This document shows positions 1 to 64,000 of a stretch of 64,000 bases of DNA, piece after piece. The position numbers were made by a program, and so were the translations under genes. Position 1 is the first letter of the stretch. Each line of letters begins with the position of its first letter. The notes below the pieces were generated by a model that did not search any database, was not told where the DNA came from, and saw nothing but the letters and a program-made list of their open reading frames with translations. This DNA comes from Octopus bimaculoides (taxonomy: Eukaryota). The stretch lies in NCBI RefSeq assembly GCF_001194135.2, contig NC_068984.1:98214259-98278258 (forward strand), read 5' to 3'.

Positions 1-56
1 GTCATAGCTAATACCTACATTTAGTGTTGGATGGTGAATTAGCAGTATCCGGAGAG

Positions 57-60
<4 letters not shown>

Positions 61-99
<39 letters not shown>
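61..99. repeat. (AT)n microsatellite
   Basis: Pure AT dinucleotide run. Confidence 0.95.
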
Positions 100-102
<3 letters not shown>

Positions 103-424
103 TTCATCATTTAACATTCTCTCTCATCTAAAAAGATACCAGATATATATTTTGTGACTAAGTCAGTCTCAACTGCAAAAATTTGCTGAATCTATTCAAA
201 AAGATTCAACGCTTATATTTGATGTACAGCAGCCTGTTGCTTTTTAGTCCTAGATCTGCCTTGATAGAGCAAATATATGATCTCAAGCATTCTAACCATG
301 CTTTTCACATTTACTATGTGAGCGGATCAAGATCTATATTAGCCATTCTGCTCCTATTTTTCCGGATGATAGTTTGTGATTTGCTGAAGGTTTAGCTATT
401 ATTCATTATAGGATGGAGTAAAAG

Positions 425-722
425 GAGTAAAGACCTCCTTCAGTTTTGAATGACCATGGAAATGCACCTAGAAAGTTCCCCTCTGATGCATGAGTCTGGG
501 CAAGGTTGATTATGGAAGCAGTCGCCCATGCATAGCGACCTCCCCTTTCCATGCCACTGATGTTATCCAAGGGAAAGGCAAATACTAATACAACTTGGCA
601 CCAGTGACATTGAAACTCATTTCTACAGATGAGTGAACTGGAGAAATGTGAATTAAAGTATCTTGCTCAAGAACACAACACACAGCACAGTCCAGGATTT
701 GAACTGACACTCAAGATTGTGA
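425..722 (-). mobile_element. Degenerate tRNA-derived SINE
   Basis: Minus strand has a B-box-like GTTCAAATCC followed by GTTGTGTTCTTGAGCAAGATAC; a related remnant is at ~44990-45180. Confidence 0.55.
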
Positions 723-2295
723 GATAATAAAAGCAAGTGTAAAATATATTAACTGGATGTGCTCATAGCTACTCTAGGAAAAAATTCCAAGTGAAAACAA
801 GTAAGGGGAATATTTAGAAATACTGTATATTAAGTTGTGGCCTAATTAAATAATTTCTTTGTTACTTAACCCTAAAATCCTGTTATTGTTGTGCAACTTT
901 ATTGGTAAACTTTTTTTTATTCACTGCCTGCAAATTCAATTGAAATCGTTTTTTCAAACAATAGCTATGCTTTCTGGAATCTTGCCAAAGTGTGCAGCAG
1001 ATTGTGTTGTGTGTTGCCTTAACACAAACCTGGTTTGGTCACTGAATCTCTACTAAAGCAAAAATTGTGTATTGTCTAATTGGTAGTTGTGGTTATGCTG
1101 TAGTGGTGGTTGCAGTAGTTGTTGTGATGTTGATAACAAGAGTAGTTAGTGTTGATGTTTATCTCCAGTCATTCTTGATAGAGCATCATATTGTTTGACT
1201 CTTTCAGGGAGTCAAAGTTTTTTATGTTCTCATGTTCTCGTGTAGCTCCTTCTCACAATGCAACAAAAGAGTCTAAATGTTGCTGGTTGGTCTGCTAGAA
1301 ATAGGACCAAAATGCCCCTAAAAAAATCATCCTACAGTTTTTGAAAAGGGACACATTGGATGGTTTTGTTAGGATAAAACTGAAAGATGGGATGTTCATT
1401 CCTGGAATACATTGATTATCAGTCTAATCAGTCAGGGTTAAACTGGAGTTATACACCAGCTTTCTCAAGTTGAATCTCTTGAGAAAAAATATTTTATTGA
1501 GTAAGTTTTACATAAAAATTTAGATTATCCTTCACACACAGAGGTGGAGTCAATGACTGGATAAGGTAGCTACTAACAAATAGGTCATATATTGAAATCT
1601 CCTGCATATCATTAACAGAATGCATTCAAGATGTTTGGTTGCTATTTCTAGCAGATCGAGTGGTTATAGAGAGGCTCTTTCATTAGCTCAACAAGGCACT
1701 TTGTAGTGTAAATGATAGCATGTTCCTCAGGGACTTATTTTGTTGTCTTTATTGACAAAACTCGTTACCCCTCAGTTCTCTCTGTCAGAATTAAGTACCA
1801 TATCTTTTGAAATTGTTAGCTGCAATAGACTATTGTCTTGTCTTGAGTGATTTATCTCTTGGCTCCTTCACACTATGAAATCAGAGTAAATCAACAATTA
1901 TTAAAATCCTTTCAAGAGTTAGGTAGATTTCTTTTTATTTTTTATTTAATTATTCACACCAGACTGTTGTTTGTAAATACATATACAACTTGCAATGTGG
2001 GCTGTTCCCTTCAATATTTGTTGAGCGGAGATTGCCGTTATTTTAGTATTTTCTCAGTGCCAGTTCTTCCAGCTGCGCTGAGCAGCAGTAATATTATATG
2101 AGGGAACATCCAGACTTTTTTTGCCCACATAATACACTTTTTTCCTCTTGTTACTCATGCTGCTTCCAACCTTTTGAAGGCCAGCTGCACCCACATAGAC
2201 AGACTATGCAGGAGCTATTTTGTTTTATTACTTACTAAGGCTTTACTCTTTCTTCTTAGCTTTGATCATTATCTCACATGTTGCTTTTTTCTAGC

Positions 2296-2500
2296 ATAAT
2301 GATGATGATCATCATCATATAGCATCCATTTTCCATACTGATATGGGTTTGACAGCTTCACAGGATCTGGTGAGCTATAGGACCATGTTGAGTTCCAATG
2401 TCAGCTTTGGTATGGTTTCTACAGCTGGATGCCCTTCCTAATGCCAACCACTTTATAGAGTACATTGTGTGCTATACACGTTTTGGGCCTCTGGCATTGG
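2296..2500 (-). mobile_element. RTE-family 3' UTR/tail fragment
   Basis: CATCATCAT...TTTCCATACTGATATGGGTTTG...TTTCTACAGCTGGATGCCCTTCCTAATGCCAACCAC is shared with copies at 29357, 40660-40831 and 62503. Confidence 0.7.
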
Positions 2501-2823
2501 TGAGGTTGCCAAGTAACTTGAAAGACAATATAAGAACAAGGAAAAAGGAAAAAAGACTCCTTGACTAAATAGAGGTGGAGTATTTGAGAGAGGAAGGAGG
2601 GGCAATGGTTCTGTGCCAGGAAAGATCATCCCAGCTTTTATGATGTTATGTAAAAGTCTGCTTATGATCCTGATCAGATTCACATACATATGTACGTGTG
2701 TGCACACGCCAAACTTTTCACGAGAAAGCAAATAAATCTTCTATTACTTTTGTTTTTTTCACTTAAGTATTTAAGGTAAATATTTACATTCTATATTTTC
2801 ATTGTACTAATTTCTTTTCATAG

Positions 2824-2975
2824 GCAATGTTTAGATAAAGGGATTAGCAGAAACTGCCCTACTTGCCGTCTACCATTTCATGCTAGAGATGTGAAAGACC
2901 ATCTACTTGTATGTAATTTAGTTGACTTGTGTAAGCAGCTGCGAGAAATTGTTTTCAATCCAACTGCAGTAACAA
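2824..2975 (+). CDS. BARD1: BARD1 orthologue, exon encoding the C-terminal half of the RING finger and the following helix (phase 2 in, phase 1 out)
   Basis: tttcttttcatAG acceptor and GTGAG donor at 2976. 152 nt translate as xQCLDKGISRNCPTCRLPFHARDVKDHLLVCNLVDLCKQLREIVFNPTAVT, with C-x8-CPxC spacing as recalled for human BARD1 (C-VSDCIGTG-CPVC). The last base A plus GT of the next exon gives Ser in frame. Not in the ORF track. Confidence 0.88.
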
Positions 2976-3662
2976 GTGAGTTTTTTTTTTTTTTTATCTG
3001 AATTAGTCTTATGGATTTACTGTCACGTAATCACTATAGTGATGTACAATTCTAGTTTTTAAACTATTTTTAGTACATTGACATGGAGGCTGCTTTGTAA
3101 ACCTTTTTTTACTTCATCAACTTTTTTTACTAAATTGTTGTAAATTGTTTTCACAACATTGACATAAAGATCTGTTTTATAACTAATTTTACTCCATTGG
3201 GGCAAAAGCTTGCTTTTTGAACTATTTGTACCACATTGTTGTGAAGATCTCCATGGTGAAGTGCTTTCACTAAATTGGTAAGGAATTGTTTTTTTTTTAA
3301 GCTGGTTTTACTACATTGGTGCAATGGCCTGCTTTTTTTGTTTTTATTACATTGATGTGAAGGTATCCTTTGCCAGCTAATTTTACTATATTGGTACAAC
3401 AGTTTCTTTTTGAACCTGTTTTCACCATATGGTGTGTGTGGTTTTTATGATATTGATGTAAATATATATTTCTAAAGTGTTTTTTTACTATATTTCTAAA
3501 AAGACTTATAAATTGTTTTCACTGCACTGTTACATTAATTTTTTTTTTTTCACATCATATAGTTATGTTTGTTACCTGTTTACTGTTTTTATGAAACTGA
3601 TGGGTGTCAGTTAGAAGCTATTGTATCATTACTTCTGACATTATTATGCCAAACTCGAATAG

Positions 3663-3850
3663 TTATCCCTTTAGCATTTAAACCAGCCATATCTGGCCTA
3701 AATATTCTACCTGTTTTATGTTCAAATTGATTGTATCTCTCACACTTACCTCCAGCATCTTGAGATCAGCCTTCACTACTTCATCCCATGTCTTCCTGGG
3801 CCTCCCTCTTCTGCAAGTTCCATCCATTTTAAGCAATCGGCACTTCATAA
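3663..3850. mobile_element. Partial piggyBac-type MITE end fused to an RTE 3' ORF fragment
   Basis: 3663-3752 matches one end of the MITE at 11075/60874 (CCCTTTAGCATTTAAACCAGCCATATCTGGCC). 3753-3850 on the minus strand encodes GRPRKTWDEVV, the RTE C-terminus. Confidence 0.65.
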
Positions 3851-3998
3851 GTATTAATATGTATGAGTGGACAAATGAAAGAAAAAGGCACTCAACACAT
3901 TAAATTGGAGTTACATGTATTATAATTTAAAACTGTTTGATTCAGCTCCATGTGACTTAAAATTTTGCAAGGCTTCTTACAGAAACCTAGCTTCTTCA

Positions 3999-4230
3999 AG
4001 GCGGCAAGGTGGCAGAAACGTTAGCACGCTGGGCGAAATGCTAAGCGGTATTTCATCTGCCATTATGTTCTGAGTTCAAATACTGCCGAGGTCGACTTTG
4101 CCTTTTATCCTTTCGGGGTCGATAAATTAAGTACCAGTTACTCACTGGGGTCAATGTAATCGACTTAATCCCTTTGTCTGTCCTTGTTTACCTCCTCTAT
4201 GTTTAGCCCCTTGTGGGCAATAAAGAAATA
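3999..4230 (+). mobile_element. tRNA-derived SINE, full length, with 18-bp TSD
   Basis: TSD AGAAACCTAGCTTCTTCA at 3981-3998 and 4231-4248; A-box-like TGGCAGAAACG and B-box GAGTTCAAAT; core GTCGACTTTGCCTTTTATCCTTTCGGGGTCGATAAATTAAGTACCAG. Many decayed copies elsewhere (e.g. 13435, 19300-19800, 24480, 39640, 44170-44850, 46590, 53340). Confidence 0.9.
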
Positions 4231-4492
4231 AGAAACCTAGCTTCTTCAGTCTTAGATTACTGAATGGAGAAATACAGGAAGTCTAAGATGGCTACTGGAA
4301 ATTGGGTTGCTATTGGTTAAGGCAGGTTACATGGTGTTGTTTGAAGTGAGATCAAAATTTCAGCAACAGCAGATGCATTAGAAAGGAGAAGTTATTGGAC
4401 TGCATTGCTAGACAGGAAGCTGGTGGCACCTTGGTGTCTGGCTGGCCTTTGAAGGGACTTAGAAACTGACAAAAGGAAGGCCAGAGAGAGTG

Positions 4493-4527
<35 letters not shown>

Positions 4528-4699
4528 CAAATGTAGCCATCTTGGACTGTATTTCTCTGTTTGATAATTTGAGCTTGAACAAAATATATAAAGGCATGGA
4601 GGGAAAGTGGAGAGGCCTGCAGTAAGTGGTGGGGATGGTGGAGAGATGGGTTGTAGGGCAATTTTGCCAGAAGACAGAATTATGTATGTGTGGGGGTGT

Positions 4700-5486
4700 T
4701 AGGAGAAGGTGGAGTGTGGTAGTAAAGGATCTGCTTGTATGTATAGATGGCTATGATTTTACTTAGCTTGATATGTCTTCACAAGCACAGCAAATCACCA
4801 GAAGTCTTGGTCTCTTGTCATCTCCTCTGTATCATCTCAGTATCATTTCTCCTCACTTCATCCCATGTCTTCCTGGGTCTACCCCTTCCACAGGTTCCCT
4901 ACACAATTAAAAGCTCAGAATTTCCTTATGCAGCTGTCCTTATCCATATGCTTCATATGACCATACCAGTGTGGTCTTCTCTCTTGCACACTACCTCTTT
5001 TACCCAGTTTTTTTCTTAAATAATTTATATTCCATCGTATATGCACACTGACATCCAGCACACTCTGCTGGATGGACATATCCATCCAGCAGAGTGTGCT
5101 GGCTTCATTTCTTTCAAGCCATCACATATCCTCTATAGTCACAGTCCATGTTTCACTACCATGTAGTACAGCTGTCCATACACAGGCATCATACATTCTG
5201 CCTTTTATAATCAGTGGGAGGGTCTTTGTTACCAGCAATGATAGTAACTCTCTGAACTTCGCCCAGCTCATTCTTATTCTAGCAACTATGCTTTCAGAGT
5301 TTCTTCCTCCACTGCTAACTTGGTCACCTAGGTAATGGAAACTATTACTCTTAAGGATTCCCCAGACATTTAAGAGAATCTATTGTCTGTACATTCCTAG
5401 TGTTTATTGTACGTACACATCTTCCACACAAAAAGACTAATTTCTCTGTTAACCTTCCTGTAATACCACTGCACCACTTATGTGTC
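4700..5486 (-). mobile_element. RTE-clade LINE 3' fragment (decayed)
   Basis: Minus-strand peptides LGDQVSSGG..ESIVARIRMSWAKFRELL..KGRMYDACV..LHGSETW and ERRPHWYGH..GRGRPRKTWDEV. Confidence 0.85.
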
Positions 5487-6189
5487 CATTATTAAGGCTG
5501 CCAGTTCACAGCCTTAATAATGATAATAATAACTTAGAATAGGGAATTAATCAGAATTCAATATCAGTCATCAAATTATTTTAACAGATTACAAGAAGAA
5601 AATAAGTGCCAGCATCCTTGTTCTGTTACATTGTTAATCCGTTTCCTCTTTATAGTTGTGCCTTCTTATATCTTTGTGCCATTACACACAATCAATATGT
5701 ATGTATATGTGTGTTATTTACTGGTTCTGTGCACTGATGCTAGCATGACTGAATTGTCGCACTTTCAACTGGATTCTTTCCAAATCAGTTGGTTTTCGTC
5801 CAGAACCTTGAAATAATTGCTTCCCTCATCTCCATTAATACATCACACCCTCAGTGGTCCTACACTCCATCCAGAATGCTTGTCTCTCCCTTTCTCATCA
5901 TTCCTGTACCTTGTACCCTCCCTTAGCTAATCACTTTATAAAATTATCCCTCTTCCAAAAAAAAACAAAAAAAACCCCTCAGAAACTTCTTATTTGCCCA
6001 CTTTTTTTCCTGGAGACATTGACTTAGAGAAGTGAAAATGGACTGTATAAATTTTATATGTCTCTAAGTGCGTATGAAGGTTGTGAGCACTGTCCCTTCC
6101 TTTTAGTGGAACTGCACATGTGTGTATACATACATACATACATACATACATAATTTTTGTATCTGTTTTTCTATGCTTACTAAAGTTGA

Positions 6190-7990
6190 ACAGATTTTCT
6201 CCATCTCAGCACCTCACCACCTGTTGCAGTCCTTTGTTGTCTCTTTAATGAGGTTCAGCCTCCCGAGCTCATCCTTCGCCACTTCCTCCATGTCTTCCTG
6301 TGTCTTTCTCCTCTGCAGGTTTCTTTTTTCTTTTTAGATTGTTTACCACTTCACCCAGCTTGTCTGTACTAGCCCAGTGTCTTCTTTTGCACAATGCATT
6401 TAATGTTTTATAACCAGTTATTATCTCAGCTCATTCGTGTTCTGCTTAGCAAATTATGCTTATCTCCTTTCTTTCTGTTTTTAGTATAATCTTTACAGTC
6501 AATACTATTTTACTATTGTACAACATTGCACTTCATACACAAATAATTTGCCTTTTAGTCAGAAAGAGAATCTTTTTGTTGTTCTCTCTTTGAGTAAAGT
6601 TGATAGCTCCTTCAGCTTTCTCTATCTTGTTCTTAGTCTGGCTACTTTGCTCTAAGAAAGTAGCTAGACTTTTAATGGGTCGTCTTGGTAACAGAGGGTA
6701 TCAACTACTCTGGCAGTTTCTGAGTACTTGAAAGAATTTATTTCATGAGTGTTCTCACCGCTAACTACTCTCCTGCCTTTACAACATACAAAGCCTTCCT
6801 GTGATCCTACAATATCTGTTGTTCCTCCATTATTCTCATTGGATACACTGTACAGAATTCCTACCTACTCTTTTTCTGCATATCATGCATGGTCACTTCT
6901 TAGATGGTTGTAAACTATTGTTTGCTGCCTTACTAAGTAAATTTTTACTTTACTAGGGTTACTTTGAGACCTTTGATTCTTAAATTTTGTTTCCACATTT
7001 GTAATTTTTCCTACAAACAGTTGGTGTTGAACTCTTCTTTAATTATCTGGAGAGCTGTAATAAACACCAGAGTTGCTAAGTTGAATCTATTAAATTCCTT
7101 CCTGAACACATTGTGGACTCTTACTTGCTGACAGTATTACTGTACATGACTTACATGATAGCTCTCACAAACTATTCATTTATTTTTAATTTTCTTAGCA
7201 ACCACTACATTTGTGGTGTCCCTGTCAGAAGTCTATTATAGGTCAATGAATGTCAGATATAGAGTCTCAACCTTAATCCTAATTCATTGTGCTATGACCC
7301 TTTATTACTTTGTAATGCAGTTCATAATTTTTAATGCATCTGTATTTGCTTCTTTCTCAAGCATCTCTTTGCCCTTGTAGCATTTGATGAAGGTACTATG
7401 TCAGTCATTGAGTATGACACCTCTCCATGCTAAATGAATGTCTGTACAGTTGATTAGCTGATGTCATGGTTCACCAGATATTTTCAGTATTGCAGTGGTT
7501 ATCTTTAATGACCCAGCTACTTTCTCTGATTTCACATATTTATTGTTTTTGACTATGTAGTTGATAACTTCAGTAACTGGTCTCTCTGTTGGGTCTGATT
7601 CGAGGTAGCCTATCTTTCTCTCAAGTATGTTTGTCATTCAGCAACCTCTCGCAGTAACATTTATAAAACTCTCTCTTCTTGGTGATATCTGCTGGGGCAA
7701 GTCCATTATTATCAGTCTTTGATTTGCAGTCAACACTACTATGCAATCTGTGAAACTTTACATCTCTGATCTTCTTTCCACACAATTAAGGAAGTATCTG
7801 TGCCCGTAACCTTCACTGATACTTTAAGAGTGATAAGACTGATGATCTTCTTGAATGACTGTCAATCAATGAGTGATTGAGAAAATGGTTGATGTCCTGA
7901 GGAAGAAGGATTGCACATACTGATTAGTGCAGGAGAGAATAGACAAAACATTGGTAATGATAGATGGAAAGACAAGTGATCTGGGTAGCT
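6190..7990 (-). mobile_element. Highly decayed RTE-clade LINE
   Basis: Remnants of RT motifs (LYLTFIDL..DR at ~7200-7270) and a C-terminal RKTQEDMEEVAKDELGRLNL; many stops and indels. Confidence 0.6.
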
Positions 7991-8677
7991 GTGAGTATGG
8001 AGGTGGTATGAAGCCAGCCAACTCAGAAGAGCAGAGGCTACTATAGTAGCACTAACAAATGTAAAATGAGAATATAGCTAGTTTGTGATCCAGAGGCTGA
8101 AGTGTGTTGGTGAGTGAATGATTAATTTGATAATTGTGACAATAGTGACACAGCAAAAGCCATTGTGGTCTATGTTTAATATTCTATACAGTGCACTGAT
8201 GGCTAAGAAAAAGTGTTCTACCAGGCTAATTTTATTCCTCTGTTGGGATTTCTCAAGTGGCTGACTACCTTCTTTAACAGTCCACAAAATCAATTCTTAT
8301 AAACCTAGTATTACTAAGGTTTTAAATTAATCAAATATCTTGATTTGCATCTCTAACCCATTCTTAGCCACTAGTTTTGATTATTAAACTATTGTGTTGT
8401 TTTGTTTCAAAGCTGTACTCTGCTAAAGAATATATTTATAGATTTTAGCAATAATTCATTAAGTATCTCCATAGACAGTTATAGTGGTTGCTCAGTCACT
8501 CATCAGATCTCAATACAGAATTGGCAACTAGAATGTTGTCAGATGCTCACCAGTTCTTTTCTCATCAGGCTGGTGTTCAATTAACTCTTGCATTCTGTAG
8601 ACGGTCAATAATGTATATTTTTGAGTTGACTCTTACTTTGACAAAGATAAACTAACCTAGCTTTTCTGAAGGACTCT

Positions 8678-8730
8678 CAGCTTGGATAACTTCCAGCTAT
8701 GGATAACTTCCAGCTATGGATAACTTCCAG
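8678..8730. repeat. 17-bp tandem repeat (TGGATAACTTCCAGCTA) x~3
   Basis: Exact units at 8683 and 8700, partial unit at 8717. Confidence 0.9.
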
Positions 8731-9386
8731 TGATCATTGGCTTGGTAGTGATACTAGAGGTTATTTGTAGTTTGAGTAAACTCTATTATGGTGACAAGAG
8801 CTTGACCTGTTTGCAATATGCACAGAGTGCAGTGAACATCCTGTATGTCTGAATATTGCTTGTTTCTGGACTTACATCAAATAGCTGTTGTCACATGTAG
8901 GACAAATGGGTCCATCAGAGAGCTCACTCGGTCACCTTCCTTTAACTGGGAAGGGCAAGCAGTTTTCTTTCTGGGAGCTAAGGTAGAAAAGCTGAAATTT
9001 GCTAAAAGATAGGTGGGAATAGTAGCTTTAGCAAATGAACTTACTCTCAGTATACTCCTGTGATCTAGGGAACACAACCGGATGAAGTTAGTTGTCCTTA
9101 GCAATATAAGGGTACTAAAGTATCTGATTATCTTCAGTGGCTGTATCCTCATTGTTATATTCTATTTCTTTTTTTTTTATACTTATCTTTTACAAATCTG
9201 TTTTTTTAAAAGGATTCTATCCTACTAACCTTCCCCACTCCACTGTTTTTGTGATTTGTAATGTTGCCTTTGTAGCAATTAATATTATTATTACAACTAT
9301 TTTCATCATTGCTTTGTTTTATATGAGCTGTTCTGAGTTGTATTTTTTTGTGTCAATATTACTGATCTCATTGATGGGCCATTTTA

Positions 9387-10250
9387 TGAGGTGGTATCAA
9401 AAAGTTCCTGGACTAGTTCTGTAGTATGGTAGCACATGGTTGCATGAGCATTGAGGGCTACCAGTGACTTTCTTGAAATAGTGTTCCAAGTGACATCACT
9501 GTGTTTACTTGGCAAGTTGTGGAATTTGTGTTCTTGTGGTTACATGTATGCTGTAGTCAGTGATTTTGTCATGGACGAAACAAAGAGCCAATGTGAAATT
9601 TTGCATTGAACTTGGGAAGTCTTCTACAGAGACATTGAGCATGCTTCAGCAAGCTTATGGTGATGAGGCAATAGGTTGTACACAATGTTTCAAGTGGCAT
9701 GAGTGCTTCAAAAGCAGAACATCCTTGGAAGATAATGAGTGACATGGAAGACCTGCCATGTGTGTCACTCCTGGAAATGTAGTATTGTGCATCGAGAATT
9801 TGTTCCCCAGGGCCAGACTATCAATCAAGAGTTCTATTGCGATGTTTTGAAGCATTTTAGGGAAGACATTCAGCAAAGGCAACAAGATTTGTGGGGCACG
9901 AAGAATTGGATTCTTCACCGATTTCTCCTCACTCATGATTTTCTTGCTAAAAACAACATGCTATTGCTTCCACACTTGCCCTATTCACCAGATTTATCAC
10001 CTGCAGACTTCCATCTCTTCACCAAGATGAAAATGCAGCTCAAAGGTTGTCATTTTAATACCATTGTTGAAATTCAGAGCGAATTGTAGAAGGTCCTTGA
10101 CTCACAGAAAACAACTACTAGGTCGGTTTCCAAAAGTGGCAGGAATGCTGGGCTTGGTGGATTGTTGTGCAAGGTTACTATTTCAAAGGTATGATATTAA
10201 AGCTGTAGATCACAACAGGTGTAGCCAGGATATTGATAACATCAACCTTA
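9387..10250 (+). mobile_element. Internally deleted mariner (Tc1/mariner) element
   Basis: TA then left TIR-like TGAGGTGGTATCAAAAAGTTCCTGGAC; N-terminal HTH QRANVKFCIELGKSSTETLSML; catalytic-region IVHREFVPQGQTINQEFYC...YSPDLSPADF; the WVPHEL region is absent; right TIR is degenerate at ~10222-10250. Confidence 0.85.
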
Positions 10251-11074
10251 TTAAATTCACTTTTTAGAATAGCTCTAATGCTTCACTAACATTCTTTACA
10301 TATTTTTTTTTCTTGTGCATTTGTGTGTATTGGATGCCATCCTCTTCAGACATATCTGAATACTTGTAATTTTCTTCAGGATCCAATTCATTGATTATGT
10401 TAATCTTGTCTAGTTATATGCTGTTTGTTTTCAAGATTCTTCCTTTACATAATGTGCTTTGATACCTTTATCATGGCCAAAGTCCATTTTAATATCATCA
10501 CTAAATTGTCTTACTATTACTTCCTAAAAAGCTTTAGATCATCTATGTAAAGGAGGTGATTAAAGGATTTTGCTGTTGTATTTAGCTTGCTTTTGTTTGA
10601 GGTTTTTTTCTCTACCAGTGGGAAATTTAAGTGGAGTTAAAATTTGTAATCCCATTTAAGGATAAGCTGATTATCTTACATTCATATATCAATGTATATG
10701 TTTACTCGAATACAGACATATATATGCACATTTATTCTCTTACACATATGTAACATACATATATATACATACAAAAATATATACTCACTCTTGTCTGGAT
10801 TTATTTGCATATACAAATATACATGCATTGATATATTTAAATTTATGCTTCTGCACACACACATAAACGTTAAGACACACACAACATTCATGTTTAGATA
10901 TGTATACGTAGACTTACATACAAATTCACTATTTTTAAAACATCCCTCTGGTAATTCAGTTGACTGTATCTTTCCCTTTCACATTTGAGATGTTGTACCA
11001 ATATATGAAAGTATTGCTAAAAATAACTTGAATTTGAGAAATGTAACAATGATCTGTGGTGGCAAAAAACACAT

Positions 11075-11302
11075 TTAATCCTTTAACATTCAGATTACTT
11101 TATTGAATGTAATTCATATTTATTCACATATTTTGAATTTATCATACATTATCTTGTAGCTTTGAGATTTCAATGATCTGATTATTTATTTTTAGGATGA
11201 CATTGTAGGACAGGTGTGAGAAGCCTGATACAGCCAGTTTGACTATAAAACAGGTAGAATATTTTGGGCCTGATACAGCCAGTTTGAATACTGAAGGATT
11301 AA
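11075..11302. mobile_element. piggyBac-type MITE (~228 bp)
   Basis: TTAA-TCCTTTAACATTC...GAATACTGAAGGA-TTAA: TTAA at both ends with inverted termini; an inverted full copy is at 60874-61100. Confidence 0.75.
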
Positions 11303-11830
11303 GGAAATTTGTGAATTAAGACTTTTTTATTTTATAACACTTTATCTCATTCTGTGAGTTTTATGAAATTCTTATTTTGGTAATGAGTAGAGAGATTACT
11401 ATGGTATCAAGGACAATGCCTTGTGGTATTGAGTTGCTTCTTTCTACATGTTAAGTTCAAATCTCACAGGACTCAATGGTTGCTCTACATTCCTCTGATG
11501 TTTAGCATCATATTGATTCTAATTCAGCTGACTTATGAAAAGCATTCCAGCTATGATCATCATGCTTATCTATTGTTCATGTATGTAATGTGTAACTTAG
11601 CACTGCATGACTCAAAATCTTCCATTTTTTAAGATAGTTTGGTGTGATTTGTGGTTAAATTTGGATGCTATTTCAAGGATTTACAGGTTGTCTCATAGGC
11701 TCAGTTCTTCTGATGTTGTTAAAATGAGAATCAGTTATATACACATCTCACAGAAATCTGTTGTGTGTATGTCCCAATGGAAAAGATTATTCTTTGTTTT
11801 TCAGCATGAAATTCTTTATTTATTATTTAG

Positions 11831-12348
11831 GTGATGATGAAGATAATACTAAAACTAGAGAAGACCCCATTTATTCCTTGTCATCTAGAAGCACCAATAA
11901 CAAAACTGAGGTCATCAAACCGATTTCTATCAAGTCCAGTGAGACTAGTGCTCTCAGCTTGTTTGCACATGAACTGGATAAGCAATCACAGGAAGCTATT
12001 TTTAGCCAAACTCCAGAGAACTTGCCACCAAAAAAACTGAGATCTTTGGAAAGAAAAAATATTTCCAAAGCTGCTAAGGCAAGTTTATTGCCAAATGAAA
12101 AACCTTGTATAACTAAGTATAAATCAAAATCCAGCTTGAAACATTTAAACTTGCTTAATGCATCTGATTCATCTTTGAGATGTAGCTTCTCAAGATTCTC
12201 AAATAAAGGCCGTAAAAGGTCAGCACCAGCCCTTGTGAACTTAGCATCTCCAGAACCTAAGTCACCACAGACAAAAAAACCCAGGTCCCCTGCCATTATG
12301 AAGAAAAATGCTAAAGGAGAGACTCCATTGCATGTTGCAGTGATAAAG
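11831..12348 (+). CDS. BARD1: BARD1 orthologue, linker exon ending in the start of ankyrin repeat 1 (phase 1 in, phase 0 out)
   Basis: tattatttAG acceptor and AAG|GTAAGA donor at 12349. 518 nt open: DDEDNTKTREDP...KKPRSPAIMKKNAKGETPLHVAVIK. Confidence 0.92.
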
Positions 12349-12594
12349 GTAAGACTTGAGATTTCTTCGCCTTGTGTTAGTGTTTGTTTCTTACAGTTCA
12401 AGAATTTTGTAGTTCATTTCCTCCTCCTTTATTTTCTTTAACATAGGTGAAAAACACTGTTGAACTTCCAATGTAAGGTAATATTCTCAAATGGATGTTA
12501 AAACTATAATGATATTGATAATGTCAATAAGGACTTTGATATTGCTAGTATCTACTGGCTACAGATGCTATAATAATAATAATGATAATATTTA

Positions 12595-12936
12595 TAAATG
12601 CCCTGATGCAGCGGTACCAGGCAGTGGCTTTCATGGCTTCTCATCTTAACTGAGTAGAAATGTTATCATGTACATTGTTATATCTTGGTATAAAAGATGG
12701 GCTACAGCAAATATTCTGCTCAGTGCCACAGATTTGCATGTCAATTGTTTGACCTTAACTAATTGAGCAGATGATATGTGCATCTCTGATCACGAGCAGA
12801 AGTAGTGGGAGAGCATCACAGCCATGTGTTGAGAGGAATTCTTTGGGGTTTGGATAATTCACTTCTGGAAACATGGGTGTTTTGTTCAAAATCCTTAAAC
12901 AACCCTTATTCAGGAACCTTTTGAGCGGAATAGGTT
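12595..12936. repeat. Interspersed repeat of unassigned class
   Basis: Composition shift after an (AAT)n run; resembles a repeat recalled from octopus DNA; no diagnostic termini seen. Confidence 0.35.
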
Positions 12937-13075
12937 ACATTATTTACATTTGACAGATGTTTGTCCTCATCTTGTTCCTTAATGCAACCTTTCAGCTGAT
13001 ATACCCTCCAGCCTTCATCAGGTGTCTTGGGGAAATTTCAAACTTGGATTGTCATTCCTAAGGTATTTTTTAATG

Positions 13076-13129
<54 letters not shown>

Positions 13130-13200
13130 TCACTGCCTGGAATCGAACTCGGAATCTTGGTCTTAGTAGCCTGTGCTCTTAACCACTATGCCATATGCCC
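12937..13200 (-). mobile_element. tRNA-headed SINE with hammerhead motif, copy A
   Basis: Minus strand: GGCATATGGCATAGTGG (A box), GAGTTCGATTCC (B box), (AAT)n, body, then a hammerhead-like motif at 12981-13026. Confidence 0.85.
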
Positions 13201-13383
13201 GAAAAAATCCTAACTGGGCCCCACCTGCAAGGTCATGCACTGTTTATCTTGATATGAGATCACCATGTCATGCACATATTGTTGTGATGCATGTGCCTGG
13301 TGTATCCTTATTAGTCATGATGGGTATACTGGGCTTCGTATATTTTATTCCAGTGTCACTTTGATGGCATGCACTGCTCTCTC

Positions 13384-13433
<50 letters not shown>

Positions 13434-13667
13434 CTGCAAGTTGGCAGAATCATTCATGCTGGACAAAATGCTTAGCAACATTTCTTCTGGTTTTATGTTT
13501 TGAATACAAATTCTACTAAGATCAACTTTGCATTTCATCCTTTCAGAGTCAGTAAAATAATTACCGGTTGAGCATAGGGGTTGATGTAATCAACTAGCTC
13601 CTTCCCCACAAGATTTCAGGCCTTGTCCCTACAGTAGGAAGAATTATTCTTAGTATGAGAACTGAAA

Positions 13668-13785
13668 TTGTCCTCATCTTGTTCCTTAATGCAACCTTTC
13701 AGCTGATATACCCTCCAGCCTTCATCAGGTGTCTTGGGGAAATTTCAAACTTGGATTGTCATTCCTAAGGTATTTTTTAATGTTG

Positions 13786-13823
<38 letters not shown>
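13668..13823 (-). mobile_element. Headless copy B of the hammerhead SINE
   Basis: 13668-13787 is identical to copy A 12961-13080, then an (ATT)n run; it abuts the tail of copy C. Confidence 0.85.
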
Positions 13824-13824
<1 letters not shown>

Positions 13825-14052
13825 TACATTTGACGGATATTTGTCCTCATCTTGTTTGTTGGTAACACAACATTTCAGCTGATATACCCTCCAGCCTTCA
13901 TCAGGTATCTTGGGGAAATTTCGAACCTGGGTTTTCATTCCTAAGGTATTTTTTGATGTTATAATTATTATTATTATTCAGGTCACTGCCTGGAATCGAA
14001 CTCAGAATCTTGGGATTAGTAGCTCATGCTCTTAACCACTACGCCATATGCC
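13824..14052 (-). mobile_element. tRNA-headed SINE with hammerhead motif, copy C
   Basis: A box TGGCGTAGTGG, B box GAGTTCGATTCC, (AAT)n, body, hammerhead at 13864-13909. Confidence 0.88.
13864..13909 (-). ncRNA. Minimal type I hammerhead ribozyme motif (best-preserved copy)
   Basis: GAUAC-CUGAUGA-A-GGCUG-GAGGGUAUAU-CAGCU-GAA-AUGU-U-GUGUU: intact core, 5-bp stem II, 5-bp stem I, self-complementary helix III, GUU cleavage triplet. Confidence 0.75.
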
Positions 14053-14076
14053 TGTGGCACTCTATAATTGCCCAAG

Positions 14077-14347
14077 GGCATATGGTGTAGTGGTTAAGAG
14101 CGTGGGTTACTAATCCTAAGATTCCGAGATCGATTCCAGGCAGTGACCTAAATAATAATAATAATAATAATTTAACATCGAAAAATACCTTGGGAATGAG
14201 AACCCAGGTTCGAAATTACCCCAAGACACCCGATGAAGGCTGGAGGGTATATCAGCTGAAATGTTGTGTTAACAACAAACAAGATGAGGACAAATATCCG
14301 TCGAATGTAAATAATGTACATAATTCCTCATGTCTTAAATATAGAAC
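14077..14347 (+). mobile_element. tRNA-headed SINE with hammerhead motif, copy D (inverted relative to C)
   Basis: GGCATATGGTGTAGTGG head; hammerhead at 14225-14270 with core CCGAUGA; the tail ends in ...CTTAAATATAGAACTG. Confidence 0.88.
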
Positions 14348-15233
14348 TGCAATAATATATTGTTTTGTAAAAATAAGAATGTAAAAACTTCCTCATTCCT
14401 ATAGGTTTTTTAAGGACTGGTGCATAGCTCCAACTTTATGACTTTATATAGATGACATACAAATCCATCTTTGTACATGATGTTAGTCTGCCTCTGGTAA
14501 AATTTACAGGTCAGCTGCTACCTATTTTTGTTAGATGGTTATACAGAAACATGTAGAATTATGTTGAACTTCTACATACATGGATTGTAGGCATGGTGTA
14601 TGGTTAAAAAATTTACTTTGCAGTTATGTCATTTTGGGTTCTATCACATTACATGGCATCTTAGGTAAGTACCTTCTATTGTATCTTCAGGAGGACCCAT
14701 ACCCTGTGAATATCTTGTCATCTGTATTGTGCCTCACCAATCCTGTTATTACCTCCCCATGATACCTCTTGTCATCTTTACTGTATCTCAACCCTCCTAC
14801 CATATTTCTTGTTGTCTTCAATGTGTCTTACCCCTCCTACCATACTTCTTATTTTCTTTACTGTATCTCAAGCCTTTTTACCTTACCTTTTCCTGTTCTT
14901 ACAATATCTCAAATAAACTCATCAATCTAGTGTAATCACTTAACCCAATCATTCTTCCCTATGATTACAACCAACTGGATTTTCCTCCCATTTAAAGTCC
15001 CAGTTTGTTGATGTTGATTCGTCCCATGTGAGCCATGTCCAACCTGTCTCTCCTTCACATATAGTGCATCTATGAGTTCACTGTCTAATGTATCACTTCT
15101 CAACAGACAACCAAGTGTGTTTGGTGTATCTAGATCTACACTATCTGTTGTGTCTTTCCCTTCTGAAAATAGGAAACTATTATTTGAGGGAGATTTAGTT
15201 GTTGTTTCTGGGAGGTTACATGACAGCATAGAC

Positions 15234-15544
15234 CAGTGGTTCTCAACCATATTTTTAGGGGTCCACACAAGCAAAATAATTAATTGGGGTTCCACAGTAG
15301 TATTTTAGGGATCCATGAAAATATTTTGTTTTAGATACATTTATTGCAAGAAACAGCCAAGTTTTCTTTCTCTAACATTATACATAGTTCAAACTACACA
15401 AGTGAATGTGTGAAAACATAAAATAGAAATTTTGAAAGAAATGTCTTTAAAATTAGTTTTTAAACAATGAATGGCAAAGGGGGTCCACCAGAATAGAATA
15501 ATAATCAAAAGGGTCCATAGGCAGAAAATGGTTGAGAACCACTG
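15234..15544. mobile_element. hAT (Charlie-like) MITE
   Basis: 15-bp perfect TIR CAGTGGTTCTCAACC/GGTTGAGAACCACTG; 8-bp TSD GCATAGAC/GTATAGTC (6/8). Confidence 0.85.
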
Positions 15545-15829
15545 GTATAGTCCCTTATTCTTCACTTGTATCTGCAGTGTTAAGTATGATGGAATTGATA
15601 GCTAAGATTAGCTTTGATACTGTCATCCCTAGCTACACAGTCCCAAATGTGATGAAATCACAAGTTAAGCTGCATGGAGTTAAGGTATGAAGTAACTGAA
15701 AGAAGAGCAGTTTGGTGGTTCTTATTCTCTGACTCTCTATTATTTTTCTTTTGTCAATATTTTCTACTTTTGTTTCTTTCTTTCAGGCTCTTCCTCTAAC
15801 TCTTCTCCCCCCCCCCCNNNNNNNNNNCC

Positions 15830-16170
15830 CCCCCATCACAATCACCGCCACTGTCTCTGACGGCGTCAACTATCACCATCACTGCTGTTAATATCACCAC
15901 TACTGCTGCCACCAACATCAGGTTTATCACTATCACAGATATCTTTACCACCATAAACATCACCTCCATCCACCACTGCCATGAAGATCAATATCACCAC
16001 CAGTGTTACCACCATCACACTACCATCACAGATATCACCATCACAAACCTCACCATCATCACCATCACTGCCACAACATCAACACAACAACCACCATAAA
16101 CATCATTACTGTCATAGACAACAGCATTGACACCACTGCTACCAACATCACCACTTCCACCATTAACAGC
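15830..16170. repeat. CAC/CAT-rich low-complexity tract
   Basis: Degenerate (CAC)/(CAT) triplets; similar tracts at 42280-42420, 42830-43010 and 54940-55150. Confidence 0.8.
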
Positions 16171-19100
16171 TCATAAGATGTTTATTGCCACAGCAGTTTC
16201 CACATTCTCTATTTATGTCATTAATTAATATTACAAATTGGACTGCTTTTTCTCTTTTTCACATACATTTACATAACTACATATGTAAATGCCAGGGTGG
16301 GGTGGGGGGGGACAAAAGTTTGGAATAATTGTAAATTTACCTTATATATTCTTCTGATCCAATGGTGTGGACTGCCATATTTCGTGAAAGATTAAGTGAA
16401 TCATTTTATTCATTCATTCATTCATTCATTTATTTATTTATTACAGTAATGTAACAGGAGGAACATACCTTCATGTTAAAGTCTTTTCTTTTAAATTAAG
16501 TGGTATTCCTTTGTTAGAATGATGTAAAATATAGCTATCTAAGTTTCCAAACTCACTGCTATTTTTCCTTTTAATATGTGGGTGGGTTGGTTTGTGTGTA
16601 GGTGAAATCATATGAGGTCTGCAGGAATCAACCCAGAACTCTTGGTGCACTGAAGGAAATAGTCATGTCCACTTATGATAACATCAATACAGATGCCCTA
16701 ACAATGCTTCTAGTTTATGCATTCAGTGGAGTCAAAAAGGATTATATTACTACTCTACCATAATGTTGCTCATAGATTTAGTTGAGTCCCTACTCCAGCT
16801 ATAGAATTGATCATTGGCTTGCATTAGTGATGTACCTTAGAAATGGCCATCTATCTTTGTTATAAATCTTTTTCCAAAATGTCACCTGTAAGTTCTCTAT
16901 ATAACTTGTTTAATCTTCTGTTGTCTTTACTTCAAGGTTAAATATATTCTGAACTATGAAATCATAATTATTTGAGTCTAAGAGGGAGGAGCAGTAACAA
17001 CATTTATAGAATTTCCCAGGTTGGTCAGGTTATTGTTCTTTAACTTCAGGTTAGCCCTCTCCAGTCCTGATCCAGCAGACCGATGATCAAAGGGATTTGA
17101 ATGTAGTCTTTTATATTGTTAATATATCAGGGTGGATCTAGCTGCTACAGTTAGCCAGCTAAGTGAACACATGGCTCATAAAACAAAACAACTGTGTGTG
17201 ATTTGAAAATGATTTGGCTGTTATTTCTAGCAGGTTGAGTGATTATTTAAGGAGCCCCCTTACCAGTGTAGTTCTTTAGAATGAAATAGTAGAAACTGTT
17301 GTTCTTGTGGTTGTTTGGCCTTTATCCAAATTTGATTTTACCATGAGATTTAGCCAAGTAACACTTACAGTATATGTTTGTGTGCATCCTTTTGATACTG
17401 AAACACCAGTAGTGTATTTGAATTTATTTGTCTACATAGTCACTGAGCAAATAGAAATGGCAGCCAAATCTCTCTTAAATCCTACCATACTGTCTAGAAA
17501 AAAGGGAGGAGCACATTAGGTCATGCATTCCTAGATATTCCCAAAAATGACAGGATGGTCATGGCTGGAATGCTTTTGATCATAGGGCAATATGATAAGA
17601 GCTAACCTAGGACTAAACATCAATTTCTGTTTCTTTCTTATAAAGACTTTTCTTCTCCCTTTTAGTATTGCTCGTTCTTTATCTCTCGTGTAGCTTTACC
17701 AGGCTCTCATCATGACTCCTTGTGAGTTTTAATTAAACACCACTCCTAATCTTCCTCTTTTTTCTCTTCATTATCATCACCAGCACAGTTGGAGGTTGCT
17801 GGTTTAATGAGATCTATTTCTGATTGCTTTTAGTGATTTGCAAGTCTTCAAAATAATTCTTAGATGTCTAGACTTTTCAGATGGACAGCTTTACATATCA
17901 ATGTTCTTTCTCTTTACATTGTGACTATTGTTGGTTGTTGTTGTTGTTTGGCCTTCATCCAAACTTGGAATTTCATTGAGATTTAGCCAAGTAACACACA
18001 CACACACACACTTATACAGACAAGAATTACCCAGAGAGATACAAGTAAAAGCACATGCTTGCAAAGCATTAAAAATATAAAGCAGTAAAACAACACAAAT
18101 GGAAGAAGCAGAAGAGAATCTGACGTTTTGGGTGATAAACTTTATCAAAGAGAATATTAAAAAAGTATAACAAAAATTAAAATAAAAAAACTGAAAAGCA
18201 AGTGAAAGAGGAAAAATATGACAGCAAAAAAAGCCCAGTGGCATGGGAAGTCTCATATGGAATGGAAGCTGGCAAGTGGAATAGTACAACAGGAAGTGGA
18301 GGCACAATTTGGGTCACAATGGGGTTGAATGAAGAAAGTGGGATGAAGTGAGTGAGGGAGATAAAATGAATAAAAGACAGAAAAGGGAAGAAGAATGGAA
18401 CAAAAAAGTAACCTATCAGTTTTTCTATGTGAACAGGTTGCTAGCCCCTCTCCCAGCCTTTTTCTCTTTCTTAAGAAAAATATATGAACCTTTTTCAAAG
18501 CGAAATATAGTTGATTCTGGGAGGAGAGAGAGGAATTCACTTCAAAATAGGACTGGCAGAATGGTACAAGAGCAATCTCGAAAGGTGAAGTTGAACTCTA
18601 GTTTCACCAAGCCAGAACAAATACTGCAAGGTTCCCTGAATCTGTAATGACTATTAATTCACTACTGAACCTCTAAAATATGTACATACATATATTAATA
18701 AGTGTGTGTGCTTGTACACATACTCACACAAACACCCACTCATATATTAAGGATAGTGAACACAAACAAAAAGGAAGAATGAATAGAAACTGTTCTCACT
18801 TCCTGTTTGCTTTCTTGAAATGTGCTACTTTCCCATAAATGAAATTCTCTGTAAGTAAATGTGTGTATTTGGGATATGCACTTGTCTGTGTTTGTATGTA
18901 TAAAGATGCTTCACCCAACTTGTAAGTACTTGTGTGTACTTAATTGAATTTATTTGTATGGATGTTTGTATATGTATTTTGTGTATGTGTCAACACAACT
19001 CTGTGAATGTATGCATGAATGAGCACAACTGCTTGTGTGTATATTTATGTATAAGAGTAGTTGAATACCAGCATGTGAAGAATCACTTGAAGCTAAGCTT

Positions 19101-21769
19101 TCTGTCCCAGGCAATGCCAGCTTCATAATGAACTGCTAAGGTCCTTTCTACACTTCATGTTGATTATGTATGTCAGATTTAATATTAAAAAAACCACATG
19201 CACAATACAGCTTAACACTTTCACTTCAGATGTCACAGCCTTTCTGTCACATATCAACAGTTTAGCCATCATTATTATTACTATTTCTTTATGACCCTTT
19301 ACATTTTGAGATCAAATCTCGCTGAGGTCAACTTCACCTTTCAACCCTCCTGGGTCAGTAAACTCTCAGTCTTGTGCTTCAGTTGACTAACCCATTCCCC
19401 CAAATTTCATGCCTTGTGCCTGAACTAGCAGAATCATAAGCACTTTGGACAGAATGTTTAGCAGCATTTCTTCTAGTTCTTGGTTGACTTTGCCTATCAT
19501 CATTTCAGGGTCAATAGAATATATATGATAGTTGATTATTGAGGTTGGTGTAATTGATGATCCCTCTCCCTAAAATTCCAGGCCTTGTGCTTATAGTAGG
19601 AAGTATTATTATTACTAGGGTAGTGGGTTGACTGAATCATTTGAACTTCAGATATAATGCCTTGCATATTTTCATTCTGAGTTCAAATCTCATTGAGGCT
19701 TATCACCCTTCCACATTGAATAAAATGAAGTACCTGTCAAATACTAGGGAACAATGGTATTGACTAACCCTCCCCTCAAAATTGTTGGCCTTGTGCCTAT
19801 ATTAGAAACAATTATTATGTCTTTTCAGGTACAGTAAGGGTTGTGAGGTTGTAACAGTTTTTAGTTCCAACTAATTACCTGTGTTGTGGAAATCTAATGG
19901 AAATGTTTTTGTTTTTGTAGCTACATTTTGCAAGTTGACTGCATAATTGTCTACAAGGTACTTTATGATATGGGGTAGTGACATAGTTGATTATATCAAT
20001 ATCAGTATTTGACTTGTGTTTATTTTAGTGATTCTGGAAGAAAATAAATTGACTTTCAACGATTTGAACTCCAAACACAAATGATAGTACTGAAATACCA
20101 TAAGACTTTCTCACCTGATGCTTTACAGTTTCTACTTTTCTACCAATACCACCATCATGCTACCTACAGAAACAGTACTCATAATAAGTATAGGGTAATG
20201 TAGGAGACTTTATGTAGTTGCTTGACCTACTAGAAATAGAAGCAAAATCTCTTTTTTGTGAAATTTGCTGTCATAAAAGAGGACAAATTTCATAATGTCC
20301 TAGATATACTGTGTCTGAAAAAATAGATGAAATGGTCATAGCTGGAATGTCTTTGACCATAAGACAGTTGAATCACAGCTAATATGAGGCTTAACAACAA
20401 CAACAGTCATATCAAGAACTATTTAATATAACAATATCTCTCCATAAGAAATTCCCTGTCAAAAAAGAAAAAAGAAGAAAATCTCCCCTTTTCCCCAGTA
20501 ATAAATCACTGAATCTGCTCTCCAGAAATTACACAAACCCTTAACACCTCTTAATAAAGAATGTAAGAGGCAGTAATTATCAATTATTTAAAATAGTGTC
20601 CACAAGGGCCCTATATTGAGGACATGTCTTCTGGAACATGATACTTGCTCATTCATCTTTGTAATTTAAGCAGCTATACACGTTTGTTGAAGAAAAACTA
20701 TTATAACTAATTGGGTAGCCTACTTATATCAACCTTACCATCTGTTCTTTCATAGTGAAAGAGCTCTCTTTCTTACAAAAAGGAGCACCTACCCTACTAA
20801 CTACTGTTCATCTGAGTCAATGACAGCGCTACTATGTGGTTGCTTTACTTACTTACTAGATATAGCAAGCAAATTCCCTTTGAAGTACACCCTACCATTT
20901 CAAAAAGAAAATTGTATAATGTAAGTCCTGGACACAATGTTTAATTAGTCTACAACTTATGTATGATCAGTTCAGCTGATGTCACAAATCTATTGCTTTT
21001 AGAAGCCAGTAATTCTGTTTTGAAATCTGTGCCCCCTCACCTGACAAGAAAGAACATGACTGTAACATACAGATTAATCAACTTCCATTTATCAATTTGA
21101 GGACATTTCACAAAGTCACACACATGCATAAAATGTGAGACAGAAAATGGAATTCACAAGGCCCTTTATTCAGAACCACTACAATTGTTTTGACCCATTG
21201 TGCACTGGTATTTTACAGGTGAGATGCTGTACAATATATATAAGCAGATGCTTGTGACACATGTGAGAAAAATGTTCTTGAAATTCTAAGAATTGATGTG
21301 CAATAAAACCATATGTATTGTACAAAATACAGAAGTATTCCACTCAATAGTTTGTAATAATAATATAAAGAAGGATATAATTATTTATAGTATCACACTG
21401 GTACTCATTCAATATATAATTTATTGGAACTGTTTGTATATTTGCCTTTCATTTGATCAGTTTTTTTGTTAATAATAATCAAATAATTACTTATGGCTGT
21501 TAACTATGCAATAATTCTGGGGAAGCAAACTTCTTACCACACAGCCACACCTGTCAATTATTTTCTCTTAAGTTCTACAATGATACATGGCTACCATAAC
21601 TTAAATAATTTGTTTTTAAGATAATCGACAATGTGTTCAATACAGAATTTTCGAAAAATTAAATATACTGTTTATCCAACAACATGATGATACAGTTGGT
21701 AGTTAAAATAGGAAGAATGTTGTTTGAATAGGGACACTGATGTTAGAGTAAGGAGAATGGTGTAATCAA

Positions 21770-21963
21770 AAGAATGTGTGTCTGTTTTAAATTGTTTATA
21801 GTTAGATTAAACTTTCCATTATAAATTTAGTTTAGAACTTTTTTGCTTTCCAAAACTGTAAAATGTCAGTTATTTTATTAAATCTCTTCAAATTCTTGTT
21901 TATTTTCGAAATTGAAACACATAGGCAGAGTATTTCATTTGTTATATGGTCATGAAAGAGTTA
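21770..21963. mobile_element. Decayed second TTAA-terminated MITE
   Basis: Ends in ...CATGAAAGAG-TTAA, similar to piggyBac-type termini; the other end is not identified. Confidence 0.35.
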
Positions 21964-22765
21964 AAATGAACTAGACTGTGTTAAAATTAGAAGAATATTG
22001 ATTATATTGAAATTGAAAATAAAATAAAAACAAGGACATTGGTGCAAAGATCGATTACTGAGAAATCAGTTGACCAATATATCACTGGTTCAAAATCTAT
22101 CTCTGTGCCATGGTCTTTTTTGTGATACAGTCTGGCTGTAGTGCTCGCATTTGCACTCAGCAAAACTCAATATCCTTAAATTATGTAGGACAGCTCCTAG
22201 CAGTTCTTCAATACATCAACTAAAAATATATACACATAGTATTGATGGAAACCAGAAATCAATAGAAACATTGATTTCCATTTTTTACTTTCTTTAATGT
22301 TTATATATTTTTTTTATATTGATTTGTTTCCATCAATACCATTATTGATTCCTAAGATTGGCACATGGCCAGACATTTGTTGGAGAGGGGTAAACTTATT
22401 GAATTGACCACAGGATGCAAGTAGTGCATACTTTATCAACCCCAGAGAGATGAGAAACAAGGTTGAGTCAGGTTGGATTTGAACATGAAAGCACGTGAAG
22501 CCTTTAGTTACATTACTTTTCCATTTCTGTTATTCTGTTACATTTCCAGTAGGGTTTCTATTTAATTAGACATAAGCCTCCTATATTTTCAGCAGGCTAG
22601 AGCAATGTGATCTTGTAATCTATGAGCTTTAGTGAAAGGAAATCGTTTTATATAGGAATTGAAATTGTGACACTGTCTCAAGTTGCCAAAAGTGTCAATT
22701 TCTAACTTAGATTAAAATCAGAAATTTGTAAGAGTAGAAAGTCAATCTCTTTAAAATATATGTGC

Positions 22766-23150
22766 AGGAGTGGCTGTGTGGTAAGTAGCTTCCTTACCAA
22801 CCACATGGTTCTAGGTTCAGTCCCACTGCATGGCACCTTGGGCAAGTATCTTCTACTATAGCCTCAGGCCGACCAAAGCCTTGTGAATGGATTTGGTAGA
22901 TGGAGACTGAAAGAAGCCTATCCTATATATATATATATATATATATGTTTGTGTCTGTGTTTGTCCCCCAACATTACTTGACAACCAATGCTGGTGTGTT
23001 TGCATCCCCGTTACTTAGCGGTTCAACTAAAGAGATTGATAGAATAAGTACTAGGCTTACAAAGAATAAGTCCTGAGGTCGATTTGCTCGACTAAAGGCG
23101 GTACTCCAGCATGGCCACAGTCAAATGACTGAAACAAAAGAATAAAAGAA
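22766..23150 (+). mobile_element. tRNA-derived SINE with internal (TA)n
   Basis: TGGCTGTGTGGTAAG head, GGTTCAGTCCC B-box-like motif, GGCACCTTGGGCAAGT core, AAAGAATAAAAGAAT tail; other copies at 57995-58430 and partials at 14585, 49190 and 55470. Confidence 0.85.
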
Positions 23151-23489
23151 TGTCATCATCATTTAACATCTGTTTTCCATACAGTCATGGGTTGGACATG
23201 TGTGCGCACACACATATATAATTACATACACATACTCATATATATTTATTCACGCATTTTAATGTACATTTTTCATGCTGCTAAGAGTTGGATGAGGATT
23301 GATTTTGAATATTTTATGGCTGGATGTTCTTTTTGCCATCAACTCTTAAATGTTTTTCAAGTAAGGGATTTTCATATTCCACAGGTTTTCGAAATTGTTG
23401 AGCAACTTATGAACAAAGTCTGTGTACATCAACATAAATGGTAAAGAGAGAAATACCAATACCTGTACATATTTGAGTATGCTTGTGTG

Positions 23490-23539
23490 CGCGCGCGCAC
23501 GCACACACACACACACACACACCCTCTCTCTCTTTCTCT

Positions 23540-23590
<51 letters not shown>
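23490..23590. repeat. Compound (CA)n(CT)n microsatellite
   Basis: Direct reading. Confidence 0.95.
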
Positions 23591-23594
<4 letters not shown>

Positions 23595-26327
23595 GGCTTA
23601 ATACAGTTCTTGTTAATCAAGTTCTCACTCTTTGTTTTCTGTTGTTTTTCTTTGCTCTCTTTCTACTCATGTTATGCTCCAGATATACAATTACAACACT
23701 ACTGTTAGTTTTAGTTTTAAACACTCCTGAATGGAGTTTTTGTCTATTAATTGCTTGGATAATCTCAGTTGATAGTTTTTCAACGCAGTATATTATATAT
23801 GGAAAATCCAAACCTGTTTATATACACACATACGTGTAAATGCACACATGTACATGTATACACACACTATGTATGTTACATATGCATGCATACATAGATT
23901 TTTTTTTTCTGAAAATGTTTTTTTTTGTGAAGAGGAAACAGCCTTCATTACTTTATTAATAATCTGAGTTCAGTGTCTCAAGTGTATGGCAATTAAGCTA
24001 ACAGTAAGCTACTGAACAGAAGTGGTCATTAATAAAAATGCAGAGAAAAATTCCCCAACAAACAGGGAATTACTTCATTGCAACAAGTTTGAATTATTTC
24101 CATTTGAATTCTGTCATTGTCTTACAATTCTTGTTTTGTGGTGGGTGTATTTCTTTTTCTTAATGTTTTTGAAGGTGTTCTTTGCATCCAAATATATTTG
24201 TAAAGTTAGATGTTAGTCAGTTGTCCTCTCTCACTTGCATTGTCTTCTTCACACCCTGACATCCACCACCAATGCAGAAACAATAATAAAAAGAGAAGTG
24301 CTGTGAATGCCAGCATTCAAGAAATTGCGTAATATTACTGTTAAGTGAGTGGAATGTGTTAGATCAACCATGTTATTTTGTCAACCCCTGGTAATAAGAA
24401 AGGCAATGTTTATCTTGTCATGATTTGAATTCTGAATGTAAAGAGATGTAACTTCTCTACCAATTTTTTCACTTTTTTCACTGGTCTCTAATCTAGGCAC
24501 AAGACCAGTAATTTTAAGTAGAGGTGATTAGTTGATACCATCAACCCTAATACTTTATTTTATTTATCTCGAAAGAATGATAGGCAAAATTGATCTTGAC
24601 AGGATTTGAACTCTGAAAGTGAAGAGCTGGAACAAATGCTGCAAAGCATTTTTCCATTGCTCTAATGGTTCTATTAGTGATGTTTATTAGCCACCTAGGC
24701 TTGAAGAGATACAGAAAATACATTGAAGCATTAAATAAAGTCTGCAGCAGCATGTGAGAAGGGACAGGGAAGTTATACTAAGGGAGAAGTGAAAGACTTT
24801 TTGCAGTATATAATTAGATGTCTATGATCCCCACCAAAAAAAAAGAAAACGGTATCCTTTAATTATGTTTCATTATATAAATAAAAGCATGATAATTAAA
24901 GCATGTTTTCTGTTATATACCGTAGTATACTCTACATTGTTTTGTTTCTTAAAGTAAGTAAACAGACAAAACTATATGTTCATTGCAACAAAATCTGTTA
25001 ACTGACAGGGTACATTAGTAAAACAGTTCAAGTTTTATTTACAGTAAAAAAATTAATGCATCACTAAAAGAAAATCTTTTAGGGTTTGAAATTTTAAGCC
25101 CTTGTACTCATGGTTGGAATTTTAGGGCTTTGCACCATTGCTTAAAATCAGATTTAGGAAAACATGTATTGGGACTGGGTTTTTTTGTCTTCAGTTTTGT
25201 TAAATAAAAAGACCTAATTAATAAAGTGCTCTCAGATTAGTCACTAGGTCTGACCACTAGTCACAGTAGTATGCTTGAAGAGGAAGAGGGGAAGACAGAT
25301 AAGGATACCAGGCAAATTATGATAGCCATTAATTAAAACTAAATCTATTTCCTCTAGTCACTTGAGTGTAAAGCACTCACTTATGTTGGTCATCATTAGA
25401 GATAGCTAAGGACAGCAGATGTCAGCAACTTGAATCTTACAGGAATATTCTTAAATAAAGATGGAACATAAACTTAAGACCAAAACTCTAAATCTAAATA
25501 TTACTGAGGGGTGGATATCTGTTAAAATACATAGGGGAGACATTGTTATATTGGGTCAAATATGTGATGTGAGTATACACTGCATAAGAGTTGAGTGTAA
25601 AAGTAGTGTGCTGACAGTAGCAGTCACTCATGGTAGAAGAAAGCTAGGGACAACATAGATGATGCATAGATATCAAGATATTGACTTTGACGGACTGGTT
25701 TAAAATATGATTTAGATGTATAAGGATTTGTTATACTGTAGACTTGTCCACTTAATGCTGATATGGAAAATTAGATGTTAAAATAATGATCACCACCACT
25801 GAGTGGTGGTGGTGATGATGATAAGTAGGAAGTGGTCAAGATGTTAGACAGTGATTTCTACATAAAGAATTAGTCTCATCTTGGTCATGATTTACTGGGT
25901 TTTTTTAGTATGAAAGCGAAACAAATTATAGTGGGAATCATTTAAGTTCTACATTGGATATATTCAAGTGAGAATGCTGTAATGATAATGATGTGAATGA
26001 ATGAATGGTGAATGCTGTGTAATAAAAGTGCATACTCATAGTTGAAGGTGTGTGCTGCAGCAGAAGTCTTCTTAAGTGAAGAAAAGAGGAATTCAGATTT
26101 TAAGTTTCTGAGATGAGAACTGATATACTTCTTGTCTCAATCTTTTGTCATCTCATGCCACAATAACAGACTTGTGCAAACCATGGAGAATGGTTTGTAA
26201 ACAATGATGGTGCTTCAGTTACATTACCTGACTACCAACTTCCACGACACATCCTACTATCTTTGGAAACAGGACACTGTGAGTAATGCAGTTCTGCAGA
26301 CTCTTAAAACTTGAGATAATTATAGAT

Positions 26328-26672
26328 CAGTGGCTCAATCGGATCCATATAGCCCCTGAGGGTTCATATAAGATGTTTTGGGGTTCATGCAACAAAATAG
26401 TCAATTGGAGATCCACAATAGTATTTTAAGGGCCCATGAAAAAATTTTGTTTTTGATGTATGTATTGGTATTTATTGCAAGAAACAACTAGGTTTCTTTC
26501 TTTAACATTTTACATCATTTAGCCTACCCAAATCAATGTGTGAAAAGTGAAATAGAAATTTTAAAAGAAGTTTCTATAAAACTAGTTTTTAAACATCGAA
26601 TGGCTGTGGGAGTCCATCAGACTAAAATAGTAATTAAAAGATCCATAGATGAAAAATGATTGAGAACCCCTG
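26328..26672. mobile_element. hAT MITE, second copy of the 15234 family
   Basis: CAGTGGCTCAATC...GATTGAGAACCCCTG; TSD TTATAGAT/TTATAAAT (7/8); interior is homologous to 15234-15544. Confidence 0.8.
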
Positions 26673-28466
26673 TTATAAATGGAATCGTCATCAGCATTGT
26701 TTTACATCTGCCTCTCCATATTGGCTGGCATGAGCTGGACAGATTTTCTGTAACAATGTTTTATAGCTGGGTACCTTTCTCGTCACCAATGTTTAAGATG
26801 CCTCTTACAACATGTAGGAACATGGTGTACCTAAGACCACTCTACACAGTAACATGGTTAGAAATGGAATTCCATTGTTATATAAGGTCTGCTTGATCAA
26901 GGTCAGCTTGGGACTAAACAGTAACAAGCTTCTAAAAATGGGAACTGAATATACTAGCAGTATACCATTAAGACAAACTGACTAGAAACAATGAGCAATA
27001 TTATTCAGCTAAGACCAATGATAGATGTCATTTGACTTGTGACCATCTGTGTTACTTTTTTGAAAGTGTTTCTAGGATCTCATTATCAAATGTATTATAT
27101 TGTTCTTTTTTTTTTCTTCGAGAACAGTAGGGGCTCAAATTGGTTTTGGTTGCTTTTTCTAGCAGATTGAGTAAGCACATAAGCATCCTTTCAATGGCTC
27201 GAAGAAAATATAGTGACAGAAGTTGGTAAAATCTACTCCAATATCTTAGCTGCTGCTTATACATACCAAACATCTGAAATTGCATTAAAAAAAAAAATTT
27301 TTTTTTAAATTGTATTGTAAGACTGGCTACCAGCTGGACTGGCTGTAGGTGTGCAGCATCAAGTTACTAGAAACATATTTCAAACAAGTAGGCTTTATCT
27401 TGAGGCCACTGGCCTCAAGTCTCCTAATATCTCTACCTTTTGGCCCAAGTCATTATCACTATAAGAGACAAAAAAGTCAAAATAAAGGCAAGACTGACTA
27501 ACTTGCTAGACAGGTGGTCATAGATGTGATAGAACGGTTGTATTGTATTTGTATAGCAGTAACATCCATCACAATCCTAACTCTTGCCAGCTTGCACAGC
27601 CTCAGAGTGAGCCTGGTTTCATCACCACTCCACCAGCATCCTACCTTAGCATCTGGTTAATTGATCATCCTTCTGCTACTCTACCTGTTGCCAGTGTAAA
27701 TCAAAGAACATGTGTTACATTTCTACCAGACATGTAAGCAGAATGAAAGAAGCGATGTAATTAGGCATATTTTAATAAGAACACAGACAGCACAGAGGAA
27801 TAAAACTTTCTATTCCAACCTCTCTCTTTCTCTCTCTCTCTCTCAGACATAACATACACATATACACACTGTCATTCCTTTCACACACACAGACACACAC
27901 ACATTATCACTCTTTCCTCCTAGACCTACACACATCAAGGAACAAAGGTACAAATTCTTTTTGGTAAGCAGCAGTGAAGGAGTGGGTGGTGTAGGTATAC
28001 TTTTGGCAGAGAAATGGGTAAAGTAATTGAGGTAGTCAGAGTGCATGATAGGATCGTTAAACTGAGAGTAATCTTGCATAAAACAAAAGTGACATTTATG
28101 CCTGTGCTCCTCAATCTGAGCTGGAAGGCAAACAGAAAAACCATTTGTACAAGACCCTTTTGCAGATTAAGTTGATGACAAATGATAATGGTTGGTGACT
28201 TCAATAGATTTGTTGGGCAGCATCCCAATAGATTTTAAGTTGTACTTGGAGATTACAGCTCGGTTCTACAAATAATGGGAGTACAAGGCTGCTAGTGTTC
28301 TGTGATGCAAATGACTTGACATTAATCAACCAGCCAGCCAGCCACTTGATCGCCTATCAATCTGATAGACACACAAGCCATATTACAACAAGTATATAGT
28401 CCATTTTTTGTATTATAGTGCATTGTTGTACCATTCAAAATTCTTATTCTTTACAAACTATACACA

Positions 28467-29356
28467 ATGCTTCAAGCGAACTACAATATTCTATCGCTAC
28501 GCCTGGGCCAGGCCGAGTTCGCAACCGCTAGGGAGTTGATCAAGCTATCCAAGAAATGTGCTAAAATCGGATGTCAAATAAACTTTCTTAAACGCTGCCT
28601 AAAAAACAACATAATTCCCAACACTATCAAGAACATACATCTACCCTCGTGTTTCTGCAGCCTTGCCCTTCGATGATCACTGAAATATATACATACGTTC
28701 GTTATCAGAAAAATCATACACCATCTACACCAACAACTACATGAGCACATACGCAAATTCTCTGAAATAATATCCAGCATCACGTCAACCATTGAACGTA
28801 TATACCGAAGAACAACTGCAGCTATTGACCGATGCTACCACCACTGCATTGACCAAGAGAAGAAACGCCTCAAACTTAAATTCCAGTGACTTTGTACCAA
28901 ATACCGACATAACTCTGCCTATTACACCAACAGAGGTGAACAGGACACGTCCACAGAACAAGATAACACTTACACCGAGGACACCAACACACCATCAGCA
29001 ACGAAATCCCTAGTCACAGACTTGAGGGGATCACTCTCCCATGAAGAACTAGAACTTCTCAGCTTGGGCCCTAAATTTATCTTGAGCCAACAGCCGAATG
29101 AAAAAATCTTATTCGACCTGGAAGCCAACTTTTGTCGAACAGCATACCAACTCAAATGGCTATCGGTAATAAAAGAAAAGAACAACAACACACTCATCAA
29201 ATTTCCCATGTACCAACTAGACCACCCACTCCACCCACCCCCAACCAACCAAGAACTCAACCACAAACTATCCAGACTGAAACAGTCTATCTCCAACATC
29301 TAAAGGAAGGAATCGAAAATAACTCCAAACTTAACCAAGGCGCAACATAAAACACT
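28467..29356 (+). mobile_element. Penelope-like element, N-terminal ORF fragment (pseudogene)
   Basis: One reading frame with stops at 28674, 28887 and 29301; motifs FLKRCLKNNIIP, LSHEELELLSLGPKF and NLTKAQHKTL resemble the pre-RT region of Penelope-type ORFs; CpG-rich relative to flanks. The RT and GIY-YIG domains are not present. Confidence 0.65.
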
Positions 29357-30173
29357 CATCATCATCATCATCATCATCATCATCGTTTAACGTCCGCTTT
29401 CCATGCTAGCATGGGTTGGACGATTTGACTGAGGACTGGTGAACCAGATGGTTACACCAGGCTCCAATCTGATTTGGCAAAGTTTCTACAGCTGGATGCC
29501 CTTCCTGACGCCAACCACTCCATGAGTGTAGTGGGTGCTTTTGCGTGCCACCGGCATGAGGGCCAGTTGGGTGGTACTGAAAACGGCCACGCTCAAAATG
29601 GTGTTTTTTATGTGCCACCTGCACAGGAGCCAGTCAGCTGGCAACGACCTCGCGCGAATGATTTTCTAACATGCCAGTAAGGCGACGATGGTAACGATCA
29701 CGCTCAAATGGTGCNNNNNNNNNNCTAACATGCCAGTAAGGCGACGATGGTAACGATCACGCTCAAATGGTGCTATTTACGAGCCACTAGCACGGAAGCC
29801 AGGCAGCTGCTCTGGCAATGATCACGCTCGGACAGTGCTGTTAGTGCTCCACTGGCAAAGGTGCCAGTCATCGAATATGGTTCAATTATGATTTCGATTT
29901 CGCTTACCCCAACAGGTCTTTGCAAGCAGAGTTTAGTGTCCAATGAAGGAGAGGTTGGCATGGGTGCCAGTCATAGAATTTAGTTCAATTTCGATTTCAA
30001 ATTCACTTGCCTAAACAGGTCTTCGCAAGCAGAGTTTAGTGTACAATGAAGTAAAGGTTTGAATAAGTGAGCTGGCAACACTTCTGGCATATGCTCTCAC
30101 TTGGCTTGCTGGGCCTTCTCACCTACTGCATATTTCCAAAGGTCCCAGTCACTAGTCATTGCCTCGGTGAGGC
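29357..30173 (-). mobile_element. RTE LINE 3' end with long repeat-containing 3' UTR, inserted into the Penelope-like fragment
   Basis: Minus ORF end LTEAMTSDWDLWKYAVGEK; ~103-bp tandem duplication (29859/29962); short tandem units; GGAAGGGCATCCAGC motif; (ATG)n tail. It runs into the gap at 30174. Confidence 0.8.
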
Positions 30174-30398
30174 NNNNNNNNNNNNNNNNNNNNNNNNNNN
30201 NNNNNNNNNNNNNNNNNNNNNNNNNNNNNNNNNNNNNNNNNNNNNNNNNNNNNNNNNNNNNNNNNNNNNNNNNTATATATATATATACGTGTATATATAT
30301 ATATACGTATATATATATATACACACACACATATATATATACGTATATATCTATATATACATATACATACGTGTGTGTGTGTTTGTGTACATATATAT

Positions 30399-30500
30399 AC
30401 CTGAAGATTAGCTATATTTTTGAATAGAATTGATTTTCGATAGTTTTAATCGATTTAAATATTCTTTCTATTTGAAAATTGGTTATGAAACACGTGTAGT
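30399..30500 (+). ncRNA. Hammerhead ribozyme-like motif with long stem II
   Basis: AC-CUGAAGA-U-[20-bp stem]-U-GAA-ACACGUGU-A-GU; the stem II arms were paired base by base; stem I is only 2 bp because the 5' side is (TA)n. Confidence 0.6.
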
Positions 30501-30619
30501 CGTTTTATTATCACTATCGTATGATATTTACTTTGTATTATATTATACTTACTTTGCTTCTTCAAATGAAAGAATGCCATAAAATAACTTCGTTTGACAC
30601 ACATACACACACTGTATGT

Positions 30620-31718
30620 AAAATTTCTGTGCAAATTGTTATTTCTTGCAGTGTGCACGTGCTAATTTACAGCTCAAATCCAATTGAAATGATCTTTCTC
30701 TATCCTGTAATGTGTGATTGTGATAAGCATATTTCAAACCTGATCTTTAATGTAAATATAAAAGGAAGTTTTCCAGAAATCCTGTCCTTTATCTCTTCTT
30801 TCTGGCATGTCCAAGGTGACATTTCCACCCCTCCTTATTTTTTTCCCTAAATTTCTTCCGATTCCTATGTTTGTGATACAGGAGGTTAAGATTTCACCAA
30901 CAAAATATGTTCTCAATATTTCAATTTGCTTCCACTCCACACCAAATTCATTTTTTACTGTTTTCAAATTTTTAGCCTTGGTAATACATGGAGAAAAAGC
31001 AGAGGGTACGAATTTTTAAGAATTTTACCCATCACCTTACCACTTTCAAAGAGTGACACACTCCCAATGTTTCACTTTTAGCTTTTTGGAAAACAAGGAA
31101 GTTTCTTCAGAAATAGTGTTGTTTACCTGTTGTTTCTAGCATGCCGGGTTTTCTGGTGGTGGTCTGGTATTTTTTAAGTCTACTATTTCAGTAGAATTCT
31201 ACACATGTGGGAAACATCAGCCAAAGTGAAAGTTTGGGAGATTTTAGCTTTTTGAAAGCTGGTAGGTGATGGGTGGGCAAGGTGGAGGAAGGGGCATTGA
31301 ATGCTTCTTTAAGAAATATTAAACTATAAACAATGTATAAATATATATGTGTATTTCCCAGATTCGTAATCTCTGTATTTTTCTATGTAGATAACAAAAA
31401 AATTCTAAGAAAAGTTACAAATTAAGAAATTGCAGTAGGGATAGAGAGAAATTAAGATATTGAAAACATGATTTCTGGACAAAATCGTATTATCCCCCTT
31501 TTATACGATGAAACAATACATAGTTTCTGATCCTTATTGAGAACAGAAAGCACTTTCATGCAGATTGTACCCTCACCTTTCACTATTAAACAGACAATGA
31601 CTTCCCATTATTCCATTAACTATATATCAGCTGTGCCGATACTGCCCATAAGAAAGGAGCAAATAATACAATGTGCTTGTATGTCATAACACTCGGGCAA
31701 CACCAGGATGCATTGCTA

Positions 31719-31719
<1 letters not shown>
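30620..31719 (+). mobile_element. Probable non-autonomous Helitron
   Basis: 3' end CTCGGGCAACACCAGG...GCTAG|T is a CpG-decayed GC hairpin followed by CTAG and T; the 5' boundary is uncertain. Confidence 0.5.
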
Positions 31720-31752
<33 letters not shown>

Positions 31753-34449
31753 TTGTTATATTTTAAAGATGATATAGTGTGATTTGAAGAAGATTTAGAT
31801 GTTATTTCTAGCAGATTCAATAATGGTGTAGAGGTTTCCTCATAGGGTTTTGTTATAAAATGTGCATCTTGTTAATATAATTATCACACTTAAATTATAA
31901 TATTCATAGTGGGCATACACTGTCACATTCACAACACACAAACACATGTACACAGACCAATCATTACATATGTATACCAACACACATCCTAGTTCTTACG
32001 CACGCTTACTCATACAGATCTTTCCTCACACACACTTGTGTTCATATTGATTTTCATCTACTTTCTTATTTCATATACTTTCACATACCTCCATTTACAC
32101 CATCATACAGCCTCACTCACATCTGCACGTACATGTACGTACTCACAGCCTCACACACTCCATCACTCATACGCAACATTACTCACACACACTCCATCAC
32201 TCACACACACTTCGTCACTCACACTCCATCACTCATGCACACACCATCACTCATACACACTATCATTCACACNNNNNNNNNNTAATATTCATAGTGGGCA
32301 TACACTGTCACATTCACAACACACAAACACATGTACACAGACCAATCATTACATATGTATACCAACACACATCCTAGTTCTTACGCACGCTTACTCATAC
32401 AGATCTTTCCTCACACACACTTGTGTTCATATTGATTTTCATCTACTTTCTTATTTCATATACTTTCACATACCTCCATTTACACCATCATACAGCCTCA
32501 CTCACATCTGCACGTACATGTACGTACTCACAGCCTCACACACTCCATCACTCATACGCAACATTACTCACACACACTCCATCACTCACACACACTTCGT
32601 CACTCACACTCCATCACTCATGCACACACCATCACTCATACACACTATCATTCACACACCATCACTCACTCATACCTTCTTTCACTTGCACAATCAATTA
32701 CAAACAACTTGCTCACATGCACCATCACTCTCTCTATGCATACACACATCTCACATCAATTCCCTATACATTCACACACTTAAATACACACCATTTCCCC
32801 TACAAATATATACATTACCCTACTCATCACACACACATACACATCATCACTTCATCACCACCATCATAGAGAGACATACAGATACATTTAAGTATTCATG
32901 CCTGTAAGTACAAACATGAGAATATAGGTTGACTTAAGTGTTTAAGAATTTCAAATGGTGAGATTTTAGTTGACTTCCTCAATGTTTGTAATTAGTAAGT
33001 TCTTATATAAGCTGATGCCATCTGAACCATATTTTATGGAGATTCTTTTATATTTCTCATTCCCTCTTTCTTTTTCTTCTTCATATATTTTTATAGTATA
33101 TTCATTTCACTTTTTAATTAATAAATATATGTGCTCCAGCATGACCACAGCCGCATGGCTGAAATGAGTAAAAGAATAAAAGAATTTAAGATAGAGAATA
33201 TACATGTTTATTATATGAAATAACAACTTATTAGTATTTTGTAAGCAGAGCATCATGCTAGATAATAATATATACTATAAGTATTACAATTTAAACATTT
33301 ATGCTGCAGTGTAGCGTTGTCAGTGCTCAGGTCACATTTTCGAGTGAGGAAAATTTTGACACCATTTTACAAACAATAAAGGTTTAAAGTTTTTGGGTGT
33401 TTCTGAATGGCTAACATGACTTCCATGCTGAAATCGTTTTAGTTTCAACACACAATCTCAGATCAAAACACTTGCCTGGCAAATTATATTTCTATTCAAC
33501 ATTATTGAATTGCGTACTCTTTTAATGCATATGAATACATAAAATATATATATATATATATATATAACACACGCACGCACGCAGCTGATTATGTTGGAGT
33601 GATACTACATCAAACTACCATCAAAAATGTGTGCAATGGACAAATAGTTATTGTATAACTTTCCGTATGAAATCATTTATGTCCAATGGTATTAGAAATG
33701 GAGTGGTACTGAAACAACTGTAACCATCATAATGATGTGCTAAAATTTGTTCTTCATCTTCGTAATTGTATTATATGTTATTTTTTGTTAAGACTCATAC
33801 ATTGCTTTTACCAGTGATGTACTTGGAATTTCTGTACCAGTGGACTTTCAGGAGTGTAGGTTGAGTGCTATATTGGAAATACACTGTTTTCTTCTCTATC
33901 AGAACCTACCCTACTGTATTACTTTGTGTATGTGTGTACAGGGCATTCAGGTTTAATTTGACAGTTTGTATAAAAGGGTAAGAGAACACAACATCCTATC
34001 CAAAAATTAAAATATTTTAAAAAATTAAAATATTTTAAAAAATTAAAAATCTAACAATTAGATTATTGCTGGGTGATAACAGCTTGCTCAAAGTAGCCAC
34101 TCTTAGCCTCTACTATGACCTCAAGACCACTCCAGAACTTTTGTGTTCCGCTAGCAAGAGATTCTCCTTTTCCAGAAAATTGTATACTTCATCTGCTACG
34201 AAGCCAGTTAATAGTTTCCAGGAAAATGGTAAGCAAGTAATGGCCTATAATTGCTGACTTCCCCTCTCTTTTCTTTGCCCTTCTGTATCAGCACTGTTAT
34301 TTCTTTTGTCATCCCTGTTGTTGTTCCATCTTTTATGCAGTCAGTAAAGAAATGGCTATATATAAGTGTGTATACTTGGGAGATTCTTGAGCCAGAAACC
34401 CAGGCACACCATTTGGTCCAGGAGTTTTACAGTTTTGTATTTTCTTAAT

Positions 34450-35330
34450 CATCTCTTATTTTCTTATCCATGATTGTTATATTTTCTTATGTCATTTCAA
34501 CTTCCATTTCTCTTTTAAAATCCTGTTTACCAGTCTGCTTTTATACTATATTAGGCTTCTTTACTCCAGATTTCTGCCCAGAATTTCCTTGCTGCTTCAG
34601 TATCTGACATGTCATTTCGCTGGTGATATCTACATATATTGATCAGTTGTTTATAGAATTTTCTTTTGTTGTTCTTGAAAAGTCTATTCTGCTGGTACAG
34701 ATTTGTTCTCTGTTGGTATCTGGGGTTTTTTGGTTTTTTTTTGTATCCAACACTGCTTTGATTTTTTTTTTGTATCCAACACTGCTTTGATTTTTTTTTT
34801 GTCTTAATTCCTTTTTTCACAACTTGCAGTCCTTTGTGTTTTATGTTGTATTTCCTTTGCAGTTCCTGTGTTTTTCCCTCACCCTTTTTTTTATGATTGC
34901 AGATATCCATTCAAGATTTCTGTTGAGCTTTTCAATTTGGTTCTCAAGCCTTTGTTCCCACTATGGGGCTTTGCCCTTTGTTTTTCTTTCACTTTTAATC
35001 CAAGAGTTTGCACAGCAACAGAAGCTGCACAGTAAGATCTGTTGTGTTTTTGATGTAGATTTTTGTTCATCTATCTTTTTCACTATTTTGTAGAGTTTTC
35101 CTCTTTTGATTCCTCTCAAAGCTGGAAGCATCTTTCTTTCACTATTTCATGCCTCATTAAGTAGTTAGTTGTTGTTGTTGTTGTTCTCTTTTAAATTCCT
35201 GTAACCAGTCTGTTTTGTATATTATGTTGGACTTCTTTACTCCAGATTCCTGCCCAGAATTTCCTTGCTGCTTCAGTATCTGACATATCATTTCCCTGAT
35301 GATATCTAATTATATTGATCAGTTGTTTTT
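34450..35330 (-). mobile_element. R4/Dong-like LINE N-terminal fragments, locally duplicated
   Basis: LQRKYNIKHKGL...YQQNRLFKNNKRKFYKQL...DTEAARKFWAEIWSKE; ~34521-34660 recurs at ~35195-35330; internal ~29-bp duplication at 34735-34800. Confidence 0.7.
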
Positions 35331-35409
35331 ATTATTTCTCATCTTTGCCTTCTTCATTTTTCATAGCTGGGCTAAGGTTTGTGCTCATACCATGTCTTGT
35401 CTCTCTCTA

Positions 35410-38057
35410 ATCCCCACTTTTTACAGTTTCCAATGTAGCATTTTTGCTACCAGATTGTGTCACCACAACTTGTAGTGATTTGCAGCAAGTCTGGGGTATT
35501 TGTTCATGACATGGGCAATGGTTTCATCCACTTTATTGCAGATGCAGCACAATGGAGACACTTGCTCATTCCTAAGGTTAACCCTCCAGTTCATGACCAA
35601 AACTTGGTCTTGCGCTGCCAGTATAATGCTCTGTCTCTTTTTTTAGTGTTCCTTTCATCAGCCAATCCCACCTAGTTTTTCCAATAACTTCTGTTGTGGT
35701 AATATGGAATTGATTGTGTCGTCCTTTCTTGTGTAATTCTTTTCATGTCCTTTTTGTACTTCTTCCCTTATTTTTCCCTTTTTCTCTGCTTTCAATACTC
35801 CTTTGTTCCTAACTGTCACTAGCAACGTTTCCTTACTTTGGTTTAGGTATCTCATTAAGCTCTCAAATTCAATACACATGCAATCTTCCACACTTATTAG
35901 TCCTCTTCTTCCATTTGTTCTCTTCATGTATAGGCAATCAATGTCTATATGTGGATGATATGATCCATGCATTGTTAGAGGTTTTCTTGACTTCCTGTCC
36001 ATCTCCTTTAGCTCCTTCTCTGTCCATTTCAGGATTCCAGCACCATATCGAACTACTGAAACTGCACACAAGTTTATTGTTGAAATTATGTTTCTGGCAT
36101 TCAGCTTTGAAACCAATATTTTTCTCACTTGCTGCAGGTACTCTCTTTTTGTCTTTTCCATCATGTTGTATTTGATTCCATCTGCCTCAAATATTCCCAG
36201 GTATTTATAGCTGGATTGAAGTTGAATTATCTTCATCATTTCACCACTTGGCAACCTTATGCCTTCTGTCCTGACAAACTTTCTTCGTCTCATTACCATT
36301 GTAGTACATTTTGAGAATCCAAACTCCATCTTAATATCATTGGAGAAAATCTGCACAGACTAGACTGGATTGTCCAGTTCTACCTCAGTTTTTGTGAATA
36401 GTTTCAGGTCGTCCATGAATAGCAAGTGGTTCAGTTTTCCCTTACCTCTTCCCAGATCGTATCTTAACTTTGTTTTCTGTAGTATTTCCCTCAAGGGGAT
36501 NNNNNNNNNNGGGGGGGGGGGGGGGGGACACTGTCCCCCTAGAAAATTCCTCTCTTGATTTTCACCTTTCCTAATACTTGATTACCTGCTGTCAATTTAG
36601 TTCTTCAGCCCTTCATGTTATTCCATATAAGGCTTCTCATATTTTCTGTTACTCTATACTTCTTCATTGTTCTTATTATCTAGGAGTGTGGTGTCATATT
36701 GTATGCTTTGCGATAGTCAACCCATGTCATGCTCAGGTTTGTGTGTTTTCTCTTACAGTTCCTGATAATTGGATTATCAAGTAAGAACTGATCCTTTGTT
36801 CCCCAGCTCCTCTTTCAGCACCCTTTCTGTTCTATAGGTAGCAGCCCACTTTTTCCCAAATATCTACACAGTTCACCAGTCAGAGCATCTAACATTAGTT
36901 TCCACTTTAGTGGAAGGCATGTTATTAGTCTAAAGTTGGATGCAACATTTCCCTTTTCAGGATCCTTGTCACATAACAATGCCTTTCCCTTTGTCATCCA
37001 GCTGGGTACTGTGCCTTCTTGCAAGCACTCTTCTAGCTGTTGCGCTATCCTTTCATGGAGCCCTCTCAGCTTCTTCATCCAATGACCTCGGACCCCATCT
37101 GGTCCTGGGTTCTTCCAATTTTGGAATTTTCTTAACTGCTTTTTTATCATTTCTGTAGTTATTTTTATGTCTTCTTGGTCTTCTATATTTCTTAACCTAT
37201 CTTGGGGTTCATGCAGCCACTCTGCTTCATCATTATGCTCTACAGGTTGGTCCCAGATCCCTCTCCAGAATACCCTGCTTTCCTCTGCATCTGGTAACAT
37301 TGTTATGTGTAATTGTCCATCTAGTTCCTGAAGCAGTTTCTTCTCATTTACTTTAAACTTTGGTTTGAATTGTTTTGATCTATTGTCATATCTTTCCAGT
37401 TTTGCTTTGATTGCTACTACTCCTTGTTTCAGTTCTTCCAATATCACATCACACCTTTTATCTCTTATTCTATATGGTCTTTCCAGCATTATTCTTATGC
37501 TCTTGTTCTACAATTCCCCTCTTCTCACTCTATCAACTTATCCTAAATGTCTTTTTAACTTTATTTCTCACAAATTTGTCTATGCCAATTTGGTTTTTAC
37601 GTTCTGTTTGTTCTTTTTTTTTTTTATATCCAACTCTGTCTGCAGCAACCATAGCTGCAGCCCAAATAATCTTGTTAGTTTCAGTTATATTTCTTGTCTG
37701 GAATAGCTCAAGGACCAAATCTATCTTTTCGGTTTCAACTTTGAGCTTGCATCGATCAATGTACCTCAGATTAGTGGGTGTTTGATCCTGGTCTTCTCTA
37801 ATATATTGGTACAGCATCCTCACTATATCGTGTTGGTCATCATTGTATTTTTGTGATATAGCTCTTCCTATTACTTCTTCTTCATATGCTGAGAATGCAT
37901 TTACACTTTGCTCTATATCTTCACTGCCGTCATTTATTTCTCTGTTCTCACTGGGGAGTTGGGCTACAATTGTAGTCTTTCAATAGAGTTGGTGAAATAT
38001 TATTGCTATTTTCTACTTTCCTTTTTATCTCTTCAATTTCTATATCTGTTAGTCACC
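35410..38057 (-). mobile_element. R4/Dong-clade non-LTR retrotransposon, decayed RT plus CCHC region
   Basis: Minus peptides PGPDGVRGHW, NFRLITCLP, WVDYRKAYN, RGIF*GDS, HLLFMDDLKLF, YKYLGI, RRGLISVED, AAQDQ and CCICNKVDETIAH; the restriction-like endonuclease end is missing; gap at 36501-36510. Confidence 0.9.
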
Positions 38058-38092
<35 letters not shown>

Positions 38093-39859
38093 GTTAGATT
38101 GTAAAATGAATCCTGTCTGAGTTTATGTATATATCTAGCAATAAGACTTAATGTGCTTTTCATTTTTAATGTATCCTTCCATTTTTAAAGATAATATTGT
38201 GTGATTGAAGAAGATTTAGCCATTATTGCTATTTTATTGAATGATAACTTAGAAAGTCCCAGATTGACCTGTTTTCTGTTGTATTTCTAGTTTTTACTTC
38301 TTGGACAGTCCTAATCTATCAGACTTGTGATCAAAGATATTCCTGCCAAGATCATCCTGTATTTGATTTGACATTGTTATTTAGAACTACATTATCAAGC
38401 ATGTTTTACTATTTTTTTGTTTTTGTTTTAAACATTGGGCTGTGATTTAATAGAGATCTGCACTCTATTTCTAGTAGATCAAACAACCACATTGAAGGTT
38501 CTTCATTTCCTATTGCCATACATCTGGTTATACAATGTTGTTTCCCACTACTTCCTTCTAATAGTTCTTATCTCATCAAACACTCTACTGAAAGACTACA
38601 ATTGTAGCCCCACTTCCCTTTCTCGCCTTCCAGCAACCAGTTGTGGACACTTGCATAATTCCCATCACATATGTTGTTACTCTCTGCAGCCATACCTTCA
38701 TGTATCTCTCTTTTCTTAATTATTCTGTTGCTAGTTCTTTCTTTTTATTTTATTTCCTTCATTCTTTCTCTGTCTTTTCTTTCTGTTCATATTTTCTTCT
38801 TTATTTCTTTTTCTCTGTCTTCTAGCTTTCCTTCATCCTGTTATCAAAAACTTATATGAAAAACATATAAATTTTCTCAAGAACTTCTCTTGTTCATAGT
38901 TGGTTATCATTTCATTGAAATGCTTCTATTTCCTAATACTTAGATGCTGATGGATATTTTTTTGTTCTGTCCATCTGGCTGTAAGTCATTCGTGATTCCT
39001 TCCTAGAGCAGTGTACAATCTGCTTCAATCCTTAGCTAATACTAGATGGTAGGGTTGGAATAACACTGTTGATTTTAAACCAACATAGAATATATTCTGG
39101 TAGCATGCAAGTCACCTCTTAGAAAACATATATAGCAACATAACAAGTCATGAATATCTTTATGATGAATTAAAACAAAACAATGCTCAAGCTTGAATGT
39201 AATGAGGTGAGAGAAAATATCACAAAGTATACAAAGAAAAGTTAGAACTTGGAATTCTGAATGCTGCATATGACTGGAAAATGCAGTGGATTTAGTAGAA
39301 GTACTATAGTTCCCAAACTATATTTCTTTAATGAAGTAATGCCCTAACTTTATGGCTTAATCTAATTTGACCTGTACTTATCTTGAATGATTAGTTTAAT
39401 CTGTTGTCTGATTTAACATCAACACCTGGCATTTAAATACAATTAACAGGATCCACTCAGGTGCAAGTATTTGGATCAAGCTTGTGATGCTTGTGATTCA
39501 AAAGTGTGACCAGTAGTATATTTATTATCTAAAAGACTTTTATCCAAATGACTAAAGACTCTGCCAATTTGCCACCTGCTTAAGTCATAAAATAAAAGTC
39601 ATCTGCATCATTAGAAATAGTTGTTTCTAATTTAAGCACAAGGCTAGTAAGTTTGAGAGGAAGCAGTTTATTACATTGATCCCATTACTTGGCTAATATT
39701 TCTATCAACCCTGGAGAGATGAATAGAAAAGTTGATCTGGGCAGGATTCGAACTCAGAAAGTAAAGTACTGGAAGAAATGCTTTGAGGCAATTTTTCAAT
39801 TACTCCAGTGATTTTGTCAGCTCACCATCCTTCCATCATTAGAAATAACGGTCAACATT

Positions 39860-40831
39860 ATCCCCGGACTGGCTCATGTGCGGGCGACACATGAAATCTT
39901 TCGAGCGGGATTGTTGCCAGTGCCCCTGGACTGGCTCATGTGCAGGCGACACATGATATCTTTCGTGCGAGATCATTGCCAGTGCCCATGGACTGGCTCT
40001 TGTGCGAGTGACACATGAGGTTTTTCGAGCGAGATCGTTGGCGGTGCCCCTGGACTGGCTCATGTGCGGGCGACACATGAAATCTTTCGAGCGGGATCGT
40101 TGTCAGTGTCCCTGGACTGGCTTATGTGCGGGAGACACATGAAATCTTTCGAGCGGGATCGATGCCAGTGCCCCTNNNNNNNNNNNNNNNNNNNNNNNNN
40201 NNNNNNNNNNNNNNNNNNNNNNNNNNNNNNNNNNNNNNNNNNNNNNNNNNNNNNNNNNNNNNNNNNNNNNNNNNNNNNNNNNNNNNNNNNNNNNNNNNNN
40301 NNNNNNNNNNNNNNNNNNNNNNNNNNNNNNNNNNNNNNNNNNNNNNNNNNNNNNNNNNNNNNNNNNNNNNNNNNNNNNNNNNNNNNNNNNNNNNNATCCC
40401 CGGACTGGCTCATGTGCGGGCGACACATGAAATCTTTCGAGCGGGATTGTTGCCAGTGCCCCTGGACTGGCTCATGTGCAGGCGACACATGATATCTTTC
40501 GTGCGAGATCATTGCCAGTGCCCATGGACTGGCTCTTGTGCGAGTGACACATGAGGTTTTTCGAGCGAGATCGTTGCCGGTGCCCCTGGACTGGCTCTTG
40601 TGCGGGTGGCACATAAAAGACACCATTTCGAGCGTGGCCGTTTTCGTGCGGGTGACACGTAAAAGCACCCACTACACTCTCTGAGTGGTTGGCGTTAGGA
40701 AGGGCATCCAGCTGTAGAAACTCTGCCAAATCAGATTGGAGCCTGGTGTTGCCATCCGGTTTCACCAGTCCTCAGTCAAATCGTCCAACCCATGCTAGCA
40801 TGGAAGGTGGACGTTAAACGATGATGATGAT
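39860..40831 (+). mobile_element. 5'-truncated RTE 3' UTR copy with a 62-bp minisatellite array
   Basis: GGACTGGCTC recurs at 39866, 39928, 39990, 40052, 40114, 40402, 40464, 40526 and 40588 (period 62); followed by GGAAGGGCATCCAGC and CCAACCCATGCTAGCATGG..(ATG)n tail; 220-N gap inside. Confidence 0.85.
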
Positions 40832-40924
40832 TTCTAGTTTATAAAGCTTACTTTCAATAGGCTTATCTTCTATTTCCATAGTCTTCTAAATGCTTTGCAT
40901 TTTCACATATGCCTTAATCTATAT

Positions 40925-41754
40925 GCCACTCAAGAACTGGCAAAAGAACTTCAAGTTAATCAGAAAACTGCCTGCAACCTTTTGCATGCGATTGGAAAGT
41001 CAAAAGCACTTGACAAATGGGTACCACACAATTTGAAGGAAAATCAGAAAATGCGCTGATATGAAATTTGCTTGTCGCTTCTCCATAACCAGACTGATCC
41101 ATTTCTCAGCCATATTGTAGCTTGCAATGAAAAGTGGATTCTGTACAATAATAAAAAACTTTCTTCGCAGTGGTTAAACCAAAATGTAGTACTGAAAACC
41201 TTCCCTAAACCCAAGCTCTTCAAAAAGATGCTTATGGTGACTTCTTGGTGGTGTGCTGCTGGACTTGTCCACTATAACTTCTCAAAACCTAGAAAAACCA
41301 TTCTGTAGAAACATATTGCCATGAAATTGCTAAAATGAATGAAAAATTACCACTCCTCTGTCCCTGACTTGTCAACAGAAGAGGTCCAATCATTCTTCAT
41401 GACAATGCTCAACCTGCATGTTTCACTAATGACACTCCAGGAGTTGAGGAAACTTGGCTATGATGTTCTTCACCAGACCTTTCTCCTACCGACTACCACT
41501 TTTTCAAGCACCTTGATGGTTTCCTGCGAGATAAAGAGTTCAAAAATCAAGCCGATGCTGAAAGTGCATTCAAAGCATTCATCAGCTCCAGAACTGCAGA
41601 TTTTTATGGTACCAGAATAAATAAACTTGTAACTCGTTGGCAAAATGTGCTGATTGTAATGGTACTACTCTGATGAATAAAATTTCCGCATTGTTGAAAT
41701 ATATTGTGATGAATTTCATTTTTTCAAAATGTTGCTTATTTTCTACTCAGCCCG

Positions 41755-41757
<3 letters not shown>
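40925..41757 (+). mobile_element. Mariner transposase pseudogene, Hsmar1/cecropia-like, 5' truncated
   Basis: DKWVPHNLKENQK, IVACNEKWILYNN, FPKPKL, MVTSWW, LHDNA, PTDYHFFKHLD and RWQKCADCNG motifs spread across frames. Confidence 0.9.

Positions 41758-41801
<44 letters not shown>
41757..41801. repeat. (TG)n microsatellite
   Basis: Direct reading; it begins at the right end of the mariner. Confidence 0.9.
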
Positions 41802-41802
<1 letters not shown>

Positions 41803-44800
41803 ACGTGTCTGTATACACACACGGAAACACACACACTCTGTGCAGAGCAAGCAATAACAGTAAATATAAGAGAAAGATGTTTAAACAGTTAGGGGTATAT
41901 TATCTTCATAGCTAATCCTAGGCAGAAAGTAACAGGTTTAGTTTCCTTGCTTTAATGTTTTTGTAGTAGTAGTAGCAGCAGCAGCAGCTGTAGTAGTATT
42001 TACTAATGAAATTTCTCCTCCTCCCCTTCACCCCTGCTAGTAGTTGGTGGGTGTTTCCTTGGTTGGTAAGGATATTTTTGTACATCCCATCCAAAATAGC
42101 TATAGACTCTTGTAGTGTAGAGCTGCTGTTGGTTGAGTGCCAGTGCAATGATTGCTGTTTTTTGGCTTCCATCCTGTCTTGGAGTATAGCTGCATTAATC
42201 TCTTTTGCTTTAATGTACCATTCATAACTTTGAAAATATTTCCTGTCACTCTGCACTAAGCGTACCATTCCTTATCCCCACCACCACCACTACCAACAAT
42301 AACAGTAGCAGTAATAACAGCACCCTCACCATCATCACCATTACCAGTAAGAACAGCAGTAGCATCACCACTGCTATCACCACTACAATTGCCATCATCA
42401 TTAACAACAAGAACAAACTAATAGAATCTCTCTGTAGTTATGCAACATGCTGAAAATAGCAGCCAAATCTCCCTGTAAAGCACATTGTACTACTTCAATA
42501 AAAAATTTAAAAAACAGTTGGATAATATAGTCTTAAATATATAAGGTCTTATAATAAGATGCGATGGTCATAGCTGGGAATTCTGTCATAAGTTGTCTTA
42601 TTCGACTGACCTGAAAATATAACTACTCTTATCACTACCACCACAAACAAGGAAGCTTCTCAAATGTTGCTAAACTGACTAGAAATAATAGCCAAATTTC
42701 CTCACATCACAGCCTACCATCTTAAAAAGGTCAGACACGTTGGCCAATCTAGTCCTATCTATGCAAAATGATGGGGTGATCACAGCTAGAAAACCTTTGA
42801 TTTTGTTTGATCATAATTAATCTAGGATCCAACAACAGCACTGCCACCTACAACAACATCTATGATACCATCAATACTTTTTCCACTATAACCACCACCA
42901 ATAACAGTAATGACACTACCACTACCAATAACAACATTACCACCAACAACAGTGACAACAACACCAGTACCACCAACCCACCACCATCAGCACCACCACC
43001 CCATCATTCAGTTTATTTCCTTATCTATTAGAAGTACATCTTGCTCACTTCTTCCTCACTCATTTCTTCCAACCCACTTCATTCCTCTCTTCACTTCTAT
43101 ATGTACCCCACTACTTGAGATCTAGATATTAAGTTGTTGTTCATTGAATAACACCTCCACATAACATGGAATCCACACAACTGGTTTCCTTTCATCTAAA
43201 TATTCTTTTTTCTTTCTTCTTTCTCTCTTCTCTCTACCTTTTTCTCCATTTCTTTGTTGTTTCTCTTGTGCACCAGCATGGCCTTTACTTTGATGACTAA
43301 AGTAAAGAATTAGTAAGATCTAAGTACAGAATTTAGATGAATAAGTCTAAATACTCCAAGACATGTAGCCTATCATTTGACTATCAAGCACATCTGCCAC
43401 TGCTTTACCCTTCACTTTTCCTTTCAGGCGGGATCTTGTGACATTAATGGCTTTTCCAAGGTTACAAGGCATTGGAAGGAAATGAAATAGAAAATATTGG
43501 AAAGTATCTGGACATTACATTCTGTGACACATGATGTGTTGTATCATTTCTTTGTTCTTTTTCTACTGCCTCTCTAATGGCCTATGCCTGATCTTATGCT
43601 ACCTCCACTCAAGTCTTCCTCGCTCATTTATTTCTCCTCTTGTCACACATATTATGTCTCTACAACTATGCTCAGTTGATCTTTTCTTAGATGCTCAACC
43701 CTCTAAAATATTTTTCCTCGTGCATATCTTTTTCTTGTAGAAATATTCACAGCACTGATTTTCCCATCTCAGGGCTCTGGTGGAAACTGTCCCTTGCTTT
43801 TACTAAACTAATTTTAAAAAACCATGTCTTTGTGGGTGAATGATATTGCTGTTGAAACTGGAATACAGTAAACAGTGCCAATCTAACTGGTGAAGTGACA
43901 AAGACTACTCTGTGACATGTGAGTGAAAATGGTCTTTGTTAATACAAGAGTACAAACTCAAGTGAATGTAAGACATTAGAACTGTGTAATTGATAACTGA
44001 ATTGTAAAACAACTCTTATCCTTCGTCTAAGAATCATTTGCAGGTTCCTTGAGACGAAATCTCAAGGCATCAATATGACGATGGAAATTTTTGGTATAAT
44101 AATAATTGTTCCAAATTTTGGCATGTAATTTTTCTAGCGGGAGAGGTTATTTGATTACATCAACCCTTGTATTTGACTGATACTTTATCGACCCCAGAAG
44201 GAGGAAAAGCAAAGTTGACCTTGAACTTAAAATGTAAAGAGTTGCAAGAAATGCTGTATGGCAGTTTATTTGATGCTCTAATAATTTTGTCAGTTCACAG
44301 CAATTTTTTTGAGAGGTTCGGATTAATGTCATTGACCCTAGTATTTGACTGATATTTTATTCTATTAACGCAATGTTAATCTCAACAGAATTTGAACTCA
44401 GAAGATAAAGGGCCAGAAGAAATAATGTAATACATTTTTTACAACCACTAATGATTTTTATGATTTACTGCCCTTAATGTTTTCAAAGATAAGCCCAAAG
44501 TCAGAAATTTCAGGGAGGAAGTTAGCGGATGAAATTGACTCTGAGATGGAGAGATGTGGGGCAGAATTGATCTTACCAGAATTTTAATTCAGACTGTATA
44601 GAGTCTGAACAAATACCACTAAGCATTTTTTTTTACACTAATGATTTTACTTATTCACCAACTTAATAATAATTGTCTAACTAAAGCCAAGGTCAGTAAA
44701 TCTGATTGCACTCACCCCAATGTTTCACTGATACTTTATTTTATCAACCTTGAAAAGATGGACAAAGTTAACCTCAATGGGAATTGAAGTCAGAACACAA

Positions 44801-45189
44801 GGAGCCAGAGCAATTATTGCAAAGCATTTGTCTAATGCTCTTATGATTCTGCCAACCCATCACCTGAATAACAGTAATAATAACAACAACAATGAATTCT
44901 CCTGTTGAAAATTACATAAGAGTGTTCAGCATTTTGCCAAACAACCTGCTCAAATGATTTGTTTATAGTGATCAAATGTATGTGCTGCACATTAGCTCGC
45001 TTTCTCCATCAAATCAATGTAGTCTGAACAGGTGCACAGTGTACTACATGTCAGGTGTTGAAGTGATTGCAAGCAACATGAGATGAGGTGTTTTGCCCAA
45101 GAACACAATGTGGAAGCTGTTCTAGGAATTGAAACCATGATCTTGTGATCATGACTGCAACACCCTAACCAATAAGACATGCATCCTAT

Positions 45190-46460
45190 AATAATAATAA
45201 TAATGAGGATTTCATTTATTTGCCACAAGGGTGAAGGATGAGGGGGACAATACAAAGACTAACATAAAGTGTGGAGGTTTACGTATAATGAAATGATAAA
45301 AAAAAAAAGGTAAGTATACATGGTATACACTGAAAAAGAAGAGACATATACATAGTATACAAAGGTTTAAAAAAAAAAGTGGGAGAGGATGATAGAGATG
45401 TAACCCTCTTGACGCAGAAGGATCTCTAGGGATAATGGAGGAACCCTAATGTCCAAGCTTTCCCTGAATACCAAGAGCAAATACCCTCTCCAATTCCTTC
45501 TCTCTGACTTACAGGTCTACACTGAAAGAAGTACCATCTACTCTTGCCATTTTCGCAACTTCCACCCACCTTTCAAAAAACACTCTTGAGGACAACACTT
45601 CCCTCACCACTCTCAGTTTCCCTTCCAAGTGAAACTTGAAGTCAATGAGAGCACTACCAAAGAGGAATGTATTTGTCTTCATGCCTTTCAGCCTTGTCCA
45701 CCAAACAACCTCTTTTGCCACAGCCACTAGGCAAAGGAATACTGCCTTACCTGTCCAACTGAAGGAGGGCGACGGGGCATCATCACTACAGACTCGGCTG
45801 ACAGACTGATCCGTCCCACACGTGACAGCAGCTAGTCAATATAAACCCACAAGTCAGCAATGCCTGGACAATGAATGTGTGTGTGCAGAACAGTTTTGTC
45901 ACTCTCCATGCACCTCACACAAGTCTATCTGACAGCACACCTGTGCCTGTAGAGTTTATCTCAAACTTGTACCCCCCCCTCCCACCGGTAGCACTTGCCA
46001 GGCCAAGGACATCTGGAAATTATCCATGATAGTTCTTCCTGACTGGAAAGTCCTCTGGAACAGACTAGCCAGTTTGTTTTCATTGGTGCCCAGAGTCTCC
46101 CCATCCAGAAATCATTGCAGATGGTGTAACCTAAGAATGTGTCTGCACATTAGGAGCCACTGCATAACTAATCTGCCACTCAGAGGATGCTGGCAACAGA
46201 TTGCTCACCTGACCGTTAGAACGCATCCCTTCCACAAGAACTTAAACAAGAGATGTTCCAACCTGCTCAAGCAGTAACTGGTACAAGGCACGACGGTCAG
46301 GTGGTAAATGATAACGGAGGCGATATAGGCATTCGCCACCTCTACCCGATCTTTCAGGGACAGCCTCCTCTCAGCCCATTTCTGGGTAATACTGGCCACC
46401 CTGTTCGCCACCTCATTCCAGTTCTTATCAACCTGGAGGTCAGGACCAAACCAGACTCTG
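45190..46460 (-). mobile_element. Tx1/L1-clade LINE 3' fragment
   Basis: RRLSLKDRVEVANAYIASVIIY...LFKFLWKG, zinc-knuckle-like CVRCMESDKTVLH, C-terminal EVVWWTRLKG, and an AATAAA-containing tail ending at an (ATT)n run. Confidence 0.75.
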
Positions 46461-46902
46461 AGCAGTTATAATAAGTACTAACAGTACCCATGAAAATTCC
46501 ACAGTAAATATGAAATTTTTCAGATGGTTTTAAGTTTATATAGAACCAAGCTACTACAACTACTACTACATAATAATAATAATAATAATGAAGCTACTCC
46601 TTTCTATTATAGGCTAAGGTCTGAAATCTTGTGGGCTAGTTGATTACATCAACTCATGTGCTTCACTGGTACTTATTTTACCAACCCCAAAAAATGAAGG
46701 GCAAAGTCAACTTTGGCAGAATTTGAACTCAGAATTTAAAGCTGGATGAAATGCTGTAAAGCATTTTGTCTGGCATACTAACAATTCTGCCAGCTCACCA
46801 TCTTAATAATGTGAATTATCATAAAGATTGTAATTATTTTGCTTTAAATTTAAATACTGTTTCTTTATCTTACATCTTTATGATTTTACTTGCTTATTTC
46901 AG

Positions 46903-46983
46903 AATAATCTGGCAAAAGTACAGGTCCTGCTGACTGAAGGAGCTAATGTAAATACAAAAGACCATGCTGGATGGACACCTTTG
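46903..46983 (+). CDS. BARD1: BARD1 orthologue, 81-nt ankyrin exon (phase 0/0)
   Basis: ttatttcAG acceptor and GT donor at 46984; NNLAKVQVLLTEGANVNTKDHAGWTPL continues ankyrin 1 into ankyrin 2. Confidence 0.93.
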
Positions 46984-47420
46984 GTATATATTATTATTAT
47001 TGTTATCATCTTTCATAAACCATGTTACATTTTAACAGCACACATTATTTTTTAAATTGTATTTTTTTTTTACCTATATGAAAATTTATTTTTTGTTTTG
47101 GTTAATAATTTTATATTTAGGTACAGTTTGCTTTTTTGTGAACTGTAAAGCAGTGTTGACTCAAAGTTTTCTTTGTAATTGTTAAAAAATTCATATCTAA
47201 AAAAAAAAATGGATTCCAGCCAAGGAATCATAATGTTTGATGTGAAAGAAACAGAAAGGAAGAGATTAGAGTTTAAGAGAAAGATGAGAGAGAGAGAGAG
47301 AGAGAGCCAGCATTGAAAATGTTGTCAGAGTCTCTCCTACAACTAATGCAGGTGTTGCAACCATAGCAATAAAAAGTATTAAAGTCACAGTTGAAGCAAT
47401 TGTAGTGTCACCATATACAG

Positions 47421-47473
47421 ACAAGTCCATCTGACAGCACACCTGTGCCTGTAGAGTCTATCTCAAACTTGTA
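47421..47473. repeat. 53-bp copy of 45919-45971
   Basis: Direct repeat with 2 mismatches. Confidence 0.9.
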
Positions 47474-50400
47474 GGAAAGTAGCTGTAATACTTGTTCCAA
47501 CAACAGTGTCTACAATAATAATGACATTAACCAATCATTATTAGACTACAAAGAAAATATTGTTTGCTTCTGTTAAGTACAGTGAATACAATTCATTTAC
47601 TGGATGGCAAGCAGGAAATAACCAAGAAATATAAGGATGACATAAAAGATAAGAAGCATTATGTGCTAGTGTATGGAAACTACAATGCTCAACCCCAACT
47701 CAAATAGGAAAGTGTCTATAAGGAACCTAGTTTACAGTCACCTACATAGCAAGAGGAAGACAACATGGGACTATTATTGCTATCTGCAACAATGAAAAGA
47801 GGTTAGATCAATGGCTATAACCATTTACATGTTCTAGAAGTTTATAATGAATCTGAGCCACCAGCATAGCACCCCACAGAGATAGATCAGAGTGATAACA
47901 ATGGTTGGGGAGCAGAGGTAGTAATGGGATTCACCTCCCAATCCCAGCAAAACAAAATGGAAACATCACTGGATTCCTAGATGTTGATCACACCTGAGGA
48001 CCTTGCTAGTGTCACTAATCATTTCCAGGTCAAAGTGTGCATGGCAATGGGAGTGGTTGTCAGAGGAAGACAACCTAGAATCCCACATCAGAACATCTGG
48101 CCACACAGTAGAGAAATCATCTTTAAATATTAAGAGAGGATATGTATGTAAGTTATGAATGTATACAGGTACTTACTTTATTGAGCATAGAAAGATGATC
48201 AAACACATCACCCTCAGAAATAGATCTCATTAAGTACCCAATACATTTAACTTATTGTTCTACCAGTTCTGTCACCTATCATCTAACAATAGCATTAATC
48301 ATTTGCTACAAGAGCAATGGTTGTAGAGACCAATTACAAAATCATTGGTGGGGTGGTACATAAAATTGAGTATGAGTAAACAGACATGGGAAACCAGTTT
48401 TATATCTATAAAAATAAGGATTTCTAACATAATTGCAAGGTTATACACTATTAAATAGAGCAGATATATTTAAAACTTCCTCAGTACTTGATTGTACTTC
48501 ATTAATACTGAAAGGATAATGGTCAAAGGTGAGCTTTGTGAGATTTGAAGATAGAACTTAAACTAAATACTACATTTTATTCAACATTTTACTAGTTCTG
48601 CCCCTCTAACACCATTAATAATACTAATAATGACTTCTTTATAGTCACAAGGCTACAAATATTTGGCAAAGGTGCATATTTGATTTAATTAACAGCAATA
48701 TTTGACAGGTACTTATTTAATCTATTCTAGAAAGATTGAGAGGAAGAGAGTTCAGTTTATTTATCCCTTATTGCTATTGACAAATTTAATCTACTTTAGA
48801 AAGGTTGAAAGATTAAAAGAATATTGTTGATTTAATCAAACATTGTAATTGACAGGTACATATTTAATATACCCTAGAAATAATGAAAAGCAAAGTTAAT
48901 GAATACGAGATTTGAACTCTGAATATAAAGTAATATAACTTAAAAAATAGTTATTTTATCTAGCACTCTACTAAATTGGTCACCCATGCCCTCACACAGC
49001 CACTTATTTTGGAAGGAAAGAGCAGGCTATTACTATTACTCATAATAAATTTTATAGCATCATTTTAAAATGTAATAAAATATACTATAAAAATGCCATA
49101 AAATCTTTAAGACTAAATATCCTCCACCACCACCACTGCTCCAAATAATATATAAATAATTAAGTTATACATGTTGTGTATGATTACATAGTTATGAAGT
49201 TCTCTTCAAAATTATATGGTTCTATATTCAGACCAGCTGTGTGGTACTTTGGGTGTCTTTTACCTTGACCTTAGATCAGTCAAACTACTGTGATTGATCT
49301 GAGTCCACAGAAATAAGATGGAAGCCTGTCATATGGACTGTACACATTGGGTGAGACAGTTTAAATGTTAGCCAACATAACTCTATCACCTGAATCCTTA
49401 AGTGTTATTTGTGGAATCTACCTCTTTGCAATAAGATTTCCAGATTCAGGCTAATCCTCCCTTCCACCATTCTTGGTAACTTTGTTATAAAGTCATGTTT
49501 TGTCCTACTTAGACTAAGCTGTAAACAAAAATAAACTTTAATGATTGGGTGAAAATGATTTGAAGAGTAGCCCTTTCCCTTGAGAAACACAATTTTATTG
49601 AGTTCATATATAATGTTGGAGAGTACTACTTAACGTTACATAAGTAGACCTTTCTCAGCATTTAATAATAAACAAGTATCAGAATACTTATTATTGGACT
49701 TCTGCAAAGTGTGGAGGTTAAGAACAGAGAAAACTGCTTTCAGTCCTTCAAAATTATATTTGAAAGGTGTTCACAACAAACAATATTTATAATGATGATG
49801 ATGATTATTTCTGTCCAAGGCAGAAGGTGGCATATACTCATTGAAGAGTTGAATATAATCAATTAAATGAAATCCTAGTATTTGAATGGTACTTAATTTA
49901 TGAACTGTAGCAAGAAGAATGGCAAATTCAACCTTGATAAGATTGGAAGTGCAACACAAATGTATGTAACTAAATATGGCAAAGTATTTTGTTTGCCACT
50001 CTTCCGATTCTGCCATCCACCAATTTCTAACACTGCCACAAGGTCACATATCTTAGGGGCGAAGGATAGAAGTGATTTAATTTACTATAATTACTCGACT
50101 GGTACTTTATTTTATGAACCCTGGTAGGATGGAAAGCAGAGGGGATGAAGTGTTATAAGTTTATACTTCATCACTTACACCGTATATTGGATAGCTTGTG
50201 GAGGAATAAATTGTTATTTGGACTAAGTTAGACATGATTAAGCATACCTATATTCAAAAACTTTCTGTGACCATCATGTCTTTTATTCAGACATTCTATT
50301 AAGGTCCATATTTGTCCCATATGTGCTCAATAATAAAAAGATTTTAACTCTCTCTCTCTCTCTCTCTCTCTCTCCAGATCACATACATCACCCTCACCTT

Positions 50401-53400
50401 CCAAATGTCCTGTCACCTTACTTTGCAGTGGTTGGCAAAATTTTTCAGTAGTTTGCCTACAGGTGGCAAATACCAATTTGAAGACGCTGTTCTTTAGGTC
50501 GGTCTAACTATGCTGGCCTATCAGCAAAAATATTCCTGCTGTCCTTATCCCATCCTTTTCCCCGAGGACTTTAATTATCTATCTGTCCTTTATTTTACTA
50601 AGACAGTAGGTTGTGATTTAAAGAATATTGGCCTTTACTTCTAGTAGATGAAGCAATCAAATAGAAGCTCGACCTCTCCTGTTTCCTTAAGCTTATAAAA
50701 TATATATTATCAGCAGAAGTGGTATTAATGCCAAGAGGCAATATTTATCCCCACTTAAACATGGATGTTCTGTTAGAACAAACTTTACTGCAGTAGATAC
50801 CATGAGAGTTTCCACTCTTCAAAATGCTCCTTTTTAATATGATGGTAGATGTGTTAATATACCTGAAATACATAAGATTTTCAATCTAAGCTTTGTTCAT
50901 AGGAAAATGCTAAAGGGGAAAAAGTATCAAAAGTAGATTCGCTATTTTCTGACAAGTGGCTTAGAAAATATACATTACACTGAAGAGTGGGAATTATTGT
51001 TGGGTACCTTATAGATGTAATTAAGAGACCAAACTGAGAAATTTAAACTTGTCCTTTTACCGATTATAAAAGCATTTGATAAAAGGCATACCAGATGTAA
51101 TAATCTTTTTTTTTTATTTTTAGTTGTAGGGTAATAAGGATTAAATTATCTAGGTTGTTCTTTCCTTATTTAGATAGTAAGATATGATTTGAAGGAGATT
51201 TGTTTGCTATTTCTTGCAGGCTTAATGACCATGTAGAGACTCCTTCATTAGTTTGTTGCTATTATTTAGCAACAGGTTAGCCCTGGTTGACCAATTGTGT
51301 GACCAAAGGTCATAAGCTGTCTTTTATTCACTCTGATTGTGAATAAATCTGTAATTCAAAGGTGTTAGAACCATCATCTTTTTTTAAGGCATAGTGTATC
51401 CTATTCTTCCGAGGGATATGTGGCTGCTATTTTTAGTACATTAAGTGAAGTCATAGCTGCAACCTGTCTTTTTTCTTTTTGGGCAGACTGTAGATTTTTG
51501 ACTACATTGTCCAGTGTGTTCTTTTCGAATCAGTAAGATGTGATTTAAAGGAGATTTAGTTGATCTGCCATTTCTAGCAAGTCAAGTAACTATAATGAGA
51601 TTCTTTCCCGTTTTGGGATACATGGTGTGATCATTCCTACAACTTCTCTATTGATAATTACACCATCCTAAAAATCTTTAATTATGTTGTCTATATATTT
51701 GCAGAGACTATACCAATACCACAGCTATTATACTCTAGAAAAATTTAAATCAAAATTAATTTTGAAAAGTTAAACTAAAAAGAAAAAAAATCCTCTAAGC
51801 TCCATAGATCTTTTAAGAGCCAGTGTTTCATTTGTCTTATGGTATTAATAAATGAGACACAAACATTTGCCCTGGAAAGAATGCTTGCCTGTTATTGATA
51901 AACCTGTAATTTTTTCCCTTGTTCAGTTCTAAATTCAGCCTCAAATGCACTTAGTGTATCCATGACCACATCATCCAAAGTGTCTTTTTAAAATAAAAGG
52001 GTGTATTTTGTGTGAGATTTGACTGTTATTTCTATTAGACTGAGTAGCATATAGAGGCTCCCTTATTGTCTGTGCTGTTATCTTGCCTCTCAACCCTAAT
52101 TTGATGAAAGTCAAAGGCTGCTTTTATCTTTTTTTTTTCCCATCCAAGGGAATTTTCAGCCCAATATTTCACAGGCTATTATTTATAGCTTTATCTACTT
52201 CAAGTTCCACCATAACAAATAATTTAATTCAATTCTGTCAAAGTTTCTAAATTTTTATAAATGAAACATTAAATTTTATAAATTTTTTTTTTTTTTTAGA
52301 AAAGATCTGATTACCTCGGTGGTCCATTTATTGTCAGCCCCAATTCTAACTTATGAGGAATAAAACATGGGATTGCCATATTAAAAACAGTAGTCTGTTG
52401 CTGCAGAAATGGCTGCTACATTGAACCAGTCAAACAACTGCATAGAAGTTGGCTAACTGGTCTTGTCTATTACACCTGTTAACTTTGTTAGCAATACTTT
52501 GTCATTTAGCTGTTTATTATTGATTGCAGTCAGATTGTCTATTGCTTGTTCTCTAATTGTATCTATAGCTTGTATATTTTGATTTAGATTTTTGATGCTT
52601 GATGCATTAAAAACGTTAACACTAGCTTAGCTATTTTTTAATTTTTTTCCTGTACATATGGATGACACCACTGAGTAATTAAACAGAGTGGTATATTTGT
52701 TTTAAGTATGTTAATTTTTTATGCTTACTTGTGTACAATATTGTACAACTACTTTGTGAATCTTATTACTTCTTTGGCAAGAGCTGTGAAGGCTTTGCTT
52801 CACTGTGGAGGTATAATAAGACTGAAACATATCCATGTCTCCCGTATTTGTCTGAGTAATATTAGTCACTAAGATGATGTTGCTTATTCCTCACCACATA
52901 ATTAGAGACATAATTAATGTAATACTCATTATCTTAATTATGTTAACTTAGAAATGTCTTCTTTCTTCCACCATCTTACGTCGTCAATAAATATGCAGTT
53001 CTTTGAAGCTAAAATGATTTCCTATCTTAACTTCTAACAGAGCCACCATTAATGCTGTAGTCATGCATGCTTCCATCTTCATTGCTAAACATTTTGTGTG
53101 ATATTATATGTTTGACTTAGCAAGTTCCTGTAAGTATTCCAGTGAAAGTTTGGTAAACTGTCTTCATTTAAGCACTGAAGGAAATCATTAGGGAATCCAC
53201 TTAGAATTCTTTCCTGTTCCACTTGGAGGAAATTAACTTTAACTTTATAATTGTTTAATCTCATTAATATTCTTGGGTATGGTATGAATGTTAGAACATC
53301 CAGTAGACTTCATGACAGTGTTTATGATAATAATTGTTTCAAATTTCAGCACAAGGCCTGAAATTTGAGAAGGGGTTTAGTTGATACCATTGACTCCAGT

Positions 53401-53829
53401 ACTTGAGTGGTGCTTTATTTTATCTACCCCAAAAAGATGAATGACATGGTTGAGTTTGGCAGTATTTGAACTCTGAAACTGAAGAGCTGGAACTAATACT
53501 GCAAAACATTCCAACACATTAATGATTGTGCCAGTGGTCCAGAGCAACATTTATGAGGAGGATGTGGTTAATTAAACAAAATTTTAATACTTGATTGGTA
53601 CGTTATTTTACTAGTCTTAGAAATATTAAAAGGAAAGTCTGAACTGAGAATGTAAACAAATGTAATTAAACACTGAAAGGCATTTTGTCTGATATTCGGC
53701 TGATTTTTGCCAATTCACTGCATCTCTTTATTTTTCAGAAGGGTGATAGTTGAGATATTACAAGGACAAATTAGATAAGTTTTTAAGAATCATATTTGTA
53801 GAAACAGGCATGGTAATCAACAGAATAAA

Positions 53830-54190
53830 CAGCAGCAACTTGATGTGTACAGCTCTCAGGCCAGGCTCCACTGCTCGTCAGGCTGAGAAAAGCAAACTGT
53901 CAAAGTATTGGTTGCTCTCCAACAGCTTGTGGCAGTGGAGACCTCTAGCGTTCTTGGCCCCCGGACCATATCCTTGCTCATTGTTGTCAGAGCAGAGATG
54001 GCTATCTGCAAGTGTGAGCCCTGGGAGTCAGAGTGGCTGTTCCAGTACATCTCCTGCGCCATTCTTTGGGGTACCACTTTTTGCACTTTGTCTGCTAGGA
54101 CCATGAGATGGTCTGAATTACAGGAAATTGAGAAACTGTAGGAATTTTGTAGCTTACTAAACAAACAATAAACAGAATAAACAATACATG
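53830..54190 (+). mobile_element. CRE-like (RLE) non-LTR retrotransposon 3' end
   Basis: ARQAEKSKLSKY..VAVETSSVLGP..WLFQYISCAI resembles the C-terminus after the restriction-like endonuclease; A-rich tail AAACAAACAATAAAC. Confidence 0.6.
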
Positions 54191-54760
54191 AATACACTTC
54201 AGTAGGAGGTCAGCCGTCTAAGCTCAATCAAAGAACATTACAGATCCAGGACTACTCTCACTACCAGAGCAAATGATTATGCTCTCTGGCTTACAAGTAC
54301 AATTAGATTTATTCACTTGGACCATACTTGCCACAGTCATCGACCTTCCAATAAATTTAGTGAAAGGCAGCATTTTCCTTCCCTTCCTATCCATATCATA
54401 CTTGAAAAAGTTGATGAGGTCTTAGCTTAAAATATATTATTTGTCCTTAGTTCCTCAATGATAATCCATTACAACATTAGAATGTTTTAACAGCTATTTA
54501 AATAGGAGAAATCTTGTTCTCTAATTTACAACAATGTGTTTTCTATTCTTTGCCTCAGTCTCGTAGAATTGAACAGTACTCATTGATTCATTTACAGCTA
54601 CTTATGGGCCTTAAACTTATGTCCAGTTTACTGTCACTTGTGAGACATTGACAAATATAAATTTCAATGTCATTTGTAACCCCTTAACACACACAGCACA
54701 TTGTCATTTGTGGTTCTTAACTCATCATTTTATTGCTATTTGTGACTCTTTCACAGAGAA

Positions 54761-54794
<34 letters not shown>

Positions 54795-55670
54795 CTTCTA
54801 TGTAATTCTTGTGTCTATGTTCCCAACATGCATAACATCAACAGTTGTTGTCTAATTAACTGATTCTTCAAAATTTCTTGATCATAACTTTTTCAATCAC
54901 AAAGTTCTATTAAATTTATTATTGAATAACAATATATCACCTCTACTATACCACACCATCACTATTACATCATCATAGTACCACTATCACATATCTTCAT
55001 ACCACATTACAAACCCACCACTACCATATCACATTGTTGTCCCCACTATCACACTACCACCACTACCAGATAGCTACCTCTACTACATTATCACAATGAC
55101 CACCACTACTACCACATCATAACCACCACCACTATGTTACCATCACAACCAGTGTGTCTTCAGGAAATGGCACTTGACTATCATCCACTCCGTAATCTAA
55201 GTTGTTGCTAAATTCTACAAGTGACTCCCTACCTAAACCAATAATTACTTCCGTAATATTCTAAACCTGAAAAGCAAAATTATAAGGTTTAGCAATTAAT
55301 TTGCTGTTAAAAGTTACGCAGCAGTTAGGATACATTAACCAGCTGGTTAATGTTGGATCACTGTCAGACTGGCTTCATTTCATCAAACTAGTCTTTATCA
55401 CTAAAAGAAACCCTTATTACTAAAAAGAGACCTTAATATTGCTTATTTGGCTCAGTTACTTGATGCTAATGCTGCTGTACCCTGGGCAAGTGTCTTCTAT
55501 TTTAACCGCAGGTTGACTAAAGCCTTGTAAGTTGATAATTGTGTGATGGAAACTGAAAAATACCTGTTGTGTGTGTGTGTGTGTGTAGACTGTTATCTAA
55601 CACTTCATTGAACCTCTAGTGAGAAACTGATTGGTAAGACCAGCTATAATGGATATATAATACTGTATGC

Positions 55671-55713
<43 letters not shown>

Positions 55714-56662
55714 CACACACACACACACACAAGTGTGTGTGTGAGAGTTTGTGGCGCCTGGTCATGACATCACAGGATAATTCTAATCAAAATGCATTGT
55801 GATGAAAGCTGTGTCCTACATTTCCAGTCTTCCATGAAAACATATCCTGACATGGGAGGAATGTTGCCTTAGTTGTAAACAAGTGAAGATTGATATCAAG
55901 TTGGATATCTGGCCATAGAAATCTACCTCAAAAAATTCCGTCTGGCTGCACATGCATAGAAAAGTGGACATTAAAACAATGACGACAATGAATATGATGA
56001 GCATAAGTAAAAAATTTAATGACTTGCAGGACATAATATACATCACAATGTCTCCAAGGTGATACAATGAACTTTACTCAATATATTAACCTAATCAATA
56101 CAGCAACTTGAATAGCTGATTTCAAAATAGTGTAGAAGTATCCTTCTTATGAATACATAACTATCCCTGTATTTCACTCTTGTATATATCTATATCTAAA
56201 TGATATGCTAATTTGTGTGGAGATAGAAAGAACAAACAGACCCATGATCAAAGGTATTTTAGTTGTGGTCACCCCATCTTTTATTCAGACTGGTATAACT
56301 AGTTCCACATTATCCAATAATGTGTCCTTGATTCTGAGATGATGACCTGAATGAGATTTGGCTCCTATTAAGAGCAAGTCAAACTGCGTCATAGAAGATT
56401 CTTTGTTTGCTTGTATTTCCTATTATGTCTCTGTAAATACCATCCTATTTATATTATTTCAAATATTAGTAAGGTATGATTCAATAACAGTGGATAAACC
56501 TGTATTTGTTGGCATCTTTTGTTGTTAAGTTTCATATAATCAGCTTAGTTAAATGAATGCTCAGTTGGATATGATATTGGTGACATATATTTATAAAGTT
56601 TATATGGAATTTATTCTACATGATAGTGTTCAGTTGTCAATCTGTTTGTTGGTATAAGTATA

Positions 56663-57894
56663 CACTATGTGATCAAAAGTATCCTAACACCCATCTGATA
56701 ATGAGGTACAAGTTTGGGCCACTCTCCATCAGGAACACTGGCAGTCAATACTGTGTTGGCCCACCCTTAGCTTTGATGACAGCCTCCACTCTTGCAGGCA
56801 TACTTTTGATCACGTGACGGAAGGTTTCCTGGGGAATGACAGCCCATTCTTCACAGAGTGCTGAAATGAGCAAGGGCTTTGATGTGGGTTGGTGTGGTCT
56901 AGTATGAAGTCAGGTTTCAAAAACATCCCAGAGATGTTTGATGGGATTTAAATCGGGACTCTGCACAGGCTAGTCCATTAGTGGGACGTTGTTGTTGTCA
57001 AACCACTCCCCTACAACCCCTGCAGTATGGACAGGTGCTTGGTCATGTTTTGAAAGACACAATGGTGATCTCTGAACTGGTCTTTGATGGTAGTCAGCAT
57101 GAAAGTGGTTAAAATGTCATTGTAAGCTTGTGCCATGACAGTGTCACACAAAGCAACTAGGGGGCTAAGCCCCTCCAGAAGAAAGAAGACTGTGTCATGA
57201 CTCCACCATTACTGAATTCCACACTATATAGGCTGGTGCATATCATTCACCAGGCATTTGCCACACCAACACCCTACTGTCAGTTTGCCACATTGTGTAC
57301 ATGATTCATCACTTTACACAATGGTTTTCCACTGTTCTATAGTCCAGTTCCAATGCTCTTTACACAATGCAAGGTGGTGTTGGACATTTGTATGTGATAT
57401 ATGGCTTATGGGTAGCTGCTCTTCCATGGAAACCAAGTTTCTACACCTCATGCTAAATAGTCATGGTGCTTGAAGTAGCTCCTGCTGCAGTTAGGAATTC
57501 CTGTGTGATGGTGGTGAAGGGTGATAGATGATTATGCTGTATGACCATCCTCAACATTTGATGGTCTCTAAGGTTTAACATGGGAGGTTAGTCCAAACGC
57601 TTTTGGGTTGTACGTGTCCCTACATGTTTCCACTTCACTATTACATTGGAAACAGTGGACCTAGGGATGTTGAAGAAGGTGGAAATCTTGTGCACAGGCT
57701 TAATAGACAAGTTGCACCTGACCATGTCGAAAGTCCATTAATTCTGCAGAGCATCCCATTCTGCTGCCTAGTGCTGTCTGTTGACTACTGAGAATGCTCA
57801 CCATGTGTTCCGTGTGGTAAATAGTAGTACTGTGGCTCCCTCTGTGATAAATACATGTTTTGCGGAGTGTCCAGATACCTTTGATCACATTGTG
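56663..57894 (-). mobile_element. Full-length decayed Tc1 element (1232 bp)
   Basis: TIRs CACTATGTGATCAAAAGTATC / GATACCTTTGATCACATTGTG with TA on the left; minus-strand pseudo-ORF 57759-56745: MGCSAELMDF...HDQAPVH..PVQSPDLNPIKHLW..SMPARVEAVIKAKGGPTQY*. Confidence 0.9.
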
Positions 57895-57994
57895 TGATCA
57901 ATGTGCAAGTGTGAATGTGCACACATGCATCAAGCATGTGCTGTGAGTAAAATACTCTGAGTATGCTATAGGTATTAATAAAGTAGATTGTCAA

Positions 57995-58430
57995 CAAGCA
58001 TGACTGTTTGGTAAGAAGCTTACTTCTCAGCCACATGGTTCTGGGTTCAGTCCCTCAAGCTGTTGGAGAGAAACCAGTCTTCTACTATAGCCTTGGGCTG
58101 ACCAACACTTTGTGAGTGGATTTGGTTGACAGAAAGTGAAAGAAGACCGTAGTATATATGTGTGTGTGTCTCTTTGTGTCTGTGTTTGTCCCCCCACCAC
58201 TGCTTGACTATTGGTCCTGGTGTGTTTATATTCCCATAACTTAGTGGTACAATAAAAGATATGGAAATAATAAGTACCATGCCTATATGAAAAAAAAAAA
58301 GATATGGATAGAATAGATACCTGCTTAGATAGAAAAAAATTAAGCACTGGGGTTGATATATTTAACTAAAAAATTTTTCAAGGTGGTGCTCCAGCATGGT
58401 TGTAGTCTTTTGACTGAAACAAGTAAAAGA
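57995..58430 (+). mobile_element. tRNA-derived SINE (same family as 22766)
   Basis: GGTAAGAAGCTTACTTCTCAGCCACATGGTTCTGGGTTCAGTCCC...GGTGCTCCAGCATGG...GACTGAAACAAG. Confidence 0.8.
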
Positions 58431-59379
58431 AGGTAAAAGTTATTTGCACATACAGAGAGAGAGAGAGGTGTTTAAGAATTCATAAGTCAGAAAACATATG
58501 CACTCACCTGATCTTACCAATTGGTATCATACTGAGTCTTAAACCAGATGTTAGATGACAACACAGTTATATAATACCATGTGTTCATCAGAGCCAACTG
58601 GTATGGAAAAGAAATATGGCAACCGTTCTCTTTTGTTGTGGGTGCTGTGAAAAAAGACAAAACAAACTCAACAAAGGTTGTATCAAGAGTCATATCCCTT
58701 AACCCCAAAAGCCTCTGAGTCTACAAGAGTTTTCTGAAAATGTGTGTAGGAGTTAGGGATTGGTATTCATGTAGGGCTGGAATATGTCAAGAGGTATTGC
58801 ATGTTTAGGTTGTTTTGGGTGGGAGCAGGGGTGCTGGCTGGGTGCCTAAATGCTTAAACACATGTTAGGGCTCATAAATGTCTGTGTTTGTTTGTGTATG
58901 TTTTAGTTAAACACTTTGATAAGTTCTCAGGATATGGTCATGAAAGAGCCAAAGGTGAAGTGGTGTTGTTTGGTCTGTAATGAAGGACAGAACCCATGGC
59001 TTTTGCAAATGCTCCTAGGCAAGTGAGATCAATGCCATTACATTCTAGTTCAACTGTAGCAAATTGACAGTTGTATGGAAAACATTTACGGACAGGGAAT
59101 AGCAGCAAGCTAACATTCTTTGGAACAAGAATTGGGCATTATGGTTTGTATCATCTCCATCATTCTAGAATGTTAATAAAAGTCATCTACCATTAGTTTC
59201 TTGAACTGAGAGAGCTTAGCCCCTTGAAGACAATGAAGGTCTACTAACAACCATTACTGTGCTACACATATAGAAGATTGTATGAAGTGTAATGCAGCAT
59301 TGCAGCAAGACTTCAGCATTGAATGCAGAAAGTGTGTGAAGGTTGGAGAGAAATGGAACAAGCATTCTCGAGTGGATGT

Positions 59380-59740
59380 ATCATGTTAGGGTGCATGAAT
59401 GATGTGGTACAGATGAGCTGTGAAATTAACTAGGTTTAGGAGGAAACAGCTGTAATGTGAAAATACAAAGACTGTTGGTGGTATAGATGTGTGTTGTGTA
59501 TGGAGGATAACAGGTGGTAAAAAAAAGTTCCAGGATATTTAAGTAGAAGAAAACTGTGGAAGAAGTAAAACCTAAGAAGACATTAAAAAATAGTGAAAGC
59601 TATTTTCAGTATGATGAATCCCACGATAAATTACAAGAGAATGCAACAAATGGTGTGATATGCTGGAAAGGACACAACCAACCCATGCAAGCATGAGAAA
59701 ATGAATGTAAAAAGGATGACAACAGTTATGATGATGAAGC
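59380..59740 (+). mobile_element. Decayed RTE 3' end
   Basis: Ends CCAACCCATGCAAGCATG...ATGATGATG, as in the other RTE tails. Confidence 0.6.
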
Positions 59741-60873
59741 AGGAGCAGCAGATCAACACTTATCTTTGTGAATTGAGATTTAGATATTTCCTATCGAATC
59801 TTAAGTAACATCTTTATTTTATTTAAAAATTTTATCTTCAAAGAGTTAACAGTGTCATTTCTTGATTACCGCATCATATATATATTAATTTCTTATACAT
59901 TAATCTTAAATATTGTCTAACAACTTAATCCATTACAACCACAATCCCCACACAAAACCTCAAATACTTTATCTATCACAGAAGTCATTAAAGCATTTTT
60001 ACCTCAGTTATTTTATTGTAGAGTTTTAAAAAATTATCCTTACAGTCTAGTATTTTCTTTTAAACAAGGTTTACTTCAAATGTCAAATTTATAATATTAC
60101 CAGTTTATATTAGAAGCTAGCAGTAATTAGCTGGAGTTGCTTGTGTGAGTTATATTAAGTGAAACTGGTAGAAAATAAAATATGACATCTAAGTTAAAAA
60201 GAAGACATTTATAAAAGAAAGTTACATTACATCAATGTGGCTGTTCCATGTCACTACTAGTTTAACCCCAAGCAGGTCTTCCACCAGCTGGTTATCAGTG
60301 CAGCGCTGCACCCTGTACACACATTTATAAAAGAACTATATTATAATTCTTTCTGCTATAGGATAAAGTGGCATATTTTGGAGGAAGAAACAGGCCATTA
60401 TACTGACGCTTGTATTCATTGTTATTTTATTCATTGACAATTAATAAACTACTAAAAATGATATGGTTTCATTATGGAAATGTGTCCACTAAGTTAATAT
60501 ATGTGTGCGAATGAAGTTATATAAAAAAAAAACGTGGAAGAAAAGAATGTATTATATACTAAGTCTGAAAGGAAAATATGAAAGAATTATAATTAAAATA
60601 TGGAATAGTTTCACTGCTGAAATCAGTGAACAGTTTCACTCTGAGAATCAGTGAATTGAGAATGGCTTTAAGTATGTAGAATGTCCTACATTTTTGTTGT
60701 AGTTTCTATTGTATTTATGCATCTTTACACCGACACAGTTTCATATTAAACATTTGTCATGGAAAGATTTTATAATGTCTAATGTCATCTTACAATCAAG
60801 CATGAAATTTCAGCTCTGAGTGTTTAACCAGTAAAAAAAGAGGACTGACACATATTTTATTTATAAGATAATA

Positions 60874-61100
60874 TTAATCCTTTCAGCATTTAGATTGGTC
60901 ATATCCAGCCAAAATATTCTACTTGTTTTGTTTAAACTACCCAGGTCCTGGCTCTCACACATACCCTGCGATATCATTGTTAAAATATACATTCACATCT
61001 TCAAAATCTCAAAGCTACAAGATAACACGTGATTAATTCAAAACAATGTGACTAAATAAGCATTACATTTGAGAGAGTAATCTGAATACTAAAGGGTTAA
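60874..61100. mobile_element. piggyBac-type MITE (inverted relative to 11075 copy)
   Basis: TTAA-TCCTTTCAGCATT...AATACTAAAGGG-TTAA; ends 86 nt upstream of the exon at 61187. Confidence 0.78.
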
Positions 61101-61186
61101 CGATAATGTTTATAATTAATAATTTCTTCTGTATGTGTTATCTATGCTGTATTTGTCATACTTGATAATATGTTTCTAATTACCAG

Positions 61187-61359
61187 CATGAAGCCTGCAA
61201 TCATGGTTATGAGAAAATTGTGAAGGTGCTACTTGACAGTGGTGCACTTATCAATACACCAGGATCTGAGAATGATACTGCATTGCATGATGCTGTGAGG
61301 AATGGCAGAATTGGTTGTGTTAAATTGTTAGTGTCACGTGGAGCCTGTCAGACTCTCAG
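61187..61359 (+). CDS. BARD1: BARD1 orthologue, 173-nt ankyrin exon (phase 0 in, phase 2 out)
   Basis: taattacCAG acceptor and AG|GTATTA donor; HEACNHGYEKIVKVLLDSGALINTPGSENDTALHDAVRNGRIGCVKLLVSRGACQTL(R). Not in the ORF track. Confidence 0.93.
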
Positions 61360-62502
61360 GTATTATTTCTTTATTTAAAAAAAAAAATTTTAAATCAAGA
61401 CTGTTCTATACATTATAAACATCAGTATCAGAGAGAAAAGGGAAGCAGGCCGGTTGTGAGAGAACTGAATCATGTAGCTATTGCCTGTTGTAGTTTGGGT
61501 GTCTGTCAATTCAATGGATCTATTGTTCATTATCTGTCGCAAATTGATATTTATAATCTCTGATATCATGTACATTAGAACCTTAGTAGTTAATTAATGA
61601 ATAAATATACACCTTGATAATTGTCTTAAGTGTTTCAATTGTTTAGTTGATGATATGTTTAAGATTCTTCACCAAATGCTGTGTAACCAGGTAGTTAACC
61701 TACTTACTTAACATGATCCCTCATTTAAAGTACTAAATATTTGGATTTACTTGTATTTATTTTTGATTTAAGATTTCAGTTGATACATCCTCAAAGTGAA
61801 TACCACAACTACCGCCAATTATAGGGTTCTACCAATTTGAAAATCTTATTGCCATTTAGCAAGTCTCTCTAATGCTTGAGAACATTTTTAAAAAGATTGA
61901 ATTCATACTACAAGCTATAATCATAGCACAGTACCTACTTACAGCTTAGTGGACTGAGCTATTTGGAAGTATGTTGGTAGTGGACATGGCACAATGTAGG
62001 CAACAATATTCAATTTTGCCCATTTCATCTTGAGTTCAATGTTATTAACAAGACAGAAGGCTAAATATTAACACCAGAATGGCATAATGTGAAATTTGGT
62101 AACATTATGGTAACAGAGCTACATGATTAATAACTATTTCATTGCTCCTGGAGGGTTGAAATACTCAGTTAACCTGACTTTGATTGGATTTGAAGTCATA
62201 TTGTAGAGATACAGAACTAAATACTAAAAGACACTACTTTCTTCTGTATTTCAGCTACTTTATATGTAATGTTACTTGTGAAACAGTAACAGTATTGTAG
62301 GTTTTAGAAATTCTGATTATGATTGTAAAATAATATGAAGCTTGTTTACCAGCTATATCTATTTGAAGTTAAGTGGATCAGTTCAGCCAGTAAATTTTGA
62401 CCTATTTCAGCTACTCACATATACAGACTGTAAAACTCTTAAATTGCAGTTACAGAAATATGTGCTTCATTTAACCAAAGACTATTTTACAATCTCTCTC
62501 TC

Positions 62503-62822
62503 ATCATCATCATCATCAATGTTTAACATCTGTTTTCCATGCTGGCATGAGTTGGGGAGCCAGCAGCTGCACCAGGCTCCAATCTGATCTGGCAATGTTT
62601 CTACAGCTGGATGCCCTTCCTAATGTCAACCACTCCGAGAGTGTAGTGAATGCTTTTTATGTGCCACTGGCACAGGAGCCAGTCAGGCGGGTCTGGCATT
62701 GATTCATGTTCGGATAGTGGCTTTTACGTGCCACCAGCACAGGGGCCAGTCAGTGGGTACTGGCATTGGCCACGTTTGGTTGGTGCTTTTTACGTGCCAC
62801 TGGCATGAGAGCCAGTCATGGG
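62503..62822 (-). mobile_element. RTE 3' UTR/tail copy with ~2-3 tandem units
   Basis: (CAT)n tail, TTTCTACAGCTGGATGCCCTTCC, and repeated TTTTAYGTGCCACYRGCAC..GCCAGTCA units. Confidence 0.8.
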
Positions 62823-63159
62823 GTGAAAATAATAAATTAACAATAGTCAAATAGGTATAGGTGGTGAACTTAATCAGTCATCAGGTTTAAGACTGCCATC
62901 TGGTCCTTTGGTGATTTTTCACAGAGTTCAATCTGTTGAAAGCTTTTGAGCCATGTTTTTAGTTTAAGGACAGTTTCTTCCTTTCCTTCTATCAATTTCA
63001 GAACCCCTGTAAAAATAATGATGACTTCCTCTCCTCATGAAGTCATAAAAGAATTATTAAATATTAATTTTTTATTTTACCATTTCATCCATTATGTTGT
63101 ACATATATTAATTTAGTTGTAAGAACTAAATTAATATATTTGCTGCTTGTGTGTATAAA

Positions 63160-63550
63160 AGTTGTTGTTGTTGGCACTCTGTCGCTTACGACGTTGAGGG
63201 TTCCAGTTGATCCGTTCAACGGAACAGCCTGCTCGTGAAATTAACGTGCATGTGGCTGAGCACTCCACAGACACGTGTACCCTTAACGTAGTTCTCGGGG
63301 ATATTCAGTGTGACACAGTGTGACAAGGCTGACCCTTTGAATTACAGACACAACAGAAACAGGAAGTAAGAGTGAGAGAAAGTTGTGGTGGAAGAGTACA
63401 GCAGGGTTCGCCACCATCCCCTGCCGGAGCCTCGTGGAGCTTTAGGTGTTTTCGCACAATAAACACTCACAACGCCTGGTCTGGGAATCGAAACCGCGAT
63501 CCTATGACCGCAAGTCCGCTGCCCTAACCACTGGGCCATTGCACCTCCAC
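63160..63550 (-). mobile_element. tRNA-derived SINE, full length, with 9-bp TSD
   Basis: TSD GTGTATAAA at 63151-63159 and 63551-63559; head TGGCCCAGTGG (A box) and GGTTTCGATTCC (B box); (CAA)n tail; CpGs largely retained, so probably young. Confidence 0.9.
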
Positions 63551-64000
63551 GTGTATAAAGGTATATAGACACTAATTACAAATGTGGCTTTACTGAATGT
63601 AAGTAGGTTTGATTCATGTGAGAAGTGAAAATTGTGTAATTTTAAAGGGCAAGGGGCTGAAATATAAAACTTTTCACTTCTCACATTAATTGAATTTACT
63701 AACATTCCACTTTTCTTATTTTGAACAAATTGTTGCTGGACTTTACTCTGCATCAAGGGTTCTCAAACTATTGTCTTCTAGTGTACCTGTTTGTCAGGTC
63801 CAGCAGTGTTAGTATACTCCTTGTGAGGAACGTAGTGAAAATGGTTGCATGTTGTAAAATACAGTAGTGGATACCATAAAATGGACAATGTATAATTTGA
63901 TATTAATAATATTTGGGAAGTTAAAACTTCCAAACAACATATTTGACAATTTTTTATCTTTTTATAGATAATATTTACTAAATCTGAGATTGCACCATTG

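Follow-up and report, generated by a model that had tools for sequence, protein, structure and literature searches.

SINEs are defined by their dependence on LINEs, and ribozyme-bearing elements with a tRNA-like head have, to our knowledge, so far been documented mainly in schistosomes. Minimal hammerhead ribozymes (min-HHRs) are carried by Penelope-like elements (PLEs), where their hallmarks are a bulge after A9, a short helix I, the lack of helix III and palindromic positions 15.2/16.2, and these ribozymes are reported to be poor cleavers in vitro (PMC4209133). Schistosoma's Sm-alpha and Sj-alpha repeats (Ferbeyre 1998; Laha 2000) are short and non-coding, with a hammerhead placed after a tRNA-derived Pol III promoter, and they often stand in tandem, cleavage being thought to free the units (PMC2770079, PMC6765202). 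In animal non-LTR retrozymes, low-GC units that each bear a type I hammerhead are repeated in tandem, and a non-autonomous origin from PLEs has been proposed for these elements (10.64898/2026.07.22.740005); most invertebrate retrozyme hammerheads are reported to cleave efficiently in vitro, and the amphibian ones to need dimers (PMC7229834). Cephalopods are unmentioned in both of these retrozyme papers. The SINEs described from cephalopods and molluscs (OR1/OR2/OK, Ceph-SINEs and MetaSINEs) are short, dispersed elements with an A/B-box head, a conserved middle block and LINE-derived tails, with no reported ribozyme (PMC4824008, PMC4758252).

The repeat described here lies in the genome of Octopus bimaculoides and, on its predicted architecture, is a cephalopod example of the design known from Schistosoma Sm-alpha and from non-LTR retrozymes. 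Like PLE min-HHRs, it has CUGANGA and GAAA boxes and a single nucleotide left unpaired between A9 and 10.1, and in its consensus the pair G10.1-C11.1 and a helix I of 3-5 bp (Cervera and de la Pena 2014, PMC4209133; Lunse et al. 2016, via PMC6765202). Both lack a helix III hairpin; the family pattern at 15.2/16.2 points to a palindromic CG as in PLEs, with a helix III predicted to form only in a dimer, and the tandem and inverted genomic setting of PLE min-HHRs matches that of the octopus family. The octopus-type copies differ from those of PLEs in that no adjacent PLE ORF or pLTR was found for any of them and in carrying the motif behind a tRNA-like Pol III head. Sm-alpha and Sj-alpha, in which promoter and hammerhead follow one another as they do here, belong to a different phylum and are likened to the octopus element by design; the internal (AAT)n is a feature of the octopus element, helix II has 5-6 bp here vs 7-8 bp in the Schistosoma families, and the octopus motif is a predicted min-HHR without a helix III hairpin, whereas the Schistosoma hammerhead is reported to cleave in vitro (PMC6765202). 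The 129-nt arrays of assembly ERZ21867824, a source of relatives of the repeat, look like retrozymes, but the described retrozymes have units of 170-400 nt and no tRNA head (PMC7229834), unlike the octopus element. Its A/B-box head, conserved middle block, short length and dispersal are those of the cephalopod and mollusc SINEs, with which it was compared by description only.

Four copies of one repeat

The window, i.e., the whole 64-kb stretch of DNA that was analysed, contains one repeat in four copies, as the initial annotation had proposed; sequence reading and comparison of the copies confirmed them and place them within 1.4 kb, at 12927-14347 (A, B and C on the minus strand, D on the plus strand), and the remainder of the 64-kb window holds no further copies. 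A 32-nt block, CTGATGAAGGCTGGAGGGTATATCAGCTGAAA, occurs four times at <=1 mismatch, with 0 occurrences expected. Judged from the window and related copies, the element is ~235-305 nt long and non-coding, and its tail ends in unique sequence with no poly(A) or simple-repeat end. The features of the locus are as follows.

12927..13201, minus strand: copy A, with its head at 13127-13201 and (AAT)n at 13079-13125
12981..13026, minus strand: hammerhead-derived segment of A, with defects as in B
13664..13823, minus strand: copy B, (AAT)n and body only, without a head and with a truncated tail
13688..13733, minus strand: hammerhead-derived segment of B, core boxes intact; GAAA-GG-UU-GCAUU disrupts the palindrome and two helix I pairs
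13825..14057, minus strand: copy C, with its head at 13980-14053 and a tail that runs into the (AAT)n of B
13864..13909, minus strand: hammerhead motif of C, GAUAC-CUGAUGA-A-GGCUG(G)-loop-(U)CAGCU-GAAA-UG-U-U|GUGUU, predicted cut between 13869 and 13868
14072..14347, plus strand: copy D, full length, with 5' end CCAAGGGCATATGG, tRNA-like head, (AAT)n, linker, hammerhead unit and tail
14076..14149, plus strand: head of D, with A box TGGTGTAGTGG at 14083-14093 and B box GAGATCGATTCC at 14126-14137 (read by eye and by pattern match)
14212..14345, plus strand: 3' module of D, homologous throughout to one 129-nt tandem hammerhead unit of locus L002
14225..14270, plus strand: hammerhead motif of D, GACAC-CCGAUGA-A-GGCUG-GAGGGUAUAU-CAGCU-GAAA-UG-U-U|GUGUU, with U4 changed to C, predicted cut after 14265

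Copies C and D lie head-to-head with a gap of 14 nt and align as an inverted pair over 137 nt at 94% and 99 nt at 89%, and along the minus strand B follows C as a tandem copy on its downstream side, with the predicted hammerhead cut sites 176 nt apart. Since A and B form a local duplicate (99% identity over 156 nt) and C and D are an inverted pair (89-94%), the four copies represent about two independent lineages. Copy D is the least CpG-decayed of the four; its similarity to the translated relative P0001 and to locus L009 extends to ~14345, TTTT is absent from its sense strand before 14354, and its 3' module (14212-14345) aligns with positions 12-150 of the L002 unit at 68.5% over 143 nt (E 9.5e-13). 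The 3' end of copy A may extend to ~12897 if AGGATTTT is a target-site duplication (sequence inspection only).

The tRNA-like head that had been claimed for A, C and D, and its absence from B, were recovered by sequence reading and pattern match. An A box, TGG(C/T)GTAGTGG, and a B box, GAG(T/A)TCGATTCC, are present at normal spacing in all three copies, and (AAT)n follows each head, again as annotated. Homologous heads were found in L003, L002, L009 and L004/5, the composite of head and body was also found in L003, and the 5' end CCRNRGGCATATGG is common to C, D, L003 and L004/5. ARAGORN predicted no tRNA in the 64-kb window or in the related loci, and the Rfam tRNA model did not match the head in a scan of the window. 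Headless copies are many, including B, L007, L009+ and the array units.

The predicted hammerhead motif in the window copies

The initial annotation read a complete GAYAC...GUGUU string in all four copies, but this holds for copy C alone, as D has CCGAUGA and A and B have GAA-AGGU-U-GCAUU. The CUGANGA box is CUGAUGA in A, B and C and CCGAUGA in D, GAAA-NN-UU is present in 4/4 copies, and helix II is GGCUG/CAGCU throughout, with 5-6 bp and a first pair G.U at 10.1/11.1. The proposed pairing of stem I stands for C and D (5 bp) and is reduced to 3/5 pairs in A and B, and of the proposed 4-nt self-complementary helix III there remain only wobble pairs in C and D (UG) and no pairs in A and B (GG). 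The cut predicted after 14265 in D does fall at the H17 position.

Copy C is the only one of the four window copies that satisfies the min-HHR descriptor, in a form loosened with the motif already known and far enough to admit C; D is matched as well if U4 may be C. This relaxed form had 0 matches in 300 simulated 64-kb sequences. A covariance model, R2, built from the ERZ21867824 129-nt units only and with no window copies in the model, matches 4/4 window copies at 45-58 bits (E 1e-16 to 3e-12), with scores of 57.7 bits for D (E 1.4e-16), 51.2 bits for C and 44.8 bits for B, where two non-standard helix I pairs are flagged. The next-best match of R2 elsewhere in the window scores 13 bits. In thermodynamic folding (MFE, shuffles, cofold) the energies were no better than those of shuffles, and in an 86-nt context the 3' strand of helix I favours a local hairpin.

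Rfam reports neither a hammerhead nor a tRNA at the gathering score in the whole window or at E<=10 on sequences of 1651, 91 and 96 nt, where there were miRNA-like sub-threshold matches only, due to the C/D inverted repeat. The strict min-HHR units of L002 are missed by Rfam as well, and hence the negative result is no evidence against the motif; rather, the Rfam hammerhead models leave this subclass uncovered.

Relatives and family consensus

The DNA of relatives was taken from Logan runs SRR11869384-94 and from the ENA assembly ERZ21867824 (eukaryote), and the family is dispersed, with independent loci from several assemblies. A consensus of 20 DNA copies reads CUGA(U/A)GA-A-GGCUGG...CAGCC-GAAA-CG-UU-GUG, which, in its predicted fold, has the canonical form of a Penelope-type min-HHR. 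This 20-copy consensus retains both boxes and the complementarity of helix II, in line with the earlier reading of the locus. Locus L002 contains 2.7 tandem 129-nt units that satisfy the strict Penelope-type min-HHR descriptor, and the ERZ21867824 units have a helix I of 3 bp and T at U4 in all cases. It is for the family that the hammerhead interpretation holds, the copies of the window being mostly defective.

Across the 20 copies the most conserved positions (range 0.93-1.0) are GAAA (0.94), U16.1/H17 (0.93) and the bulged A between A9 and 10.1, which is invariant where the position exists and is deleted in two L010 copies. The only core base that varies freely in the family is N7, the majority form being CUGA(U/A)GA. 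The CUGANGA box, at 0.81, is conserved to about the same degree as loop 2 (0.86) and the 3' flank (0.76), and conservation alone therefore fails to single out a ribozyme. Helix cells pair in 80% of cases vs 16-47% with the partners slid, and helix I cells pair in 69.5% overall, with no pair changed on both sides. The covariation looked for in the stems does not exceed that of the shuffle control. CpG decay on both strands can account for the principal double change, U-A vs C-G at 10.4/11.4, and one compensatory change, C-G to U-A in L011, lies outside a CpG context.

The suggestion that CpG decay of CAGCC-GAAACGU gave rise to CAGCU and AUGU is upheld by the relatives. Position 11.1 is C in copies at L003, L005, L011, L012, L013 and L002 and in most translated copies (Q/R-P-K), and positions 15.2/16.2 vary among CG, TG and CA, as would be expected if a CpG were ancestral, with CG in L002. 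The reverse order of events, in which CCGAUGA (as in D) and GCGUU would be ancestral and CUGAUGA a decay product, was rejected with more copies, U4 being T in most copies and GUGUU the majority form. CpG decay would have changed C11.1 to U and CG to UG in the window copies, D would have lost U4, and neither helix I nor the palindrome would have survived in A and B. The window copies are relics, probably dead, of which copy C could at most retain weak activity. A C at U4 occurs in both D and L005, and a core-mutant lineage may therefore have amplified. If the ribozyme reading is true, young subfamilies would be expected to have CUGAUGA-A-GGCUG...CAGCC-GAAACGUU with helix I paired.

Insertion architecture

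In 8/8 related loci with enough upstream sequence (L002, L003, L004/5, L006/7, L008, L009, L010 and L013/16), one copy has immediately next to its 5' end a second one in inverted orientation, which is usually 5'-truncated, and the C/D pair is the equivalent in the window. Tandem units are found in L002, L008 and L010, and the window has the tandem pair C-B. An inverted copy at the 5' end is described as typical of PLE insertions (PMC8557442). The proposal of mobilisation by Penelope is in this respect favoured indirectly, by partners that are recurrently inverted and usually 5'-truncated and by the tandem units. No autonomous PLE was found: when the ORFs of the window and of ~67 kb of related loci were scanned with Pfam, there was no PLE RT/GIY-YIG, the matches being a mariner fragment and a LINE-like RT only, the latter in L008.

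Proposed element and alternative explanations

It is rather likely, in our judgement, that the four decayed copies at this locus belong to a SINE-like, non-autonomous family of retroelements with an ancestral PLE-type min-HHR module. The full element would consist of a tRNA-derived Pol III head with A and B boxes, followed by (AAT)n and a short linker, and then by a ~130-nt module homologous to the tandem unit of a hammerhead element of the non-LTR retrozyme or Penelope pLTR type. In its ancestral form this module would have had a helix I of 3-5 bp, CUGANGA, the bulged A, helix II GGCUG/CAGCC with a loop of 8-10 nt, GAAA, CG, U-U and the cut, the CG dinucleotide giving a 4-bp ACGU/ACGU helix III only between two copies. 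As to transcription, cleavage and the partner enzyme, we infer that Pol III would start at the head and read through to the first flanking T-run, that two units on one transcript, or two transcripts, would pair as a dimer and be cut after GUU, and that a Penelope-like RT/GIY-YIG enzyme would copy the released unit RNA into DNA and insert it, which would leave units in tandem and, at the 5' end, a copy in inverted orientation.

A wider reading is put forward tentatively, as one that we take seriously while doubting it somewhat. Cephalopods and at least one other animal genome would share an old family of Pol III SINEs partnered by a PLE and not by a LINE, whose 3' module would be a dimer-activated min-HHR trimming tandem transcripts to units of ~130-180 nt, possibly circular. 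If this is true, the element would be a SINE/retrozyme hybrid, and the Sm-alpha design would be a recurrent or ancient strategy and not a flatworm oddity.

The repeat might instead be an ordinary tRNA SINE mobilised by a LINE, the conserved block being a central domain kept for some other purpose, for instance RT or protein binding, and the hammerhead likeness being ancestral but functionless, or the block never having been a ribozyme. We regard this as unlikely. Conservation of the whole 80-nt block with loop 2 and the 3' flank included, covariation that is not significant, the C-at-U4 lineage in two loci, the LINE RT in L008 and the fact that mollusc SINEs commonly have conserved central domains whose function is unknown (PMC4824008, PMC4758252) all speak for it, but inverted partners and tandem units are not products of LINE-driven SINE insertion. 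Moreover, the tail lacks a poly(A) or simple repeat and has no detected similarity to the LINE of L008, the only LINE seen, its 3' end included, and the consensus has all of the sequence features required of a min-HHR, for which the simulations gave 0 chance matches. It is quite improbable that the repeat is a non-LTR retrozyme that spreads via small circular RNAs and has acquired its tRNA-like head as a passenger or secondary fusion that is not a promoter, although the 129-nt tandem arrays in ERZ21867824, the many headless copies and the reports that animal retrozymes are PLE-derived (10.64898/2026.07.22.740005) and form circRNAs (PMC7229834) would agree with it. Homologous heads are joined to the unit in A, C, D, L003, L004/5, L002 and L009, head and body appear to have been amplified together because the divergence of A vs C/D is similar in both, and the 129-nt unit is smaller than the described retrozymes of 170-400 nt (PMC7229834).

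That one repeat family merely happens to resemble a hammerhead by chance is already disfavoured and very improbable. Rfam is silent, 1/4 window copies fits and the motif was already known when the descriptor was relaxed, all of which chance would allow, but even the relaxed descriptor matched 0/300 simulated windows, and Rfam misses strict units as well. Furthermore, the strict descriptor is a better match for the relatives and for the consensus than for the window copies, and chance predicts the opposite.

Significance

With the preferred reading of a SINE-like element with a PLE-type min-HHR module, four decayed copies with a predicted ribozyme motif place a rare type of ribozyme-bearing element in cephalopods. 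With a cephalopod family of the Sm-alpha design, the range of Penelope-type non-autonomous elements would come to include Pol III-headed forms, because Penelope-type insertion scars are here combined with a textbook min-HHR consensus. The CpG-intact consensus would give a tractable sequence on which to test dimer-dependent cleavage, and the family would bear on how octopus genomes gained their very large SINE load. As the Rfam hammerhead models miss this subclass, such elements would be under-annotated.

Pattern and translated searches

A 29-nt DNA pattern had no match in the metagenome contigs, and the sole match there of a 19-nt pattern, L001, is a GC-rich bacterial contig and was rejected as chance. 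The DNA pattern scan of viral contigs gave no matches, and a literature search by sequence string returned nothing relevant. A word-indexed translated search had no matches in the two antisense frames and returned P0001 only in the sense frame, and an HMMER scan of representative proteins gave 48 spurious translated relatives (50% clustering), two of them named Octopus bimaculoides. In O. bimaculoides, one copy of the repeat already forms part of the annotated coding sequence of a dystrobrevin beta isoform.

Repeat copies and the hammerhead motif

The analysis confirmed four copies of one SINE-like repeat, all within 12927-14347 and none in the remainder of the 64 kb:

12927-13201, minus strand: copy A, head, (AAT)n, linker and conserved body
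13664-13823, minus strand: copy B, begins within the (AAT)n run; head absent and tail truncated
13825-14057, minus strand: copy C, head, (AAT)n, linker and conserved body
14072-14347, plus strand: copy D, head, (AAT)n, linker and conserved body

The order in A, C and D is tRNA-like head, (AAT)n, linker and conserved body, where the head carries an A box, TGG(C/T)GTAGTGG, and a B box, GAG(T/A)TCGATTCC, and its absence from B was correctly read in the initial annotation. ARAGORN does not call the head a tRNA, nor does the tRNA model of Rfam. The copies do not represent four separate insertion events; between A and B, identity is 99% across 156 nt, microsatellite included, C and D lie head to head as an inverted pair (89-94% identity) with 5′ ends 14 nt apart, and A diverges from C/D by ~20%. 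The first TTTT in the sense strand of D lies just beyond its end, and the lack of an internal one is compatible with Pol III read-through. By inspection, AGGATTTT, found immediately outside both ends of A (12889-12897, 13206-13216), may be a target-site duplication, in which case A would reach ~12897. The C/D inverted repeat (14019-14110) gave several sub-threshold Rfam miRNA-precursor matches, such as mir-4477 at 41.6 bits (gathering score 74); a miRNA was rejected here, since the matches are artefacts of the hairpin that the repeat forms.

The 32 nt that run from CUGAUGA through GAAA do not differ among A, B and C, and D departs from them at one position. The complete motif originally described, GAYAC-CUGAUGA-A-GGCUG-[10-nt loop]-CAGCU-GAA-AUGU-U-GUGUU, is found unchanged in C only, since D reads CCGAUGA (U4 is C) and A and B read GAAA-GG-UU-GCAUU, so that the palindrome and two pairs of helix I are lost. 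A Penelope-type minimal type I hammerhead (min-HHR) descriptor after PMC4209133 (CUGANGA, 0-1 bulged nt, helix II ≥4 bp, GAAA, 2 nt, U, H, and ≥4/5 pairs in helix I), relaxed to the needs of copy C with G.U allowed anywhere, matched only C in the window, or also D once C is accepted at position 4, and had 0 matches in 300 simulated 64-kb sequences of equal dinucleotide content. Rfam hammerhead models found no match in the window at any threshold, a negative that carries no weight because perfect min-HHRs among relatives of the same family were likewise missed. These models expect a helix III hairpin.

Relatives and family consensus

The sense frame of the element is open from head through tail. 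A word-indexed search with the translated element recovered one Octopus bimaculoides protein, A0A0L8FV75, and scanning 1.84 billion representatives in full with HMMER recovered 48 "proteins", every one matching body and tail; tandem units of 43 aa, such as QTPEEGWRTYRPKRCGNNNKDEDNSPKTLNDKNHQASSQKFRQ, are present in many. Most of the 48 have Q/R-P-K-R/H/C-C, which at the DNA level is CAGCC-GAAA-CGU/CAU/UGU-UGU, versus Q-L-K-C-C in the window copies. In one of these hits, XP_052825882.1 (O. bimaculoides, GCA_001194135.2; dystrobrevin beta isoform X1), residues 1-33 are a translated repeat copy in which the start of the head is fused to the hammerhead module, so the element is either exonised or mis-annotated there. 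The DNA of relatives was taken from the contigs encoding the "proteins", which are short Logan contigs (runs SRR11869384-94) with an octopus-type element whose identity to the window copies is 77-81%, and long contigs of ENA assembly ERZ21867824, which share no repeat with the window besides this element.

The related locus L002 contains 2.7 tandem units of 129 nt, homologous to copy D along the entire unit (window 14212-14345) and reading ACAC-CUGAAGA-A-GGCCG-GAGGACAUAU-CGGCC-GAAA-CG-U-U-GUGG; each fits the descriptor in its strict form, having G10.1-C11.1 as well as a palindrome of Watson-Crick pairs. The majority consensus of 20 distinct aligned copies, CUGA(U/A)GA-A-GGCUGG-AGGGUAUA-UCAGCC-GAAA-CG-UU-GUG, retains both CUGANGA and GAAA, the initial annotation's own check on the family, and the varying core position is N7 (U or A), the single free one. 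U4 is T in all ERZ21867824 units and most octopus-type copies, and C in two copies, D and L005. Since C11.1 is found in copies of L003, L005, L011, L012 and L013, and positions 15.2/16.2 read CG, TG or CA, the pattern expected of an ancestral CpG, the earlier proposal of a CpG-intact CAGCC-GAAACGU that decayed to CAGCU and AUGU is upheld. As an independent test, a covariance model built solely from the 50-nt hammerhead of ten ERZ21867824 units gave scores of 45-58 bits to the four window copies (E 1e-16 to 3e-12) and 13 bits to the next best window match.

The initial observation stands in part, and its min-HHR interpretation is supported at the level of the family. The window copies are probably relics. 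All except copy C are poor candidates for activity because of CpG decay, the U4 change in D and, in A and B, the changes to helices I and III. We infer transcription, cleavage and a Penelope partner for the element.

Several results limit the reading of the motif as a ribozyme. Standard pairs occupy 80% of helix cells versus 16-47% with partners slid, but covariation is no greater in the family alignment than in column shuffles. At 10.4/11.4, the main double change (U-A against C-G) is located in mirrored CpGs and could therefore be produced by decay alone; L011 has one compensatory C-G to U-A change that is not in a CpG context. Conservation of loop 2 and the 3′ flank nearly equals that of the CUGANGA box, folding energies are unremarkable, and in longer-context folding a local hairpin is possible for the helix I 3′ strand. 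The min-HHRs of Penelope-like elements (PLEs) cleave no more than weakly in vitro, and do so as dimers (PMC4209133).

Insertion layout and mobility

Wherever a related locus extends far enough upstream (L002, L003, L004/5, L006/7, L008, L009, L010 and L013/16), an inverted, usually 5′-truncated copy adjoins the 5′ end of another copy, with additional tandem units in L002, L008 and L010; the window counterpart is the C/D head-to-head pair, with B in tandem after C. LINE-driven SINE insertion leaves traces other than partial tandems, an upstream inverted copy and microsatellite bias. These three features are described in PMC8557442 as typical of PLE insertions. The composite of head and body is seen again in L003, and L002 and L009 have homologous heads 5′ of the unit, so the hammerhead module and the head move as one. 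At L008 the inverted/direct junction (10100-10197) falls within the hammerhead (helix II loop and 3′ strand), creating a palindrome, which suggests that integration involved a template switch at the ribozyme or close to it.

The window and the fetched related loci yielded no PLE ORF. The sole reverse transcriptase among them, a 694-aa ORF at L008 3162-5246 (RVT_1, E 1.7e-31), sits upstream of the hammerhead array at a distance of 4.5 kb, shows no similarity to the element and is read as LINE-like, since neither GIY-YIG nor any other endonuclease domain was detected in it.

Comparison with known elements

The octopus motif shares with the PLE min-HHR class a bulge after A9, a short helix I, a palindromic 15.2/16.2 and the lack of a helix III hairpin (PMC4209133). 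Schistosoma Sm-alpha/Sj-alpha have the same overall design of Pol III head and hammerhead, often in tandem (PMC2770079, PMC6765202), and animal non-LTR retrozymes, derived from PLEs according to a recent preprint (10.64898/2026.07.22.740005), resemble the tandem arrays of this family (PMC7229834; 10.64898/2026.07.22.740005). Cephalopods are absent from these papers, and full-text literature searches turned up nothing relevant on a hammerhead in octopus or on this sequence. The family is therefore read as a cephalopod example of an established design of ribozyme-bearing element.

Other features of the window

An older, different SINE-like repeat lies between A and B, after (AAT)16, with two further copies at ~75% identity:

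13433-13655, plus strand: older SINE-like repeat
19446-19614, plus strand: further copy
46635-46770, minus strand: further copy

An ORF at 9739-10089 (plus strand) contains a partial DDE domain (Pfam Transposase_1, E 2e-5, just above the curated cut-off) and looks like a degraded DNA-transposon remnant. A 10-N gap flanked by an exact 385-nt duplication and a 220-N gap splitting a 62-nt tandem array (31898-32657 and 39862-40618) are probably assembly gaps within repeats.
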